This document shows positions 1 to 64,000 of a DNA stretch of 64,000 nucleotides, piece by piece. Every line of letters starts with the position of its first letter. The stretch's first letter is position 1. Below the pieces are notes generated by a model. It saw only the letters and a program-made list of their open reading frames with translations. It was not told the DNA's origin and searched no databases. The translations under genes were made by a program, and so were the position numbers. The stretch covers positions 384,001 to 448,000 of the forward strand of contig CAXXXD010000002.1 in assembly GCA_963663385.2 (NCBI GenBank). The letters are read 5' to 3'. This stretch comes from Oceanispirochaeta sp. Lineage in GTDB: Bacteria > Spirochaetota > Spirochaetia > DSM-2461.

Positions 1-2
1 CC

Positions 3-323
3 GCTTATGACTATCTGTACGACGCCCATACCCGTGTGGATCTAATCTATGGGAGCCTGTCGAAAAAGGCCCAGGCGATCCTGGATATAGTATGTTCCCT
101 GTTCCTGTTTTTTCCATTGATGATTTTTATGCTCAAGCTTGCCACCGAGTGGGCTTTGAAGGCATGGAAGATCAATGAGGTAATGTTTACAAGTTTCTGG
201 TATCCCCCGGCAGCTCCCTACCGGACTGTCTTTGCAATCGGTCTGCTGCTGCTGATTCTTCAGGGAGTCGCCAGATTTGTCAGAGATTTCTATTATGTGA
301 TAAAGGGTGAAACCATTGATTGA
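3..323 (+). CDS. dctQ: TRAP transporter small permease subunit (5'-truncated by window edge)
   Basis: Frame is open from position 3 (AYDYLYDAHTRVDL, matching the DctQ H-x-R-V-D motif); hydrophobic helices; directly upstream of DctM. Confidence 0.85.
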   Translation, partial: AYDYLYDAHTRVDLIYGSLSKKAQAILDIVCSLFLFFPLMIFMLKLATEWALKAWKINEVMFTSFWYPPAAPYRTVFAIGLLLLILQGVARFVRDFYYVIKGETID

Positions 324-1662
324 ATTAAGCGCGGAATTCGTTACATTTTTAATGCTTGGCGGAGTCTTTACTCTTGTTCTGACAGGGTTCCCCATCGCAT
401 TTGTTATCGGCAGTGTCGCCCTTATTGTGGGGACGGTAATCTTTGGTCCTGATACGGCTTTTCATATTATGTACAGCCGCTTCTATGGGCTCTCTTTGAA
501 TTATCCGTATCTGGCAGTTCCTCTTTTTACCTTTATGGGGGTTATACTGCAGCACTCGGGGATTACCAGGGATCTGTACGACAGTTTGTATGAGTCTCTG
601 GGAGACCTGAAAGGGGGGCTGGCCGTTGTTACTGTCATTTTCGGTACCATTCTGGCTGCCTGTCTGGGTGTTATCGCCGCGTCGGTTACCATCCTGACGC
701 TGATCGCTCTGGGGCCCATGATAACCCGAGGGTACAGCAAACCCCTGGCTGCCGGTACTATTGTGGCATCGGGAACACTGGGTATTCTCATACCCCCCAG
801 TATTATGCTGGTAGTTTATGCTCCCCAGGCCGGGCTTTCTATCGGACAGATGTTTATGGGAGCCGTATTCCCCGGGCTGATCCTTTCTGCCCTGTATGTT
901 GTATACATCATTGTTATCTGCAAAATTAAACCGGAAATGGGGCCTTCCATCCCCAAAGAGGAGAGAACTCCCTTTTCCATGCAGAAGCTGATACATCTTC
1001 TGAAATCCATGGTACCTCCCGTTCTTCTGATTCTGGCTGTACTGGGAACAATCTTCTCCGGTATCGCACCACCTACTGAGGCGGCCGCTGTGGGAAGTCT
1101 GGCGGCAATTGCACTGGCCATTGTCTACAGGAAGTTCAGCTGGAAGCTGATTAAACATGCTTCTCTTGAAACCCTGAAAGTCAGCGCTTTTGTTGTAATG
1201 ATCGCCGCCCTCTGTTATGCCTTTGTCGGTGTCTTTATGAGCGCTGGATCGGGAGATGTTGTTACTGATCTGATCATGTCTGTTCCGGGAGGACCCTGGG
1301 CTTCTTTTACGGTTATTATGCTGATTGTTTTCCTTCTGGGTATGTTTATCGAATGGATTGGTATTGTGTTTATCATTGTACCTATCTTCTCTCCCATACT
1401 TGTCCAGCTGGGATTCAATCCCCTCTGGGCGGGAATGATGATATGTATCAATCTGCAGATGGCCTTTCAGACACCGCCCATGGCTATGTCCATTTTTGTT
1501 CTGAAGGGAACAGCCGATCCGAAACTCGGTTTGACCATGGCAGATATTATAAGGGGTGTTATTCCCTTTATCCTTATTATCATGCTAACCCTTGTGCTCT
1601 GTATGATCTTCCCCGAGATTATCACATGGCTGCCTGAAAAGATGATCGGCCCAACCCACTGA
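307..1662 (+). CDS. dctM: TRAP transporter large permease subunit
   Basis: Polytopic membrane protein with AVPLFTFMG, GTLGILIPPS, PTEAAA and TPP motifs; true start may be TTG at 316. Confidence 0.93.
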   Translation: MKPLIELSAEFVTFLMLGGVFTLVLTGFPIAFVIGSVALIVGTVIFGPDTAFHIMYSRFYGLSLNYPYLAVPLFTFMGVILQHSGITRDLYDSLYESLGDLKGGLAVVTVIFGTILAACLGVIAASVTILTLIALGPMITRGYSKPLAAGTIVASGTLGILIPPSIMLVVYAPQAGLSIGQMFMGAVFPGLILSALYVVYIIVICKIKPEMGPSIPKEERTPFSMQKLIHLLKSMVPPVLLILAVLGTIFSGIAPPTEAAAVGSLAAIALAIVYRKFSWKLIKHASLETLKVSAFVVMIAALCYAFVGVFMSAGSGDVVTDLIMSVPGGPWASFTVIMLIVFLLGMFIEWIGIVFIIVPIFSPILVQLGFNPLWAGMMICINLQMAFQTPPMAMSIFVLKGTADPKLGLTMADIIRGVIPFILIIMLTLVLCMIFPEIITWLPEKMIGPTH

Positions 1663-1670
1663 TTTTAAAT

Positions 1671-1700
1671 AAGGGGATCCTTCCGGGGATCCCCTTTTCT
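1671..1700. terminator. Intrinsic terminator, likely bidirectional, between dctM and peroxiredoxin
   Basis: AAGGGGATCC-ttccgg-GGATCCCCTT hairpin followed by a T-run, between convergent genes. Confidence 0.8.
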
Positions 1701-1722
1701 TTAGTTCTGGCAGGATAAAACC

Positions 1723-2367
1723 CTACAATTCCTTATGACAGAACCACCAGTCGTAGCCTTCGTACTTTTTCAGCCTTTCGGATGCTTCCTTCTGGCTGGA
1801 GGGGGGAGGTATAATAACCCGGTCGCCGATCAGTTCGTTGTTCGGCCAGTTGGCCGGTACGGCTACTCCATTCTTGTCGGAGACGATGAGGGCTTTTACA
1901 GCTCTGACAACTTCATCCATGTTCCTCCCGATCTCCTGGGGATAGTAGAGAACCAGGCGGTTTTTCCCTTCCGGATCTATAACAAAAACCGCCCTGACCG
2001 TATTGGTTCCTTTTCCCGGATGGAGCATTCCCAGTTTCAGGGCAATTGAATCGTTGGCTGCAATAATGGGGAAGGTGATTTCCACATCCAGTTTCTCTTT
2101 AATCCACTCAACCCACTTAATATGGCTGAAAACCTGGTCGATAGACATCCCTATCAGTTTTACACCCATATCCTCCAGCTCTTTGGCTTTCTTCTGGAAA
2201 CCCACAAATTCAGTTGTGCAAACAGGTGTAAAATCTGCGGGGTGGCTGAAAAGGACAAACCATTTGCCTTTCATATCAACGGGAAGTTTCATGGGGCCGT
2301 GTGTTGTGTTCACAGTCATTTCGGGGAATGCATCTCCCAGAAGGGGCATGTTCAGTTTTTCTTCCAT
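1723..2367 (-). CDS. Peroxiredoxin (Prx6/archaeal-like subfamily)
   Basis: [14 protein letters not shown] peroxidatic motif, YP-x-x-IGRN, C-terminal WWFC; GGAGA RBS. Confidence 0.93.
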
Positions 2368-2418
2368 TTTTCTTATCTCCTAAAAAATTATTTGTTTAGT
2401 CATTTCAGTACTCTTAAC

Positions 2419-2434
2419 TGCAGCATTCGTGCCA
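2419..2434 (-). promoter_or_regulatory. Sigma54 (-24/-12) promoter of the peroxiredoxin gene
   Basis: Minus strand reads TGGCACGAATGCTGCA with canonical GG-N10-GC spacing, ~50 nt upstream of the ATG; sigma54 activator gene is adjacent. Confidence 0.8.
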
Positions 2435-2589
2435 AAAATAATAGACTGAGGCGCATATAGGTATGAAACAGTGCGGGAACTTGATGTAATTGCCTGATTT
2501 GTAAACAAATAAAAAAATAAGTATTTTCTTTGATGTATTGATAAAAGATATTTTATTTATAGGAAGAACCGGATTAAATCTTGTAGCAT

Positions 2590-2642
2590 ACCGATATATC
2601 GGTTATTGTATAGCGAAATATCGGTGATACTGAAATATCGGT
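2590..2642. promoter_or_regulatory. Three candidate enhancer sites for the sigma54 activator
   Basis: ACCGATATATCGGT (perfect palindrome, 2590-2603), GCGAAATATCGGT (2613-2625), CTGAAATATCGGT (2630-2642). Confidence 0.6.
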
Positions 2643-2664
2643 GGATGACGGGAGGTGGTGAATA

Positions 2665-4137
2665 ATGGATATTCCCCTGCTTAAGGGTGACTCGGTGGAA
2701 GAACTGCTGGATATTATCCTTAAGGCTTTAAATGATCTGGTTGAGTATGAGCTGGCGGTTATATTGAAGCTTCAGGATAGGCAGACGCTGGCCGTTCAAA
2801 AAGCAAGCGGGCCCCTTTCGAATAAAGAGATCGAGCATTTTAAGATAGACCTTTCCTCCCGCCGGGATATTGCTGATATGATCGCCCGGAGGGAGCCCTA
2901 TCTTTTTCCTGAAGAGGAAGATCATGTAGATACCTATCAGGAGGTATTGGATATGCCCGACGGGCACTCCTGTCTGGTGGCTCCCCTTTATTTCAAAGAG
3001 ACTCCCGTGGGAATGCTGACTCTGGACCATCGGGTCTGCCGGAAATATTCTCCGGGGATTGTCCGTTTTATAGCCTCAATCTCCAAGCTGATTTCCATTA
3101 TTCTGACCCAGGGGGACACCTCCCGGTATCTGCTGGAGCAGCAGCGGCTGTTAACCGAAGAGCGTAACAGGCTTCTCCGGTTTGAAGAAGGACCGTTCCG
3201 GGATGTGATCGGAAGATCTCCCCGCTGGCAGGCGGCCATGGAATCAGTCAAGACCGTAGCGGGATCGAATCTGGCTGTTCTGATTCAGGGAGAAACCGGG
3301 ACCGGAAAGGAGGAGGCTGCCAGGTTGATTCACAGGCTCAGTTCCCGGAAGGATGGCCCTTTTATCGCTCTCAACTGTTCCGCTCTCTCTTCGGGTCTTA
3401 CGGAAAGTGAGCTTTTCGGGCATGAGAAAGGGGCTTTTACCGGGGCAACCGGTCGAAGGAAAGGGCGGTTTGAGCTGGCCCACGGGGGAACCCTTTTTCT
3501 TGATGAAATAGGCGACCTGCCGGCGGATCTGCAGCCTAAACTGCTCCGGGCCCTGCAGGAAGGGGTGTTCGAGAGGGTCGGAGGGGAAGATCCGGTCCAC
3601 TCGGATGTCCGTATTATTGCGGCTACCCATGTGGATCTGCGTAAGGCGGTGGAAAAGAGGTTATTCCGTGAGGATCTGTACTACAGGCTGAATGTATTCC
3701 CCATATTCCTCCCGCCTCTGCGGGAGCGGGGAGAGGATGTTCTGCTATTATCGGAGCATTTCATCAATAAGCTGAAAAAAGGGGAGGACTACCCGCAGCT
3801 GAAGCTGGACACGGGAGTTGCCGATGATCTTGTCTCCTACGACTGGCCGGGAAACGTTCGTCAGCTCTATAACTTTATCCGTCGGGCCGCTCTTGTTTCG
3901 GGTGGATCGGTTATTAAGCGGGAACACCTTTTTCCTGGGGATATTGTTTTTTCCGTCCCCCGGCTGGATGCAGAACCTATTGTGACTCTGGACAGGGCTG
4001 TGTACCGGCATATCAGGATGGCTCTGGAGCGCTGCCAGGGGAAAATTTACGGTACCGGGGGAGCTGCCGAGTTACTGGGACTTAAACCTTCGACCCTGCA
4101 GAGTAAAATGAAGAAGCTGGGGATTGTACGAAAATAA
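2665..4137 (+). CDS. Sigma54-dependent activator, GAF-AAA+-HTH (NorR/FhlA-like)
   Basis: GETGTGKE Walker A, ESELFGHEKGAFTGA, LFLDEIG, FREDLYYRL, WPGNVR; N-terminal GAF containing DTY...HSC; C-terminal HTH. Confidence 0.92.
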   Translation: MDIPLLKGDSVEELLDIILKALNDLVEYELAVILKLQDRQTLAVQKASGPLSNKEIEHFKIDLSSRRDIADMIARREPYLFPEEEDHVDTYQEVLDMPDGHSCLVAPLYFKETPVGMLTLDHRVCRKYSPGIVRFIASISKLISIILTQGDTSRYLLEQQRLLTEERNRLLRFEEGPFRDVIGRSPRWQAAMESVKTVAGSNLAVLIQGETGTGKEEAARLIHRLSSRKDGPFIALNCSALSSGLTESELFGHEKGAFTGATGRRKGRFELAHGGTLFLDEIGDLPADLQPKLLRALQEGVFERVGGEDPVHSDVRIIAATHVDLRKAVEKRLFREDLYYRLNVFPIFLPPLRERGEDVLLLSEHFINKLKKGEDYPQLKLDTGVADDLVSYDWPGNVRQLYNFIRRAALVSGGSVIKREHLFPGDIVFSVPRLDAEPIVTLDRAVYRHIRMALERCQGKIYGTGGAAELLGLKPSTLQSKMKKLGIVRK

Positions 4138-4142
4138 GCAAT

Positions 4143-4193
4143 TTGACTGATTTCGATTTATTAATTAAAATTAAACTAGTCTGACTAGTCAGA
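4143..4193 (+). promoter_or_regulatory. Sigma70 promoter and palindromic operator of the toxin-antitoxin operon
   Basis: TTGACT(4143)-17bp-TAAAAT(4166), followed by the perfect palindrome TCTGACTAGTCAGA (4180-4193). Confidence 0.65.
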
Positions 4194-4208
4194 TTTGAGA
4201 GGTGGGTA

Positions 4209-4448
4209 ATGAGAACATGGCAGGTGCAGGAAGCAAAAAGCAAATTCAGTGAGGTTATTAAACTGGCTAACTCTGAATCTCCCCAGAAAATTACAAGGAG
4301 CGGTAAGCCCGTTGCCTATATTATCTCTGCAGAACTATATGAAAAAGAAAATTCTTCCATAAGGAAAGTACTGTTGTCACGGCCGCATAAAGATCTGGAT
4401 CTCGATATCAAACGATCCGATGAATTACCGAGAGATATTGATCTATGA
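4209..4448 (+). CDS. Phd/YefM-family antitoxin
   Basis: WQVQEAKSKFSEVI...PQKITRSGKPVAYIIS pattern; overlaps the toxin start. Confidence 0.9.
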   Translation: MRTWQVQEAKSKFSEVIKLANSESPQKITRSGKPVAYIISAELYEKENSSIRKVLLSRPHKDLDLDIKRSDELPRDIDL

Positions 4449-4864
4449 TGTTTCTGCTGGATACGAATGTTGTCTCCGAACTGATTAAATCCTCTCCTGA
4501 TAATAATGTTCTGGAATGGTTTGAAGCTGTCCCGGAAGAGCATTTACGGCTTTCTGTATTGAGCCTTGGAGAAATCCAGTCCGGTATTGAATACCTTCCG
4601 GAGGGGAAAAAAAGGAACAATCTTATCCTATGGTTTGATCAATTACTGGAGTCATTCAAGTATCAATTACTCCCCGTTGATTCAAAAACAGCCTTAAAGT
4701 GGGGTGAATTGTCAGGTTATTCCAGAAAAAATGGAAAAAAGCTGTCTATTATTGACGGATTAATAGCCTCAACCGCTTACCTTTCCGGTGCCATACTCGT
4801 TACAAGGAATACCAGAGATTTTGAAGGGATTCCCATTCAGGTTCTCAATCCCTGGCTGGCATAA
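4445..4864 (+). CDS. vapC: VapC/PIN-domain toxin
   Basis: LLDTNVVSE, DGLIASTA and LVTRNTRDF PIN-domain motifs. Confidence 0.93.
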   Translation: MMFLLDTNVVSELIKSSPDNNVLEWFEAVPEEHLRLSVLSLGEIQSGIEYLPEGKKRNNLILWFDQLLESFKYQLLPVDSKTALKWGELSGYSRKNGKKLSIIDGLIASTAYLSGAILVTRNTRDFEGIPIQVLNPWLA

Positions 4865-4903
4865 GAACGTTCTTTAGGCAGCATATATAATTCGGTCTAT
4901 TGG

Positions 4904-5065
4904 TCAATCCCGGTTCTCTGTTTTCCGGTCGCAGATCATTTTATGGGTTATTGATTCTGATACTTGCTTTTCCAGCTTTGCAGCAGCAAATACAGGCTGC
5001 CCTGCGGCAAATACCAGAATATTTAATAAAACCAAAACCATAAGAACTGCTATGGACTGTTTCAT
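4904..5065 (-). CDS. Small (53 aa) exported or membrane protein, below the ORF-track cutoff
   Basis: Own translation: MKQSIAVLMVLVLLNILVFAAGQPVFAAAKLEKQVSESITHKMICDRKTENRD; GGAGGA RBS upstream; signal-peptide-like N-terminus. Confidence 0.6.
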   Translation of the reverse strand: MKQSIAVLMVLVLLNILVFAAGQPVFAAAKLEKQVSESITHKMICDRKTENRD

Positions 5066-5158
5066 GGGATAATCCTCCCTGTCTGATAGTATATAGTCAT
5101 TAAGCCAGAGAATTATTCTATTCTGTTTCAGGTTCTGTTTTGTTTCTGTTAATTCTGT

Positions 5159-6070
5159 CTATTCCGCGGACAGAATATCCCCCGGCACAAAACTCATGGC
5201 ATTCCGCCTGGCAAATTCTTCCGCTTTCTGTACGGCCTCTTCAATTCCTTTTCCCTTAGACAGTTCTGCCGCCAGTCCCGCTGTATAGGCATCACCGCAT
5301 CCTATGGGATTCACCCGGTTTTTCAGCGGTTCAGGCTGACTGCGGAAAATCTTCCCCCTGTAGCAGATAAGGGTGGGCCCTGTTCCGTTTGTCAGGATGA
5401 CGGATGTTTTCCAGTGACCGTAAAGACCCAGCATGGCCCCTTCCAGCCGGGCTTCGGGTACTTCGTGATAGTTCTCTCCGGGAAGAAAGGTCTGGCAGAA
5501 TTCCTCTCTGTTGGGTTTGATCAGATCCGGTCCGAATTTCAGGCACTCCTTCAGTTCTTCCCCTCTTATATCGAGGATCAGAAATTTACCGGCATTTTTG
5601 GCCCGGCGGCTCATTTCCGGGTAAACCGATGAGGAGAACCCTTCCGCATGGGAACCGGATATAACTACCATGGAGGCTGCCGGCAGCAGCCTGGCATAGG
5701 CTTCCATTACCTCATTTTCCGCTTCGGGAGGGACCGTCTGTCCCTGTTCCACAATCTCTGTTGCTGTACCGCTTTTCCGGTCCAGCAGGGTATAGCAGCC
5801 ACGGACCGGAGTCGAACTGGCAATAAACTCGATAGGAAGGTTCTTTTCCTTTGCTGTTTTATAGAAAGCCCCCTCCGGTGCATCGGCAAAGCTCAGGTGT
5901 TTAACCGGTAAACCGGCCTGATGCAGTACCTGGGTTACATTGAACCCTTTACCTGCACAGCTTGAAGTATATTCTCTGCTCCGATTCACCTCTCCCGTCT
6001 TCAGTTCCGGAAAGGATAGTGTCGTCTGCCAGACAGGGTTTAATCCGATAGTCAGAATATAGGGGCTCAC
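5159..6070 (-). CDS. PfkB-family sugar-phosphate kinase (1-phosphofructokinase/LacC-like)
   Basis: GKGFNV, IKPNREE and NPIGCGDAYTAG motifs. Confidence 0.85.
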   Translation of the reverse strand: MSPYILTIGLNPVWQTTLSFPELKTGEVNRSREYTSSCAGKGFNVTQVLHQAGLPVKHLSFADAPEGAFYKTAKEKNLPIEFIASSTPVRGCYTLLDRKSGTATEIVEQGQTVPPEAENEVMEAYARLLPAASMVVISGSHAEGFSSSVYPEMSRRAKNAGKFLILDIRGEELKECLKFGPDLIKPNREEFCQTFLPGENYHEVPEARLEGAMLGLYGHWKTSVILTNGTGPTLICYRGKIFRSQPEPLKNRVNPIGCGDAYTAGLAAELSKGKGIEEAVQKAEEFARRNAMSFVPGDILSAE

Positions 6071-6304
6071 TCATTATCTCCTTGAATTAACATTAATAAC
6101 CTGGTTAATTATCTGCAGTTTAATATTATAGCGAGAGTTCGCCTTTCATGCCACAAATACCGTCATTCAGGTCTTTCTTATGTAAGGATACCCTCTTTAT
6201 CAGTATGATAGCCAGAATCCGGTATTCCCGGCTATCAAATTATTAAAAAGGCTCTATAATGGCATATGCTCCGCAATAATTTTCAGGAGTAAAAGGAACA
6301 AAAT

Positions 6305-6550
6305 ATGGCATCTAAAGCAGAGACTCTGAAGAATACAATTACCGAGGCAATCAAGGCGGAAGATCCTTCCGTTATTATGAATTTTGTACTGATCAGTGTA
6401 GTGAAAAAAGGCGGTTTCTTTTCTTCCGCTCTGGAAGTTCAGATCAGCGGACGGGTTGAACGCGAAAGCGACCTTGAAAAAATCAATGATATTGCCAGAA
6501 AAACGGCCGGTGATATCCCTGTAAAAAGTACCCTCAGGTTCAAAGCCTGA
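6305..6550 (+). CDS. Small hypothetical protein, BON-domain-like
   Basis: AAGGA RBS; VQISGRV...DLEKINDIA...VKSTL resembles a BON domain; followed by a hairpin at ~6577-6596. Confidence 0.55.
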   Translation: MASKAETLKNTITEAIKAEDPSVIMNFVLISVVKKGGFFSSALEVQISGRVERESDLEKINDIARKTAGDIPVKSTLRFKA

Positions 6551-6691
6551 TTCAGTCCTTTATTTGAATTGATGGAGTATCCCTTTTATGGGATACCTGT
6601 CAATTTACTCTCCCTGTTAACTGATCCTTTTTTTGAAATCGAACGGATTCTCACTGATACTTTATTGTTAGAATAACATCAGGAGATACGC

Positions 6692-8656
6692 ATGTCTGCT
6701 AAACAGCATAAAATCCAGTTCAAATTAATATCTGCCATTTCTGCCTTAACAGGAGCGGCGATGGTTTTTCTAACGGTTTTTATTCTGAGTCAGTCCATAT
6801 CTGTTTATAAAGACCAGACAATCGAGCGGGTACGGCAGGAAGCCCTTGCCTGTGCCGTTACTTTTCAGGATACGATTAATACTGTAGCCGCCAAAACAAA
6901 TGCTCTTGCCAATATGATTGTTCCCGCCCTGGAAACCCCGTCGCGGAATAACCGGGAAACCCTGAACAGTTATCTGATCGCCTACTTTGAGGACAATGAA
7001 GAACTCATCGCTTTTAATCAGTGGCTTATGATTCCTCCGGGGTATATAGATGAGTATGACAGCCTCGGGAGAACAGAACGGTTTGATGAGTGGTTCCGCC
7101 ATGGCTATCAGTCGCTGAACGGTGCTGTAAATATTCTGGATACCCACAGCCTGGATTACTCCCCCTTTGAGTATGACAGCTGGTTTAATATCCCCTATAA
7201 CGAACAGAAAATGGTTGTGACCGAGCCCTATCACTGGGATTACGGGGGGGACATCGGTAATCAGTTTGTCTCCAGTATCTGTGTTCCTCTTGTATATAAC
7301 GGGCAGAGTATCGGAGTGGGAGGCTATGAGGTAAATATGGGATTGTATCAGGAGGAAGTAGAAGCCATATCACCTTATCCCGGCAGTTATGCCTACCTGA
7401 ATACTGCCGGCGGTACTATTGTGGGTTACAAAAGGGAATTCGCAGGCTTGCCGTTAACAGAAGCCTTCCCTTTTTATGAAGAACTGGATCAGTCATTCAG
7501 TGATATTCCGGAAATAGACGGTTACTGGCATATTTCAACCCCTATGCACATCAATTTTATTGAAGAGCCCTGGGTCTTTACTATTGCTGTACCGGAAAAA
7601 GCAATCATGGCGCCTTTCAACCGTATGGTGATGATCGTTGTTTTTATAATGGCTGCCGTTCTTGTTCTGATCGGTGTTTTTATTTTCTTCTTTACCAGAT
7701 CCATTGCCAGGCCAATCGAAGAGATTGCCGGGCAGGCGGATCAGCTGTCCAGAGGGAATCTCAATCTGACTTTTTCCTTCTCCCGCAGAAACGATGAAAT
7801 TGGATTAACCGGGAAATCCCTGGAACATATGATTCAGAACCTGGAGGGAATAATAAATTCCATACAGGAGACCACTTTTTCAGTAAACAGTAACAGCAGA
7901 CAAATGGCAGACCTTTCCAGTCAGCTCAGTTCCGGTGCATCCGAACAGGCCGCCTCTTCCGAGGAAGTCTCGGCTGCGATGGAGCAGATGGCTGCCAGTA
8001 TTCAGAACAATTCGGATAATGCCTCTCAAACCCTGTCCATGGCAGAAAAGAACTATCAGGATGTGGAAGAGGGGGGAGATGCTGTCCGGCAGACAGTTGA
8101 GGCTATGGATCAGATAGCCGGCAGGATCTCCGTTATCGAAGAAATCAGCCGTCAGACCAATCTGCTTGCTCTTAATGCGGCGATAGAAGCCGCCAGGGCG
8201 GGAGAAGCCGGCAAGGGCTTTGCTGTTGTTGCCAATGAGGTGAGGAAGCTGGCAGAAAGGAGTCAGAAAGCGGCAGCGGAAATTACAGAGTTAAGCAGAA
8301 GCAGTACGGCCGTGGCTTCAAAAGCCGGGGAAATGCTGAAACAGGTAGTGCCCGATATCAAACAGACGACAGAGCTGATACAGGAAATCGCCTCCAGCAG
8401 CCGGGAGCAGAATTCCGGAACCCGGCAGATTAATCAGGCCCTGATGCAGCTGGATCAGACCATACAGCTGAATACCGCTTCGGCAGAAGAGATGAACGGT
8501 TTTTCTCTGGAACTGCAGGAGCAGGCTGCTTCTCTTCTGGAACAGGTCAGTTTTTTTCAGACCGGGGAACAGAAGAGGTTTGAGCAGGTCAGAAAGCGTT
8601 CTCTCCCACAACCGCCAGGGAAGCATTCTGCCCGCCGAAACCAAAGCTGTTTGTGA
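6692..8656 (+). CDS. Methyl-accepting chemotaxis protein (Cache sensor, HAMP, signalling domain)
   Basis: Two TM helices; Cache-type WF...[42 protein letters not shown]. Confidence 0.95.
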
Positions 8657-9848
8657 GAGCCGCACGGACTTTTTCCTCTCTGGCCCTGTTCGGAATGGTG
8701 TCCAGAGGGCATTCCGGATCCGGTAAAAACTGGTTAATCGTGGGAGGAAGCACTCCCTTGTACAAACTGAGGATTGTTGCAGCTGTTTCTATGGCTCCTG
8801 CAGCTCCAAGGGTATGCCCGATCATGGATTTGCTGGAACTGACGGGAATTTTTTTACCCTGTTCTCCAAAAAGGGAAAGGATGGCCCGTGTTTCGGTTCT
8901 GTCATTGGCTGCTGTTGATGTTCCGTGTGCATTGATATAGCCGATTTCACCGGTGGTCAGACCGGAATTCCTTATGGCGATTTCCATGGCTTTAGAGGCC
9001 CATTTCCCTTCTTCATCCGGAGCGGCGATACTGGAGGCATCGGCGGTCATTCCGATCCCGCCGATGACGGCATAAATACGGGCTCCGCGTTTTTCCGCGT
9101 GTGACCTTTTTTCAAGGATCAGAGCACCCGAACCTTCTCCTATGACGAAACCATCCCTGTCTCTGTCAAAGGGTCTGCTGGCTGTGGCGGGGTCATCATT
9201 TCTCTGACTGAGGACTTTCATACAGCTGTAGGCATCCACCACAAGGGGGGTAATGGTGGATTCGGTCCCCCCCGCTACCATCACATCCGCCTGGTCCAGC
9301 TGCAGGATCTGCATGGCTGAGGCAATGGAGTGGATCCCTGTGGCACAGGCCGAAAGGGCGGCGAAATTGGGACCGTGTATTCCCAGTTCAATGGCAACAT
9401 TCCCCGCTGCCATATTGGGAATAATCCGGGGAACCGCCAGAGGGTTCCCCCGTCCGGGACCTTTTTCCGAAAGGATGGCAAACTGTTTTTCCAGTACTTC
9501 GTAGTCTCCCGCGGCAGAACCGACCACACAGCCTACACGCAGCGGATCAATGGTTGATAGATCCAGGGAGGCGTCTTTTACCGCCTCCACGGCAGCGCAA
9601 ACGGCCAGCTGGGAAAATCGGCTCATTTTACGGGCGTTTTTTCTGTCAATATAATTCCCTGCCTGGAAGTCTTTCAGTTCGCAGGCAATTGTGGTTTTAA
9701 AATTCTCCGTGTCAAAAGCCTGTATCCGGGCTGCTCCGGAGGTTCCGGAAATTAATCCTTCCCAGAAAGAGTCCTTATCCAGGCCGATGGGGGTTATGGT
9801 TCCGATTCCTGTTACAACTATATCATTCGGGTTTTTTATTATTTTCAT
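8589..9848 (-). CDS. fabF: Beta-ketoacyl-ACP synthase II
   Basis: SACATG catalytic Cys, [45 protein letters not shown]. Confidence 0.92.
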
Positions 9849-10065
9849 GGAAAGCTCCCTCTTTTCTGTTTATTTTTGACATATATGTGATAAATGTCAA
9901 CATTAAATGCCTATATTAGAATTATATGAGTCCGGAGAGTATTTCGGACTTGAAAAAACAGTCTCTCTTTCTTAAAATTTAACGTGAGTGGTTTGATTGT
10001 AAAACCTCTCTTTAATTTAAACAGTGAAATAAACGGGATCCGGATTCCTTCAAGACTCCAATCCG

Positions 10066-11496
10066 GTGGGGATATGCGATTTGCCAAGAAAACCTTTCTA
10101 CTTTTTTATTGTGTTCCTGATAATTCTATTCTTCCTTCCGGAGAGAAGTTACGGAATAGAATTCTCTCCGGAAGAACAGAACTGGCTGAACCGCACAGAA
10201 TCCCTGCGGTTCAGCGAGGTGGATTGGGAGCCTCTTTCCTATGCGTCCGATTATCCTGAGTACAAGGGGCTTATTGCGGATTATATGGAAATCCTCAGTG
10301 CCGTTTCCGGTATAGAATTCCAGTTTGTTCAAAGCCGGACCTGGGCTGACGTACTGAATAAGTACAGCCGGGGGGATATCGATTTAATCCCTGCCATAAG
10401 TTTAGACGATATGGTCGAAGCTGAAATCCTCCTGACCGAACCGTATATCTCGTTTCCCCTTGTGATCGTAACGAGACGCGACATTGATTTCATAAACAGT
10501 ACAGAGGAGCTGGAAGGACTGCTGGTAGGCGTCGGCGAAGGCTATACAAGTCACAATTTTCTCAAAAACGAACATCCTGAAATAGAACTAGTTCCCACAG
10601 ATGATGTGAGAGAAGGCCTCAAACTCCTTCAGAAAGGGCGAATCGATGCTTTTGTGGGTCATCTGGCTGTTGTCACAGCCGCCCTTAAAGAGTTCCGCAA
10701 CACTATGCATATAGCCGGGAAAACCGAATATACCTTTGAACACCGCATGGGAGTTTCTTCCGGAAACAAAGCGGCTGTTTCCGTTTTCAACAAGATCTTC
10801 CAAAGTATCACTCCGGAGGAACATAACCGGATCTACAACAAATGGATCAGGATAAACAGGACATCCGTGGATTACTCCCTTGTCTGGAAAATCCTGATTG
10901 GCTCCCTGTTTATCATTACTTTTTCTATTTTATGGAATATCCGTATCAACCGTCTGGTAGGTGAACTGAGACGTCTTAAAAATGAACTGGAAGAGAAAAA
11001 CCAGAAGCTGAATACCCAGGCTGTAACAGATCAGCTGACCGGTTTATATAATCGCATCAGACTGGATGAAGCCCTGAATTCCGAAATGGCCCGGCAAGTC
11101 CGATACAACCATGTTTTCGGACTTGTTCTGATGGATGTCGATCATTTTAAAAAAGTTAACGATATATACGGGCATACCACCGGAGACCGGGTCCTTGTCT
11201 GCCTGTCCCGGCTGCTGCAGGCCAATGTACGCAAAACAGATACTCTGGGAAGATGGGGCGGGGAGGAATTCCTTCTGATCTGTCCGGATGTAGACGAACA
11301 GAGTCTCCGGCTTCTGGCGGAAAAGCTGCGGAAAAGGATAGAAGAATACAACTTCCCCGGGGTCAGGCATTGTACCGTCAGTTTTGGAGCATCTCTCTTC
11401 CGAAAAGATGAAAGTCTGACCCAATTGCTGGAACGGACCGATAAAGCTCTTTATAAAGCAAAAGAGAACGGTCGAAACCAGGTGATCCTCTATTAA
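10066..11496 (+). CDS. Diguanylate cyclase with periplasmic family-3 binding domain
   Basis: Signal/TM, PBP domain, TM, coiled coil, DQLTGL, RKTD I-site, RWGGEEF; true start may be TTG at 10081. Confidence 0.9.
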   Translation: MGICDLPRKPFYFFIVFLIILFFLPERSYGIEFSPEEQNWLNRTESLRFSEVDWEPLSYASDYPEYKGLIADYMEILSAVSGIEFQFVQSRTWADVLNKYSRGDIDLIPAISLDDMVEAEILLTEPYISFPLVIVTRRDIDFINSTEELEGLLVGVGEGYTSHNFLKNEHPEIELVPTDDVREGLKLLQKGRIDAFVGHLAVVTAALKEFRNTMHIAGKTEYTFEHRMGVSSGNKAAVSVFNKIFQSITPEEHNRIYNKWIRINRTSVDYSLVWKILIGSLFIITFSILWNIRINRLVGELRRLKNELEEKNQKLNTQAVTDQLTGLYNRIRLDEALNSEMARQVRYNHVFGLVLMDVDHFKKVNDIYGHTTGDRVLVCLSRLLQANVRKTDTLGRWGGEEFLLICPDVDEQSLRLLAEKLRKRIEEYNFPGVRHCTVSFGASLFRKDESLTQLLERTDKALYKAKENGRNQVILY

Positions 11497-11776
11497 TGGC
11501 AGAAGGTGTTTTAAGAACCTTTTGAGACTATAATTCATACTCCTTTTTATTTATGAATGGTTCCGGGTTAATTCCAATACATACCTCCAGGTATTCGGAA
11601 TCATGGATATAGCAAAATAATGCTCTTATAGCAAATTATTGTCATAATAAGATAGTCATATATCGCAAAATTGAGCTCTGGCAGGATCAGTAAAGCTCCA
11701 CAGATAATAAAACCAATATCAGAGCGGGACTGTATGAGGCATTTCATCTTCCCGTCTCAAAAAGAAGGAGTATCCT

Positions 11777-13315
11777 ATGAAGCGTTTTTTATTGTTGTTT
11801 TTATTGATTCCCGTTATCTGCTTTGCCAAGGGAGGCCAGGAGACTGCAGATGATGACAAAGGCGTTGAAATTGTCGTTTACAATAACAGCGGCGCCATGA
11901 GCGCGGCACAGGGCGGTGCGTCCAGCGATCCTGAGTATGTGGAATATGTCAGGAATTATATCAAAGAGAAAACTGGTGTTAATGTTCTGGTTATTCCTCC
12001 CGTTATTGGACAGGAGGAGCAGAAATTGAATCTTCTGCTGGCCAGCGGCATACAGCTGGATGCCTTCTGGGGAAACTGGGACCAGTATTACAGCAAGAAT
12101 GTCATTCAGCCTCTTAATGATCTGGTAGATGAGTACGGTTCCCATATCCTGCCTCATTGGCCCGAAGAGTCTGTTGTGGCCATGAGCGACTCTGAGGGAA
12201 CACTCTGGGGAATCCCCCGGGTTACTCCTACCCTGGGCTGCAATCCCTGGGTCAGACAGGACTGGGTTGAAAAACTGGGTGTGAAATTCCCCGAAACCAT
12301 TGAGGAGCTGGAAACCTATATGGAAGCAGTCAGTCAGAACAAAGACAAGCTGGCCGGAGATTCCACCATTATCATGCTGGCTGAAATTGATGGAAAACAC
12401 GGTTCACAGGGGATCTATCAGACCTTTGTCGGCGGATTCACCGAGTATGGATTCTCCAACTGGATGGACAGGGATGGAAAACTCAAGCCCTACTATCTGC
12501 AGGATGGGTATACGGATTTTCTGAAAACCATGAACCGCTGGTTCAGCAAAGGGTATATGTATCCCGAGTTTGCCTCTCTTAACAGGCAGAAGGTACGGGA
12601 GCTGGTTAAAACAGGACATGTCGCCTCTACCGCGACATGGTACTCCAATGTCGCCAATGTACACTACGATATGAATCAGATTAATCCGGATGCCGAGTTT
12701 ATCCTGATTCAGGAAGGAATTGACGGCCCGATGGGGAAAGCCGAAACAGTCAAACCTGCCACCAGCCAGGGGCTTCTCGTCTCTTCCAGGAGCAAATACC
12801 CTGAGGCTGTCATCAAGGTAATGGATCTCTTCTATGCTTCGCCGGAGGCTTTCGCTGTCAGTCAGAAAGGGCCCAGAGGGACTAACTGGGAGTGGAGCGA
12901 CGAGGCCAGCGGTATATACGATCTGTTGACGGACCGGCTCAATTATATCCGGGATTTTGACTTTGCCGTCGGGCTTCCCGCTGCAGCTACTGCAGGAACA
13001 GCCAATCCCATGTTTGTTAAGGAAAACGAAGTCTGGGGGCTGGCCGGTCAGGGGAATAATCCTCCCACCGGTCTTGATCCTTCACGGGGTAAAATGCCTT
13101 TTGATGCAGGCGTTAAATACGACCCCAATATCCTGTCCGACCAGATCGCCGGTTACAGCGACATACAGAGAATGGTTGAGGAACAGCAGATCCGCTTCAT
13201 TATCGGCGAGCGTCCTCTTTCCGAATGGGACTCTTTCATCGAAGAGCTGTATGAAGCCGGACTACAGGAGTGGATTGATGTCCATACGGATATCTATAAG
13301 GAAGCCACCCGTTAA
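11777..13315 (+). CDS. Carbohydrate ABC transporter solute-binding protein (LplA-like)
   Basis: Signal peptide; WVRQDWVEKLG..PETIEEL; FIIGERPLSEWDSF C-terminus; upstream of two permeases. Confidence 0.88.
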   Translation: MKRFLLLFLLIPVICFAKGGQETADDDKGVEIVVYNNSGAMSAAQGGASSDPEYVEYVRNYIKEKTGVNVLVIPPVIGQEEQKLNLLLASGIQLDAFWGNWDQYYSKNVIQPLNDLVDEYGSHILPHWPEESVVAMSDSEGTLWGIPRVTPTLGCNPWVRQDWVEKLGVKFPETIEELETYMEAVSQNKDKLAGDSTIIMLAEIDGKHGSQGIYQTFVGGFTEYGFSNWMDRDGKLKPYYLQDGYTDFLKTMNRWFSKGYMYPEFASLNRQKVRELVKTGHVASTATWYSNVANVHYDMNQINPDAEFILIQEGIDGPMGKAETVKPATSQGLLVSSRSKYPEAVIKVMDLFYASPEAFAVSQKGPRGTNWEWSDEASGIYDLLTDRLNYIRDFDFAVGLPAAATAGTANPMFVKENEVWGLAGQGNNPPTGLDPSRGKMPFDAGVKYDPNILSDQIAGYSDIQRMVEEQQIRFIIGERPLSEWDSFIEELYEAGLQEWIDVHTDIYKEATR

Positions 13316-13355
13316 TTCTTTTGGATAAATTGCAGGGTGCCTGAGCACCCTGCCT

Positions 13356-14309
13356 TTGGAGAATAAGATTAAAGTGAAATCTATTAAAAAGAAAGGCGGC
13401 TTCCATCAGGGACGGAAAGAGATCCTGCCGCTGTATGTGATTATGCTGCCCGGACTGCTCTATTTTTGTGTATTCAGATATCTCCCTCTGCTGGGGACCC
13501 TCGTTGCATTCAAGGATGTGGCACCCTTCGAGGGGATCGAAGCTATCTTTACGGCTCCCTGGGCAGGATTGAAGCATTTCAGGAAATTCATCTCTTCCCA
13601 TTTTTTCTGGAATATCCTGGGGAATACCTTTGTGCTGGCCGGACTCCGTATGGTTTTTGAATTCATCCTGCCTATCGGTCTGGCTCTGATGATTAACGAG
13701 ATACGGCATATTAAATTCAAGAAAGCCATCCAGACCATATCCTATCTTCCCTATTTTATATCCAATGTGGTACTGGCGGGTATGGTCTTTAATCTTCTCT
13801 CCCTGAATGGGGGGCTTCTGCCTGAAATTATCCGTTTTTTCGGGGGACAGCCGGAATATTATGTAGGGAACTCAGGCAGTTTCCGAACTGTGCTGATTAC
13901 AGCTATTGTCTGGAAAAACGTGGGGTGGGGGACTATTATCTACCTGGCCGCCCTGACAGGAATCGATCCGCAGCTTTATGAGGCTGCAGAGATCGACGGC
14001 GCAGGCGTCTGGCAGAAAACCTGGAAAATTACCCTGCCCAGTATCAGTTACGCCATCGTTATCATGTTTCTTCTCCGCATTTCGGTGGTATTGAATCAGG
14101 GCTATGAAGAGACCCTGCTGCTGTACAGTCCTCCGGTCTATCAGGTAGCGGATATTATCGACACCTATGTTTTCAGGATCGGCCTGGAGCAGATGAATTT
14201 CTCCTTTGCTACTGCTGTTGGTTTGTTCAAATCCCTGCTGGCCCTGCTGCTGGTGGGATTGTCCAACTGGTCTACCCGGAAAATGGGGCAGGACAGCCTC
14301 TATACCTAA
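13356..14309 (+). CDS. Carbohydrate ABC permease (LplB-like)
   Basis: QTISYLPYFIS; IDPQLYEAAEIDGA EAA loop. Confidence 0.92.
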   Translation: MENKIKVKSIKKKGGFHQGRKEILPLYVIMLPGLLYFCVFRYLPLLGTLVAFKDVAPFEGIEAIFTAPWAGLKHFRKFISSHFFWNILGNTFVLAGLRMVFEFILPIGLALMINEIRHIKFKKAIQTISYLPYFISNVVLAGMVFNLLSLNGGLLPEIIRFFGGQPEYYVGNSGSFRTVLITAIVWKNVGWGTIIYLAALTGIDPQLYEAAEIDGAGVWQKTWKITLPSISYAIVIMFLLRISVVLNQGYEETLLLYSPPVYQVADIIDTYVFRIGLEQMNFSFATAVGLFKSLLALLLVGLSNWSTRKMGQDSLYT

Positions 14310-14322
14310 AGGAGAATATTGA

Positions 14323-15201
14323 ATGAGTTTAAGATTTCCCAGCAAGGGAGAAAAGATATTCAGAATAGTCAATGCGGGGGTGCTGATACTGATCTCTCTC
14401 CTTTTTCTGATTCCCTTTCTGACAGTTTTTATGACCAGCTTTGTTTCGGAACAGGAGTATATCCAGCGCGGCCCCTTTATCCTGATTCCCCATACCATAG
14501 ACTGGGGCGCCTATAAGATGCTTCTGTTTCAGGGGAAGGCTGTGTTTAATGCCTATAAAATCACAGTTTTCAGGACTTTCCTTGGAACAGTGGTTCAGGT
14601 CCTGGCGACGAGCCTCCTGGCCTATGGACTGAGCAAGAGCCATCTGCCGGGGCGGAAGATTCTAATTTCGGCACTGGTTCTCTGTATTGTCTTTCCGGTT
14701 CAGATAATCCCACTGTTTCTGCTCAACAAGAGCCTGGGACTGATTGATTCGGTCTGGTCTCTTATCTGGCCCCGTCTGATCAATACGCAGTATGTGTTTA
14801 TCATGATGGCCTTTTTCAGACAGATCCCGGACAGCCTGGAAGAGTCCGCCCGTCTGGACGGCTGCAGTCTTTACCAGACTTTTCTGCGGATTATCCTTCC
14901 TCTGAGTCTTCCGTCTCTGGTTACAATCGGTCTTTTCTATGCGGTCTGGCAGTGGAATGACTGGTTCGATGCGGCCATGTTTCTGATCAGCCAGGATAAG
15001 CTGCCTGTTCAGAATCTGCTCAGAACGATACTACTGTCTTCCACCATGAGTGAAGTCATTACAACAGGCCAGTCTCCCCCTCCCGGGGAAGCGATTAAGG
15101 GCGCCGTAATCGTCATATCCACCCTGCCGATTCTGCTGGCCTATCCCTTTATTCAGAAATATTTTGTAAAAGGGATGATGATCGGATCGGTAAAAGGTTA
15201 A
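14323..15201 (+). CDS. Carbohydrate ABC permease (LplC-like)
   Basis: IPDSLEESARLDG; YPFIQKYFVKGMMIGSVKG. Confidence 0.92.
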   Translation: MSLRFPSKGEKIFRIVNAGVLILISLLFLIPFLTVFMTSFVSEQEYIQRGPFILIPHTIDWGAYKMLLFQGKAVFNAYKITVFRTFLGTVVQVLATSLLAYGLSKSHLPGRKILISALVLCIVFPVQIIPLFLLNKSLGLIDSVWSLIWPRLINTQYVFIMMAFFRQIPDSLEESARLDGCSLYQTFLRIILPLSLPSLVTIGLFYAVWQWNDWFDAAMFLISQDKLPVQNLLRTILLSSTMSEVITTGQSPPPGEAIKGAVIVISTLPILLAYPFIQKYFVKGMMIGSVKG

Positions 15202-15313
15202 AAAATAGTATAGTATTTTTATACGGGACTGACAGGAAGATTTCCCACAGTTCTCTTATGCAGCCGTGTTTCCCGGGGCAGTCCCGTCTTTCTTTTGTAA
15301 ACAGGAGAAAACC

Positions 15314-17596
15314 TTGCCTTTTCATTTTATACGACGTTACTATGTCCGTATTCTGTTCTTCCTTGCTCTTTCAGCCCTTGTACCGACTCTATGGCTGGCT
15401 GCCGTATTGAACAGCCGGACATCAACCCTGCTTCGGGAAGCTGAGAATGAAACTTCGATACATTATCTGAAGCAGTTCTCCCATACAACGACTCTGCTGC
15501 TGAAGCAGCTGGAGGATACGGTCCGCCTGCTGCAGATGGGGCGCGATTTCGTTTCATACGAGAGTTTCCCGGATAAGGATTATTTCAGGAATTTTCAGGA
15601 GCATTATAATCTGGACAGAATCGCAGAATACTCCCGCTACCTGAGTCTGCGGGCCGGCATCAATCGTAATCTGGAACAGTTTGCCACCACTTCGGAATTT
15701 ATCCGCTCTGTATATGCCTATGATCCTCAAACCCGGGAAGTCTTCTCCCTTGAACTGATACCTACGCCTCTGCAGATCTTTCCGGACAAGGAGTGGTATA
15801 GCAGCCTTTCCGGTATAACCCTGCCCACCCTGATAGGCCCTTTTCTGAACAGAAACAAAGAGCTTTCCATCTATCAGGTTTTTCCTTCCGCCAATAAGGA
15901 CGGAATGGTTTTTGTAGTGGATTTGAATCTTTCCTCTCTCTACCGCTTCCTCTGGGAACAGATAGCCCCTCCCATCTGTCATCAGTTTTTTGTTCTGGAT
16001 AAGTCGGGCACCCCTCTGATCTATAATCCCGAGGAGGAGAAAGCAATCCACTCTCTGGCCTGGAATCTGAATCTGAAGGAACAGGGGCTCCGGGACATCA
16101 CTCTGGACCGCAGCAGTCTGCTGGTCGCTTCGTACAGCAACAGGCTCCTGGGATGGACTTTCCATACGATCAATGACAGAACCCAGTTTTACCGAATCTT
16201 CCGGAAAAACAGGACTTCCATGTTTTTTGTCCTGATACCCCTGATCTTTATTCTTTTAACCATGCTGCTCCTGCTGCAGCGAAGGCTCTACTCTCCTATC
16301 GGCCGGATGGTGAACAGGATCAGTCCGGAAAGAACCGATGGGGCGGTGGATGAGATGGTCTTTCTGCAGGAGTGGATGGATCAGAACGAAACGGAACGGG
16401 TGTACCAGGAGGAGATGCTGACACGCACACTTCCTGCCTATAAACTGAATTTTCTGCACAGACTGCTGGATGGCCGGCAGAATCCGGGTGGTTCCGCCCT
16501 GATCAGGGAAGAGGTCGCACAGCTTGGGATCCCTTTTTCCCCTGACGGCCTGAGGATCGCATCCTTTTTCCCGGATGATGTCAGCCAGTTTCCCCTGCTG
16601 ATGGAGAAGTTGAGTCTCTGGTGCGAACAATACCCCTATGGGGCGGTTCCTATGGTAAAGAACCGATTGGCTATTGCCATTCTGGATGGGGGCGGGATGG
16701 AATATACGGAAATCTGTGCCTCTCTGGATGATTTTACCCGTCAGATTTCCCGGGAATGTTTCTGGAAAGTATACGGTGCCCTTACTCCGGATACTTTTCC
16801 CCTGATACATCTGCCCTATGCCATGAAGCAGGTGGAGTCCTGCCTGCGGAACTATCTGAAATACCCTCATGGAACTCCCATTGAAAAACTGGGAGTTCCC
16901 CCGAAAGGGGAGAGCGCCGGACTGTATTTTCCGGAAGATCTGCTGCTGGAGATGGCAGAGGCTCTGCGTCAGGGGGAAGAGGATAAGGCCGCCCGTTTTG
17001 TTGACAGGATATTTGAGAATCCGGGATCAGAGCCTGCTGCTGTTTCAGCGGGTGAGGTCCAGCATTTTTATATACGGGTTGTCAGTACCCTGCTGGCGCG
17101 CTTGCATGATCAGGGACTGGATACGGATTACACCGATAATGAAGGAAGGGATCTTTTTGTCTCTCTGATAGCTCAACGTTCCCTGGAGGATATAAAGCGC
17201 TGGTTTCATGCTTTCTGCCGGCAGATATCCGGTCTTTCGCAAAACCGCGGAAACGATACAAATGCGGCTTTCTATATTGAAAGGGCTGAGCAGCTGATGG
17301 AACAGCAGCTGGGCGAAAGCATAGCCCTGTCTTCTGTGGCAGAGCAGATCGGGATCTCCTCCTTCTATTTAAGCCGGATCTTCAAGGAAGAGAAAAAAGA
17401 GAGTTTTACTGACTATCTGACCGGTCTGCGCATGAAAAAGGCCCGGATTTTGCTGGAGGATCCCGCATTGAAAATCAACACTATCGCAGAACAGGTCGGA
17501 TATTGGAGCGGGAACTATTTTATTAAAGTTTTTAAAAAATACTATGGGGTTACCCCCGGAGAGTTCAGGAGAACTCTCCGGCAGAGAAAGGCATAA
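15314..17596 (+). CDS. Membrane-spanning AraC-family regulator (YesS-like)
   Basis: Two TM helices flank a Cache-like domain; C-terminal AraC double HTH; TTG start at 15314 follows AGGAG. Confidence 0.85.
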   Translation: MPFHFIRRYYVRILFFLALSALVPTLWLAAVLNSRTSTLLREAENETSIHYLKQFSHTTTLLLKQLEDTVRLLQMGRDFVSYESFPDKDYFRNFQEHYNLDRIAEYSRYLSLRAGINRNLEQFATTSEFIRSVYAYDPQTREVFSLELIPTPLQIFPDKEWYSSLSGITLPTLIGPFLNRNKELSIYQVFPSANKDGMVFVVDLNLSSLYRFLWEQIAPPICHQFFVLDKSGTPLIYNPEEEKAIHSLAWNLNLKEQGLRDITLDRSSLLVASYSNRLLGWTFHTINDRTQFYRIFRKNRTSMFFVLIPLIFILLTMLLLLQRRLYSPIGRMVNRISPERTDGAVDEMVFLQEWMDQNETERVYQEEMLTRTLPAYKLNFLHRLLDGRQNPGGSALIREEVAQLGIPFSPDGLRIASFFPDDVSQFPLLMEKLSLWCEQYPYGAVPMVKNRLAIAILDGGGMEYTEICASLDDFTRQISRECFWKVYGALTPDTFPLIHLPYAMKQVESCLRNYLKYPHGTPIEKLGVPPKGESAGLYFPEDLLLEMAEALRQGEEDKAARFVDRIFENPGSEPAAVSAGEVQHFYIRVVSTLLARLHDQGLDTDYTDNEGRDLFVSLIAQRSLEDIKRWFHAFCRQISGLSQNRGNDTNAAFYIERAEQLMEQQLGESIALSSVAEQIGISSFYLSRIFKEEKKESFTDYLTGLRMKKARILLEDPALKINTIAEQVGYWSGNYFIKVFKKYYGVTPGEFRRTLRQRKA

Positions 17597-17679
17597 GAGG
17601 GAAACGGCCTTTCCCCGCCTCCCGGATTAAGGGCATGTTTGAATTCAGAAGCCGGATGGCACCGGACAAACCCGAGGTT

Positions 17680-19326
17680 CTACACTGTACGGTAGAACCG
17701 CTTGGCAATATAGGCGATATGCCCATTAATCCGTGAAAAGTAGGATATCAGATCCAGGTGAACCGAAGAGGTGGCAATGGACTCCGCCTGCCCCCTGGAG
17801 AGGCGTTCAATATGCATCTTTTTGTACTTTTCCTCCTCTTTCTTCTTGTGGGAATCCAGAACGGCCTTGGCTTTATCCCCGTCGCAGTCTTTAATGGCAG
17901 CCATAAGGTTTTCAAAGTTCCGGTTTACTTTAAAGATCAGGTGTTCCAGTTCATGGAACCCCTCTTCGGAGAACACGAGATTCTGATCGATCTTCTTGGT
18001 GGCCAGGCTCATGATATTTTTGTCAATAATATCCCCGATGGACTCCAGCTCGTTCTGAATATACATATAGTTCATGCAGAGTTCCGACTCCTTCAGAGTC
18101 ATCTCCTCCTGGGAGAGACGGGCCAGGAAAGGGATGATAATCTTATGAAGCGTATCAACCTTCGAGTCCAGCTCGCTGACCCGTTCAAATACGGAAGGAT
18201 CCTTGCTTCTGAAGGCGGACTTCATTTCCAGAATCATTTCATGAACAAGATCAGCCACACGGAGGATCTCTTTTTTTGTCATCAGAAGAGAGAGCTCCAC
18301 GCCATTATTAATTATCTGCTTCTTGATATATTTGGCGCCGAAAGGTTTGGGAGCCTCCCGCTCGGGGAACATTCTGTTAAAGAGACGTAGAATCAGCTTC
18401 AGGTTGGGGAAAACGATCAGGTGGTTGATTACGGGCATAAAGGTAAAACCCATGGCTATTTGGCGGGCCAGGCTGTCCGTTCCCAGAACATGGAGGGTAA
18501 ACCACTTGATTCCCCAGATATAGAGCCGTTCTCCCTGATAGGGGATGCAGAGAAGGATAAATACCCATATGGCTCCTATCATCTGAAACATTATATGGAT
18601 ATAGGCGGACCGCTTGGCCTCCCAGTTCAGGGTGATACTGCCCAGAACCGCTGTAATACAGGTTCCCACAGCGGCTCCCAGGTTGATGGGAATAGCCTGT
18701 TCCAGGGAGATGGAACCAGCTATGGCCATGGCGATGGTAATACTGGTTGTGGCTCCCGAAGACTGAATAATCATGGTAAAAACAAGACCCAGCAGTATAC
18801 CCAGGATAGGAGTTTCAATATTCTTCATCAGTTGAATAAAGGGCTCATAGGTTCTGAGGGGTTTGAGGGAGGAGGACATCATATCCATCCCCAGAAACAA
18901 CAGGCCGAAGGTAAAAATCGTCATGGCTATATGCTGGGTCTTCTTTGTTTTTACCGAGATTTTCATCATGAAACCGATGAAAACAATAAATGTGGAAAAC
19001 TTTGTTATGGAGGGGAAAGCGATAAGCTGAGGCAGAAAAGTAGACCCCAGTTCCGCTCCGAGGGTAACCGCCAGACTCTGTTGAAACGTCATCAGTCCGG
19101 CTCCGACAAGAGCCGCTTCCAGAACCGTCGTAGCCGATGAGGACTGGTTGACAATCGTAATACCCAAACCTGTCAGGTAGCCCCGGGCCGGTCCTTTTGT
19201 AAGGGTCATCATTATGGCCTTCATTTTTCCGCCTGCAATGGAAGTCAGGTGTTTGTTCATTTCCATCATTCCGTATAGAAAGATCGCCAGTCCGCCCACC
19301 AGGGAAAACAAATTCCAAATGCTCAT
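17680..19326 (-). CDS. Na+/phosphate cotransporter family protein with PhoU-like C-terminus
   Basis: Repeated QSSSATT / QSSGATT motifs, GAxxG(S/T); ELESIGD and SSVHLD in the C-terminal domain; ATG at 19326 follows GAGGT. Confidence 0.9.
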   Translation of the reverse strand: MSIWNLFSLVGGLAIFLYGMMEMNKHLTSIAGGKMKAIMMTLTKGPARGYLTGLGITIVNQSSSATTVLEAALVGAGLMTFQQSLAVTLGAELGSTFLPQLIAFPSITKFSTFIVFIGFMMKISVKTKKTQHIAMTIFTFGLLFLGMDMMSSSLKPLRTYEPFIQLMKNIETPILGILLGLVFTMIIQSSGATTSITIAMAIAGSISLEQAIPINLGAAVGTCITAVLGSITLNWEAKRSAYIHIMFQMIGAIWVFILLCIPYQGERLYIWGIKWFTLHVLGTDSLARQIAMGFTFMPVINHLIVFPNLKLILRLFNRMFPEREAPKPFGAKYIKKQIINNGVELSLLMTKKEILRVADLVHEMILEMKSAFRSKDPSVFERVSELDSKVDTLHKIIIPFLARLSQEEMTLKESELCMNYMYIQNELESIGDIIDKNIMSLATKKIDQNLVFSEEGFHELEHLIFKVNRNFENLMAAIKDCDGDKAKAVLDSHKKKEEEKYKKMHIERLSRGQAESIATSSVHLDLISYFSRINGHIAYIAKRFYRTV

Positions 19327-19377
19327 ACAATACCTCTTTTTATAAATCAAGAGCAGGGATCAGGATTTCTCTTTCAG

Positions 19378-19483
19378 CCCGCCCCCCTTAATCCCCCTGA
19401 CCATTCCGCTACGCTTCATTGCTCGGGGATGCAACCGCCCTCTCCTTCGGATCCCCCGAGCACAGTCGAGGGGGGAGAAGGGC
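19378..19483. repeat. REP-like intergenic palindromic element
   Basis: CCCCCCTTAATCCCCC and CCCGAGCACAGTCGAGG motifs shared with 22960-23150 and 49155-49194. Confidence 0.6.
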
Positions 19484-19491
19484 TCTTTTTT

Positions 19492-20370
19492 TTATTTTTT
19501 AAATCCGATCTCTTCCATTCTTTTGTAAACATCCTCGGAGGTTCCTTTAAAAGGACCGGGTGCTTCCATCTTCATGGAGCAGAGAGCCGCCGCATAATAA
19601 ACCGCTTCTCCGGGACCGGCTTCCAGTCTTTTGGCCAGATAGGCTGCAAAGGTTGTATCTCCCCGGCCTGTTCTTCCTGAAAGGTTGGAGGGATTGTAGG
19701 GCGCTCTGTAGAACTGTCCATCCACCAGAACGAGGACTTCATTGTTATGAGTTACCATAACTTCCTTCGCGCCCAGAGCGGCCAGTTTCTTTGCGGCTTC
19801 TTCCCGGTCAGAAAGGCCTGTCATGATTTCGGCTTCCGCTGCATCGGTTTTCAGATAGGTTACTTTGGGCATCAGCTCTTCTGCGGCATCCCAGTTCCGG
19901 AAAAGGAGGTTCCCCTCTTCGTTGCACCGCAAAAGGCCCTGTGCATCAACGGCGACCTCTCCTTTCCCTGCGAAGTAGGAGATAAAATCATCGGGAATTT
20001 CGTTTCTGAAAAGACCGGCCAGATGAAAGATTCTGCTTTCGCATTCCGGAAAATCCTTTACATCAAAGTAATCCGCCTGGGAGAGGAGGGTTACCTGGCG
20101 TCTCTCTTTATCTGCTGTAAAGTAGATGTTCTCTATGCTGGTCGTTTTTTCCGAATCCAGTCTGGTAACTTCAACATTCTGCTCTCGCATGATATCCAGA
20201 GCGCTGTCATCTTCCTCCGCTGCTTTTGTAATAACACGGACCGATTTTCCAGTGCGGGCTGCGGCAATGGATGAGTAGATTACAGGACCACCTGTGAACC
20301 TGTTTTCATCCTCTTTGTAAATCATGATATCCTTGGATATATGACCAACCATTGTAATATCGAATTTCAT
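19492..20370 (-). CDS. PfkB-family carbohydrate kinase
   Basis: N-terminal GG motif, VDAQG, GRTGRGDTTFAAY (variant of DTxGAGD). Confidence 0.85.
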   Translation of the reverse strand: MKFDITMVGHISKDIMIYKEDENRFTGGPVIYSSIAAARTGKSVRVITKAAEEDDSALDIMREQNVEVTRLDSEKTTSIENIYFTADKERRQVTLLSQADYFDVKDFPECESRIFHLAGLFRNEIPDDFISYFAGKGEVAVDAQGLLRCNEEGNLLFRNWDAAEELMPKVTYLKTDAAEAEIMTGLSDREEAAKKLAALGAKEVMVTHNNEVLVLVDGQFYRAPYNPSNLSGRTGRGDTTFAAYLAKRLEAGPGEAVYYAAALCSMKMEAPGPFKGTSEDVYKRMEEIGFKK

Positions 20371-20392
20371 TTTTCTGATCTCCTAAATAAAA

Positions 20393-20470
20393 GCACACGT
20401 GTGAGAGAGAAATACTATTTCTGACTCACACGTGTGCGTAGATTGTAGATTGAATCTCCCTGTTTGTAAA
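20393..20470 (-). promoter_or_regulatory. Promoter with twin CACACGTGTG operators for the pfkB kinase (and probably the Na/Pi gene)
   Basis: Minus-strand TTTACA-17-TACAAT, then palindromes at 20425-20438 and 20393-20405. Confidence 0.75.
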
Positions 20471-20491
20471 GAGAGAATTTTACACAAGTTC

Positions 20492-21235
20492 TCAGATTTC
20501 TTTTGTCTCAACTCCCCCAGTCGTCATTTCCTTCTGAATCCTGTGGAAAAAATCAATGCGGTTTGTTGTAATGGAGTAAACTCCCAGTTTTAGAAATCGT
20601 CTCATTTCCTGCTCATTGTCAATGGTCCAGACCATAAGGGGGAGGCTTCGCGTCCGGGCGTAGCTCACCATCTCTTCCCGGCAGTAAAGGTAGTTGACAT
20701 TCAGACCGCAGCAACCCAGTTCGGATGCATTGTACACATTTCGTTCAACCGCAGCCGTATACTGATCTCCCTCACAGTCGAGCTCTTCATCATCCACATT
20801 CAGCAGAACCCGGGCATGGGGCAGATGTTCCCTGATATAAAGGATTTCTTTTCTGCCGCAACCGGAAAAGAGGATCTCTTTTGCCATATCCAGTTTCCTG
20901 ATATCGGAGATTGCCGGATCGGCGGCTTCTGTCTCTTTCAGATCCAGATTCATAAACAGTTTATGTTTATGGCAGAATTCCATGGCCTGGGAGAGGGTCA
21001 GCAATCCCGGCTTAACTGCCAGAAGACGTTCCAGCGGTGCATCTTTGATAAGCAGGGAATTGTCTCCGATCCTAACATCCGGATTATGATGCAGAACCGC
21101 TATTCCATCCGAAGTCCGGCGGACATCCACTTCAACCACATCAGGTTTTTTTTCTGCCGCCAGATCCAGATAGGACTGGCTGTTGGGGACTCTGTCCTGG
21201 GCGCCGCTGTGCAAAGTTACGATTGTATGCATCAT
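20492..21235 (-). CDS. Glycerophosphodiester phosphodiesterase family protein
   Basis: H-S-G, EVDVRRTSDG..VLHH, NLDLKE, VWTID, SITTN. Confidence 0.88.
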   Translation of the reverse strand: MMHTIVTLHSGAQDRVPNSQSYLDLAAEKKPDVVEVDVRRTSDGIAVLHHNPDVRIGDNSLLIKDAPLERLLAVKPGLLTLSQAMEFCHKHKLFMNLDLKETEAADPAISDIRKLDMAKEILFSGCGRKEILYIREHLPHARVLLNVDDEELDCEGDQYTAAVERNVYNASELGCCGLNVNYLYCREEMVSYARTRSLPLMVWTIDNEQEMRRFLKLGVYSITTNRIDFFHRIQKEMTTGGVETKEI

Positions 21236-22062
21236 TTTAAACTCACTGAAAAGCCCTGGGTGTAGTACTTGTAGACATAGCTGGAAAAGAACAGTACGGG
21301 CAGTGTCGTCAGGAGGCCGATTCCCATCAGTTCACCCCAGAGGGTCTCATACTCCCCGATGTAATTGACAATGACCAGCGGTAGTGTCTGCAGGGATGGT
21401 GTTCTGATAAACAGAAGGGCAAACAGGAATTCATCCCAGGCCGCAATGACGCTGAAGATGGATGTGGCAATGATTCCTGTTCTTGCCAGAGGCAGAACAA
21501 TCCTCATCAGAATAAACAGACGGTTTGCCCCGTCGATCATGGCCGCTTCCTCGAATGTTTCGGGAAGGGCCTTCAGAAATCCGAAAATCATCCAGATACA
21601 GTAGGGGAGTGTATAAACCTGATACACAAGGATCAATCCCAGTCTGCTGTTTATCAGTCCCATCCTGATAAAAACGGAGTAGAGAGGAATGGCCAGAACA
21701 ACAGGAGGCAGGATCTTGACCACAAGAACCCAAACCAGAAACAGGGAATTGCCCATATACGGGAATCTGTGTCTCACGAGAGAGTAGGATGCCAGAGTGG
21801 AAAGGGTGAGTGACAGCAGGGTTGCTGTAACAGCAACCAGCAGGCTGTTAAACATATTCCTGAAAAATCCGGACTTTACAACACTTATATAGTTTTCCAG
21901 TGTAAAAACCTGGGGGATGATAGTCGGCCGGGGAGAAATCACCTCAACCGGGGTTTTCAGGGAAGTAACTGTTATCCAGTATATGGGGAAAAGGGTTACC
22001 AGGGTTATGATAATAAGGAGAACCCAGAAAAGAGGGTGTCTCTTTCTATTTGCAATACTCAT
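21232..22062 (-). CDS. Carbohydrate ABC permease
   Basis: LPETFEEAAMIDGA EAA loop; WDEFLFA. Confidence 0.92.
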   Translation of the reverse strand: MSIANRKRHPLFWVLLIIITLVTLFPIYWITVTSLKTPVEVISPRPTIIPQVFTLENYISVVKSGFFRNMFNSLLVAVTATLLSLTLSTLASYSLVRHRFPYMGNSLFLVWVLVVKILPPVVLAIPLYSVFIRMGLINSRLGLILVYQVYTLPYCIWMIFGFLKALPETFEEAAMIDGANRLFILMRIVLPLARTGIIATSIFSVIAAWDEFLFALLFIRTPSLQTLPLVIVNYIGEYETLWGELMGIGLLTTLPVLFFSSYVYKYYTQGFSVSLK

Positions 22063-22066
22063 TCAA

Positions 22067-22939
22067 TTAGTCCTTCTTTAGGATTTTACGGATGTAGATA
22101 AAGGAAATACCAGCTACAACAAGCAGTACGTAAATTGAGGCGGTAGATGCTTTGCCAAGGTTGAAGTAGGAGAATCCTTCTCTGTATATGTAATAGGACA
22201 GGGTTTCTGTTGAGTTTCCCGGTCCTCCCTGAGTCAGGGCATATACCTTTCCGAAAAGTTTGAAAGTATCAATTGTCCGCAGCATGATAAGCAGCATAAT
22301 CTGGTCGGACAGGATGGGCATGGTAATGGAAAAAACGGTTTTAAGATAACTGGCCCCGTCTATCTGGGCTGCTTCGAAAATCTCTTCGGGTATGGAACCC
22401 ATGGCAGCCTGCATCATAATAAAGGCAAAGGGAGTCCACTGCCAGATATCGACGATAACAATGGAAAAAAGCGCCTTGCTCTGATCGATCAGCCACCCTA
22501 TGGGTTGCGCTCCCGTTTCCCGCAGAAGGAAGTTAATCAGACCTATATCGTAATGGTAGAGGGTTTTCCATACTGCGCAGATAACCATGGACGAGATCAT
22601 CATGGGGAAGATAACAATGATCATAAAGGTCTTTTTTCCCCGGAAGTGCCCGTAAAACAACAGGGCCAGCACTATACCGAGGACTACCTCGCCTGCCGTA
22701 GCCAGAACAGAGAATACAAGGGTATTTCTGAAGGCTTCCCTGAAAAGGTTCTCTCCCAGGAGGCTGAAGTAGTTGCCCAGGCCTATAAAGGTTTTTTCAT
22801 CGCTCAGGTAGTTGTACTTGAAGAATGAGAGGGACAATACATTCAATACCGGATAGATTGTCAGCCAGAGCATAACGAGAAAAGCCGGCAGAATTATCAG
22901 ATAAAAGAATCCGGACTTTTGATATTTATTTTGAGTCAT
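22067..22939 (-). CDS. Carbohydrate ABC permease
   Basis: DIWQWTPF; IPEEIFEAAQIDGA; TQGGPG. Confidence 0.92.
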   Translation of the reverse strand: MTQNKYQKSGFFYLIILPAFLVMLWLTIYPVLNVLSLSFFKYNYLSDEKTFIGLGNYFSLLGENLFREAFRNTLVFSVLATAGEVVLGIVLALLFYGHFRGKKTFMIIVIFPMMISSMVICAVWKTLYHYDIGLINFLLRETGAQPIGWLIDQSKALFSIVIVDIWQWTPFAFIMMQAAMGSIPEEIFEAAQIDGASYLKTVFSITMPILSDQIMLLIMLRTIDTFKLFGKVYALTQGGPGNSTETLSYYIYREGFSYFNLGKASTASIYVLLVVAGISFIYIRKILKKD

Positions 22940-22959
22940 TTTTTATTACTCCAGATATA

Positions 22960-23150
22960 GGGGGGCTTTCCCCTCTCCCTCGACTCCGCTCGGGAGTCGA
23001 GGGGCATCAATACTTTATTCTATTGTCTTCTCCCCTTCGGGGGAGATGGTCTGAATCTCACCTCTCTCCCGCCCCTCTCAATCTCCCCGAAGGGGAGACG
23101 TCAATTCGGTTTCCCTCCCTTGGAGGGATTAAGGGAGGCAGGGAGAGGGA
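22960..23150. repeat. Cluster of REP-like hairpins inside the ABC operon
   Basis: CCCTCGACTCCGCTCGGGAGTCGAGGG hairpin; inverted pair TCTCCCCTTCGGGGGAGA / TCTCCCCGAAGGGGAGA; CCCTCCCTTGGAGGGATTAAGGG. Confidence 0.65.
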
Positions 23151-23155
23151 TTTTA

Positions 23156-24436
23156 TTATTTAAGGACCTCGGTTATGCCTTTTTCGGCGGAGGCGAGGGC
23201 TTCTTCTGCGGTCATTTCACCAATCAGGGCAAACTGAAGGGCTGTTCCCATCTGGTCTTCAATCTCTTTCCATTTGGTTGTTCTGGTACGGGCAACACCG
23301 TTGTTCAGAGCATCCAGCTGGGCGGGATACCAGGGGTACTTTTTCGTCAGGGCGGAGCTTTCGTACACCGATGCTATTGTGGGAGGATTACCAAACTGCA
23401 TGGCCATCTCGTCCTGTACGTCCTTGCTGGTGGCAAAGTTTATGAAATCAAAGGCGGCATCCTTGTTTTTTGACGCTTCAGGAATGGCGATCATCCAGAC
23501 ACCGATCATGGGAGAGGATTTTTCAACCTGTCCGGGGTGTTTGATAACCTTTACTTTTCCTACAACCGCAGATTCGTTGGGGTCTTCCAGTTTATCGATC
23601 CAGCCGGGCCATACTTCTGTTACAACAGCAGCTTTACCGGAGTAGATAGCATCTTTAACCTGGGCGGACTGATACATGGATACACCCTCTGGGGCATATT
23701 GGGCCAGTTCCAGGAAGTAGTTGAGGGCATTAAGCGCTTCGGGAGAGTTTACGGTAACATTCCCGTCGGCATCCAGAATCTTGGCGCCGAAAGACCAGAA
23801 AATGGGCAGGAACCCGGTTACAATAGGATTCCCTTTGCTTCCGCGGAATACAACGCCGTTTACATCGGCTTCGTTGTCATTGATGGTTTTAACAGCTGTC
23901 ATTACCTGGTCCCATGTCTCGGGGGCTTCCAGATTATATTTGGCAAAAAGATCTGTTCTGTAGGCAAAAAGTTCAACATTTCCTGCAAAAGGAAGAGCAA
24001 AGAGAGGGCTGTTGTCTGTGTAGGGGAATCTTCCCAGTTTAAGAGCGGAGCCGATAAAACCGGAATCGACGGAAGATCCGGTTTTTTTGTATAAATCGCT
24101 CAGATTGGCAAGCCAGCCGACTTTCTGAAACTGTGTGATGTTGGGGTCGTCAATCAGGATCACATCGTATGTTCCCAGACCGCTTTTCATATCGATTACG
24201 GATTTTTCAAAAAGGCTGCTGCCGGATAGTTTAAGGAGTTCGAAATCCACATTGGGATTCTGTGCCGCATAACTGTCTACTGCCAACTGCATGGAATCAC
24301 CGTAGGATCCATCGCGTCCTGCCACCGTAAGGGTAACCTTTTTTGCACCAGCTCCCGCTTCCGCTTCCTGCTGCCCGTTTGAAAAGGCAGAGAAAACAAG
24401 CAGAGCCATTAAACTAATAGTAAAAATCTTTTTCAT
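23156..24436 (-). CDS. Carbohydrate ABC solute-binding protein (family 1)
   Basis: Signal peptide; YRTDLFAKYNLEAPETWDQ; first gene of the permease-permease-GDPD operon. Confidence 0.9.
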   Translation of the reverse strand: MKKIFTISLMALLVFSAFSNGQQEAEAGAGAKKVTLTVAGRDGSYGDSMQLAVDSYAAQNPNVDFELLKLSGSSLFEKSVIDMKSGLGTYDVILIDDPNITQFQKVGWLANLSDLYKKTGSSVDSGFIGSALKLGRFPYTDNSPLFALPFAGNVELFAYRTDLFAKYNLEAPETWDQVMTAVKTINDNEADVNGVVFRGSKGNPIVTGFLPIFWSFGAKILDADGNVTVNSPEALNALNYFLELAQYAPEGVSMYQSAQVKDAIYSGKAAVVTEVWPGWIDKLEDPNESAVVGKVKVIKHPGQVEKSSPMIGVWMIAIPEASKNKDAAFDFINFATSKDVQDEMAMQFGNPPTIASVYESSALTKKYPWYPAQLDALNNGVARTRTTKWKEIEDQMGTALQFALIGEMTAEEALASAEKGITEVLK

Positions 24437-24573
24437 AAGTTCCTCCGGGAAAAATCTTAAGCCTATTCAAGGATTCCAGGCAATATATTTTTTTGCTTCA
24501 CTTATCTAGTATGGATGACTTAATATGTTAAAATTGCTTATTAAGCAGTAAAAAACATCAGAAAGGCGGAATA

Positions 24574-25533
24574 ATGGGCGGAAAGCACAGGTTAAAGAGG
24601 CATGATCTTGTAAAGTCCCTCTTCTTTTTGTTCTCTCAGGAGTACGATTCCCGAAAGGACGAATCCATTCTGGATATTCAGATCCCCATCAATCAGGTAA
24701 TCGAATACCTTCAGGAGCGTTTTTCCGTTTCCTATTCGGGGGATAACTGGATTTTTACCCAGATCCGCAATTATGAGGAAGAGATCGGATACCGTCTTTT
24801 TCAGAAGGAAAAGAACAGTGACGGCGGTTTTTCATTAAGGCTCTATACAAAGATGGAGGCTTTTGAACAGAAACGGCACCTCTATGTTTCCCAGAAGCTC
24901 AAGGTCTGTAATGCCCTTTATGATATGATCAGCAATACTGTCGAGTTCCCGGGTCAGAAAAAGACGGTGAAACTCTTTCTGGGCGCTGGAAGCACGCTTT
25001 TCCATCTGGCTCAGATCCTGGCGGAGAAGGATGCGTCTCTACCCTTCTCTCTGGAGATATACTCCCACAATATCAGTGTCATAAACTGTTTTCTTTCATC
25101 CCGGGTGGATCCCGAGCATATAAAGGTACGTATTCCCGGAGGAGATCTTGATCCTGTTACGAACTCCATCATCAGCCCGTCCATGAATCTTTACGGCGAC
25201 ATCGACTTCGATTACATTGTTCAGGGTGCTTCCTATCTGACAGATGGAGCTGTTTATGTGGAGAGCCTTGTTGAAACGGAGTTGAAAAAGAGTATCCTCC
25301 ATAAGAGCAGAGGGAAGAAGGTCCTGATCCTGACAGGCCATGAAGTCCGGCCCCAGCTCCCTATTGAAACGCCGCCCTTTGGTCGTTTGCAGGATTATGA
25401 TTACCTTGTTATTCCTCATAACCGGAACAGGGCCCTGAAAAACCTGGATCAGATGCTTCTGGATTTTGAAAGGATACTGAAACCGGAGATCCTGAACTGG
25501 AACTACCGGATTTATCAGATTGATGCGGAATAA
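24574..25533 (+). CDS. DeoR/GlpR-like regulator with atypical N-terminus
   Basis: C-terminal half resembles the DeoR sugar-phosphate sensor (LFLGAGSTLFHLA, YSHN, GG, E..LKKSIL); divergent from the ABC operon. Confidence 0.6.
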   Translation: MGGKHRLKRHDLVKSLFFLFSQEYDSRKDESILDIQIPINQVIEYLQERFSVSYSGDNWIFTQIRNYEEEIGYRLFQKEKNSDGGFSLRLYTKMEAFEQKRHLYVSQKLKVCNALYDMISNTVEFPGQKKTVKLFLGAGSTLFHLAQILAEKDASLPFSLEIYSHNISVINCFLSSRVDPEHIKVRIPGGDLDPVTNSIISPSMNLYGDIDFDYIVQGASYLTDGAVYVESLVETELKKSILHKSRGKKVLILTGHEVRPQLPIETPPFGRLQDYDYLVIPHNRNRALKNLDQMLLDFERILKPEILNWNYRIYQIDAE

Positions 25534-25652
25534 TCGTCAGGAAACACCAATCTCTTTCCATTGACAAAATTCCCTTAAACCTTATTCTTTAGATATACTC
25601 AAAATTTTATCCCCTCCGGGACAGAAAATATCTAAGGTAAAGGAACGCAGTT

Positions 25653-26663
25653 GTGGCGGTAACCATAAAAGATATAGCTAAAATTGCAGGCGTAACGCAT
25701 TCTACCGTTTCCCGCTGTTTAAACGACAAACCCGGTGTGTCAGATAGTGTACGGGCGGAAATCAAGAAAATAGCCGCCGATCTGGGATTTGAATTCAATG
25801 CCAATGCCAGAGGGCTTAATACCAGCCGGACCGGTACAATCGGAATTATTATGAACGAAGACCTGGGAGACGGCAATCTTCACTTTTTTTCCAACTCCTT
25901 TCTGAGTCAGATTCGAAACATTCTGGAAAAAGCAGATCTGGATATGCTGACTTCCTTTTCAAGAAACAGCATTAATCAAAAGGATAATATAAAAAAACTG
26001 GTAAACAGAAGAAAGGTTGACGGGCTGATTCTGCTCTGCTCCTCTATTACAAAAGACTCTGTGGATTTTCTGAGAGCCTCCAAAACCCCCTTCATTTTTT
26101 CCCACCAGATACCCTCCCGTCATTTTGGAGAGGTTAATGCTGTGTATTGTGATCATATGAAAGGGGGATATCAGGCGGTAAAGCATCTGATAGACCGGGG
26201 CCGGAGGAATATCATCTGTGTAAAACGGAAGGATAACCGGACAGAATTTCAGATGAGAACAGACGGGTATATTAAAGCGCTGAATGATCACGGACTGCCA
26301 TATCGTCCGGAATACATTCTTTCCGGCGGTTCCACCCTGGACTGCGGGCGGGAAATAATGGCCGGTATTGAGCCTTTCCTGGGGGAGATTGACGGGATTT
26401 TCGCCCATACAGATCTTCTGGCTCTGGCTCTTTTGAAAGAGTTCAGGCATAGGGGAATACGTATCCCCGAGGATATCTCCCTTATAGGTTACGATAATAT
26501 TGAGCTTTGCACCTATGTTGAACCGAACTTGAGCTCAATAAATCAACCGTCCCGGGATATTTCCGTACAAACCTGCGAAATCCTTATCCGCCAGTTAAAT
26601 GGGACTGTTGCGCCGGATATAAGGGTAATCCCTCCCGAACTGATTGTCCGCTCTTCTTCCTGA
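25653..26663 (+). CDS. LacI-family transcriptional regulator
   Basis: TIKDIAKIAGVTHSTVSRCLN HTH; IPEDISLIGYDN; LIVRSS. Confidence 0.95.
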   Translation: MAVTIKDIAKIAGVTHSTVSRCLNDKPGVSDSVRAEIKKIAADLGFEFNANARGLNTSRTGTIGIIMNEDLGDGNLHFFSNSFLSQIRNILEKADLDMLTSFSRNSINQKDNIKKLVNRRKVDGLILLCSSITKDSVDFLRASKTPFIFSHQIPSRHFGEVNAVYCDHMKGGYQAVKHLIDRGRRNIICVKRKDNRTEFQMRTDGYIKALNDHGLPYRPEYILSGGSTLDCGREIMAGIEPFLGEIDGIFAHTDLLALALLKEFRHRGIRIPEDISLIGYDNIELCTYVEPNLSSINQPSRDISVQTCEILIRQLNGTVAPDIRVIPPELIVRSSS

Positions 26664-26679
26664 TAAATAAAACTTTTTC

Positions 26680-26762
26680 TTTACAAATAGGAAAACCGGC
26701 TCTATTATAGAATACGCACACGTGTGAGAGAATGAATTGCTATTAACTCACACGTGTGCGTA
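26680..26762 (+). promoter_or_regulatory. Promoter with twin CACACGTGTG operators for the afu-like operon
   Basis: TTTACA-17-TATTAT, then TACGCACACGTGTGAG (26713-26728) and CTCACACGTGTGCGTA (26747-26762). Confidence 0.78.
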
Positions 26763-26777
26763 TATTTAGGAGGATTT

Positions 26778-27839
26778 ATGAGAACTAAAATTATTGCTGC
26801 AGTGTCTGTTGCACTGGTCACTGTCTGTCTGCTGGCAGGCTGTGAGAAGAAATCGGAGAGTAGCGCTGATGGATCAGCAGTGAAACAATCTAAAGAATTG
26901 ACCATGTATTGTGCTCTGCCTGAGACGGAGATCCCTTCATTTATAGATGCATTTAAAGAAGATACCGGTATAACAGTCAATTTTGTACGTCTTTCCGCCG
27001 GGGAGATCCTTTCCAAAATCCAGGTTGAAAAGAATAATCCTCAGGCCAGTATCTGGTATGGTGGAAACTGTGACTCCTTTATTGCCGCAGCCAACAATGA
27101 TCTTCTGGAAGCCTACCGGTCACCCGAACTGGCGAATATTCCCGAAGCTTATCAGGATCCCATTGGATACTGGTCTCCCGTTTATGTGGGCGCCCTTGCT
27201 TTTGCTGTTGATAAAGACTGGTTTGCCTCAAAAGGTCTGGAATACCCCAAATCCTGGAAGGATCTGCTGAAACCGGAATTTGAAGGACAGATATCCATGG
27301 CTCACCCCGGATCTTCCGGTACGGCATACACTATTCTGGCTACCATGGTTCAGATGCTGGGAGAAGAAGAAGCCATGGCTTATATGAAAGAACTGAATAA
27401 AAATATCCGTCAGTATACCAAATCAGGTTCCGCTCCTCCCAAGAATGTTGGTTTGGGTGAAGCCGCTATCGGTCTGGCATTCTCTCATGACTGTCTGAAA
27501 CCGGCTGTTCAGGGTTATCCTGTAGAAGTGTCTTTCGCCAATGACGGAACAGGTTATGAAATCGGCGCCATTGCCATGATTAAAAACGGTCCGGAAGATG
27601 AAGTGGAAAATGCCAAAGCATTTATTGACTGGGTACTGAGCAAGAAGGGGCAGGATATTTACTCTACCAACAACTCCTTCAGACTTCCTGTCAACTCCAC
27701 TGCCGTAGTTCCGGATGGAGCCATCAATATCAGTGATCTTCCCGTAATTGAATATGATTTCCTTTGGGCCGGAGAAAACAGAACCCGTCTGATTGATAAA
27801 TTCTCGGAAGTTGTAGCTGCAAAAGAAAATTTAAAATAA
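26778..27839 (+). CDS. AfuA/FbpA-family ABC solute-binding lipoprotein (probably sugar-phosphate)
   Basis: LAGC lipobox; RLSAGE, HPGSSGTAY, YTKSGSAP, FSHD and GTGYEIG motifs; ATG at 26778 follows AGGAGG. Confidence 0.85.
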   Translation: MRTKIIAAVSVALVTVCLLAGCEKKSESSADGSAVKQSKELTMYCALPETEIPSFIDAFKEDTGITVNFVRLSAGEILSKIQVEKNNPQASIWYGGNCDSFIAAANNDLLEAYRSPELANIPEAYQDPIGYWSPVYVGALAFAVDKDWFASKGLEYPKSWKDLLKPEFEGQISMAHPGSSGTAYTILATMVQMLGEEEAMAYMKELNKNIRQYTKSGSAPPKNVGLGEAAIGLAFSHDCLKPAVQGYPVEVSFANDGTGYEIGAIAMIKNGPEDEVENAKAFIDWVLSKKGQDIYSTNNSFRLPVNSTAVVPDGAINISDLPVIEYDFLWAGENRTRLIDKFSEVVAAKENLK

Positions 27840-27902
27840 ATACTAATGGAACGGTCCTTTTACTGCATTCAGGGCCGTTCCTGTCTCATTCAGGAATAAA
27901 TC

Positions 27903-29591
27903 ATGAATAATCGCACCAAAGATTTTATATGGAAGCTGAATATGCTGCGGAAAGAGCCTTTGCTTGTTCTGCTGATCTTTATTATCTTGTCAGCTCTAAC
28001 CATTTTTGTAATTTTCCCGCTGATCATGATCGTCCGTTACAGCATTACGACTGATGACGGCGGTTACAGTATTCGTACTATTGTAGATGTAATAAAAAAC
28101 AGTTCTTACAGACTGACTTTTATGAACAGTATCAAATTGGGAGTAATCGCTGCGCTTATAGCCACAGTGATCGGATATATATTTGCTTTTACCATTACTA
28201 GAACAGAGGTCCCCTGCAAAGGTTTTCTTAAAACCATGGCGACCCTGCCTATCATATCGCCGCCTTTCGTTCTGTCCCTGTCCATAATCTTTCTTTTTGG
28301 TCGAAAGGGGCTGATCACTAACGGGCTGTTCGGATTGACAGACTTTAACGTATACGGAATGCACAGTCTGATACTGGTTCAGTCACTCTCCTTTTTTCCT
28401 GTTGCCTATCTGACCCTGACGGGGATTCTGGAAGCAATCGATTCTTCAGTGGAAGATGCCGCGCTGAATCTGGGGGCTTCCAGGTGGAAAATTTTCTGGA
28501 CTGTAACATTTCCCCTGTCCCTTCCCGGGATTTTCAGTGCCCTGCTGCTTGTTTTTATCCAGTCTCTTCAGGATTTCAGCAATCCTGCTGTAATCGGGGG
28601 GGGATTCCCCACTCTGGGTGTGGAAGCCTATCGGGTTATTACGGGAATGTACGATCTCAGAACCGGTGCCATCCTTTCGGTAATGCTCCTTCTTCCGAGT
28701 CTGGCAGCTTTCCTGCTGCAGAAGTACTGGGTAAGTGGAAAGGGATTTGTCACTGTAACGGGTAAACCATCCCAAAACCGTACGAAGATTGACCAGAAAC
28801 ATATTGTGATTCCGCTTTTTGGTGCCTGTCTGCTGCTCTGTGCCGTTATTGTCCTGTTCTACGGGACTGTAATTGTAGGTGCTTTTGTTAAAGTCTGGGG
28901 AATTAATTACAGCGTTACTCTGGATCATTTCCGCTATGTATTCTCAATCGGATTCAAGCCTCTGAAAAATGCTGTGATCCTGGCTCTGGCAGCAACTCCC
29001 ATTGCGGGACTGACAGGTATGGCCATCGCTTTCCTGACGGTCCGGAAAAAGTTTATCGGCAAGGGGTATATGAGCCTGGCTTCCCTTCTGACCTTTGCTC
29101 TGCCCGGTACGGTTGTCGGTATCAGTTACATCCTGGCATTCAATGACCGGCCCTTCCTTTTAACGGGGACTGCTTTTATCCTGATCTGTGTCTTTGTATT
29201 CAGGAATCTTCCGGTAGGGATTGAGGGGGCGACATCGGCTCTGATGCAGATTGATCCATCCATTGAGGAAGCGTCTGTGAATATGGGAGCAAACAGTTTT
29301 CAGACCTTCTTCTATGTTACTCTTCCCTTGATAAAGGGAGCCTTTTTCTCCGGCCTGGTTTACTCCTTTGTAAAAGCCATGACGGCGGTAAGCGCCATTA
29401 TCTTTCTTGTCTCGGCAAAATGGAACGTGGTTACCACCAGGATTTTCTCTCTGTTTGAAGTGAGTCAGTATAGTGATGCCGCTGCCTACATTGTCATTAT
29501 GATCTTTGTCATTATGGCAGCCATCTATGTTCTGAACTTCCTGGTTAATAGAATAAATTCTCCCCAAAAAGTTGTAAAAGCTAAGAGCTAA
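27903..29591 (+). CDS. AfuB/FbpB-type fused ABC permease
   Basis: Two EAA loops (EDAALNLGA, EEASVNMGA). Confidence 0.9.
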   Translation: MNNRTKDFIWKLNMLRKEPLLVLLIFIILSALTIFVIFPLIMIVRYSITTDDGGYSIRTIVDVIKNSSYRLTFMNSIKLGVIAALIATVIGYIFAFTITRTEVPCKGFLKTMATLPIISPPFVLSLSIIFLFGRKGLITNGLFGLTDFNVYGMHSLILVQSLSFFPVAYLTLTGILEAIDSSVEDAALNLGASRWKIFWTVTFPLSLPGIFSALLLVFIQSLQDFSNPAVIGGGFPTLGVEAYRVITGMYDLRTGAILSVMLLLPSLAAFLLQKYWVSGKGFVTVTGKPSQNRTKIDQKHIVIPLFGACLLLCAVIVLFYGTVIVGAFVKVWGINYSVTLDHFRYVFSIGFKPLKNAVILALAATPIAGLTGMAIAFLTVRKKFIGKGYMSLASLLTFALPGTVVGISYILAFNDRPFLLTGTAFILICVFVFRNLPVGIEGATSALMQIDPSIEEASVNMGANSFQTFFYVTLPLIKGAFFSGLVYSFVKAMTAVSAIIFLVSAKWNVVTTRIFSLFEVSQYSDAAAYIVIMIFVIMAAIYVLNFLVNRINSPQKVVKAKS

Positions 29592-29603
29592 GAGGAATAA
29601 GCA

Positions 29604-30746
29604 ATGAGTAAAAATATGAGTATCGAAGAACAGATAAAAGCTCACAGCAGTAGTCTGAGGCTGAAAAATATTACAAAAACCTTCCCCAGTCTGGATGGCT
29701 CGGGAGATTTCACCGCAGTGGATTCCATCAATCTGGATATTAAGTCCGGAGAGCTGACAACCCTCCTGGGACCTTCCGGATGCGGTAAGACGACAACCCT
29801 CCGGATGGTGGCCGGATTTGAAAGCATTACATCGGGTTCTCTCCTTCTGGGAGAAGATTCTATTGAGAGTGTCCCCCCCAATAAGAGAGATATGGCCATG
29901 ATGTTCCAGAGTTATGCCCTGTTTCCCCATATGACTGTTTACAACAATATCCGTTATGGTCTTAAAATCCAGAAACTCCCCGAGAAGGAAATCCGGGAGC
30001 GAACGGAACAGATTATTGATCTGATGCAGATCCGCGGGCTGGAACACCGTCTGCCCTCCAATATCTCCGGCGGTCAGCAGCAGCGTGTAGCCCTGGCCCG
30101 TGCCGTTGTTATTGAACCGAAGGTACTTCTTTTTGATGAACCCCTCTCCAACCTGGATGCAAAACTGCGGGAGTATATGCGGGATGAGCTGAGGGCTCTC
30201 CAGAAACGCCTGGGAATTACCAGTCTCTATGTAACCCATGACCAGTCGGAAGCCATGGCTATTTCCGATAAGGTTGTTCTTATGAATAAGGGTAAAATCA
30301 TACAGGTCGGATCACCCAAGGAATTGTATAATGAGCCTGTTTCCCTGTTTGTCGCCGACTTTATCGGCAAATCCAACTTCCTGGACTGTCAGTCCGAGGG
30401 AATGTCTCAGGAATCGGCCATTGTGGAAATCCTGGGAAAGAAACTCTATCTGCCTGCTCCCGGAAAAGCCTATAAAGGCACAAAAGGCCGGATGACCGCT
30501 GTTGTCCGTCCCGAATCGGTTAAGGTCGGTCCTTCGGGTAAAGGTCTTTATGAAGGACGCATATGCAAAGCCGTATTCTTCGGAAATTATGTTGAGTATG
30601 ATGTCCAGGTGGGAGAAAAAAAACTTCGTGTAGAGGCTCCCCGTCCTCAGGAACAGGAACCTTTCCGGGTTGATGAGAGTGTGGGGATCTCCTTTGATCT
30701 GAACAGTGTCCGGCTTATAGACGAACTGCCGGAGAATATGGATTGA
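29604..30746 (+). CDS. ABC ATPase (AfuC/PotA-type, TOBE domain)
   Basis: GPSGCGKTT, ISGGQQQR, LLFDEPLSNLD. Confidence 0.94.
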   Translation: MSKNMSIEEQIKAHSSSLRLKNITKTFPSLDGSGDFTAVDSINLDIKSGELTTLLGPSGCGKTTTLRMVAGFESITSGSLLLGEDSIESVPPNKRDMAMMFQSYALFPHMTVYNNIRYGLKIQKLPEKEIRERTEQIIDLMQIRGLEHRLPSNISGGQQQRVALARAVVIEPKVLLFDEPLSNLDAKLREYMRDELRALQKRLGITSLYVTHDQSEAMAISDKVVLMNKGKIIQVGSPKELYNEPVSLFVADFIGKSNFLDCQSEGMSQESAIVEILGKKLYLPAPGKAYKGTKGRMTAVVRPESVKVGPSGKGLYEGRICKAVFFGNYVEYDVQVGEKKLRVEAPRPQEQEPFRVDESVGISFDLNSVRLIDELPENMD

Positions 30747-31561
30747 CTTCTATGGTAAAACTGGCAGTCAGCGATATAGACGGGACCCTTGTTGATACGC
30801 AGAAACGGATCTCCCCTTTGAACAGAAAAGTCATTAAGGCATTTCAGGAGAAGGGCGGTGCGTTCACGCTTGCCACAGGGCGGATCGAAAGGTCCGCCAT
30901 TCCCTACTGCCGAGAACTGGATATTCAGGTTCCCCTTATCCTTTATAATGGAGCCAGAATTGTACACCCCGTCACCGGTCGTGTTTTATATGAAAAGGCC
31001 CTCAGTGAGGCGGATGTCACCAGGGCGCTGGTTTTAAGGGAAATGTATCCTCTGGACTACATTATCTACTCTGACGGGGAGCCATATGTATTCGGCCGAA
31101 GCGAAAATATTCTGACCTTTGAAAAAGGTGATGGATATGAATGCAACGTTATTGGTTCTTATGAAGAATTAAAGGGCAGATCCGTTACAAAAATCCTGAT
31201 GATCGGAGATAACGCCTTTTTCGACGGATACCGGAATGATTTCAGCCGGGATAAGGAAGCAAGTGCCGTGCTGGTTCAGTCCGAACCCACATACCTGGAA
31301 ATCCTTCCGGCTGGAGTGAATAAAGGAACCGCGCTGGAACAGCTGGAGATGATCCTGGGTATAGACAAGGATGAAGTCATCTGTTTCGGCGACAACATGA
31401 ATGATGTTGAGATGATTCGCCGGGCCGGTATCGGTGTGGCCATGGGGAATGCCGGGGCGGAGGTAAAAGCTGCCGCGGATTGTATTGCCCCCGATCATAA
31501 TGACGATGGCGTTGCCCGGGTTCTGGCCCGGGAAGCGGATCTATCAGATATCAGTATTTAA
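30743..31561 (+). CDS. Cof-type HAD-IIB phosphatase
   Basis: DIDGTL, ATGR, NKG, FGDNMND. Confidence 0.92.
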   Translation: MTSMVKLAVSDIDGTLVDTQKRISPLNRKVIKAFQEKGGAFTLATGRIERSAIPYCRELDIQVPLILYNGARIVHPVTGRVLYEKALSEADVTRALVLREMYPLDYIIYSDGEPYVFGRSENILTFEKGDGYECNVIGSYEELKGRSVTKILMIGDNAFFDGYRNDFSRDKEASAVLVQSEPTYLEILPAGVNKGTALEQLEMILGIDKDEVICFGDNMNDVEMIRRAGIGVAMGNAGAEVKAAADCIAPDHNDDGVARVLAREADLSDISI

Positions 31562-31909
31562 AAAAGTATAGAACAGTCCTCTGTCCCTCTCCCGGTTGTG
31601 CTATTCCCATTTCTGCAGCCGGGGGAGATTTTTTTATAAACTGTTATTATGCAAATGATACCCATTCCGGTTCGCCCGGGGAGTTCGTATAGTTATGGGG
31701 ATAATCGTGTTACTTTTTTACGACTTGCTCGGTTTCGCTTGTACCGTTGGGTTATACGGAAGGCAGTCTGAACTGGTCAGCCATAACCGTTGCAGATGAA
31801 AAATTCTTAAGCAGATACCAGGATTTCCCAAATATGGCGGCAATGACAGAATTAGTGATTTAGGAAGAAAAAGTTCCGGACAGAATCGAGTTATTCTAAA
31901 AGCAACCAT

Positions 31910-31942
31910 TGGGAATCTGTCATTAGGCAGTACAGATTCCCA
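31910..31942. terminator. Hairpin downstream of tctA
   Basis: TGGGAATCTGT...ACAGATTCCCA inverted repeat. Confidence 0.55.
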
Positions 31943-31976
31943 TGATGATGTGCCCGGCAGTTTTTATATAATCGAT

Positions 31977-33470
31977 TTATGCCGGAACCGGCTCAGGCTT
32001 TTTCTCTTTTTTAAAAAGAAACATCGCAACAGAACCGAACGCCAGCAGAAGAAAGGCCAGGCTGATGGGGCGGGTGACAAATATGGAAAGGCTGCCGTCG
32101 GACATGACCAGGGATCGTCTGAAATTGGTCTCCGCCAGAGGCCCCAGTACGATTCCCAGAAGGATCGGTACCAGCTGGAAGTCCAGCCGCCTCAGAAAGT
32201 AGGCCAGGATCCCGAAGGCAATAATGATATAGACATCAAACACCGTATTGTTGGTGGAATAGGCTCCGGCCGCACAGAATGTAACAACTATGGTGGATAG
32301 AAGTTCATAGGGTACCGTAGAAATCCGGGCGTAAAACCGGGTAAAGGTTTTGGCAAGCACAAACATAAATACATTTACCACAAGCAGTCCCAGCATAATG
32401 GCATACATGATATGGGCCTGCTCTACGAAAAGGGACGGCCCGGGTACCATGCCGTGAACCATCAGGGCTCCCAGAAGAATGGCTGTCGCTCCGTCTCCCG
32501 GCACGCCAAGGGTCAGAAGGGGAATGAGCGTTGCTCCGGTTGCGCCGTTATTGGCCGACTCGGACGCCGCTACCCCCTCAATCTCTCCTTTTCCGAAGTT
32601 GAATGCCCGTCTGGAAACCTTTTTTGCCTGATCGTAACTGATAAATGCGGCAAGGCCTCCGCCGGTACCGGGAGTCGCTCCCACAATGGTTCCGATAACG
32701 GATCCGATTCCGATAGGTTTCAGGCAGCGTTTAAACTCGGCCCTGCTGATCCTCTGTTTATCCAGGGAAAAGTTTTTAAGAGATGCTGCATCGGTTTTCG
32801 GATTGTAAGTCGATTTGATCAGGATCTCGGATATGGCGAAAAGGCCGATCAGGGCTATAATCAGAGGAATCCCGCTGGTGAGGTTGATATTATCAAATAC
32901 GAATCTCCAGGTCCCGCTGATATTATCCATGCCGATCGTTGCCACAAAGATTCCGAGACAGGCTCCGATCAGCCCTTTGAATATGCTTTTATTGGAAACC
33001 CCCGAAATAATGGACAGACCGAATACTGCCAGGGCCAGGTACTCGGGAGGGCCGAATTTCAGGGTCACCTTGGCAATCTGAGGGGCCGCAAAGAGCAGCA
33101 CCAGGGCGCTGAAGATTCCCCCGATGGTGGAAGCGTAAACCGCCATGGACAGAGCCTTGTAGGCTTCGCCGTTCTTTGTCATGGGGTAGCCGTCAAACAG
33201 GGTGGCTGCGTTGGCTGATGTTCCCGGTGTGTTGATCAGGATGGCTGTGATTGAGCCGCCATAGGTTCCGCCGCAGTAGAGGGCCAGGCAGGTGAGAATG
33301 GCGGATGTCGGTTCCATCCCGTAGGTCAGGGGAATGCAGAGGATAATCCCCAGGTCCGACGTCAGTCCGGGAATGGCTCCGACTATGATTCCCAGCATTA
33401 TCCCTATGGGAATCAGGATGAAATTCTGCAGAACAAAAAGTTCGCTTAATCCTTGTATTATAAAATCCAT
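31977..33470 (-). CDS. tctA: Tripartite tricarboxylate transporter large subunit
   Basis: GAIPGL, YGGSITAILINTPGT, ESANNG, PLLTLGVPGD. Confidence 0.93.
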   Translation of the reverse strand: MDFIIQGLSELFVLQNFILIPIGIMLGIIVGAIPGLTSDLGIILCIPLTYGMEPTSAILTCLALYCGGTYGGSITAILINTPGTSANAATLFDGYPMTKNGEAYKALSMAVYASTIGGIFSALVLLFAAPQIAKVTLKFGPPEYLALAVFGLSIISGVSNKSIFKGLIGACLGIFVATIGMDNISGTWRFVFDNINLTSGIPLIIALIGLFAISEILIKSTYNPKTDAASLKNFSLDKQRISRAEFKRCLKPIGIGSVIGTIVGATPGTGGGLAAFISYDQAKKVSRRAFNFGKGEIEGVAASESANNGATGATLIPLLTLGVPGDGATAILLGALMVHGMVPGPSLFVEQAHIMYAIMLGLLVVNVFMFVLAKTFTRFYARISTVPYELLSTIVVTFCAAGAYSTNNTVFDVYIIIAFGILAYFLRRLDFQLVPILLGIVLGPLAETNFRRSLVMSDGSLSIFVTRPISLAFLLLAFGSVAMFLFKKEKKPEPVPA

Positions 33471-33485
33471 AACGATTGTGATCTC

Positions 33486-33950
33486 CTAGGGTAAATTGAC
33501 ATCCAGCAGCATGGTAAAAATGCAGTAAACCGTAACTGCCGTGAAAAGGGACAGACCGTAGTACTGCCACTTGCGGGCGCCGTAGTAAAGGAGTATGGCA
33601 ATAGAAAGCAGGGCTGTGGAAATGAGATACCCGGCAAAGGTGAGAAGTATGCCGTAGATGATGAAAATGGAACAGAACAGAATAGACCGCATTTCCTGAC
33701 GGAACGCCATGCTTTTAAAGGTTTGAGAGTCTATATGGAGGATCTTTTTCGGTGTCCTGAGCAGTCCCTGAAGCAGAAGGGCCGCACTGAAAATAAAAAG
33801 CCCTATCGTAACGATACGGGGTATCGTCTGTGCCGTAACGGCAGTTGTTTCCATTGTGTCAATCTGACTGGGAATGAAATACCATATGAGGCTTGCCAGT
33901 ATTAAAAAAAGCAGGCTTGATATGATATCGGAATTGTACTTTATCTGCAT
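33486..33950 (-). CDS. tctB: Tripartite tricarboxylate transporter small subunit
   Basis: Small multi-TM protein ending F..LLDVNLP, between tctC and tctA. Confidence 0.85.
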   Translation of the reverse strand: MQIKYNSDIISSLLFLILASLIWYFIPSQIDTMETTAVTAQTIPRIVTIGLFIFSAALLLQGLLRTPKKILHIDSQTFKSMAFRQEMRSILFCSIFIIYGILLTFAGYLISTALLSIAILLYYGARKWQYYGLSLFTAVTVYCIFTMLLDVNLP

Positions 33951-34013
33951 GAGTGATTCCTTACATAAAGGGTAATGGCCGCCGGGACAAATCCCTGCGG
34001 CCGATCCTTATCT

Positions 34014-34976
34014 TTACTTTATCAATTCGATATATTTAGTCATATCCTTGCTCTGGGCGTCAATTATACCGAATAATTCGTCCGCGCCGATACCGTAGCT
34101 TTCCATTTTCATACCGGACATGAAGTCCTGGAATTCCGCATCAGCATATACATCTTTGATAAACTGAGTCAGAACCTTCTGTTTCTCCACATCCACGGAT
34201 GAACGGACGGCAAAGTAATCCAGACCGGTAAACTCAAGGTCAATTCCCTGGCTTTTAAAAGAGGGCTGTACATCCAGACCTTCCACTTTTATCGACTCGG
34301 GAGTAAATACACCCAGGGATACCAGTTTGCCTGATTTTACATAATCGGAATATACGGGAGGAGAACCGATGCTGATATCCACATGACCGCCCACCAGGGC
34401 GTTGATGGCATCCAGTCCGCCGTTGAAGGGTACGGCTTCCGCCTCAATACCCATTTTCTTGAACAGTACGGCCAGAAGGGTATAACCGTCATTCCCGGGT
34501 CCGCCGGTTGTGGCATATTTGATTACATTGCTTTTGGCGTACTCTTTCAGGGCTTCCATGCTGTCGATTCCGGATACTGCCGGGTTTGCCAGGGCAACGA
34601 ATTCTACAGAGCGCATACCGATAAGGGGAGTGATATCATCCAGAGTGTAGGTCACTTTCTGAAAGTGGGGAGTCAGGGAGAACAGGGGGCCATTCGCCAC
34701 AATCATGGTATAACCGTCATCCTCAGCCTTGATGGCTTCAGTCATGGCGATTGTTCCGGCTCCTCCGGTTCTGTTTTCTACAATAACAGTCTGTCCCAGG
34801 TATTTTTCACCGTAGGAGGCAACTTTTCTGGCGATGACGTCAACGCCTCCCCCCAGTCCCCAGGGAACAATTATGGTTACCTTTTCAGAGGGGTAAGCTT
34901 CCTGCTGACCTTCCGAATAAACAACTCCGGCTAACAGGGCCAGGAGAAGCACAAGAGATAACAACTTCTTTTTCAT
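34014..34976 (-). CDS. tctC: Tripartite tricarboxylate transporter binding protein
   Basis: YPSEKVTIIVPWGLGGGVDVIAR, VENRTGGAG, DGYT, ALVGGHVD. Confidence 0.92.
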   Translation of the reverse strand: MKKKLLSLVLLLALLAGVVYSEGQQEAYPSEKVTIIVPWGLGGGVDVIARKVASYGEKYLGQTVIVENRTGGAGTIAMTEAIKAEDDGYTMIVANGPLFSLTPHFQKVTYTLDDITPLIGMRSVEFVALANPAVSGIDSMEALKEYAKSNVIKYATTGGPGNDGYTLLAVLFKKMGIEAEAVPFNGGLDAINALVGGHVDISIGSPPVYSDYVKSGKLVSLGVFTPESIKVEGLDVQPSFKSQGIDLEFTGLDYFAVRSSVDVEKQKVLTQFIKDVYADAEFQDFMSGMKMESYGIGADELFGIIDAQSKDMTKYIELIK

Positions 34977-35005
34977 AGATAATCTCCTTTAAAAGAATAA
35001 CATAT

Positions 35006-36073
35006 TTATAACAGAACCTCAGCTCTGTCATTTGCAGTTTCCGGTTCGGGGCATAAATCAAATTCCACAGAACTCTGCTGTCCCGGAGCAAGAGTCAGGA
35101 TCAGGGCCCGGAAAGGGCCGGGTACTTCAAAATAGGGTTCATAACGGACTTCATCCGTAAAAAGCAGTACCGGTTTATTCCCCATATGTTCTTCAATCAG
35201 GCGGTAGCAATCCGGGTTGGAAGAGTCGTTCCTCCTATCCGAAGCACCGGAAGTGACGATAAAACGGGGAGAAACGGCTTTAATGGCTCTTTCGTTTATA
35301 CTGTCCCGTTGTCCGTGATGGGGCAGTTTAAAAAGATCAATATCAGTTTTGTCCAGTTCTCCGAAAAGGGCGTCCGGCCAGCTTTCGGGGCAGGAATCTC
35401 CTGTCAGAAGAACCTTGATATCCTTCCACCGGAAAAGAAGGGCAAGGCTGGAGGCATTGCAGTTTCTGTTCAGGGTTATAAGGCTTTTTCGGATTCTGCC
35501 ATCTGAAATGAGAACGTTCCCATTTTTGTCGAATAAACTGTTCAACTGGTTTCCGAACAGTTCTCCCTGCGGGGTCTGATTATTCAGAACCCTTATACTG
35601 AAGGACTCGGACAGAACAAAATCCTTTCCTTTCTCCATCATGGCTTTAACAGGCAGCCCTTTCGCCCGGCAGTACGCCAGTATGGGAGTGTAGATATTCA
35701 GGGAGTCTATCAGGAATCGGGCTTCACTCACTGCTGAATTATCAATTCTCCGGCATTCCGCAGTTTCGGGGAGCAGATGATTAACCCACACTTCGCCGAT
35801 TTCCAACTGCCTCATAAGGGGAATCGCCATGGCAATATGGTCTTCATGGGGGTGGGAGAGGACAAGGATATCCAGCTTGTCAATCTCTCTTTGTTTTAAA
35901 TAATCTGTCACCATGATCCGTGGACCCTCCGGTTGGTACTCCTCTTCTTTGGCGCTCCCGGTATCCACCAGGATTCTGATAACAGAATTGTCAATATCGC
36001 AGGGGATTTCAATGAGGACGGAATCCCCGTATCCCACATTAATAAAATGTACTTTCATACTATCCAAATTCAT
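35006..36073 (-). CDS. Stand-alone ComEC/Rec2-type metallo-beta-lactamase-fold hydrolase
   Basis: HFINVGYGDS, LVDTG, SHPHEDH, LLTGD, KLPHHG; no membrane competence domain, no signal peptide. Confidence 0.82.
   Translation of the reverse strand: MNLDSMKVHFINVGYGDSVLIEIPCDIDNSVIRILVDTGSAKEEEYQPEGPRIMVTDYLKQREIDKLDILVLSHPHEDHIAMAIPLMRQLEIGEVWVNHLLPETAECRRIDNSAVSEARFLIDSLNIYTPILAYCRAKGLPVKAMMEKGKDFVLSESFSIRVLNNQTPQGELFGNQLNSLFDKNGNVLISDGRIRKSLITLNRNCNASSLALLFRWKDIKVLLTGDSCPESWPDALFGELDKTDIDLFKLPHHGQRDSINERAIKAVSPRFIVTSGASDRRNDSSNPDCYRLIEEHMGNKPVLLFTDEVRYEPYFEVPGPFRALILTLAPGQQSSVEFDLCPEPETANDRAEVLL
35506..35527. promoter_or_regulatory. Intragenic copy of the LacI operator
   Basis: AAATGAGAACGTTCCCATTTTT is the exact reverse complement of 37100-37121. 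Confidence 0.65.
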
Positions 36074-36080
36074 TCCTTTT

Positions 36081-37076
36081 TCAGCCAGACTGCCTTGTGA
36101 TAAGCTTCGTTGCTGTTATTTCCGGGCCTGCCGGGACAGGTTTACCCTCGATCAATCTATAAAGGATATCCACGGCAATTCTGCCCATTGCTTCCTTGTC
36201 CACATGGACGGATGTCAATTCCGGTTCTATTACCTGGCAATACTCACTGTTGTCGTAACCTACAACAGCTATATCCCCCGGTATGGCCAATCCCGAACGT
36301 AGAATGGATTTCATGGCGGATACGGCAACAACATCGCTGTTACAGAAAAGGGCGGTCGGTTTCTCCCGCAGAGTCAGGATCCTGTTCATTCCGGAAAAGA
36401 TATCCTCCGCAACCGGTTCCACTGTAATATCCCAGCGGGGATCGACCGGCAGCCCGTGGGCCTCAAGGGTATCCAGATAAGCCTGATGCCGCTTTGTACA
36501 GAGAAAAGGGCTGTATCTGCCCGAAAGCATACCTATTTTTCTATGCCCCTGATGAATCAGATGTTCCATGGCATCCCTGGCTCCCTGGTAGTCATCGTTG
36601 ATAACACTGGGAATCCCATCAGAAACAGGGATATTGTTCAGAAGCACAACAGGAATACCTTTATTTCTGAAGTTCTCTATCATTTCGGGAGCAATCTGGC
36701 TGGCCAGGATAACCCCATCCACCTTTTTCTCCATCATGATACGGCTGCTGGGCAGGGTCATATCGCTGTCTGAAGAGATAAAAAGGCTGTTTCCCCTCCG
36801 GTTTACCCCATCCACAACCGCTTCAACAATGGGAGCATAAAAGGGATTGGAAATGACCGGTTTCTGTTTTTCACATATAATGAAGCCTATGTTTCCTGTT
36901 TTTCGGGTTATCATGGCTCTGGCTACCGCATTGGGCGTATAGTTGATAGACTCTGCTGCCTGCAGGATCTTTTTCAGGGTCGGTCCTTTTACTTTATCGG
37001 GATCCGCATAGGCACGGGATACGGTGGATTTTGATACGCCGGCCAGACGGGCTACATCGTGAATGGTGGGTCCCAT
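36081..37076 (-). CDS. LacI-family transcriptional regulator
   Basis: TIHDVARLAGVSKSTVSRA HTH; IPGDIAVVGYDN. Confidence 0.95.
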   Translation of the reverse strand: MGPTIHDVARLAGVSKSTVSRAYADPDKVKGPTLKKILQAAESINYTPNAVARAMITRKTGNIGFIICEKQKPVISNPFYAPIVEAVVDGVNRRGNSLFISSDSDMTLPSSRIMMEKKVDGVILASQIAPEMIENFRNKGIPVVLLNNIPVSDGIPSVINDDYQGARDAMEHLIHQGHRKIGMLSGRYSPFLCTKRHQAYLDTLEAHGLPVDPRWDITVEPVAEDIFSGMNRILTLREKPTALFCNSDVVAVSAMKSILRSGLAIPGDIAVVGYDNSEYCQVIEPELTSVHVDKEAMGRIAVDILYRLIEGKPVPAGPEITATKLITRQSG

Positions 37077-37099
37077 ATGCGTCTCCTTGATTTGAAATT

Positions 37100-37122
37100 A
37101 AAAATGGGAACGTTCTCATTTT
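37100..37122. promoter_or_regulatory. LacI-type operator upstream of the lacI-MBL-tctCBA operon
   Basis: AAAATGGGAACGTTCTCATTTT near-perfect palindrome with central CG; minus-strand TTGACA at ~37159-37164. Confidence 0.78.
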
Positions 37123-37242
37123 TGTTGTAAGAATATAATAAGGCCGGTTTTTCCCGGCTGTCAAGTTTTATTTGAAAAAACCTCTCCCCGTCCAGGGAGA
37201 GGCGAATGCAGCTGTAATTCTGTTCTAAACCATTCTTTTATT

Positions 37243-37698
37243 TTATGCTTTTATCTTGAGTACAATTTTGCATACCTCTGCCGGTACACCGGAAGGATGG
37301 CATCCCGGTTTATGGGACTCCCCCGGATAGAAAACGGCAAAATCACCCTCCTTCAGCCGGATAGGGGTGTCGGGTATATTTTTATAGAAGAGAATATCCG
37401 AATCGGCATTATAGGGGATTTCGACGGGCAGGTCCTGCCTGTGTGAAACATAAATAACTTCCTCTCCTTTAAGAATATACTGTATATCAATGTATTCTTT
37501 ATGGGCCTCCGGAAGGCATTCCGAGGCTTCCCGTGTTTCGTATTTTTGAATCAGGGCAAAAAGCCTGTCTCCCTCCAGATCATAGCGATCCAGGTTCAGG
37601 CTATTTATAACTGCTTCTTTCAGGAAATCAAAGGCTTTGCCAAACAGAGGATGGCAGGACGCGTAATTATCCGAGTTCTGTATTCTATCTATGATCAT
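37243..37698 (-). CDS. YhcH/YjgK/YiaL (NanQ-like) protein
   Basis: True start is MIIDRIQN (37698); EAHKEYIDIQY, FAVFYPGESHKP, KIVLKI. Confidence 0.9.
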   Translation of the reverse strand: MIIDRIQNSDNYASCHPLFGKAFDFLKEAVINSLNLDRYDLEGDRLFALIQKYETREASECLPEAHKEYIDIQYILKGEEVIYVSHRQDLPVEIPYNADSDILFYKNIPDTPIRLKEGDFAVFYPGESHKPGCHPSGVPAEVCKIVLKIKA

Positions 37699-38877
37699 GG
37701 GTTTCTCTCTCCATTTTCTCCAGTCTTTTATATGTTTTAAACAGAAAACGGGGTATGTGGAAGGGCCCCTTGAAGTGGTTCCCCTTAAGATCAACCTGGA
37801 CAGAACCGTCCCGGCGGAGATACCCGAACCACTCTCCAAACTCTTTATCCGGAAACCGCTGCCAGCTGTAGTCATGAACAAGGTCAAACCACTTTCTATA
37901 ACGGGACTCTCCAGATAAATCGTAGGCCAGGAGAAAGGCATAAACGGCTTCGCAGTGGGGCCACCAGTATTTCATATCCCACTCAACCTGGGCAGGCTGC
38001 TTCCCCTCTATATCCACGAAGGAAAACAGCCCTCCGAATTCTTTGTCCCAGCCCAGTTCCATGGACCAGTCCAGGATGGGAGGGTTTTTTCAATCAGAGC
38101 TTTATCTTTTCTGTATTCCGCCTCTTCAAGGATAAACCAGGCGGTTTCGATGGCATGGCCCGGATTGACGCAGCGCCCCTCGGGCCCTTCAGTTATCTCT
38201 CCCCCGGGACCGACTGTTTCAAGTAAAGCTTTAAGATCGGGTTTTACAAAAAAGCGGAAAAGTTCCTCAATCTGGCTGTCGATCCGGGCGGTGTACTCTT
38301 CCGCGTGTTCCGGATCGGCCTGTCTCAGGATCTGACAGAGGCTGATCAGCATCATGGTCATGGAGTGTCCCCTCATGGGACGGGTTTCCGTATCGATCTT
38401 GGCCGGCATTTTGGGGCTGAGTTCATTGATCAGGAGATAGAGTTCCCTGGCATCCTGACGGGCTCTGTCGTCATCCGAGATCTCCGAATAGGCCGCCAGA
38501 CCTATGGCGGCAAAAACCTCTGAAAACAGATAACGTCTCATAACAAGAGGCTCCCCCTCCCGGGTCACCTCGAAATAGATCCGGCCGTCCGAGGCCCGCC
38601 GGAGTTTCTCCCGGATGAAACGTACGCCGTTAGCGGCGATTTTTCTCCACTCCTCCCGCTGTTCCACCTCTTTATAGAGGGTGGAAAAAACCCACACGGC
38701 TCTTCCCTGAACCCAGCCGCCTTTGTCCGTGGAAAGGGGTGAGCCCTTCCGGTCCAGGTAGTCCATAAAGCCGCCGTACTCCCAGTCTACGGAGTAATTC
38801 TCCCAGAAGGGGACTACATCTTCCGTTAGTTGTTTGTAATAGAAGTTCTTCAATTTTGTTATATCGAGATTATCCAT
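37685..38877 (-). pseudogene. N-acylglucosamine 2-epimerase (AGE family), split by a 1-bp frameshift near 38079 (true lesion or sequencing error)
   Basis: ORF 38008-38877 has DWEYGG, WVQGR and NPGHAIE; ORF 37685-38062 has GWDKEFGG, KYWWPHCE, GEWFGYL and KGPFHIPR; adding one base joins them. Confidence 0.8.
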
Positions 38878-38907
38878 CCTGAATTCTCCATGGTAACGAA
38901 CGTGTTT

Positions 38908-39552
38908 TTATATTTTCATCGCCAGTACTTTATCAGCTACTGAATTCCCAAGAAGAAGAAGCTGGTCCGGATCGTAATGGATTCCATCGGATTCGCTTAC
39001 CTCTATGATTTTGTCTGTATCCAGAAAGGGGACCTTTTTCTGCTCTGCAATATCCCGGTATTTTTCAGAAAAGAGCAGAGACTTTTCATATCCCCCGGCA
39101 AATACACTGTCAGGATCTGTTTCTTTTCGTATCCTGGGAGGAATGAGAAGCAGGACTTCCGGTGGACCCCCATCCTGTCCGCAGGCACTTTTCCGGACTA
39201 AATCGATAAGAGCTCCGATACCGGCTGCAATCACTTCCATGGATAGGGAAAACCTGAATTTGAGATCATTGGTTCCGACCATAAGAATCACCAGATCAAG
39301 GGGTTTATGACTTTCCAGACAGGGGGACAGACAGGTATAACCGTTCCTGTGCTCTTCAACCGGGTCGTCAAATATGGTTGTCCTGCCATTCAGACCTTCC
39401 GGGATGACATGGTACCCCGGTCCCAGTCTTCTCTGGAGAACCGTTGTCCAGCGATCTTTGTAATTGTACCTTTCCCCCAGGGGCGGTTTATACCCCCAGG
39501 TATTGGAATCTCCGTAACATAAAACTGTTTTTGCGGGAGTATCAGATGGCAT
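38908..39552 (-). CDS. SGNH/GDSL hydrolase (candidate O-acetylesterase)
   Basis: GDSNT, GLNG, GTND and DGIH catalytic blocks; located in the nan operon. Confidence 0.88.
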   Translation of the reverse strand: MPSDTPAKTVLCYGDSNTWGYKPPLGERYNYKDRWTTVLQRRLGPGYHVIPEGLNGRTTIFDDPVEEHRNGYTCLSPCLESHKPLDLVILMVGTNDLKFRFSLSMEVIAAGIGALIDLVRKSACGQDGGPPEVLLLIPPRIRKETDPDSVFAGGYEKSLLFSEKYRDIAEQKKVPFLDTDKIIEVSESDGIHYDPDQLLLLGNSVADKVLAMKI

Positions 39553-40468
39553 CCAGAAAGTCCACGCCTTTTATTTCATGTTTATCCTTCAGAATCCTGA
39601 ATTCTTCCTTGAGGATATTTTCCTCTTCTTTGCTGAAGTTGGAAAAAGGACTCCGGCAGTACCCGGCATCAACACCCAGCCAGGAGAGGGCGCGTTTCAT
39701 TATTCCCACATAGTTTTTCTGGGTGGCGTGCATAATGATGATATTGGCTATACGCTGTTTCTCTTCCGCCGTTTTCAGGTCTTTGTTTATCATGGCTCTG
39801 TTGATTGCAATAAACAGTTCCGGCATAAGGTTGTAGAACGATCCGATCAGGCCGTCCGCTCCGAACGAAAGTCCGGACATAGCCATTTCATCGCAGCCGG
39901 AGTAGACAACAAAGTCCTTTCCCAGTTCTTCTTTCATTCTCATTACCTCAAAATGAGAGGTTGCCGTATACTTTACACCGGCGACTCCTTCTATTGTGGC
40001 AAATTTTTTGACCTGCTCAAAGCCGACAAGGCCGGCCAGTGCGATATTGTAAACAATCATGGGAAGGTCTGTAGATTCGGTTATATCCTTGTAATAATGA
40101 AAAATTTCATCAGCATTGAACTTCCAGTAGAAGGGGGGAACCGAAGATATGGCATCCACACCGGCGTCAGCAGCCTGTTTTGCCAGATCGATGGATATTT
40201 TCGTTCCGATAGCTCCCACATGGGCTATAAGGGGAATGCGGCCCTGAACCTGATCCACAACAACCTCTACGACTTTTTTTCTTTCGTCCGGGGTCATCAG
40301 GAAGCCTTCTCCCGTGCTGCCGGTCAGGTAGAGTCCGTCCACGCCTTTATCGAGAAGGTGGTCTACCAGATTCCTCATCCGTTTTTCGTCAAAAATCTCA
40401 TCAATGTCAAAGGGGGTAATCAGGGCGGGAATAACACCCTTGATGTCTTTTACGTTAAATTTAGCCAT
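39542..40468 (-). CDS. nanA: N-acetylneuraminate lyase (DHDPS family)
   Basis: GSTGE, IVYNI, GVKYT Schiff-base Lys, SGCDE (GxDE) and IGSFYN motifs; epimerase and YhcH neighbours. Confidence 0.82.
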   Translation of the reverse strand: MAKFNVKDIKGVIPALITPFDIDEIFDEKRMRNLVDHLLDKGVDGLYLTGSTGEGFLMTPDERKKVVEVVVDQVQGRIPLIAHVGAIGTKISIDLAKQAADAGVDAISSVPPFYWKFNADEIFHYYKDITESTDLPMIVYNIALAGLVGFEQVKKFATIEGVAGVKYTATSHFEVMRMKEELGKDFVVYSGCDEMAMSGLSFGADGLIGSFYNLMPELFIAINRAMINKDLKTAEEKQRIANIIIMHATQKNYVGIMKRALSWLGVDAGYCRSPFSNFSKEEENILKEEFRILKDKHEIKGVDFLDAI

Positions 40469-40479
40469 TCTAAACCTCT

Positions 40480-41490
40480 TTACTCTTTTTTATTATTTAC
40501 AAAATGACAGGCTACGAAGTGTTCTTCATCGTCTGTTCCATGGTTAACCAGTTCCGGTTCTTCGGTTCTGCATTTCTCCTGACAGTAGGGGCAGCGCGGG
40601 TGGAAGGAGCACCCCGAGGGCGGATTTACCGGACTGGGGACATCCCCTTCCAGAATGATCCTTTTCGATTTACGGTCCAGGTCAGCTACGGGGATAGCCG
40701 ATAACAGGGCCTGTGTGTAGGGGTGGAGTTTTCTGCTGTAAAGTTTATCGCTTTCAGAAAGTTCGACAATCTTTCCCAGATACATCACCGCAATCCTGTC
40801 GCTGATATACTCAACCACGCTCAGGTCATGGGTGATAAAGACATAGGTCAGATTCCTTTCCTCTTTCAGTTTTTTCAGAAGTTTGAGAACCTGAGCCTGT
40901 ATGGACACATCCAGAGCGCTTACCGCTTCATCGCAGATAATCAGTTCCGGTTCAATGCTGAGAGCCCGGGCTATTCCGATCCTCTGCCTCTGTCCTCCCG
41001 AAAATTCGTGGGGGTAACGATCCATATACTCCCTTCTCAGGTTTACAGCCTCAAGAAGATCTCCGATGATTTTCCGTCTTTCCTGTCTATCCTTAATCCC
41101 GTATTTTTTCAGAGGATCTTCAAGGGAGCCGAATATGGTAAAAGCCGGGTTGAGGGAGGAGTGGGGATCCTGGAAGACAATCTGAAGTTTTTTACGGAAG
41201 GGGACCATCTCCTGTTCATTGAGCTCTCTCAATTCGGTAACGCCGTTACCGTTATAATAGTTGATCTCTCCCTCGGTAGATCTGACCAGTTTCAGGATGG
41301 ATTTCCCTAAAGTTGTCTTTCCGCAGCCGCTCTCTCCAACGAGTCCCAGGGTTTCCCCTTTATAGATGTCCAGGTTGATACCGTCTACGGCTTTTACATG
41401 CCCGTCCAACTGTTTGAAAACCCCTTTATGAATGGGGAAATAGGTTTTCATGTTTCTCAGGCTGAGGATTACTTCCTTATTTTGAGCCAT
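40480..41490 (-). CDS. Opp/Dpp-type ABC ATPase (OppF-like)
   Basis: GESGCGKTT, FSGGQRQR, HPYTQALL, C-terminal Cys cluster. Confidence 0.94.
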   Translation of the reverse strand: MAQNKEVILSLRNMKTYFPIHKGVFKQLDGHVKAVDGINLDIYKGETLGLVGESGCGKTTLGKSILKLVRSTEGEINYYNGNGVTELRELNEQEMVPFRKKLQIVFQDPHSSLNPAFTIFGSLEDPLKKYGIKDRQERRKIIGDLLEAVNLRREYMDRYPHEFSGGQRQRIGIARALSIEPELIICDEAVSALDVSIQAQVLKLLKKLKEERNLTYVFITHDLSVVEYISDRIAVMYLGKIVELSESDKLYSRKLHPYTQALLSAIPVADLDRKSKRIILEGDVPSPVNPPSGCSFHPRCPYCQEKCRTEEPELVNHGTDDEEHFVACHFVNNKKE

Positions 41491-42490
41491 TTTTCAGTAC
41501 CTCCCTGTAGTGCCAGCACATGACTTTGTGTGAATCACTGATTTCCGCATCCTCCGGACATTCCCGGCACTTTTCAGTGGCATATTCACAGCGGGGATGG
41601 AATTGACAGCCTGCCGGTCTGTCGAAGGGATCCGGCGTAGACCCTTTTATGGGCTCCAGATCCTGATTTTTCCCTTTTCCAAGAACAGGAATGGAGTTGA
41701 GCAGCGCTTTTGTGTAGGGATGTGCCGGGGTTCTGAGGACATCTTCCACTGTGCCGCTTTCCACTATATTGCCCATATACATGACGGCCACGTCATCGGC
41801 CAGTTCCGTTACAACTCCCATATCGTGGGTGATGAGCATAATGGCTGTTTCATGCTCTTTTTTCAGGGTATCCATCAGTTCGAAAATCTGAGCCTGGATT
41901 GTTACATCCAGAGCTGTTGTCGGTTCATCGGCAATCAGTACCTGGGGGTTGCAGGACATGGCCATGGCAATCATGGCCCTCTGCCGCATCCCGCCTGAAA
42001 ACTGATGGGGATACTCCCTGGCTCTCTGTTCGGGAACAGGGATCCCCATATTGCTCAAAAGATCGATTGTTTTCAGGGCGATCTTCCGTGCCGTAAGCTT
42101 TGTATGATACTTCAGGTTTTCTGAAATCTGACTTCCCACGGTGTAAACGGGGTTCAGAGCCGTCATGGGATCCTGAAAAATCATGGCGACTTCTCCGCCA
42201 CGGATGGATCTCATGGTGGGTCCATTCTGTTCCAGCTGATCGATCCGGAGAGTCCCGTGCTGTTTGCTGTAATAGTTGATTTCACCTTCTTCTATCCGGG
42301 ACAGCCGGGGAAGGAGTCCCATAATGGATGCAGCGGTTACGCTTTTTCCGCAGCCGCTTTCTCCCACTATACAGAGGGTTTTACCTTTTTGTACCTTGAA
42401 GGAGACTCCATTTATGGCTTTATTGCATCTCTGGTTCGTATAGAAGAATGTTTTAAGGTTTTTTACTTCAATAATTGTATCGTTGTTCAT
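41477..42490 (-). CDS. Opp/Dpp-type ABC ATPase (OppD-like)
   Basis: [25 protein letters not shown]. Confidence 0.94.
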
Positions 42491-42499
42491 ATCGATTTC

Positions 42500-43429
42500 C
42501 TATCCCTGCTGCGACGGATCGGTAGAATCCCTCAGCCCGTCCCCGATAAAGTTCACACTGAGTACAAAAAGGGAGATCACAGTACCTACGGGGAGCCACA
42601 TCCACCAGCTTTCCTGAAGAATCCTCAGCTCCTGTGCGGCGTTGAGGATATTTCCCCAGGTGGCAATATTCAGGGGAACTCCCAGGCCGAGAAAGCTTAA
42701 AGCCGCTTCCTGCAGGATAAACATGGCCGTACTCAGGGTAATATTGACCATAATGGGACCCAGGGCATTGGGGAGTATATGCTTGTAGCAGATGGTGAAT
42801 GTATTCAGTCCGAAAGCCTTGAGAGCCTGAACATACTCTTCCTCTCTCAGGCTGAGCATTCTGGCCCGGGCCATCCTGTACATGGGACCCCAGCCGGTTA
42901 TGATAAAAATAATCATCAGGTTCATCAGGCTCTGCCCCAGTATGGAAACAAGCAGCAGAACCAGAATTATCTGGGGAAAGGCCATGAATATTTCGGAAAT
43001 TCTCAAAAATATTCCGTCTGTCAGACCGCCTCTGTATCCGGCATAACAGCCGATTCCCACACCGATCACTGCAGCTCCCAGGGCGCTGCCCAGACCGACG
43101 AGGATGGATACTCTTCCTCCAAAAACAATACGGGCGAAAACATCCCGCCCAACCCGGTCCGTACCCAGGATATGATCGGCCGACGGGGCTGTCAGTACGG
43201 TCCGAAGGTCTATCATCAGGGGGTCGTACCGGCAGATAAGGGGGGCAAAAACCGATGACAGAACAATCAGTGTAAAAATCACAAGACCTGCCACGGCCAG
43301 TTTGTTATTCAGCAGTTTGCGAAGCTGTCGGTTCATATTGCTTTTTTTAATTAATCCGGCTTCTTCCTTTGCCCGTATCTTGTCAAAACTCCTGTCGAGT
43401 TTTGTTTTTTTCTTTTTGGTTTTTTCCAT
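42500..43429 (-). CDS. Opp/Dpp-type ABC permease (OppC-like)
   Basis: HILGTDRVGRD, HILPN, LSFLGLG, GDGLRD. Confidence 0.93.
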   Translation of the reverse strand: MEKTKKKKTKLDRSFDKIRAKEEAGLIKKSNMNRQLRKLLNNKLAVAGLVIFTLIVLSSVFAPLICRYDPLMIDLRTVLTAPSADHILGTDRVGRDVFARIVFGGRVSILVGLGSALGAAVIGVGIGCYAGYRGGLTDGIFLRISEIFMAFPQIILVLLLVSILGQSLMNLMIIFIITGWGPMYRMARARMLSLREEEYVQALKAFGLNTFTICYKHILPNALGPIMVNITLSTAMFILQEAALSFLGLGVPLNIATWGNILNAAQELRILQESWWMWLPVGTVISLFVLSVNFIGDGLRDSTDPSQQG

Positions 43430-43437
43430 TTCAATAC

Positions 43438-44397
43438 CTAACTCAATTTAACCCGGGGGTCCATTACTGCCGTCAGGATGTCTACCAGGAAACTGGCAAT
43501 CAGAACAGCAAAGACGGAAAACAGGGCAATCATCATAACCAGGGGAAAATTCTGTCCCCTTACGGCCGTAATAAACTCATTACCGATTCCGGGCCACTGG
43601 AAGATCTGTTCGATCACTACCGCTCCTCCTATCAGGGTGGGAAGTCTGAACCCAACCAGAACGATGACGGGAGTCAGGGCTACCCTGAATCCGTGGACAA
43701 GGTTTACCCGCCATTCGGGAAGCCCCTTGCTCCGGGCTGTTTTTATATACTCCTTATTCATGGAGTCGAGCATGCTGGACCGTGAATAGCGCATGACACC
43801 TGCTGTCATGGTCGCTGCCAGAACAAGGGATGGCATAATTACATGGGGGAAACGGTCCCAGTAGGTTACATACTCCGGCATAAGGCGTCCTCCTACAGGG
43901 AGCCATTTAAGTTTCAGAGCAAAAATCAGAATTGCCACCAGTCCGAAAAAGAACTGGGGGATGGAGACGCCGAGCATTCCCACTACGGTCAGGGCATTAT
44001 CGGCAAATGATCCCTTCTTCACGGCGCTGAAAAACCCCAGAATACTTCCTAAAATCGTTGAAAGGATCAGGGCTATTGCCGAAAGTTCCAGTGTGGCAGG
44101 GAGACGGTCAAACACGATATCCCTTATGGGAACGCCGCTTGAGAGGCTGTATCCGAAGTTGCCCTGCAGAACGCCTCCAAGCCATTTAAGATACCTGATA
44201 ACAAATGGATCATTCAGACCAAGAGACTCTCTGAGGGCATCCATTTTTTCCGGAGTCAATTCGGCTGCTGCTTCAGGATCAATCATGTAGGAAACAGCGT
44301 CTCCCGGCATCAGTTCCAATCCTGAATAGATCATAAAGCTGATAATGATCAGCATGGGAATCAGAATAAAAAGTCTTCTGATAGTGTAAGACAACAT
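43438..44397 (-). CDS. Opp/Dpp-type ABC permease (OppB-like)
   Basis: RLPATLEL, YIKTARSKGL, EQIFQWPGIG, DPRV; ATG at 44397 follows AAGGAG. Confidence 0.93.
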   Translation of the reverse strand: MLSYTIRRLFILIPMLIIISFMIYSGLELMPGDAVSYMIDPEAAAELTPEKMDALRESLGLNDPFVIRYLKWLGGVLQGNFGYSLSSGVPIRDIVFDRLPATLELSAIALILSTILGSILGFFSAVKKGSFADNALTVVGMLGVSIPQFFFGLVAILIFALKLKWLPVGGRLMPEYVTYWDRFPHVIMPSLVLAATMTAGVMRYSRSSMLDSMNKEYIKTARSKGLPEWRVNLVHGFRVALTPVIVLVGFRLPTLIGGAVVIEQIFQWPGIGNEFITAVRGQNFPLVMMIALFSVFAVLIASFLVDILTAVMDPRVKLS

Positions 44398-44481
44398 GTA
44401 TATTACTCCTTTCGGTCTATACATCTTTAAAGGGGGCAGGACTGTTCCTGCCCCATCGTTTTTTAATTGATTCCTGCTACC

Positions 44482-46143
44482 TCAGGGCTTGGGGAACTTG
44501 TTGACATAGAAAAGTCTGGTATAGGGAATATCCACGGGCCGGACAATCATATGGTCCATTGCTTCAAGGGATTTGACATCCGCCACACTTTTGGTAAAAC
44601 CGTAATCCAGTTTTCCCGCAGAGGCGTTCTTGATAACATTGGCATCATTCTCTCCGCTGGGGTACATGACGATCTCATCAATTTTGGCTACTCCTCCGTA
44701 ATAGGATTCAAAGGGAACCGCAACGGTATAGTCGTTCATTTCAATTTTTTCCAGTTTGAACGGGCCGCTTCCTACCGGGTGCTGCCAGAAGGGGTTCTGC
44801 TGAAACTGCAGAGGATCGGAGCCTTCGAAGTACTTCCGGGGAAGGGGAGGAAACTGGGAGAACGTCAGCATCATGTTGGGATCCAGGGTTTCAAAATTAA
44901 TGGTGATGTTCTTTCCGTCGATTACGATACCGCTGATACCGTCTGCGCTTCCTTCAATGAAAGCCCGGGCTCCCTTGATTGCCTTGAAGGTCGCAGAGAA
45001 AACAGAGTGTATGGCAGGTATTTTCAGGGCATATTCAATGCTCCATTTTACATCGTCAGCCGTAATAACGGACCCGTCATGCCATTTGGCATCATTCAGG
45101 GTGAAAGATATGCTCATGCTGTCGCTGGAAATGGAGTAGTCTGAAGCGAGCAGGCCCTTTTTGGCGATTAGAGATTCGTCTGCAGCGATCAGGCTGTCAA
45201 AAAGAACCTTGTTGTACATGAAAATACCGGGGTTGAACCAGGGGTGTTCAAAAAACTCGACAGGCGCCGTATTGGTATAGAGTATCTGCTTGCCCTTGGA
45301 ATCGGGAGTGACAGTCCAGTTCAGGATATTCCAGTCGTATTTATACTGGGCATTTCCGTATCCTCCTCCGTTTCTGTTCAGCCGGTCGCTTTCATAGATA
45401 AAAAGCTGCTGATAGTAGAGGGGTATGGTGGGGAGAATCCCGTTCAGGTATTTCTGCAGTTCGTAGAATGCTTTCTGCTGTTCGGAAACATTGGCTGTCG
45501 CCTGGGTGGCCGCAACCAGCCGGTCAATTTCCGGATCACCGGGGGTATGGGAGTTTCCCGGTCCGCCGGTTGTGAGTCTGTTATAGTACTCATGCATGGC
45601 CAGGGCGGCAATTCCCGCGTAAGCCATATCCCATTTTACGTAGGAAGGACCGGCTACGGGGTCGGAGGGGAGGGTCCATAACTGTTCTCCCAGGTCGCCT
45701 TCAAGCTTTCTGAACTGCATGTCAATGCCGACGGCTGCCAGGTAAGCCTGAGACGCTGTCATAATATCAACGGTTGACTGGTCGCCGTAGTAGTAGACAA
45801 CATCCAGGGTATAGTTTGAATCCCATTTGGCTTCTTTCAGAAGTTTCTTTGCCATATCCGGATCATAGGTGTAGGCGTTCAGCCCCGGTGTTTTCCAGGG
45901 GCCGTTGGGAGTCAGGCTGTCGGCAGCAATAGCTTTGCCTTCCAGGAGGGTTTCTGCAATTCTGTCCATATCTATGGCATAGGCAATAGCCTGCCGGACC
46001 CTGTAATCGGAAAGAGGATTACTGTTCAATCCCTCAATTTGAGTTTCCGATCCTGTTTCTGCTTCCTGCTGTCCTCCTGCCCACATGGTCATGGACATAG
46101 TCAGAAAAAGGCATGAGATCACGAAAAATCCAAGTTTTCTCAT
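44482..46143 (-). CDS. Family-5 ABC solute-binding protein, circularly permuted
   Basis: Family-5 motifs present but rotated: VRQAIAYAID and YDPDMAKKLLKEA come before KWHDG..TADDV and PVGSGPFK. Confidence 0.85.
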   Translation of the reverse strand: MRKLGFFVISCLFLTMSMTMWAGGQQEAETGSETQIEGLNSNPLSDYRVRQAIAYAIDMDRIAETLLEGKAIAADSLTPNGPWKTPGLNAYTYDPDMAKKLLKEAKWDSNYTLDVVYYYGDQSTVDIMTASQAYLAAVGIDMQFRKLEGDLGEQLWTLPSDPVAGPSYVKWDMAYAGIAALAMHEYYNRLTTGGPGNSHTPGDPEIDRLVAATQATANVSEQQKAFYELQKYLNGILPTIPLYYQQLFIYESDRLNRNGGGYGNAQYKYDWNILNWTVTPDSKGKQILYTNTAPVEFFEHPWFNPGIFMYNKVLFDSLIAADESLIAKKGLLASDYSISSDSMSISFTLNDAKWHDGSVITADDVKWSIEYALKIPAIHSVFSATFKAIKGARAFIEGSADGISGIVIDGKNITINFETLDPNMMLTFSQFPPLPRKYFEGSDPLQFQQNPFWQHPVGSGPFKLEKIEMNDYTVAVPFESYYGGVAKIDEIVMYPSGENDANVIKNASAGKLDYGFTKSVADVKSLEAMDHMIVRPVDIPYTRLFYVNKFPKP

Positions 46144-46223
46144 TTGATTTCTCCTTGTATTAAATTGTTGTTTTTGGTACGGCAGATTTCAACTGTTACT
46201 GCCATCAGTCTATAATTCTATTA

Positions 46224-46283
46224 TTGCATACAAATGTATACTGTCAAGAAAAAACTTGATAAATTTAATTTGTAGGTATACAA
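46224..46283. promoter_or_regulatory. Candidate GntR/FadR operators in the divergent promoter region
   Basis: TTGCATACAA-A-TGTATACT (46224-46242) and TGTAGGTATACAA (46271-46283), GTATAC-type boxes. Confidence 0.55.
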
Positions 46284-46308
46284 TGAGTAATAAAATAGTT
46301 AAAAGGTC

Positions 46309-46995
46309 TTGAAAATGGAAAAAGAAAAGGCATCGGTAAAATCCTCATACGAAAAAATGAAAGAACTGATTCTTCATGGAAATATAGAACCGGGGCTGAG
46401 GCTGACGGAGGCGTATCTGGCTGAAAAACTGGATATGTCAAGAATCCCCGTAAGGGAAGCGGTTCAGCAGCTGGTGCAGGAAGGTTTTGTCGAGAGAACC
46501 GGAAAGAACGGTTATCAGATTAAAGAGTATAATGAACAGGATATTATTGACCTTTATAATTACAGAGAAGCTCTGGACGGGATGCTGAGCCGTTTATACA
46601 CACAAAGGGTCGATACGTCCCAGCTGTATTACCTTGAGATGAATGTTGAGGCGATGGAAGAGCACTTTAACAATTTCAATCATGAGATTTTTTCCCAGAT
46701 AGACCTTGAATTCCACAGGATTATCGCCCGGGGTGCCAGAAACCAGTATATGGAGCATCAGCATGAAATCATACTGGAGAAGGTTCTCTATGTGGCGGAT
46801 AAAATCTATCGGATTGATGAGACCAAACACACGGATCTGCTGAATGAAGAAACATACAGAGAGACACTCCAGCAGCATATAGCCATTTTTCAGGCTATCA
46901 AAGAGAAAAACCCCGATAAGGCTGAAGCTGCTGCAAGGGATTCGGTTAACAAAGGTCTGAAGAAAGCTCTGCAGGTCCTTTCGAGAAGGCATTAG
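46309..46995 (+). CDS. GntR-family (FCD) regulator of the nan operon
   Basis: PGLRLTEAYLAEKLDMSRIPVREA wHTH; DLEFH..I...ARN and QH..I FCD motifs. Confidence 0.92.
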   Translation: MKMEKEKASVKSSYEKMKELILHGNIEPGLRLTEAYLAEKLDMSRIPVREAVQQLVQEGFVERTGKNGYQIKEYNEQDIIDLYNYREALDGMLSRLYTQRVDTSQLYYLEMNVEAMEEHFNNFNHEIFSQIDLEFHRIIARGARNQYMEHQHEIILEKVLYVADKIYRIDETKHTDLLNEETYRETLQQHIAIFQAIKEKNPDKAEAAARDSVNKGLKKALQVLSRRH

Positions 46996-47017
46996 ACTGC
47001 CATAATGTAACCTGATT

Positions 47018-48151
47018 CTACTCCCGGATGGTTTGAACCATTTTTCTGTAATTTTCCAGAGGCATGGTCGGCGGTATGGAGTGATCCGTATGGCAGATCC
47101 ACCCTCCGTCGGAAAAGGCTTCCTTCCGGCTGATCAGCTCCTTTTCCAGAACCGCCCAGTTGCCGTCCAGGATATGGGCATCGATATTTCCGTAAAAAGC
47201 CAGGCGTCCCCTGTAGCGTTCTTTCATCTCCCGGATATCCATACGGGCGGAAACCTGCAGGGGATTCATAACCCTGACGCCGCACTCTATCAGATCTTCG
47301 TATATCAGTTCCGCATTACCGCAGGAGTGCATCCAGAAATCGATGTCATGTTTTTTCAGAAAGCGTCCCAGTTCCTTCACCATATCCTTATAGGTATCCC
47401 GCCACATACCGGGAGACATAAGGGGTCCCGTACTGCCGCCCAGGTCATCCACCATCAGGTAGCCGTCGGGGATCATGCCTTCTGCCAGGCATCTTTCCAG
47501 AACTTTTACTGTCAGCTCAAAATGGGTTCGGCCCATATCCTTAACCCATTCCGGTTCCAGTGCTATATCCATCAGAAGACTGGCAAAATCCCTGTGCCGC
47601 CAGGTTGCTTCCCAGGGGCCGTAATTTTTAAAGAGAATATAGCGTTCGTTGCTCCTCATTACATCATACTTCCGCTTTGCATCGGCCCATGAGGGGTACG
47701 CATCAAAATGTTCAAAATAGTTGGCATCGTCAATTCTGGCCGGTTCATCAGGGTTGTCCGAAAGTTCCCACAGCTTTTTGTCCCGTTCCCATGCCTCCCT
47801 GTCTGTTGTTTTCACAGACACATAGTGGATAGAACCCGATTTTTTCCAGGGTTTTTCGGCAGTATACCCGTAACGGTCCTCGTATATATAATTCTCTCCT
47901 GAACGGGACAGGATCTTCTGTTCGTACCGGGGAGAGCAGTCAAGGTACATTACGGCAATATCCAGGTTAAAATATTCATCAATGGACTGGCTCATTTTAT
48001 CATCCGGATGGGGCGGATAGAGTGTGATATTTCCGGGAAAACCCTGTTCCCGCCAGCTGGCCGGTGTATCCGTCCAGAAATCTTCATGAAGGGGAATTCT
48101 GTCCGGTTTCTGCCAGTTTATGGCCGCTTTAACTCTTTCCCTCGATGTCAT
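47018..48151 (-). CDS. Uroporphyrinogen-decarboxylase/MtaA-CmuA superfamily protein
   Basis: MTSRERV...PDRIP, DDLG....PLMSP, HSCG, NPLQ, FYGNID, DHSIPP. Confidence 0.85.
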   Translation of the reverse strand: MTSRERVKAAINWQKPDRIPLHEDFWTDTPASWREQGFPGNITLYPPHPDDKMSQSIDEYFNLDIAVMYLDCSPRYEQKILSRSGENYIYEDRYGYTAEKPWKKSGSIHYVSVKTTDREAWERDKKLWELSDNPDEPARIDDANYFEHFDAYPSWADAKRKYDVMRSNERYILFKNYGPWEATWRHRDFASLLMDIALEPEWVKDMGRTHFELTVKVLERCLAEGMIPDGYLMVDDLGGSTGPLMSPGMWRDTYKDMVKELGRFLKKHDIDFWMHSCGNAELIYEDLIECGVRVMNPLQVSARMDIREMKERYRGRLAFYGNIDAHILDGNWAVLEKELISRKEAFSDGGWICHTDHSIPPTMPLENYRKMVQTIRE

Positions 48152-48318
48152 TTTTACCTCCGCAAGATATGTTTTGGATATTAGTACTATCTCACGGATT
48201 ACTGCCGCCTGGTTTGTTATTAATTACCATTATCGCCTTTTTTATGCCATATAGTTCAATATTGTATAATTTCTATTGCCATTATAGTGCTTTCTGTTTA
48301 GGCTTTCCAGAAAGCCAT

Positions 48319-49089
48319 ATGACCAGTTTCAGCAGTATTGTCAGTAAATACGGAAGTTTTCCCGTCCGACACTCCTCCGGATTGATCCGGTGGCCCCATT
48401 GGGATCTATTCCACCTGCATCAGGGGGTGCTTTCAATCGGGTTTGTGAACAGAACCATTGAAGTCACCCGGTCCCAATCCGTGCTTATTCCTCCCGGAAC
48501 AGCTTTCCGGATAGTCAACACCGGCCCGGTGGCAACCGCTTCTGTTCAATACTTTGTTCCCGTACCCGGATCCGCCTTTTCCTCTTCACTTTCCCGCATC
48601 CTTAATCCTTTTCACTATGCAGCTGTAAACAGTCAGATCGAAGCTCATATCAATGAGCTGCTGGAAAACGGTTCCTCCCGTGACAGGCCTGGCAGAAAGG
48701 AGGATCTGCTTCTGGAACTGATTATAGAAAAAATCTTGATCTACCGGTCCGGTAAGGAGAAAACTGTTCCCTGGAAAAGCATGATCCGGGTGTTCAGGTC
48801 ACGGCTTGAGAATCCGCCTTCCATTGAAGAACTGGCCCATTGGGCCGGATATTCTCCCAGCCGGTTCAGGGCGGTCTTTCAGAATGATACGGGTCTGTCT
48901 CCTGCTGTGTTTTTTCAAAAAATAAAAATGGAAAGCGCCTCTGCCATGCTTGCGGAGACAACTCTTCCCGTTAAGGATATCGCCGGTAAACACGGGTATA
49001 AAGAGGTTTCTCATTTTAACAGGGCTTTTACAAAACACTTCGGGATTCCCCCTGGAAGGTACAGAAGGATGAATTTGTTTCAGGGCTAG
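48319..49089 (+). CDS. AraC-family regulator (cupin plus HTH)
   Basis: C-terminal AraC HTH (IEELAHWAGYSPSRF...HFNRAFTKHFGIPPGRYR); start placed at ATG 48319. Confidence 0.85.
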   Translation: MTSFSSIVSKYGSFPVRHSSGLIRWPHWDLFHLHQGVLSIGFVNRTIEVTRSQSVLIPPGTAFRIVNTGPVATASVQYFVPVPGSAFSSSLSRILNPFHYAAVNSQIEAHINELLENGSSRDRPGRKEDLLLELIIEKILIYRSGKEKTVPWKSMIRVFRSRLENPPSIEELAHWAGYSPSRFRAVFQNDTGLSPAVFFQKIKMESASAMLAETTLPVKDIAGKHGYKEVSHFNRAFTKHFGIPPGRYRRMNLFQG

Positions 49090-49099
49090 GTTCAGACCC

Positions 49100-49132
49100 A
49101 AAAAAAACGGAGAGGAATAAACCTCTCCGTTA
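49100..49132. terminator. Intrinsic terminator between convergent araC and cdr genes
   Basis: A-run plus AACGGAGAGG-aataaa-CCTCTCCGTT. Confidence 0.75.
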
Positions 49133-49154
49133 ATCAAAATCATTATTTATAATT

Positions 49155-49194
49155 CTCCCTCTCCCTCTGGGAGAGGGGATTAAGGGGTGAGGGT
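49155..49194. repeat. REP-like palindrome
   Basis: CTCCCTCTCCCTCTGGGAGAGGGGATTAAGGGGTGAGGGT. Confidence 0.6.
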
Positions 49195-49211
49195 TGAAGA
49201 GGGATAATATA

Positions 49212-51224
49212 TCAGCCCGCCATCATCTGCATAATACCGCCGCCGTTTTTCACATTGCTGAATCCGTTCTGCGCCAGAATCCGGACACCGTAGGCGCTCC
49301 GGGCCCCTGAGGCGCAGTAGAGGGTAATGTCCCGGTCTTTCGCTCCCAGTTCATCCATCCTGGCTGATAACTCATCCAGAGGAATACATATGGCATCCGG
49401 ATGGGCTCCCATATTGAACTCTTCTGTTGTTCTGACATCAATTACCAGGGGACCATTGGCTACTATGGATACGGCTTCCTCTTCCATTTCCAGGGATTCA
49501 TCAGTTGATCCTTCTTCCAGACTCCTGGCTTCGGGGGTTCTCAGAGGAACCTGAATAAACTCAAATCCTACCGCTCTGGCATAGTATTCAAGGCTGGGAT
49601 ACCCGCCGCTGATGTACCGGGCCTCGCTGAATCCGTTCAGTATCAGCTGTCTGACCGTTCGGTGGGCTACTTTGCCGGTTTCATCGTAAATCAGAATGGC
49701 CGTATCTCTGGGCACTTCCGCCAGGGCTTCCAGCAGTTTTTCCGGGGCCAGGTTGGCTGCTCCGGCAACGCTTCCCTTCTGATAGGAAAAGTAGTCCCTT
49801 ATATCCACCAGGGCCAGTTTCCTATCCCGGATGTACTCTTCCACCTCCGCTGCGGTGAGGGCGGGGCTGTAACCGCTCTGTCTGTTCTGCGCCGCAAACC
49901 CGGCCATATTGACGGGATCATTGGCTGAACCGAAGGGAGGCGCATAGGCCAGATCCAGTTCTCCCAGATCCTCGATAGTCAGTCCGGCAGCAATGGCTGT
50001 GGCCAGTACGTCCAGCCTTTTATCGGCTCCGTCTACTCCGGCGGTCTGGGCCCCCAGGACTTTTCCGGTTTTTTTATCATAAATCAGGTGAATCGCAACC
50101 ATTTCGCCGCCGGGGTAGTAACCCACATGATTTTCTTTTCTGACAACTACCGCTTCCACATCAAGCCCGGCGTCCCTTGCCTGCTTCATATTAATCCCGG
50201 TTGTTCCGGCAACCGCTTCGAAGACGCGGACGATGGATGTCCCCTGGGCTCCCTTGTACTTGATTTTCTCTTCGGGATTCTCTGCCAGGGCATTTGTTGC
50301 GGCTATTCTTCCCTGTCTGTTGGCAGGTCCTGCCAGGGGAATCCGGACTTTTTTACCCAGTACACGGTGAACTGTTTCTGCCATATCACCGCCGGCCAGG
50401 ATATCCTTGTCGGAAGTCTGCAGAAACTCATCCACCAGCAATCCCCCGGATTCTCCCAGTTCCAGTCCGGCCTGTCTGGCCAGGGTCAGGGTGGGGCGTA
50501 CCCCCACAGAGAGAAGCACCATGTCCGCATCCAGCTCGCTGCCGTCATCCAGTACAACAGATTTTTCCTTTATGGCTGTCACGGAGCGTCCGGTATGAAC
50601 ACCGACACCGTAGGCGGCCAGTTCTTCCTGCAGGATCCCCGCTATTTCGCCCTCCATCAGGGGCATGATATGAGGGGCCAGTTCCACATTATGTACATTC
50701 AATCCCCGTTTCTTCAGGGCTTCCACCATTTCCAGGCCGATAAATCCTCCACCGACTACCACAGCGGATTTGGGATTATCATTCCTGATATAGTCATCAA
50801 TCCGGTCCATATCCTCCAGGGTCCAGAGGGAGAAGACATTGGGGCTGTCTGCGCCTTCCAGACCGGGAATAAAAGGCTTGCCTCCCTGGGAAAGGATCAG
50901 TTTGTCGTATTCATAGGTACGGGTTTTACCTGTCTGGCGGTTGATCGCCCTGACTGTTTTAGCGGTCCGATCTATTTCCAGGGCTTCTGTCATAGTATGG
51001 ACATCCACATCATACTGATCCCTGAAGCTTTCGGGGCTCTGCAGAATCAGTTTGCTCCGGCTCTTGATATCGCCCCCTATATAGTAGGGAAGCCCGCAGT
51101 TGGCAAAAGACACATCCGGTCCCGCTTCCAGCATGGTGATTTCTATATCTTTATTCAAACGTCTTGCTCTTGCTGCTGCTGTTGCTCCTGCTGCAACTCC
51201 GCCGATGATTAATAATTTATTCAT
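49212..51224 (-). CDS. CoA-disulfide/persulfide reductase fused to two rhodanese domains
   Basis: GGVAAG, SFANCGLPYY, GGGFIGLE, LAYAPPF; first rhodanese domain lacks the Cys (IYDETG), second has YCASGARS. Confidence 0.9.
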   Translation of the reverse strand: MNKLLIIGGVAAGATAAARARRLNKDIEITMLEAGPDVSFANCGLPYYIGGDIKSRSKLILQSPESFRDQYDVDVHTMTEALEIDRTAKTVRAINRQTGKTRTYEYDKLILSQGGKPFIPGLEGADSPNVFSLWTLEDMDRIDDYIRNDNPKSAVVVGGGFIGLEMVEALKKRGLNVHNVELAPHIMPLMEGEIAGILQEELAAYGVGVHTGRSVTAIKEKSVVLDDGSELDADMVLLSVGVRPTLTLARQAGLELGESGGLLVDEFLQTSDKDILAGGDMAETVHRVLGKKVRIPLAGPANRQGRIAATNALAENPEEKIKYKGAQGTSIVRVFEAVAGTTGINMKQARDAGLDVEAVVVRKENHVGYYPGGEMVAIHLIYDKKTGKVLGAQTAGVDGADKRLDVLATAIAAGLTIEDLGELDLAYAPPFGSANDPVNMAGFAAQNRQSGYSPALTAAEVEEYIRDRKLALVDIRDYFSYQKGSVAGAANLAPEKLLEALAEVPRDTAILIYDETGKVAHRTVRQLILNGFSEARYISGGYPSLEYYARAVGFEFIQVPLRTPEARSLEEGSTDESLEMEEEAVSIVANGPLVIDVRTTEEFNMGAHPDAICIPLDELSARMDELGAKDRDITLYCASGARSAYGVRILAQNGFSNVKNGGGIMQMMAG

Positions 51225-51469
51225 TTAGTCCTCTCTTTATTTGAGTTGTTGTATATAGTAATAATACTATATAGACTATATGTCAATAGTAATATATAAA
51301 AATTTAATGATATATTTTTAAAGAATGTTCTTCCCGGTGCATCCGGAGGCTTCCGGCACTGCTCTCCCTAATGGAAAAAGTTTTTTCGATTTTAGTTGAT
51401 TCTATGTGTAGAAACATTTACAATGTTCAGATATAAAGATAAGTAAACCACCATATAAAGGAAAACGAC

Positions 51470-52675
51470 ATGGGATATTTTAAAAGCAATCCGGACGACA
51501 AAGGGAACTTCGGCGAATACGGCGGGGCCTTCATTCCTCCTCAGCTGCAGGTGGAAATGGACAAGATTACGGATGCCTACTTTTCCATCAGTAAGTCTCA
51601 TGACTTTATTACAGAACTGAGATCAATCAGAAAACACTTTCAGGGCAGACCGACTCCTGTTTACTATGCCAAAACCCTGAGTGAAAAATACGGAGGCCGA
51701 ATCTATCTTAAAAGGGAAGACTTGAATCATACGGGAGCACACAAGCTCAACCACTGTATGGGAGAAGCCCTTCTGGCCAAATACCTGGGAAAGAAAAAAC
51801 TGATTGCCGAAACCGGTGCGGGGCAGCATGGTGTAGCCCTGGCGACAGCTGCCGCCTACTTCGGTCTGGAATGTGAAATTCATATGGGTGAAGTGGATAT
51901 CGCCAAGGAGCATCCCAATGTTGTGCGTATGAAAATTCTGGGAGCGGAAGTTGTTCCCGTTTCCCATGGTCTTAAAACCCTGAAAGAGGCTGTGGATTCC
52001 GCTTTTGAGGCCTACCTGAAGGATCCTGTCAATACAATTTACTGTATCGGTTCTGTTGTAGGACCCCATCCCTTTCCCATGATGGTTCGGGATTTTCAGA
52101 GGGTCGTCGGTGTGGAAGCCAGGGAACAGTACTTTGATATGACCGGGGAACAGCCCGACAATGTGGTTGCCTGTGTGGGCGGCGGTTCCAATGCCATGGG
52201 TATCTTCTCTGCCTTTATTGAGGATCAGGACTGTGAAATATACGGCGTAGAACCCTCCGGGAAATCCCTGAATCTGGGAGAACATGCCGCTACCATGACC
52301 ATGGGGGTGCCCGGTATGATTCACGGATTCAAATGCTACAACCTGCAGGACGAGAATGGCGAACCTGCTCCGGTCTATTCCATCGCCAGCGGTCTTGACT
52401 ACCCCGGCGTCGGTCCCGAACACTCCATGCTGAAGGATCTGGGACGGGTCAACTATGTGACAGCCAGTGACAGGGACTGCCTGGACTCCTTTTTTGAACT
52501 CAGTAGACTGGAGGGGATCATTCCCGCTCTGGAGAGCGCCCATGCGGTGGCCTTTGCCTGTAAACTGGCGCAGGAAAAGCCAAGACAGTCCATTCTTGTG
52601 AATCTGAGCGGCAGAGGGGACAAGGATATTGATTTTGTTGTGGAGAATTACGGGAAGGAATACGGGATCGTCTGA
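51470..52675 (+). CDS. trpB: Tryptophan synthase beta subunit (stand-alone)
   Basis: [17 protein letters not shown]-lysine, [34 protein letters not shown]. Confidence 0.95.
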
Positions 52676-52695
52676 TCCATAGGATTTTCCATTTT

Positions 52696-52740
52696 AAAAG
52701 GGACTGTTGCAAAAGTAATTTTTGTAACAGTCCCTTTTTT
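52696..52740. terminator. Bidirectional intrinsic terminator
   Basis: AAAAGGGACTGTTGCAAAA...TTTTGTAACAGTCCCTTTTTT. Confidence 0.85.
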
Positions 52741-52770
52741 GGTTTATTCAATAAATAAATTATTCCTGAG

Positions 52771-53271
52771 CTATCTGGTTACGACTTCCGTATCCGGGAT
52801 ACGGAGATGTTTGGAGGAAACACTTAAGCCTCCTGCGATTACCTTCCCTTTATACAGATCTGAAGTATTTGTAATGTATACAGCTTCCCAAGTCGTATCA
52901 ATAAGTGTCTGTTTGTCTGGATCTTCAAATCCTGAGCCCTGAACCAGAACAACTTCTCCAACAGTCAGTTCACTCTCTGCTGCAGGGTGGGAAGTAAATA
53001 CTTTGGCCCAGACCTTATCGTTATTGCTGGCAATGATGACCTCTGCTTCCCCTTTGGAAGCATCCGAAGCCGGTTTGATGATTGTCGCTGCTTTATATCG
53101 GCCCGTGCTGCCTTCCTGATAGGCCATTACATAACCATCCAGCGGATCGCTGCTGACTTTTTTGGGGGCGGATGACGAGGCAGTCGGAACTTTAACCATC
53201 TCTTCCAGCATACTGGCACATCCTGAAAGAAGCAGCATGCCCAGAATAAGTACTATAACCGTTTTTTTCAT
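52771..53271 (-). CDS. Lipoprotein of unknown function
   Basis: LLSGC lipobox; AAGGAG RBS. Confidence 0.8.
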   Translation of the reverse strand: MKKTVIVLILGMLLLSGCASMLEEMVKVPTASSSAPKKVSSDPLDGYVMAYQEGSTGRYKAATIIKPASDASKGEAEVIIASNNDKVWAKVFTSHPAAESELTVGEVVLVQGSGFEDPDKQTLIDTTWEAVYITNTSDLYKGKVIAGGLSVSSKHLRIPDTEVVTR

Positions 53272-53376
53272 TGTATTATTCTCCTTGAAATGTAGTAGTT
53301 TCTTAAAAAGAAGAATAATGATTCTCTAATACTCTGTAAATTTACAAAAATATACATTATTAACAGAACAATAGAA

Positions 53377-55494
53377 TCAGGAAATTTCCTGCCGGAAACG
53401 GCCGGGTGGCACTCCCTCTATTTTTTTAAATACCCTGATAAAGGATATTGTACTGTTAAAACCGGATTCTCTGGCTACCTCCTTGATCTGCCGGCCCTGT
53501 TTCAATAATTCATAGGCTTTCTCCATCCGGATATCCGAGATCTTCCGGTTGATGGAGTGCCCGTTCTGCTCCAGATAGAACCGGGAGATATACTGCTGAT
53601 TCATGTTGAATCTATCGGCAATCATGGTAAGACAAATGGACGGGTTCAGGGCATTCTCTTCGAGGTATAAATTCAGTTTCCTGTTCAGTTCCAGGTTATG
53701 GCTGTTTTTCCGGTTTTCAAAGGATGAGCAGGCAGTCGAAAGAGCTGTTTTCAGTATTCTGGTTTTTTCAGACAGGGATTCGTGGCGGCTGTAATCTTCC
53801 ATGACTGTGAGAATCTCCGTGGATTCTATTTCATCCGGAGGGAAATTATTCATTAAGGGTTTTATGATTGTTGTCAAAAGGGTCGAAAGAAAAAGATCCA
53901 GAACCGGCCCGGATAAGCCCGTATCTACAACATTTTCCTGAAGTAGATCCTCTACAATCCTGAATGCCCTTTTTTCATCACCGCTTCTGATAGCAGAAAG
54001 GAGATTGTCTTCCTGTGTATAAGGAAAGGAGAAAATGGCAGGATTTGCCTGTTGTTCCTCAAGATCGATCACTCTGTTCTCTGTCTTTTCAGGAATGTAG
54101 TACTGGTAGCGCAGGCATTCTCTGAACATCCGCGGCAGTTCTGCTGTATCAGACACTGTTTTTCCCAGAATCAGTGTAACCGGAAAATCCCATCTTTCCT
54201 TTAATCGGATCAGCTTGCTTCTGAGGGCCGTTTTATTCTCCTTTGTCGATACGGCAAGGCCGCAGACCGTTCCCGCCTGTCCTGTGACGGCCCTGACAGA
54301 ACTAAAGGATTTAAGATCTTTATAGATTCTGATTTTCCCTGCAAGATTCGGGTCCCCCGGCCCTGATGTTTCCGTTTCATAAATAAAAGGATAATACTGG
54401 CCGTCCTTTACCGCTCCGGGTACCAGCTCCTGCATCTGACGGGCATCTATTTCTGTTTCCCCTCTAAAAAAGGAGCTGAGCATATGTTCCCGAATCTCTT
54501 CCCGATACGAGGCCAGTGTCCGATTCATAAGGTGGATGGCTGAACCAAGACGGTCGAATTCATTCTCCTCCCGGGAGGGCTCAATCGAAAGGGCTTTGAG
54601 AAGCCTGCCGACAGGCCGGTACTGCTTTCTGGTAAAGTAACGGGTCAGGAGAGTATGCATCAGCAGCATCAGCAGAAGGGTTAGAACCGCAGCTTTCCGT
54701 ATTCTGTTTATCGGTGAGTAGTAAATCCTGTAGGGAGTGGTTATTTCAATCAGCCAGCCCGTCGATTCGATAATCTGGGATTGAGTAATCCATCTGCCCC
54801 GATCCCTGAATGGGCTTTCGGACCGAATCAGGCATTCTCCTGCCGGGGTATAGATAGTCAGACGGCTCGATTCGGATATGGAATCTATATACTCCTGTAT
54901 CCTTTCCCTATCGAGGTGGAACATCAGTAAATCTCCCGGAAAAGGGTAGCGGACACAGCTGCTGCAGGAATACAGGAGTATGGTATGCGGATGTTGAGAC
55001 GTGCCTTCCCGGGGCAGGTAGAGAACCGGAGAGGACAAGTCCGTGTTTTCAAGATCCAGAGAGGATGTCAGATGATAGGTTTCTGCCATCAGGGCGGAGT
55101 AATCTTCCTGCCGGTTCAACCCTTCGGTTGATATAACTCTCCCGTATCTCTTTTGATAGAATGCCATGGATTTTACCCAGGTACTCATATTGAGATAGTG
55201 TTTGAAGTCCGTGACCAGATACCGTATATCGCCCGGAGATTCACTATCTTTCATTAGGCGGTGGTCCCTGGATATGCGGTAACCTATCTCCTCTAACCAA
55301 TCAATCTCTCTGCTAATCCTGTCCCGGATTGTGTCCATTCGCATGGTATTGTGATGCCGAATCTGGCTCCCGGTAACCATGTCCATATAGGCGTAGAAAG
55401 CAAGAATGAACACGAGAAGTCCCGCTAACATAGATATATAGGATTTTTTCCAGTTGATGCGGATTGAATCGGATGATTGAGGGAACAGTTTCAC
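53377..55494 (-). CDS. Membrane-spanning AraC-family regulator
   Basis: Two TM helices around an extracytoplasmic domain; C-terminal AraC HTH (SFIRVFKKIEGVPPGRFR). Confidence 0.85.
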   Translation of the reverse strand: MKLFPQSSDSIRINWKKSYISMLAGLLVFILAFYAYMDMVTGSQIRHHNTMRMDTIRDRISREIDWLEEIGYRISRDHRLMKDSESPGDIRYLVTDFKHYLNMSTWVKSMAFYQKRYGRVISTEGLNRQEDYSALMAETYHLTSSLDLENTDLSSPVLYLPREGTSQHPHTILLYSCSSCVRYPFPGDLLMFHLDRERIQEYIDSISESSRLTIYTPAGECLIRSESPFRDRGRWITQSQIIESTGWLIEITTPYRIYYSPINRIRKAAVLTLLLMLLMHTLLTRYFTRKQYRPVGRLLKALSIEPSREENEFDRLGSAIHLMNRTLASYREEIREHMLSSFFRGETEIDARQMQELVPGAVKDGQYYPFIYETETSGPGDPNLAGKIRIYKDLKSFSSVRAVTGQAGTVCGLAVSTKENKTALRSKLIRLKERWDFPVTLILGKTVSDTAELPRMFRECLRYQYYIPEKTENRVIDLEEQQANPAIFSFPYTQEDNLLSAIRSGDEKRAFRIVEDLLQENVVDTGLSGPVLDLFLSTLLTTIIKPLMNNFPPDEIESTEILTVMEDYSRHESLSEKTRILKTALSTACSSFENRKNSHNLELNRKLNLYLEENALNPSICLTMIADRFNMNQQYISRFYLEQNGHSINRKISDIRMEKAYELLKQGRQIKEVARESGFNSTISFIRVFKKIEGVPPGRFRQEIS

Positions 55495-56912
55495 TTTCCG
55501 TCTCCATCCTGTCTACTCATTGATGCCTGGTAAATATCAACAGCCTCCGGCAAACCTGCTTTCAGCAATTCGCTTTGAAAACGGTTGAAATCTTCCATGG
55601 GTCTTTCTCCTGTAATGAGCTCTATTATATAGCTGTCCGAGAGATTTTCTACTTTGTTCATTATAGCGGCCAGCTTTCTGCTTTCATCCGGCGGGATAGC
55701 CACAGGGTTTAACAAATGGTTTTCAGTTGCCGTATTACCCCATATTTCTACTGCCTTTTTCTGGTAGATATGGGGAATCTGCTGATCGAACCGGGCTTCC
55801 TCCTGGACGAAAGGACCGCTGATATACTCAGCCGTACTGTTATGAAGATAATGCCCTTCGGATGAATAGGCATAATCCAGGAATCTGACGGAATCCTTTT
55901 TATGGAGCGACTTTTCTGTGAGGTAGGCCGAGGAATGGTATATTACGGGTTCGGCCAGATACCCGAATTCCACCCTTTCCCCCGGGATTAATGAGGGGTA
56001 GGGCACAGCCTGAAACTCCGTTTCCGGATTTTTGTCTTTGAGAGAATTTCCATACCGTTCCATGGATGTGACGTAATCGACAAAACAGGCGATTGTTTCT
56101 TTTCCTGCTTTTTTTTCATATGTCCGGCGGTTGTTATACGTAAAGTCTGGGTCGATTAATCCTTCAGAATACCATCTTCTGAAGAGCCTGATAAAATCTT
56201 CGAGTTCCGGACGGAGAAGGCCGTGATAAACAATCCCGTCGGTCTGAAAGAAACCCCAACTGATACCGAAAGCCCCCAGAAAGGCATTGGTTTCCTTTAT
56301 CTTTCCTCCGTAAAAAGAAAGGGGTGTATCAATGCGGGGATCTTTTCTGAAATCTATCAGCATGACCTCCCAGTCTTGAAGGGTCTCAGGAGTAGGCAGC
56401 CCTGCTATTTCCAGCAGGTCTTTACGAATATAGGGCCCTATATAGCTGCGCATGCGCTTTTTCGGGATATAGGCGGGAAAGCAGAACAGGCTGCCGTCTG
56501 TCGTCTGGATATATTCCCTAAGTCCGGTTTCCCTATCAATCAGATTGGTCAGATTGGGCAGCTGCTCCGGGAGGAAAGGATTCAGGGGGGTAATCACACC
56601 GTCAGTAAGTGCCTTTTCTATCCCTCCCGGATAGTTTCGTACAAAGTCATGGGAAATTATATCCGGGAGCGAATCGGAAGCCAGCAGCCTGACAAGCCGT
56701 TCATTGTGCTGTCCCTCGGGTGGGTGGATAAAACGTATATCCAGATTCAGACGTTCCTCCAGTTCCTGATACAGAGGCAGATCGGACATATTCCGGGCAT
56801 ATTTTCTGCCGCGGTTGCTTGTCCACCAGCTGATGCTGGTTCTTTCTTCTTTTTCAGCCGTACAGGAGAACAGAAAAGAAAGAATGAGGCATAAATGGAA
56901 AAAACGGGCCAT
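55491..56912 (-). CDS. LplA-like carbohydrate-binding lipoprotein
   Basis: LFSC lipobox after ATG 56912; YIRKDLLE..GLPTPETLQDW; WYSEGLIDPDF; overlaps the araC start by 4 bp. Confidence 0.82.
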   Translation of the reverse strand: MARFFHLCLILSFLFSCTAEKEERTSISWWTSNRGRKYARNMSDLPLYQELEERLNLDIRFIHPPEGQHNERLVRLLASDSLPDIISHDFVRNYPGGIEKALTDGVITPLNPFLPEQLPNLTNLIDRETGLREYIQTTDGSLFCFPAYIPKKRMRSYIGPYIRKDLLEIAGLPTPETLQDWEVMLIDFRKDPRIDTPLSFYGGKIKETNAFLGAFGISWGFFQTDGIVYHGLLRPELEDFIRLFRRWYSEGLIDPDFTYNNRRTYEKKAGKETIACFVDYVTSMERYGNSLKDKNPETEFQAVPYPSLIPGERVEFGYLAEPVIYHSSAYLTEKSLHKKDSVRFLDYAYSSEGHYLHNSTAEYISGPFVQEEARFDQQIPHIYQKKAVEIWGNTATENHLLNPVAIPPDESRKLAAIMNKVENLSDSYIIELITGERPMEDFNRFQSELLKAGLPEAVDIYQASMSRQDGDGK

Positions 56913-57034
56913 ACTTTTATTGTACCCGAATCCTCTCCCGGAAAGAAGAATATCTTTTATGAAATTCACAACCCGGCCTGATTATTTGATTATGGAAACC
57001 CTATGATTTATCCTCTAAATAGGAGCATCAAATC

Positions 57035-58402
57035 ATGGAAGACAAGTTGGACTGTACAGAACAGCTGAGACAGGCAAAAATTGAACTCCAGCTGGAAAAA
57101 GAACGTTCCGATCAGCTGGAAAAACTTCTCAACCATGATCCGGATACAGGGCTGAAGCAGAGGCATATCCTGGTGCGCCGGATAAACAGGCTGATAATGG
57201 AAAACAGGAGCCGGTTTGCTTTCGGCATTCTGAGGCTCGATAAACATTACCAGAGAATCAGGCATACCAGAGACAGAATGAAAGTTCTGCTCTATATCTC
57301 CTCGGAAAGGTTGAAACCCATAACGGGAGAAAATAACCTCTATCAGTCAGACCGTTCCGATGAGTTCCTTTTCATTATCCCCGATTATAAAGACAGGAAA
57401 GATGTAGAAAACCAGATAGAAGAGATGATCATTAAAATAAAGGAACCCCATAATCCTCCGGCATCGGATATAAGTTTCGGGTGCAACGTAGGGGTCGCTC
57501 TCTTCCCCGACCATGCGAACAATCTGGAGGAACTGGAAGTCAATGCTGAAATTGCTCTTGGGATTTTTAAAGAAAAAAACTGGAAAGGTTCCCTCTACTC
57601 CCCTGAGATCGGCAGGCACTATCATGAGAATCAGTCTCTGGAATCCCTGCTCAGAGCATGTATCCTCAACAACTTCGAGGGATTTCATATCGCGTATCAA
57701 CCTATAGTAAATAGGAATAAACAGCTTATATCCTGCGAAGCACTCCTCCGCTGGGACGCTCCGGAGGTCGGTGTTGTATCACCGGCACGGTTCATCCCGC
57801 TGGCTGAAGAGAGCGGTTTAATTATCTATTTGGGAAAATGGGTACTGTACAATGCCCTGAGACAGATGAAGAAATGGCTTGAAGGCAAAATGAAAAACCT
57901 GCAGGTTTCGGTTAATCTCTCCACTCTGCAGCTGGAACAGGACGATTTTATAGAAACCGTGTCCAACGCTCTGAAATCCCTTGAACTGCCGGGAGAAGCG
58001 GTTCACCTGGAAATTACGGAAAGCGCTGTAATGGCCAATCCTGAATTGGCGAAAAACAGACTGGCTGCTCTGCAGGATCTGGGGATTGAGATAATGCTGG
58101 ATGACTTTGGTACGGGATATTCCAGTTTAAGCGCCTTAAACCAGTTTCCCATCAATACATTGAAAATCCCCAAGGAATTTGTCGATGTCCTTCCCGAAGA
58201 TCCCCACGGACTGGAGATGGTTCGGGCGATACTGGGAATTGCCAAGACGTTCGGTTTCACGACTCTGGCAGAGGGGATTGAGCAACAGGAGCAGTTTGAC
58301 TGTCTGATCGGAGAAGGCTGCCAGCTCATACAGGGGTATATTACAAGTCCTCCCGTAGGAGCCTCGGAGTTTGAAGAGCGCTTTTTAAGTGGTTCGGTAT
58401 AA
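57035..58402 (+). CDS. c-di-GMP phosphodiesterase (degenerate GGDEF plus EAL)
   Basis: DPDTGL and RSDEF in place of GGDEF; YQP, EALLRW, EITES, DDFGTGYSS, AEGIE, QGY. Confidence 0.88.
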   Translation: MEDKLDCTEQLRQAKIELQLEKERSDQLEKLLNHDPDTGLKQRHILVRRINRLIMENRSRFAFGILRLDKHYQRIRHTRDRMKVLLYISSERLKPITGENNLYQSDRSDEFLFIIPDYKDRKDVENQIEEMIIKIKEPHNPPASDISFGCNVGVALFPDHANNLEELEVNAEIALGIFKEKNWKGSLYSPEIGRHYHENQSLESLLRACILNNFEGFHIAYQPIVNRNKQLISCEALLRWDAPEVGVVSPARFIPLAEESGLIIYLGKWVLYNALRQMKKWLEGKMKNLQVSVNLSTLQLEQDDFIETVSNALKSLELPGEAVHLEITESAVMANPELAKNRLAALQDLGIEIMLDDFGTGYSSLSALNQFPINTLKIPKEFVDVLPEDPHGLEMVRAILGIAKTFGFTTLAEGIEQQEQFDCLIGEGCQLIQGYITSPPVGASEFEERFLSGSV

Positions 58403-58407
58403 CCGGA

Positions 58408-59784
58408 TTACAGAATTTTTTTTATCAAACTGAAATATTTAAACGGCGCATACTTGAAAGGCATATCAAGCCATGTGGGAGTCGTTACGATTGCCCGTCT
58501 GTTGCTGAAGGCATGAAAGCTATCTTTCCCGTGGTATTTCCCCATGCCGCTGTTTCCCACTCCCCCGAAGGGCAGGTGATGATTGGTTATATGCATAAGC
58601 GTATCGTTTATACAGCCCCCGCCGGAGGGAATCTCCTGTAAAAGCTTTTTGGCTTTTTTCCCGGGACCGAAATAGTAGAAGGCCAGAGGTTTTTCATGAC
58701 TGTTGACGTATTGAACGACATCATCCGTATCTGTAAATGTCATAACGGGCAGAAGGGGGCCGAAAATCTCCTCCTGCATAACAGGAAAATCCGGTTCCAC
58801 CTCATCAATAATGGTGGGCGCAATAAAGCGTTCATCAGGATCAACCTCGCCGCCTGTGTGAATTCTGCCGTGCTGCATCAGACGCTGCAAACGTTCCATC
58901 GCAAGGTTATTCACAATCCGGGGATAGTAGGGACTTTTCCTGATGTTCCGGCCGTGCATTTCTTTAATGGACTCTGCTATCCTGTTCAGCAGTCTGTCTT
59001 TGATTGATTCATGAACAAAAAGGTAATCCGGAGCGATACAGGTCTGTCCGGCATTGATTGTCTTGCCCCAGGCGATCCGTTTTGCCGCCACCTTAAGGTC
59101 AGCCTCTTTATCTACGATACAGGGGCTCTTACCCCCCAGCTCCAGGATGACGGGAGTCAGATTTTCGGCGGCCGCCTCCATTACAATCTTTCCGACAAAG
59201 GGGCTTCCCGTATAGAAAATCAGATCGAAACGTGTATGAAAAAGGTGCTGATTCACATCCCGCCCGCCCTGAAACAGGGTTATGTGACGGGGATTGAAGG
59301 CTTCGGTAATCATCGTTTCCATAATTTCTGCGATGTGCGGGGTATAGGGAGACGGCTTGAGAACAGCACAGCAGCCGGCCGAAATTGCTCCGACAAGGGG
59401 ATTCATTAACAGCTGAAACGGGTAGTTCCAGGGGGCGGCGATCAGTACTACTCCAAGGGGTTCCGGCTGTATATAGCCTTTTGACGGGAGCAGATGCAGA
59501 GGAGTCGGGACCTTTTCCGGTTTCATCCACTTTTTCAGGTGTCTGATATGATTATCTATCTCCTGGGTTACTATGCTGATTTCCGTCAGCCAGGCTTCTT
59601 CCGCAGATTTGTGAAGATCTTTCCACAGAGCATCCTGAATCTGTTTCTCGTATTTATTGATAAAGGATTTCAGACGCTTCAGGTGTTCCATTCTGAAGAG
59701 CCGAGTCCTTGTTTCTCCTGTTCGGAAAAACTCCCGTTGTTCCTGTACCGTTTCCTGTATAAGTGCCTTGCTTATTGTTTCCAT
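58408..59784 (-). CDS. Aldehyde dehydrogenase (ALDH3-like)
   Basis: PWNYP, FYTGS, LELGGKSP, GQTCIAPDY, EEIFGP, PFGGVGNSGMGKYHG. Confidence 0.94.
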   Translation of the reverse strand: METISKALIQETVQEQREFFRTGETRTRLFRMEHLKRLKSFINKYEKQIQDALWKDLHKSAEEAWLTEISIVTQEIDNHIRHLKKWMKPEKVPTPLHLLPSKGYIQPEPLGVVLIAAPWNYPFQLLMNPLVGAISAGCCAVLKPSPYTPHIAEIMETMITEAFNPRHITLFQGGRDVNQHLFHTRFDLIFYTGSPFVGKIVMEAAAENLTPVILELGGKSPCIVDKEADLKVAAKRIAWGKTINAGQTCIAPDYLFVHESIKDRLLNRIAESIKEMHGRNIRKSPYYPRIVNNLAMERLQRLMQHGRIHTGGEVDPDERFIAPTIIDEVEPDFPVMQEEIFGPLLPVMTFTDTDDVVQYVNSHEKPLAFYYFGPGKKAKKLLQEIPSGGGCINDTLMHITNHHLPFGGVGNSGMGKYHGKDSFHAFSNRRAIVTTPTWLDMPFKYAPFKYFSLIKKIL

Positions 59785-60102
59785 TTAAAACCCCAACATT
59801 TTTTTTCGGTTGGACAGGACCGTCCCTTCTGCACAGGCTGCCAGTTCCAGAACGCAGGGAGCCGTAAGATTGTATTCAACCCTGGTCCCGCTTCTTTTGT
59901 CATTTACCAGTCCGGCTTCTTTCAGCTGAGTCAGGTGTTTGGATGCGGCAGATTTGGGAATCCCCGCTTCCACGGCCAGTTCACAGACACACCAGGGTTT
60001 TTCTCTGAGTTTTTCAAGAAAGTAAATCCTCACGGGATGGGCCAGAGCTTTAAACATATGAGCTCTGCGTTCGCAGCGGTTTCTCTGTTCATCTGTCATC
60101 AT
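59785..60102 (-). CDS. ArsR/SmtB-family regulator
   Basis: FKALAHPVRI, CVCEL, SKHLTQLKEAGLV. Confidence 0.92.
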   Translation of the reverse strand: MMTDEQRNRCERRAHMFKALAHPVRIYFLEKLREKPWCVCELAVEAGIPKSAASKHLTQLKEAGLVNDKRSGTRVEYNLTAPCVLELAACAEGTVLSNRKKMLGF

Positions 60103-60111
60103 AATATTAAT

Positions 60112-60188
60112 GTTTCACCATAGGGAAACTTTGTCAATCTTTTATTCTGTGTCTTGACTGAGGTTTTAATGTTTCATAATATAGAAAC
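60112..60188. promoter_or_regulatory. Two candidate ArsR operators
   Basis: GTTTC-N8-GAAAC at 60112-60129 and 60171-60188. Confidence 0.65.
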
Positions 60189-60219
60189 AAAGAAAAATAG
60201 AAACAGGAAGGTATATCAT

Positions 60220-60459
60220 ATGAATATTCAGATTCTGGGAATGGGTTGTCCCAAATGCAAAACTCTCGAAGCCAATGCCAGGGATGCGGTCAGGGAGATG
60301 AACCTTGATGCGGAAGTGGTGAAAGTAGCGGATATGCAGGAGATAATGAAAATGGGAGTTATGATGACACCGGCTCTTGCCATTGATAACGATGTGAAAA
60401 TAACCGGAAAGCTCCTCTCTAAAGAACAGATTATGGATATTTTAAAGGACGCGGTCTGA
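60220..60459 (+). CDS. Small redox-active disulfide protein (thioredoxin-like, MTH895 type)
   Basis: IQILGMGCPKC...GVMMTPALAID; ATG at 60220 follows GGAAGG. Confidence 0.9.
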   Translation: MNIQILGMGCPKCKTLEANARDAVREMNLDAEVVKVADMQEIMKMGVMMTPALAIDNDVKITGKLLSKEQIMDILKDAV

Positions 60460-60507
60460 TATATACCTGCTGTTTTTATGAAATCAGTAATCCGATTATC
60501 CGATCTT

Positions 60508-61419
60508 TCACTTAGAAAGGGATGAGATAAAATTCTCGAGCCCTATCCTGTAGCTTACAGGGTCGGTCTTGACAGACCGGGCGTGGGTTGCTCCCTCTAT
60601 CAGTACGAGCTGGGTAGGGGCTTTTCCCTTTCTTATATGATACATATGTTCCGACATGGCTGTGGGGACATAATCGTCTTCCCTGCCGTGAACAAGAAGG
60701 ATGGGGACATCCGTCTGCATGATATCCTGTTCCGGGTTTATATTGCCTGTATGGAACCCGGCTATTCCCCGTGTTATCCTGTCGGATAGGCGAATGATGC
60801 CGCCCCGGAGGAAAGGGGGCACATGATTCAGTTTCAGCTGGTGGTTCATGAGAACACTGAAATCGGAATAGGGGCAGTCGGCAATAATAAAACCGATCCT
60901 TTTATCCATCGGGGCGTATTGGAGCACTGTCGCGGCTCCCATGGATTCACCGAATAAGCCGATATCCTCTGTTTCGGGAAACTGCTTCAGGGCCCAGTCA
61001 ACCACCAGTTTCAGATCCTTTTTTTCATTTACTCCGTAAGTGGGATACTTCCCCGGACTCTTTCCGTGGGCCTGATGATCATAGGCAATAATATTCCAGC
61101 CGTTTTCCACGAAATAATCAAAGTACTTAACCATGCCGTAACGGGTCCATGTTATCCCGTGGCAGAAAATCACGGTATGGCCAGAGTCCCCCGGCAGGGC
61201 AAATCCGTCCAGATACTCTCCGTTAGCCTTGGGTATTACAAAATCCATCTTTTCTGACTGAAGGAATTCTTCGGTGAATTCATTGTACTCCAATCCGTTT
61301 TGAATGGTGAATTCAGTCGAATACCGGCGGATTTTCAGGAGCCGCAGGGCAAAATACAAGCCTGTCAGGAGGTACAGGATAATCAGTGATAAAGCAGTCA
61401 GCAGTAAAGCGGGCATCAT
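60508..61419 (-). CDS. Membrane-anchored alpha/beta hydrolase
   Basis: N-terminal TM; HG, GESMG nucleophile elbow, HGREDDYVP, catalytic His in GATHA. Confidence 0.88.
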   Translation of the reverse strand: MMPALLLTALSLIILYLLTGLYFALRLLKIRRYSTEFTIQNGLEYNEFTEEFLQSEKMDFVIPKANGEYLDGFALPGDSGHTVIFCHGITWTRYGMVKYFDYFVENGWNIIAYDHQAHGKSPGKYPTYGVNEKKDLKLVVDWALKQFPETEDIGLFGESMGAATVLQYAPMDKRIGFIIADCPYSDFSVLMNHQLKLNHVPPFLRGGIIRLSDRITRGIAGFHTGNINPEQDIMQTDVPILLVHGREDDYVPTAMSEHMYHIRKGKAPTQLVLIEGATHARSVKTDPVSYRIGLENFISSLSK

Positions 61420-61580
61420 TCTTCAATCTCCTTCCTAACCTGCAGAAATTTATAAACCGAAGTATATCCTTTTCGCTTACAGCGTGTAAATAAAACTTCC
61501 ATTCAGGTGTTCTGTCCTGATTACAGGCTCTATGAATAAACTGTTTTTCTAACTGTTTAACTGTTTCTACAACTTCCGGT

Positions 61581-63968
61581 TTATATCTTCTGCTCCGTCC
61601 GGGAGATAATGTCATTCTGCGTCTCCAGGGAGAGATTGGTAAAGAAGGCCGAATACCCGGCTACCCGGACCACAAGGTCATGGTACTTTTCCGGATTTTT
61701 CTGTGCTGCCAGCAGGGTTTCCCTGTCTACGATATTGAACTGGATATGCCAGCCCTTCAGGTCATCGAAAAAGCTGTGGAGCATCCCCGCCAGTTTATCC
61801 CTTTTCTCCCGGGAGACAAGGATGGAAGGGGAGAGTTTCTGGTTGAGCAGAACCCCGCCCAGGATCTTTTCCGTCGGCAGTTTGCTGATGCTCTTCATGA
61901 CCGCGGTCGGCCCCAGCCTGTCCGATCCGGAAGAGGGAGAGGCTCCTTCCGCCAGGGGCATCCAGGCTTTTCTTCCGTCGGGGGTCGCCGGAACGACAGC
62001 CCCGCCCGGGACATTGCCGGAGATACTGGATGTTCCTGCGTAATAACGGCATCCAATGGCGCCGCTGCCCTCCCGGATCGTGGGGTAGTGCTTTATTTCA
62101 TCAATATAACAGGCGTAGGCCTCTTTTAAAAGTTCATCCGCATAGTCGTCATCATTCCCGTACCTGGGGGCGTAGTTTATGAGGAGCTGCCGGATCTTTT
62201 CTCCTCCGGGATCTTCAAAATTGGTCTTCAGAGCATGCATCAGTTCTTCCGCACTGATTCGTCTGTCCTCGAAAATCAGTTTCCTGATGGCAGAGAGGGA
62301 GTCGGCCAGGTTGGCAATGCCTACCTGCAGTCCCGACACAAAGTCGTATTTGCATCCTCCCTCATGAACCGTCAGTCCCGTCTCCAGACAGTTATCCGTA
62401 AAGGCGGAGCAGAGCAGGTCCGGCGCTTCGTCCCGCAGGACCACGTCGATAGCCGTATCAATGGCAATCCCCGCTTTGGCAAAGTAACGGACCTGTTTCT
62501 CCCAGGCTTCCAGAACCTGTCCGAAGCCGGTAAAATCCGTCAGATTGCCAGTCCCTTTGCAGAACTGCCGGCCGCTTACGGGATCAGTCCCGTCATTTAT
62601 AGCTGCCAGGAAGACTCTCATAAAATTCAGAAAGTGCTTGCCCGTACAGCGATAACCCCACTTACCGGGTACCGCCACTTCGATGCAGCCTATGGCTGAA
62701 TAGTCCCAGGCATCCTCTTCCTCTACTCCAAGATTATGAAAGGACGGGATAACAATGCTGTCATTGTTAAAGGCCGGCATACCGAATCCCAGCTGGATAA
62801 CCCTGATGCACTCCTGAAGGAAGTCAGGATCAATGCCGGGATGAAACCGTACGGTCAGGTTCGGCTGGGTAAGCCTGGTTTCCCCGACGGATTTCAGAAT
62901 CAGATAGCTGAGATCGTTTACCCCGTCCGAACCGTCCCTGAGCTGCCCTCCGATCGTAACGTTCTGATAGAGGGGGCCTCCCGCCGAGAATCGGGTATGA
63001 GACCAGGAGCGGATCTTTTTCATACTTATCAGTTTGAGCCATGTATTTTCCAGAATCTCCAGAACAAACTCATCTTCCAGTATTCCAGCATCCACATCTT
63101 TTCTGTAGAAAGGGTAGAGGTACTGATCAAGGCGGCCCATGGACTGGGAGTGGCCATTACTCTCTATCTGCAGAACCAGCTGAACAAAATAGGAGAGCTG
63201 CAGGGCCTGGTAGAAGGTATCCGGAGGATCCGAGGCTATGAGGGCGCAGTTCCGGGAAATCATTTCCAGCTCCCGTTTCCGGGCGGTTTCCGGTTCGGAA
63301 GCCGCCATCTCCCCGGCCAGGCCGGAAAAACGACGGATAAATGTCTGGAACGCTTTGAGGGAAAGGCCGACGGACCGGTAGAAGTTATACTTTTTTATCC
63401 CTTCTTCCCTGACCACATCCACGGCTGAAAGTTTATGTTCAGTTTCATTGATAAACCATTGGAGCCCGTGTTTCAGGATCTTGCGGAAGTGGGCGGCTAT
63501 GTGAGCATCCCCGGAGGTCAGATTCCCTTCGGCCCGTATTATGCCGGCTTCATGGATGGCAAGGAGTTCCTCTGTCATCAGGGCGCGCCCCTTGTCCAGG
63601 GTTGTTGTCCCGTCCCAGTATTCGCATATTTCCAGAAGGTCCCTTTTGGTTTTATCATCCGGGAAAAAGGCATCTCCCGGGCGCTGTTCAAACTGGTCAA
63701 TCTCTTTCCTTATCCATTCGACGGCATACTCAGGGAATATGGGCGCTGCATAAATGGCGGAGGAGTGATTGCCGACAATCAGATCCTCCTTCTCTATCCG
63801 GATGGACATCCCTTCCAGAGTATCTTTCAGGGCATACGCTCTTTTCAGTATAACCGGTTTGTCCCGGTGCTTTTTATAGGCATTGGTATAGAAAAACGCC
63901 CTCTGGGTACAAATAGTCGGACGTGTTTTTAAAATTCTCTCCCGGTATCCGCTGATTCTTTCTGTCAT
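61581..63968 (-). CDS. Glycyl radical enzyme, PflF/YbiW-like
   Basis: GCIE Cys loop (single Cys, not the PFL Cys-Cys pair), KWGYRCTG, IESNGHS, RVAGYSA glycyl loop; GGAGG RBS. Confidence 0.9.
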   Translation of the reverse strand: MTERISGYRERILKTRPTICTQRAFFYTNAYKKHRDKPVILKRAYALKDTLEGMSIRIEKEDLIVGNHSSAIYAAPIFPEYAVEWIRKEIDQFEQRPGDAFFPDDKTKRDLLEICEYWDGTTTLDKGRALMTEELLAIHEAGIIRAEGNLTSGDAHIAAHFRKILKHGLQWFINETEHKLSAVDVVREEGIKKYNFYRSVGLSLKAFQTFIRRFSGLAGEMAASEPETARKRELEMISRNCALIASDPPDTFYQALQLSYFVQLVLQIESNGHSQSMGRLDQYLYPFYRKDVDAGILEDEFVLEILENTWLKLISMKKIRSWSHTRFSAGGPLYQNVTIGGQLRDGSDGVNDLSYLILKSVGETRLTQPNLTVRFHPGIDPDFLQECIRVIQLGFGMPAFNNDSIVIPSFHNLGVEEEDAWDYSAIGCIEVAVPGKWGYRCTGKHFLNFMRVFLAAINDGTDPVSGRQFCKGTGNLTDFTGFGQVLEAWEKQVRYFAKAGIAIDTAIDVVLRDEAPDLLCSAFTDNCLETGLTVHEGGCKYDFVSGLQVGIANLADSLSAIRKLIFEDRRISAEELMHALKTNFEDPGGEKIRQLLINYAPRYGNDDDYADELLKEAYACYIDEIKHYPTIREGSGAIGCRYYAGTSSISGNVPGGAVVPATPDGRKAWMPLAEGASPSSGSDRLGPTAVMKSISKLPTEKILGGVLLNQKLSPSILVSREKRDKLAGMLHSFFDDLKGWHIQFNIVDRETLLAAQKNPEKYHDLVVRVAGYSAFFTNLSLETQNDIISRTEQKI

Positions 63969-64000
63969 TTATTAACCTCCGTTTGTGGCAGCCAGGCTCA

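Follow-up and report, generated by a model that had tools for sequence, protein, structure and literature searches.

The window, by which we mean the whole 64,000-nt stretch of Oceanispirochaeta sp. DNA that was analysed, carries on its reverse strand a series of genes headed by a circularly permuted family-5 (cluster C) solute-binding protein (SBP) of 553 aa (44482..46143). As the initial annotation had claimed, the SBP gene is a single unbroken frame of 553 codons preceded by a ribosome-binding site (AAGGAG, 46151..46156, reverse strand, 8 nt 5' of the ATG), and it is followed by a GC-rich hairpin (44433..44454, reverse strand, -20.1 kcal/mol, z -2.5). This hairpin separates the SBP from the first permease and is likely to act as an mRNA stabiliser or a partial terminator. 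Beyond it, all on the reverse strand and assigned by Pfam, lie an OppB/DppB-type permease (43438..44424), an OppC/DppC-type permease without an ATPase fusion (42500..43429), and two ABC ATPases with an oligo_HPY domain, one of the OppD type (41477..42490) and one of the OppF type (40480..41490). The cassette is followed, still on this strand, by a NanA-like N-acetylneuraminate lyase of the DHDPS family (39542..40468), for which the best NCBIfam match is PRK04147 (268 bits, cut-off 281) and which carries the GxDE and GSxYN motifs. Pfam further identifies a GDSL/SGNH hydrolase, possibly an O-acetyl esterase (38908..39552), an N-acylglucosamine 2-epimerase (AGE / NanE-II; 37685..38877), which is split in the window at 38077, and a YhcH/NanQ-family protein (PF04074; 37243..37698) with a terminator-like hairpin after it (37180-37203). 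The hydrolase gene was not found beside the other SBP loci examined.

Divergent from the SBP gene is a GntR/FCD regulator identified by Pfam (46309..46995, forward strand). Between the two lies a strong sigma-70-type promoter on the reverse strand (46220..46247) with 11 of 12 matches, whose spacer is the imperfect palindrome GTATACA-N3-GTATGC. This promoter-palindrome element is kept in four of five aligned spirochaete upstream regions, and the palindromic spacer is likely the operator of the divergent GntR repressor, which would bind over the SBP promoter. A second TTGTATAC box (46274..46283, reverse strand) overlaps a promoter-like site, also divergent, that would serve the GntR gene. Elsewhere in the window the TTGTATRCAW box has two further exact matches (899-908 and 21223-21232), and it occurs 22 times with one mismatch against 10 expected; the extra matches are possibly sites of the same or another GntR regulator. 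Adjoining the GntR gene, positions 47018-49089 hold a URO-D-family protein and a divergent AraC regulator, and similar URO-D genes were seen beside the cassette at loci L002, L003, L025, L038, L039, L049, L052, L054 and L101.

Pfam, PDB sequence and structure alignments all return the SBP with its halves swapped, which bears out the permutation that the initial annotation had proposed. Against PF00496 (SBP_bac_5) we found the two partial matches in reversed order that it had led us to expect: profile positions 4-203 align to residues 330-546, and positions 196-327 align to residues ~29-150 (genome C2:429694-430059). The total score of 198.8 bits, split over these two stretches, compares with a gathering cut-off of 32.4, and each of the eight other family-5 genes of the same genome is matched by PF00496 in one piece. 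The swap is repeated by phmmer against the PDB, where 8UPI 40-226 corresponds to SBP 311-500 and 8UPI 280-385 to SBP 41-147. An AlphaFold2 model built from 120 homologues (mean pLDDT 91.7, pTM 0.87) was aligned by Foldseek roughly half at a time. VIA-align superposed model residues 278-543 on NikZ (4OET) 1-242 with a Z of 21.2 and an rmsd of 2.8, and residues 38-277 on NikA (3T66) 248-487 with a Z of 19.6 and an rmsd of 2.8, again in swapped order; no structure alignment covering both halves was present among the 50 matches listed. A search of the ESM Atlas with the SBP returned generic SBP_bac_5 clusters only.

The mature chain can be laid out accordingly on the reverse strand. A signal peptide (~aa 1-22, placed by eye and without a conserved lipobox) and a flexible linker, with pLDDT <50 at aa 17-34, occupy 46024..46143. 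By structure and sister alignments, the normally C-terminal half now comes first (aa 41-278, 45310..46023), and the normally N-terminal half comes last (aa 284-553, 44485..45294), its final strand being the one before the cut loop. The three-domain OppA-like fold is kept, the model halves matching NikZ, NikA and OppA with Z 19-21, and the canonical cluster C chain order is absent. Canonical cluster C (PF00496) proteins, such as E. coli DppA (1DPP/8Z1Y), L. monocytogenes CtaP (5ISU), C. jejuni NikZ (4OET) and the Mesorhizobium protein 8UPI, have the same fold of the halves over that Z range (rmsd ~2.8) and share with the SBP both motifs and the five-gene Opp/Dpp cassette with its two permeases and two oligo_HPY ATPases. 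In contrast to them, the SBP has a swapped chain, ~20-26% identity, no DppA R355 loop and a nan context. Together these data establish the SBP as a clean natural circular permutant of the cluster C fold, whose swapped halves cover the whole mature chain.

The initial annotation had allowed for an assembly artefact concealing a normal order, and the assembly is indeed faulty close by in at least one place, lacking a base at 38077. Here, contigs of all four runs carry one extra base, the sole indel common to them, which restores the AGE frame; the split in the AGE gene is a one-base assembly error, and its status as a pseudogene is ruled out. The SBP gene itself is unchanged: single contigs of runs X1, X2 and X4, which represent two samples and two studies (the assembly itself may derive from one of these runs), cover 37200-46500 with zero substitutions and hold an identical SBP gene. 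A contig of run X6, from a slightly different strain, also crosses the SBP joint. With contigs of several runs in agreement and 242 full-length proteins of the same order, an artefact is ruled out and retains a vanishingly small probability.

These 242 proteins also substantiate the permuted subfamily that had been suggested. They come from 506 proteins examined, of which a further 221 are in normal order and 43 are partial, and their lineages are Spirochaetota, Bacillota, Pseudomonadota and KSB3. All 120 of the homologues listed are colinear with the SBP, and the named permuted homologues include members of Spirochaeta, Sphaerochaeta, Breznakiella, KSB3, Bacillus, Clostridium, Maritalea and Paradevosia. 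In a third homologue search 117 of 117 new proteins were permuted, Enterocloster bolteae included. Of 119 new proteins returned by a search from the normal-order protein P0123, 118 have the normal order, and their names point to gut Bacillota. Close normal-order sisters (51-56% identity) were first found by a profile search of 50% representatives and belong to gut Bacillota (Hungatella, Anaerotruncus), a group that holds both orders, permuted in E. bolteae and normal in Hungatella hathewayi. The SBP gene is patchy in its own phylum, being found in 2 of 401 sampled genomes (with a single-protein query and at most three candidates scored per genome) and in 5 of the 41 genomes of close relatives. 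A scan of viral contigs with P0378 and a plasmid search with P0001 returned no match.

The position of the cut was defined by alignment with P0378 (GKH01357.1), a normal-order sister encoded by H. hathewayi. SBP residues 287-552 correspond to P0378 58-326 (51% identity) and residues 43-278 to P0378 333-567 (56%), such that just six residues of P0378 (327-332) separate the two matching halves. Because the alignment brackets this six-residue gap, both new ends of the SBP fall in one loop, as had been claimed, and the joint also lies where it had been placed, at nt ~45271-45318. This joint of the old C-terminus to the old N-terminus (aa 276-291, 45271..45318, reverse strand) consists of a few linking residues with a conserved Asp and Gly; among the 120 homologues listed W276, G284 and N291 are invariant and D281 is kept in at least 90%. 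Its length is 13 residues in 105 and 10 residues in 123 of the 229 permuted proteins in which the joint was read. The corresponding loop is six residues longer in the normal-order sisters than in DppA, and therefore the cut hit an already enlarged loop. Two basic residues, R543 and K518, are invariant among the 120 homologues listed and kept in the normal-order sisters, and by inference are candidates for contact with a ligand carboxylate. They are common to permuted and normal-order sisters together with N304, Y118/Y119 and Q266, and our guess is that this whole set lies at the ligand. The DppA loop with R355, which we take to be the carboxylate-binding residue of that protein, falls where the family profile has a four-residue gap.

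For the origin of the permutation, the halves were aligned separately and trees were built from a selection of 56 rows (32 permuted, 10 close normal-order and 14 outgroup), leaving out near-duplicates, fragments and distant proteins. A first FastTree run gave a scattered permutation with weak support and was superseded by a careful tree. In the latter, the 32 permuted rows and P0126 form one clade (95/90, starred) beside nine normal-order rows (87/85), and the permuted and close normal rows sit in a 100/100 clade apart from the 14 normal-order outgroup rows. The normal-order protein P0126 is nested among permuted rows within a 12-row group (94/93, then 92/73), and 0 of 200 bootstrap trees held the permuted rows as a clade excluding it. 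P0126 also has a short motif in common with this subgroup and no other; it is the sole one of the 221 normal-order proteins with G[TS]GN[IV], which is found in 123 permuted proteins. Its branch is long, at 1.17 changes per column, and the AU test left strict monophyly of the permuted rows unrejected (p 0.196); the tree of the C-lobe half was poorly resolved and needed three changes. The tree favours one gain of the permutation, with P0126 as a likely reversion to normal order, resting on one long-branch sequence.

A doubtful, though arguable, alternative is that the permuted order was gained at least twice from normal-order ancestors sharing a permissive loop, with P0126 as an unpermuted relic. 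The N-terminal-half tree divides the permuted rows in two, with 21 rows in one group and 12, P0126 among them, in the other, and the two groups mostly differ in joint length (13 versus 10). However, the nesting of P0126 in the careful tree would demand at least three gains, and P0057 and P0113 of the 12-row group carry the 13-residue D-x-x-G joint of the main group.

These data allow us to propose a route for the favoured single gain. In an ancestor in common with the gut-Bacillota sisters, a short turn would have linked the old C-terminus to the old N-terminus, which already lay next to it, and the chain would have been reopened in the enlarged loop directly after the strand following the first inter-lobe crossing. 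The likeliest path would start with the gene duplicated in tandem, after which a stretch behind the signal peptide was deleted and the second copy acquired a stop; this would have happened a single time, and the P0126 lineage likely went back. Among the best 150 of 1.84 billion representatives there was no close duplicated intermediate. P0205, the only tandem fusion seen there, is a 1016-aa protein with two family-5 binding domains across whose fusion point the profile reads. It is distant (223 bits), but it shows that a natural protein can have the old C-terminus linked to the old N-terminus.

We evaluated the likely substrate through gene context in 91 related loci, which form 53 clusters at 85% identity; 26 clusters with at least 3 kb upstream and at least 6 kb downstream were informative, and 27 were dropped as too short. 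A NanA-like gene is present in 19 of the 26 (17 with both NanA motifs, one above the NCBIfam cut-off and one below), and some nan-type gene in 24. The motif and NCBIfam criteria were added because the 150-bit threshold is loose, another DHDPS-family gene of the genome scoring 177. The remaining seven informative clusters have no NanA-like gene in the available flanking DNA. Adjacency to nanA is common, then, and falls short of the constancy that the initial annotation had wondered about; its suggested link to sialic or nonulosonic acids gains from the gene context and is not universal. None of the eight other family-5 genes of the genome has a NanA-like neighbour within 12 kb. Among 41 related genomes, the SBP and the NanA-like lyase occur in the identical five and are adjacent in all of them, although the locus and co-occurrence counts are non-independent, since these five genomes are kin and overlap loci already counted.

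The succession of NanA, AGE, a kinase and NagA is an established route of sialic-acid catabolism. The genome, which is 98% complete, encodes NagA and has ROK-family genes elsewhere; NanE was not found in the genome search, a gene set that agrees with this route. A second intact AGE-family gene lies at G000:C3:372088-373254, with 47% identity to the L001 protein. From its gene context, the SBP appears to function in sialic-acid capture, and we consider it likely, with good confidence, that the ligand which the intact permuted protein delivers to its five-gene ABC importer of the Opp/Dpp type is sialic acid, either Neu5Ac or a closely related nine-carbon sugar; the importer family is likely independent of SatABCD. 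Since the permuted chain keeps both lobes and the hinge crossings, closure on the ligand and docking to the permeases should proceed in the normal way. NanA would cleave the imported Neu5Ac to pyruvate and ManNAc, the latter would be epimerised by AGE to GlcNAc, and this would pass to a ROK kinase and then to NagA.

It is also conceivable, although unlikely, that the permutation is real and the ligand is another nine-carbon or 2-keto-3-deoxy sugar acid, or several such across the family. Candidates would include KDN, sulfated or O-acetylated sialic acid, legionaminic acid, pseudaminic acid and 2,7-anhydro-Neu5Ac. The GDSL hydrolase of the window and the score of its lyase below the NanA cut-off are consistent with this, as are neighbours across the family that include sulfatases, GFO oxidoreductases, SDRs, PhyH dioxygenases, aminotransferases and divergent DHDPS-family aldolases. 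Against it, the window and its closest relatives carry the set of NanA-like lyase, AGE and YhcH, which suits an N-acyl-mannosamine product, and the lyase retains its GxDE and GSxYN motifs. We prefer sialic acid as the ligand at this locus. Two large marine clusters have PhyH dioxygenases, SDRs and an amidohydrolase-aminotransferase fusion in place of NanA, and such enzyme sets imply that the ligand may differ across the SBP family.

The gene content of several groups of loci is described here in its own right. In the marine NanA-less clusters (L004-L009, L014, L015, L017-L022, L027, L055 and L062), two or three PhyH dioxygenases occur with SDRs and an aldo-keto reductase. Two aldolases are also present, one a divergent member of the DHDPS family and the other RraA-like, as are a 775-aa fusion of an amidohydrolase with an aminotransferase III and a 260-aa protein without a Pfam match; together these presumably form an uncharted catabolic pathway. 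At L023, L031, L035, L078-L081 and L090, the NanA-like lyase is accompanied by two GFO oxidoreductases, SDRs, a D-threonine-aldolase-like enzyme and aminotransferases, and modified or anhydro sialic acids are possible substrates of these clusters. At L059-L061, L064, L067-L069, L071, L072 and L101, the cassette and NanA-like lyase are surrounded by several sulfatases, in some cases with a formylglycine-generating enzyme, hinting at sulfated sialic acids or sialoglycans.

Automatic names and the best NCBIfam matches are of the Opp and Nik types, which would suit an ordinary peptide or nickel importer merely sitting by nan genes. All NCBIfam scores are far below their cut-offs (Opp4A, 152.6 against 650), and the features of peptide-binding DppA/OppA are absent, the scores lying under the equivalog cut-offs and the DppA R355 loop being missing. 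The nan linkage across the sampled lineages and the exact co-occurrence among relatives also speak against such an importer, which we regard as highly improbable. Because databases label the permuted-SBP importers as peptide or nickel binders, metabolic reconstructions miss them.

In the accessible text of Severi 2021 (PMC8461474), sialic-acid transporters have a single origin within SBP_bac_5, termed ST3, with a TMD-NBD fusion. Its members are given there as H. ducreyi SatA (5Z99), C. glutamicum SiaEFGI and Bifidobacterium NanBCDF, encoded by four genes in which SatC is TMD2 fused to the NBD; in SatA, His333 is at the ligand carboxylate according to the available part of PMC11364026. The SBP resembles ST3 in being an SBP_bac_5 protein of a nan cluster that likely does the same job, and SatA matches at 118.9 bits and aligns to normal-order sister P0123 in one colinear stretch. 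A divergent offshoot of ST3 would account for the shared Pfam family and context, and yet we consider it very unlikely. With the profile of the normal-order relatives, SatA ranks 60th of 86 PDB structures, far under CtaP (209) and DppA (188). Where ST3 has four genes and a fusion, there are five separate genes here, and none of the 67 loci has permease C fused to an ATPase. ST3 was also described from other phyla, namely from Actinobacteria and Pasteurellaceae (PMC8461474). Since SatC-type fusions are missing from all 67 loci and SatA ranks so low, the transporter is probably a further sialic-acid ABC importer independent of ST3, set apart by profile rank and fusion state. As ST3 is the one SBP_bac_5 origin of sialic-acid uptake in the current classification, the permuted-SBP family likely adds another.

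A natural permutation is known for cluster B. As described in the available text of Brautigam 2016 (PMC4990184), T. pallidum TpMglB-2 (Tp0684, 'Cluster Bc') is a naturally permuted glucose-binding protein that binds its ligand and changes shape, and its type occurs in spirochaetes and Gram-positive gut bacteria. This protein provides a precedent for a circularly permuted ABC binding protein. Its swap, in a cluster B fold, relocates three strands and creates a fourth crossing at the hinge; the SBP of the window is by contrast of cluster C, is cut near the middle and has sisters with 51-56% identity. The membrane-tethering idea put forward in that text as a driver of permutation fits poorly here, as a lipobox-like motif is present in 9 of the 120 permuted homologues listed versus 99 of 118 normal-order sisters. 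We found no description of a permuted cluster C SBP, or of this transporter family, in the literature searched, which comprised open-access rather than subscription journals. The surprise is limited, because the permutation probably alters function little. A natural pair that is more than 50% identical and differs in chain order nevertheless lets one measure directly how topology affects folding, closure of the hinge, export and docking to the permeases in the large cluster C family.

The permuted-SBP importer may be the missing transporter of nan-bearing gut Bacillota and marine bacteria. In the part of Ravcheev 2017 available (PMC5583593), no new Neu5Ac transporter was predicted. For H. hathewayi, the accessible text of a 2026 preprint (PMC13228529) documents growth on Neu5Ac and Neu5Gc and the lack of a colocalised nanT; together with its supplement, it predicts an ABC system near nanAKE and leaves the family of that system unnamed. 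P0378 is from the same species, and it is possible that the two are the same locus. More speculatively, and in our view rather unlikely as a whole, sialic-acid uptake would here have arisen independently for a ninth time, in a cluster C importer of spirochaetes, gut Bacillota and marine bacteria whose SBP was permuted once and reverted at least once, and whose marine branches feed an uncharted breakdown of Leg/Pse-type nonulosonic acids.

Two kinds of unusual fusion were seen among the normal-order relatives. In P0207 and P0233 (919-973 aa), a GGDEF-motif domain is joined to a normal-order SBP relative behind a hydrophobic stretch, and these proteins are possible ligand-sensing diguanylate cyclases. 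In P0132, an N-terminus that is HisZ-like by eye is joined to part of a normal-order sister, which is probably a chimeric assembly.
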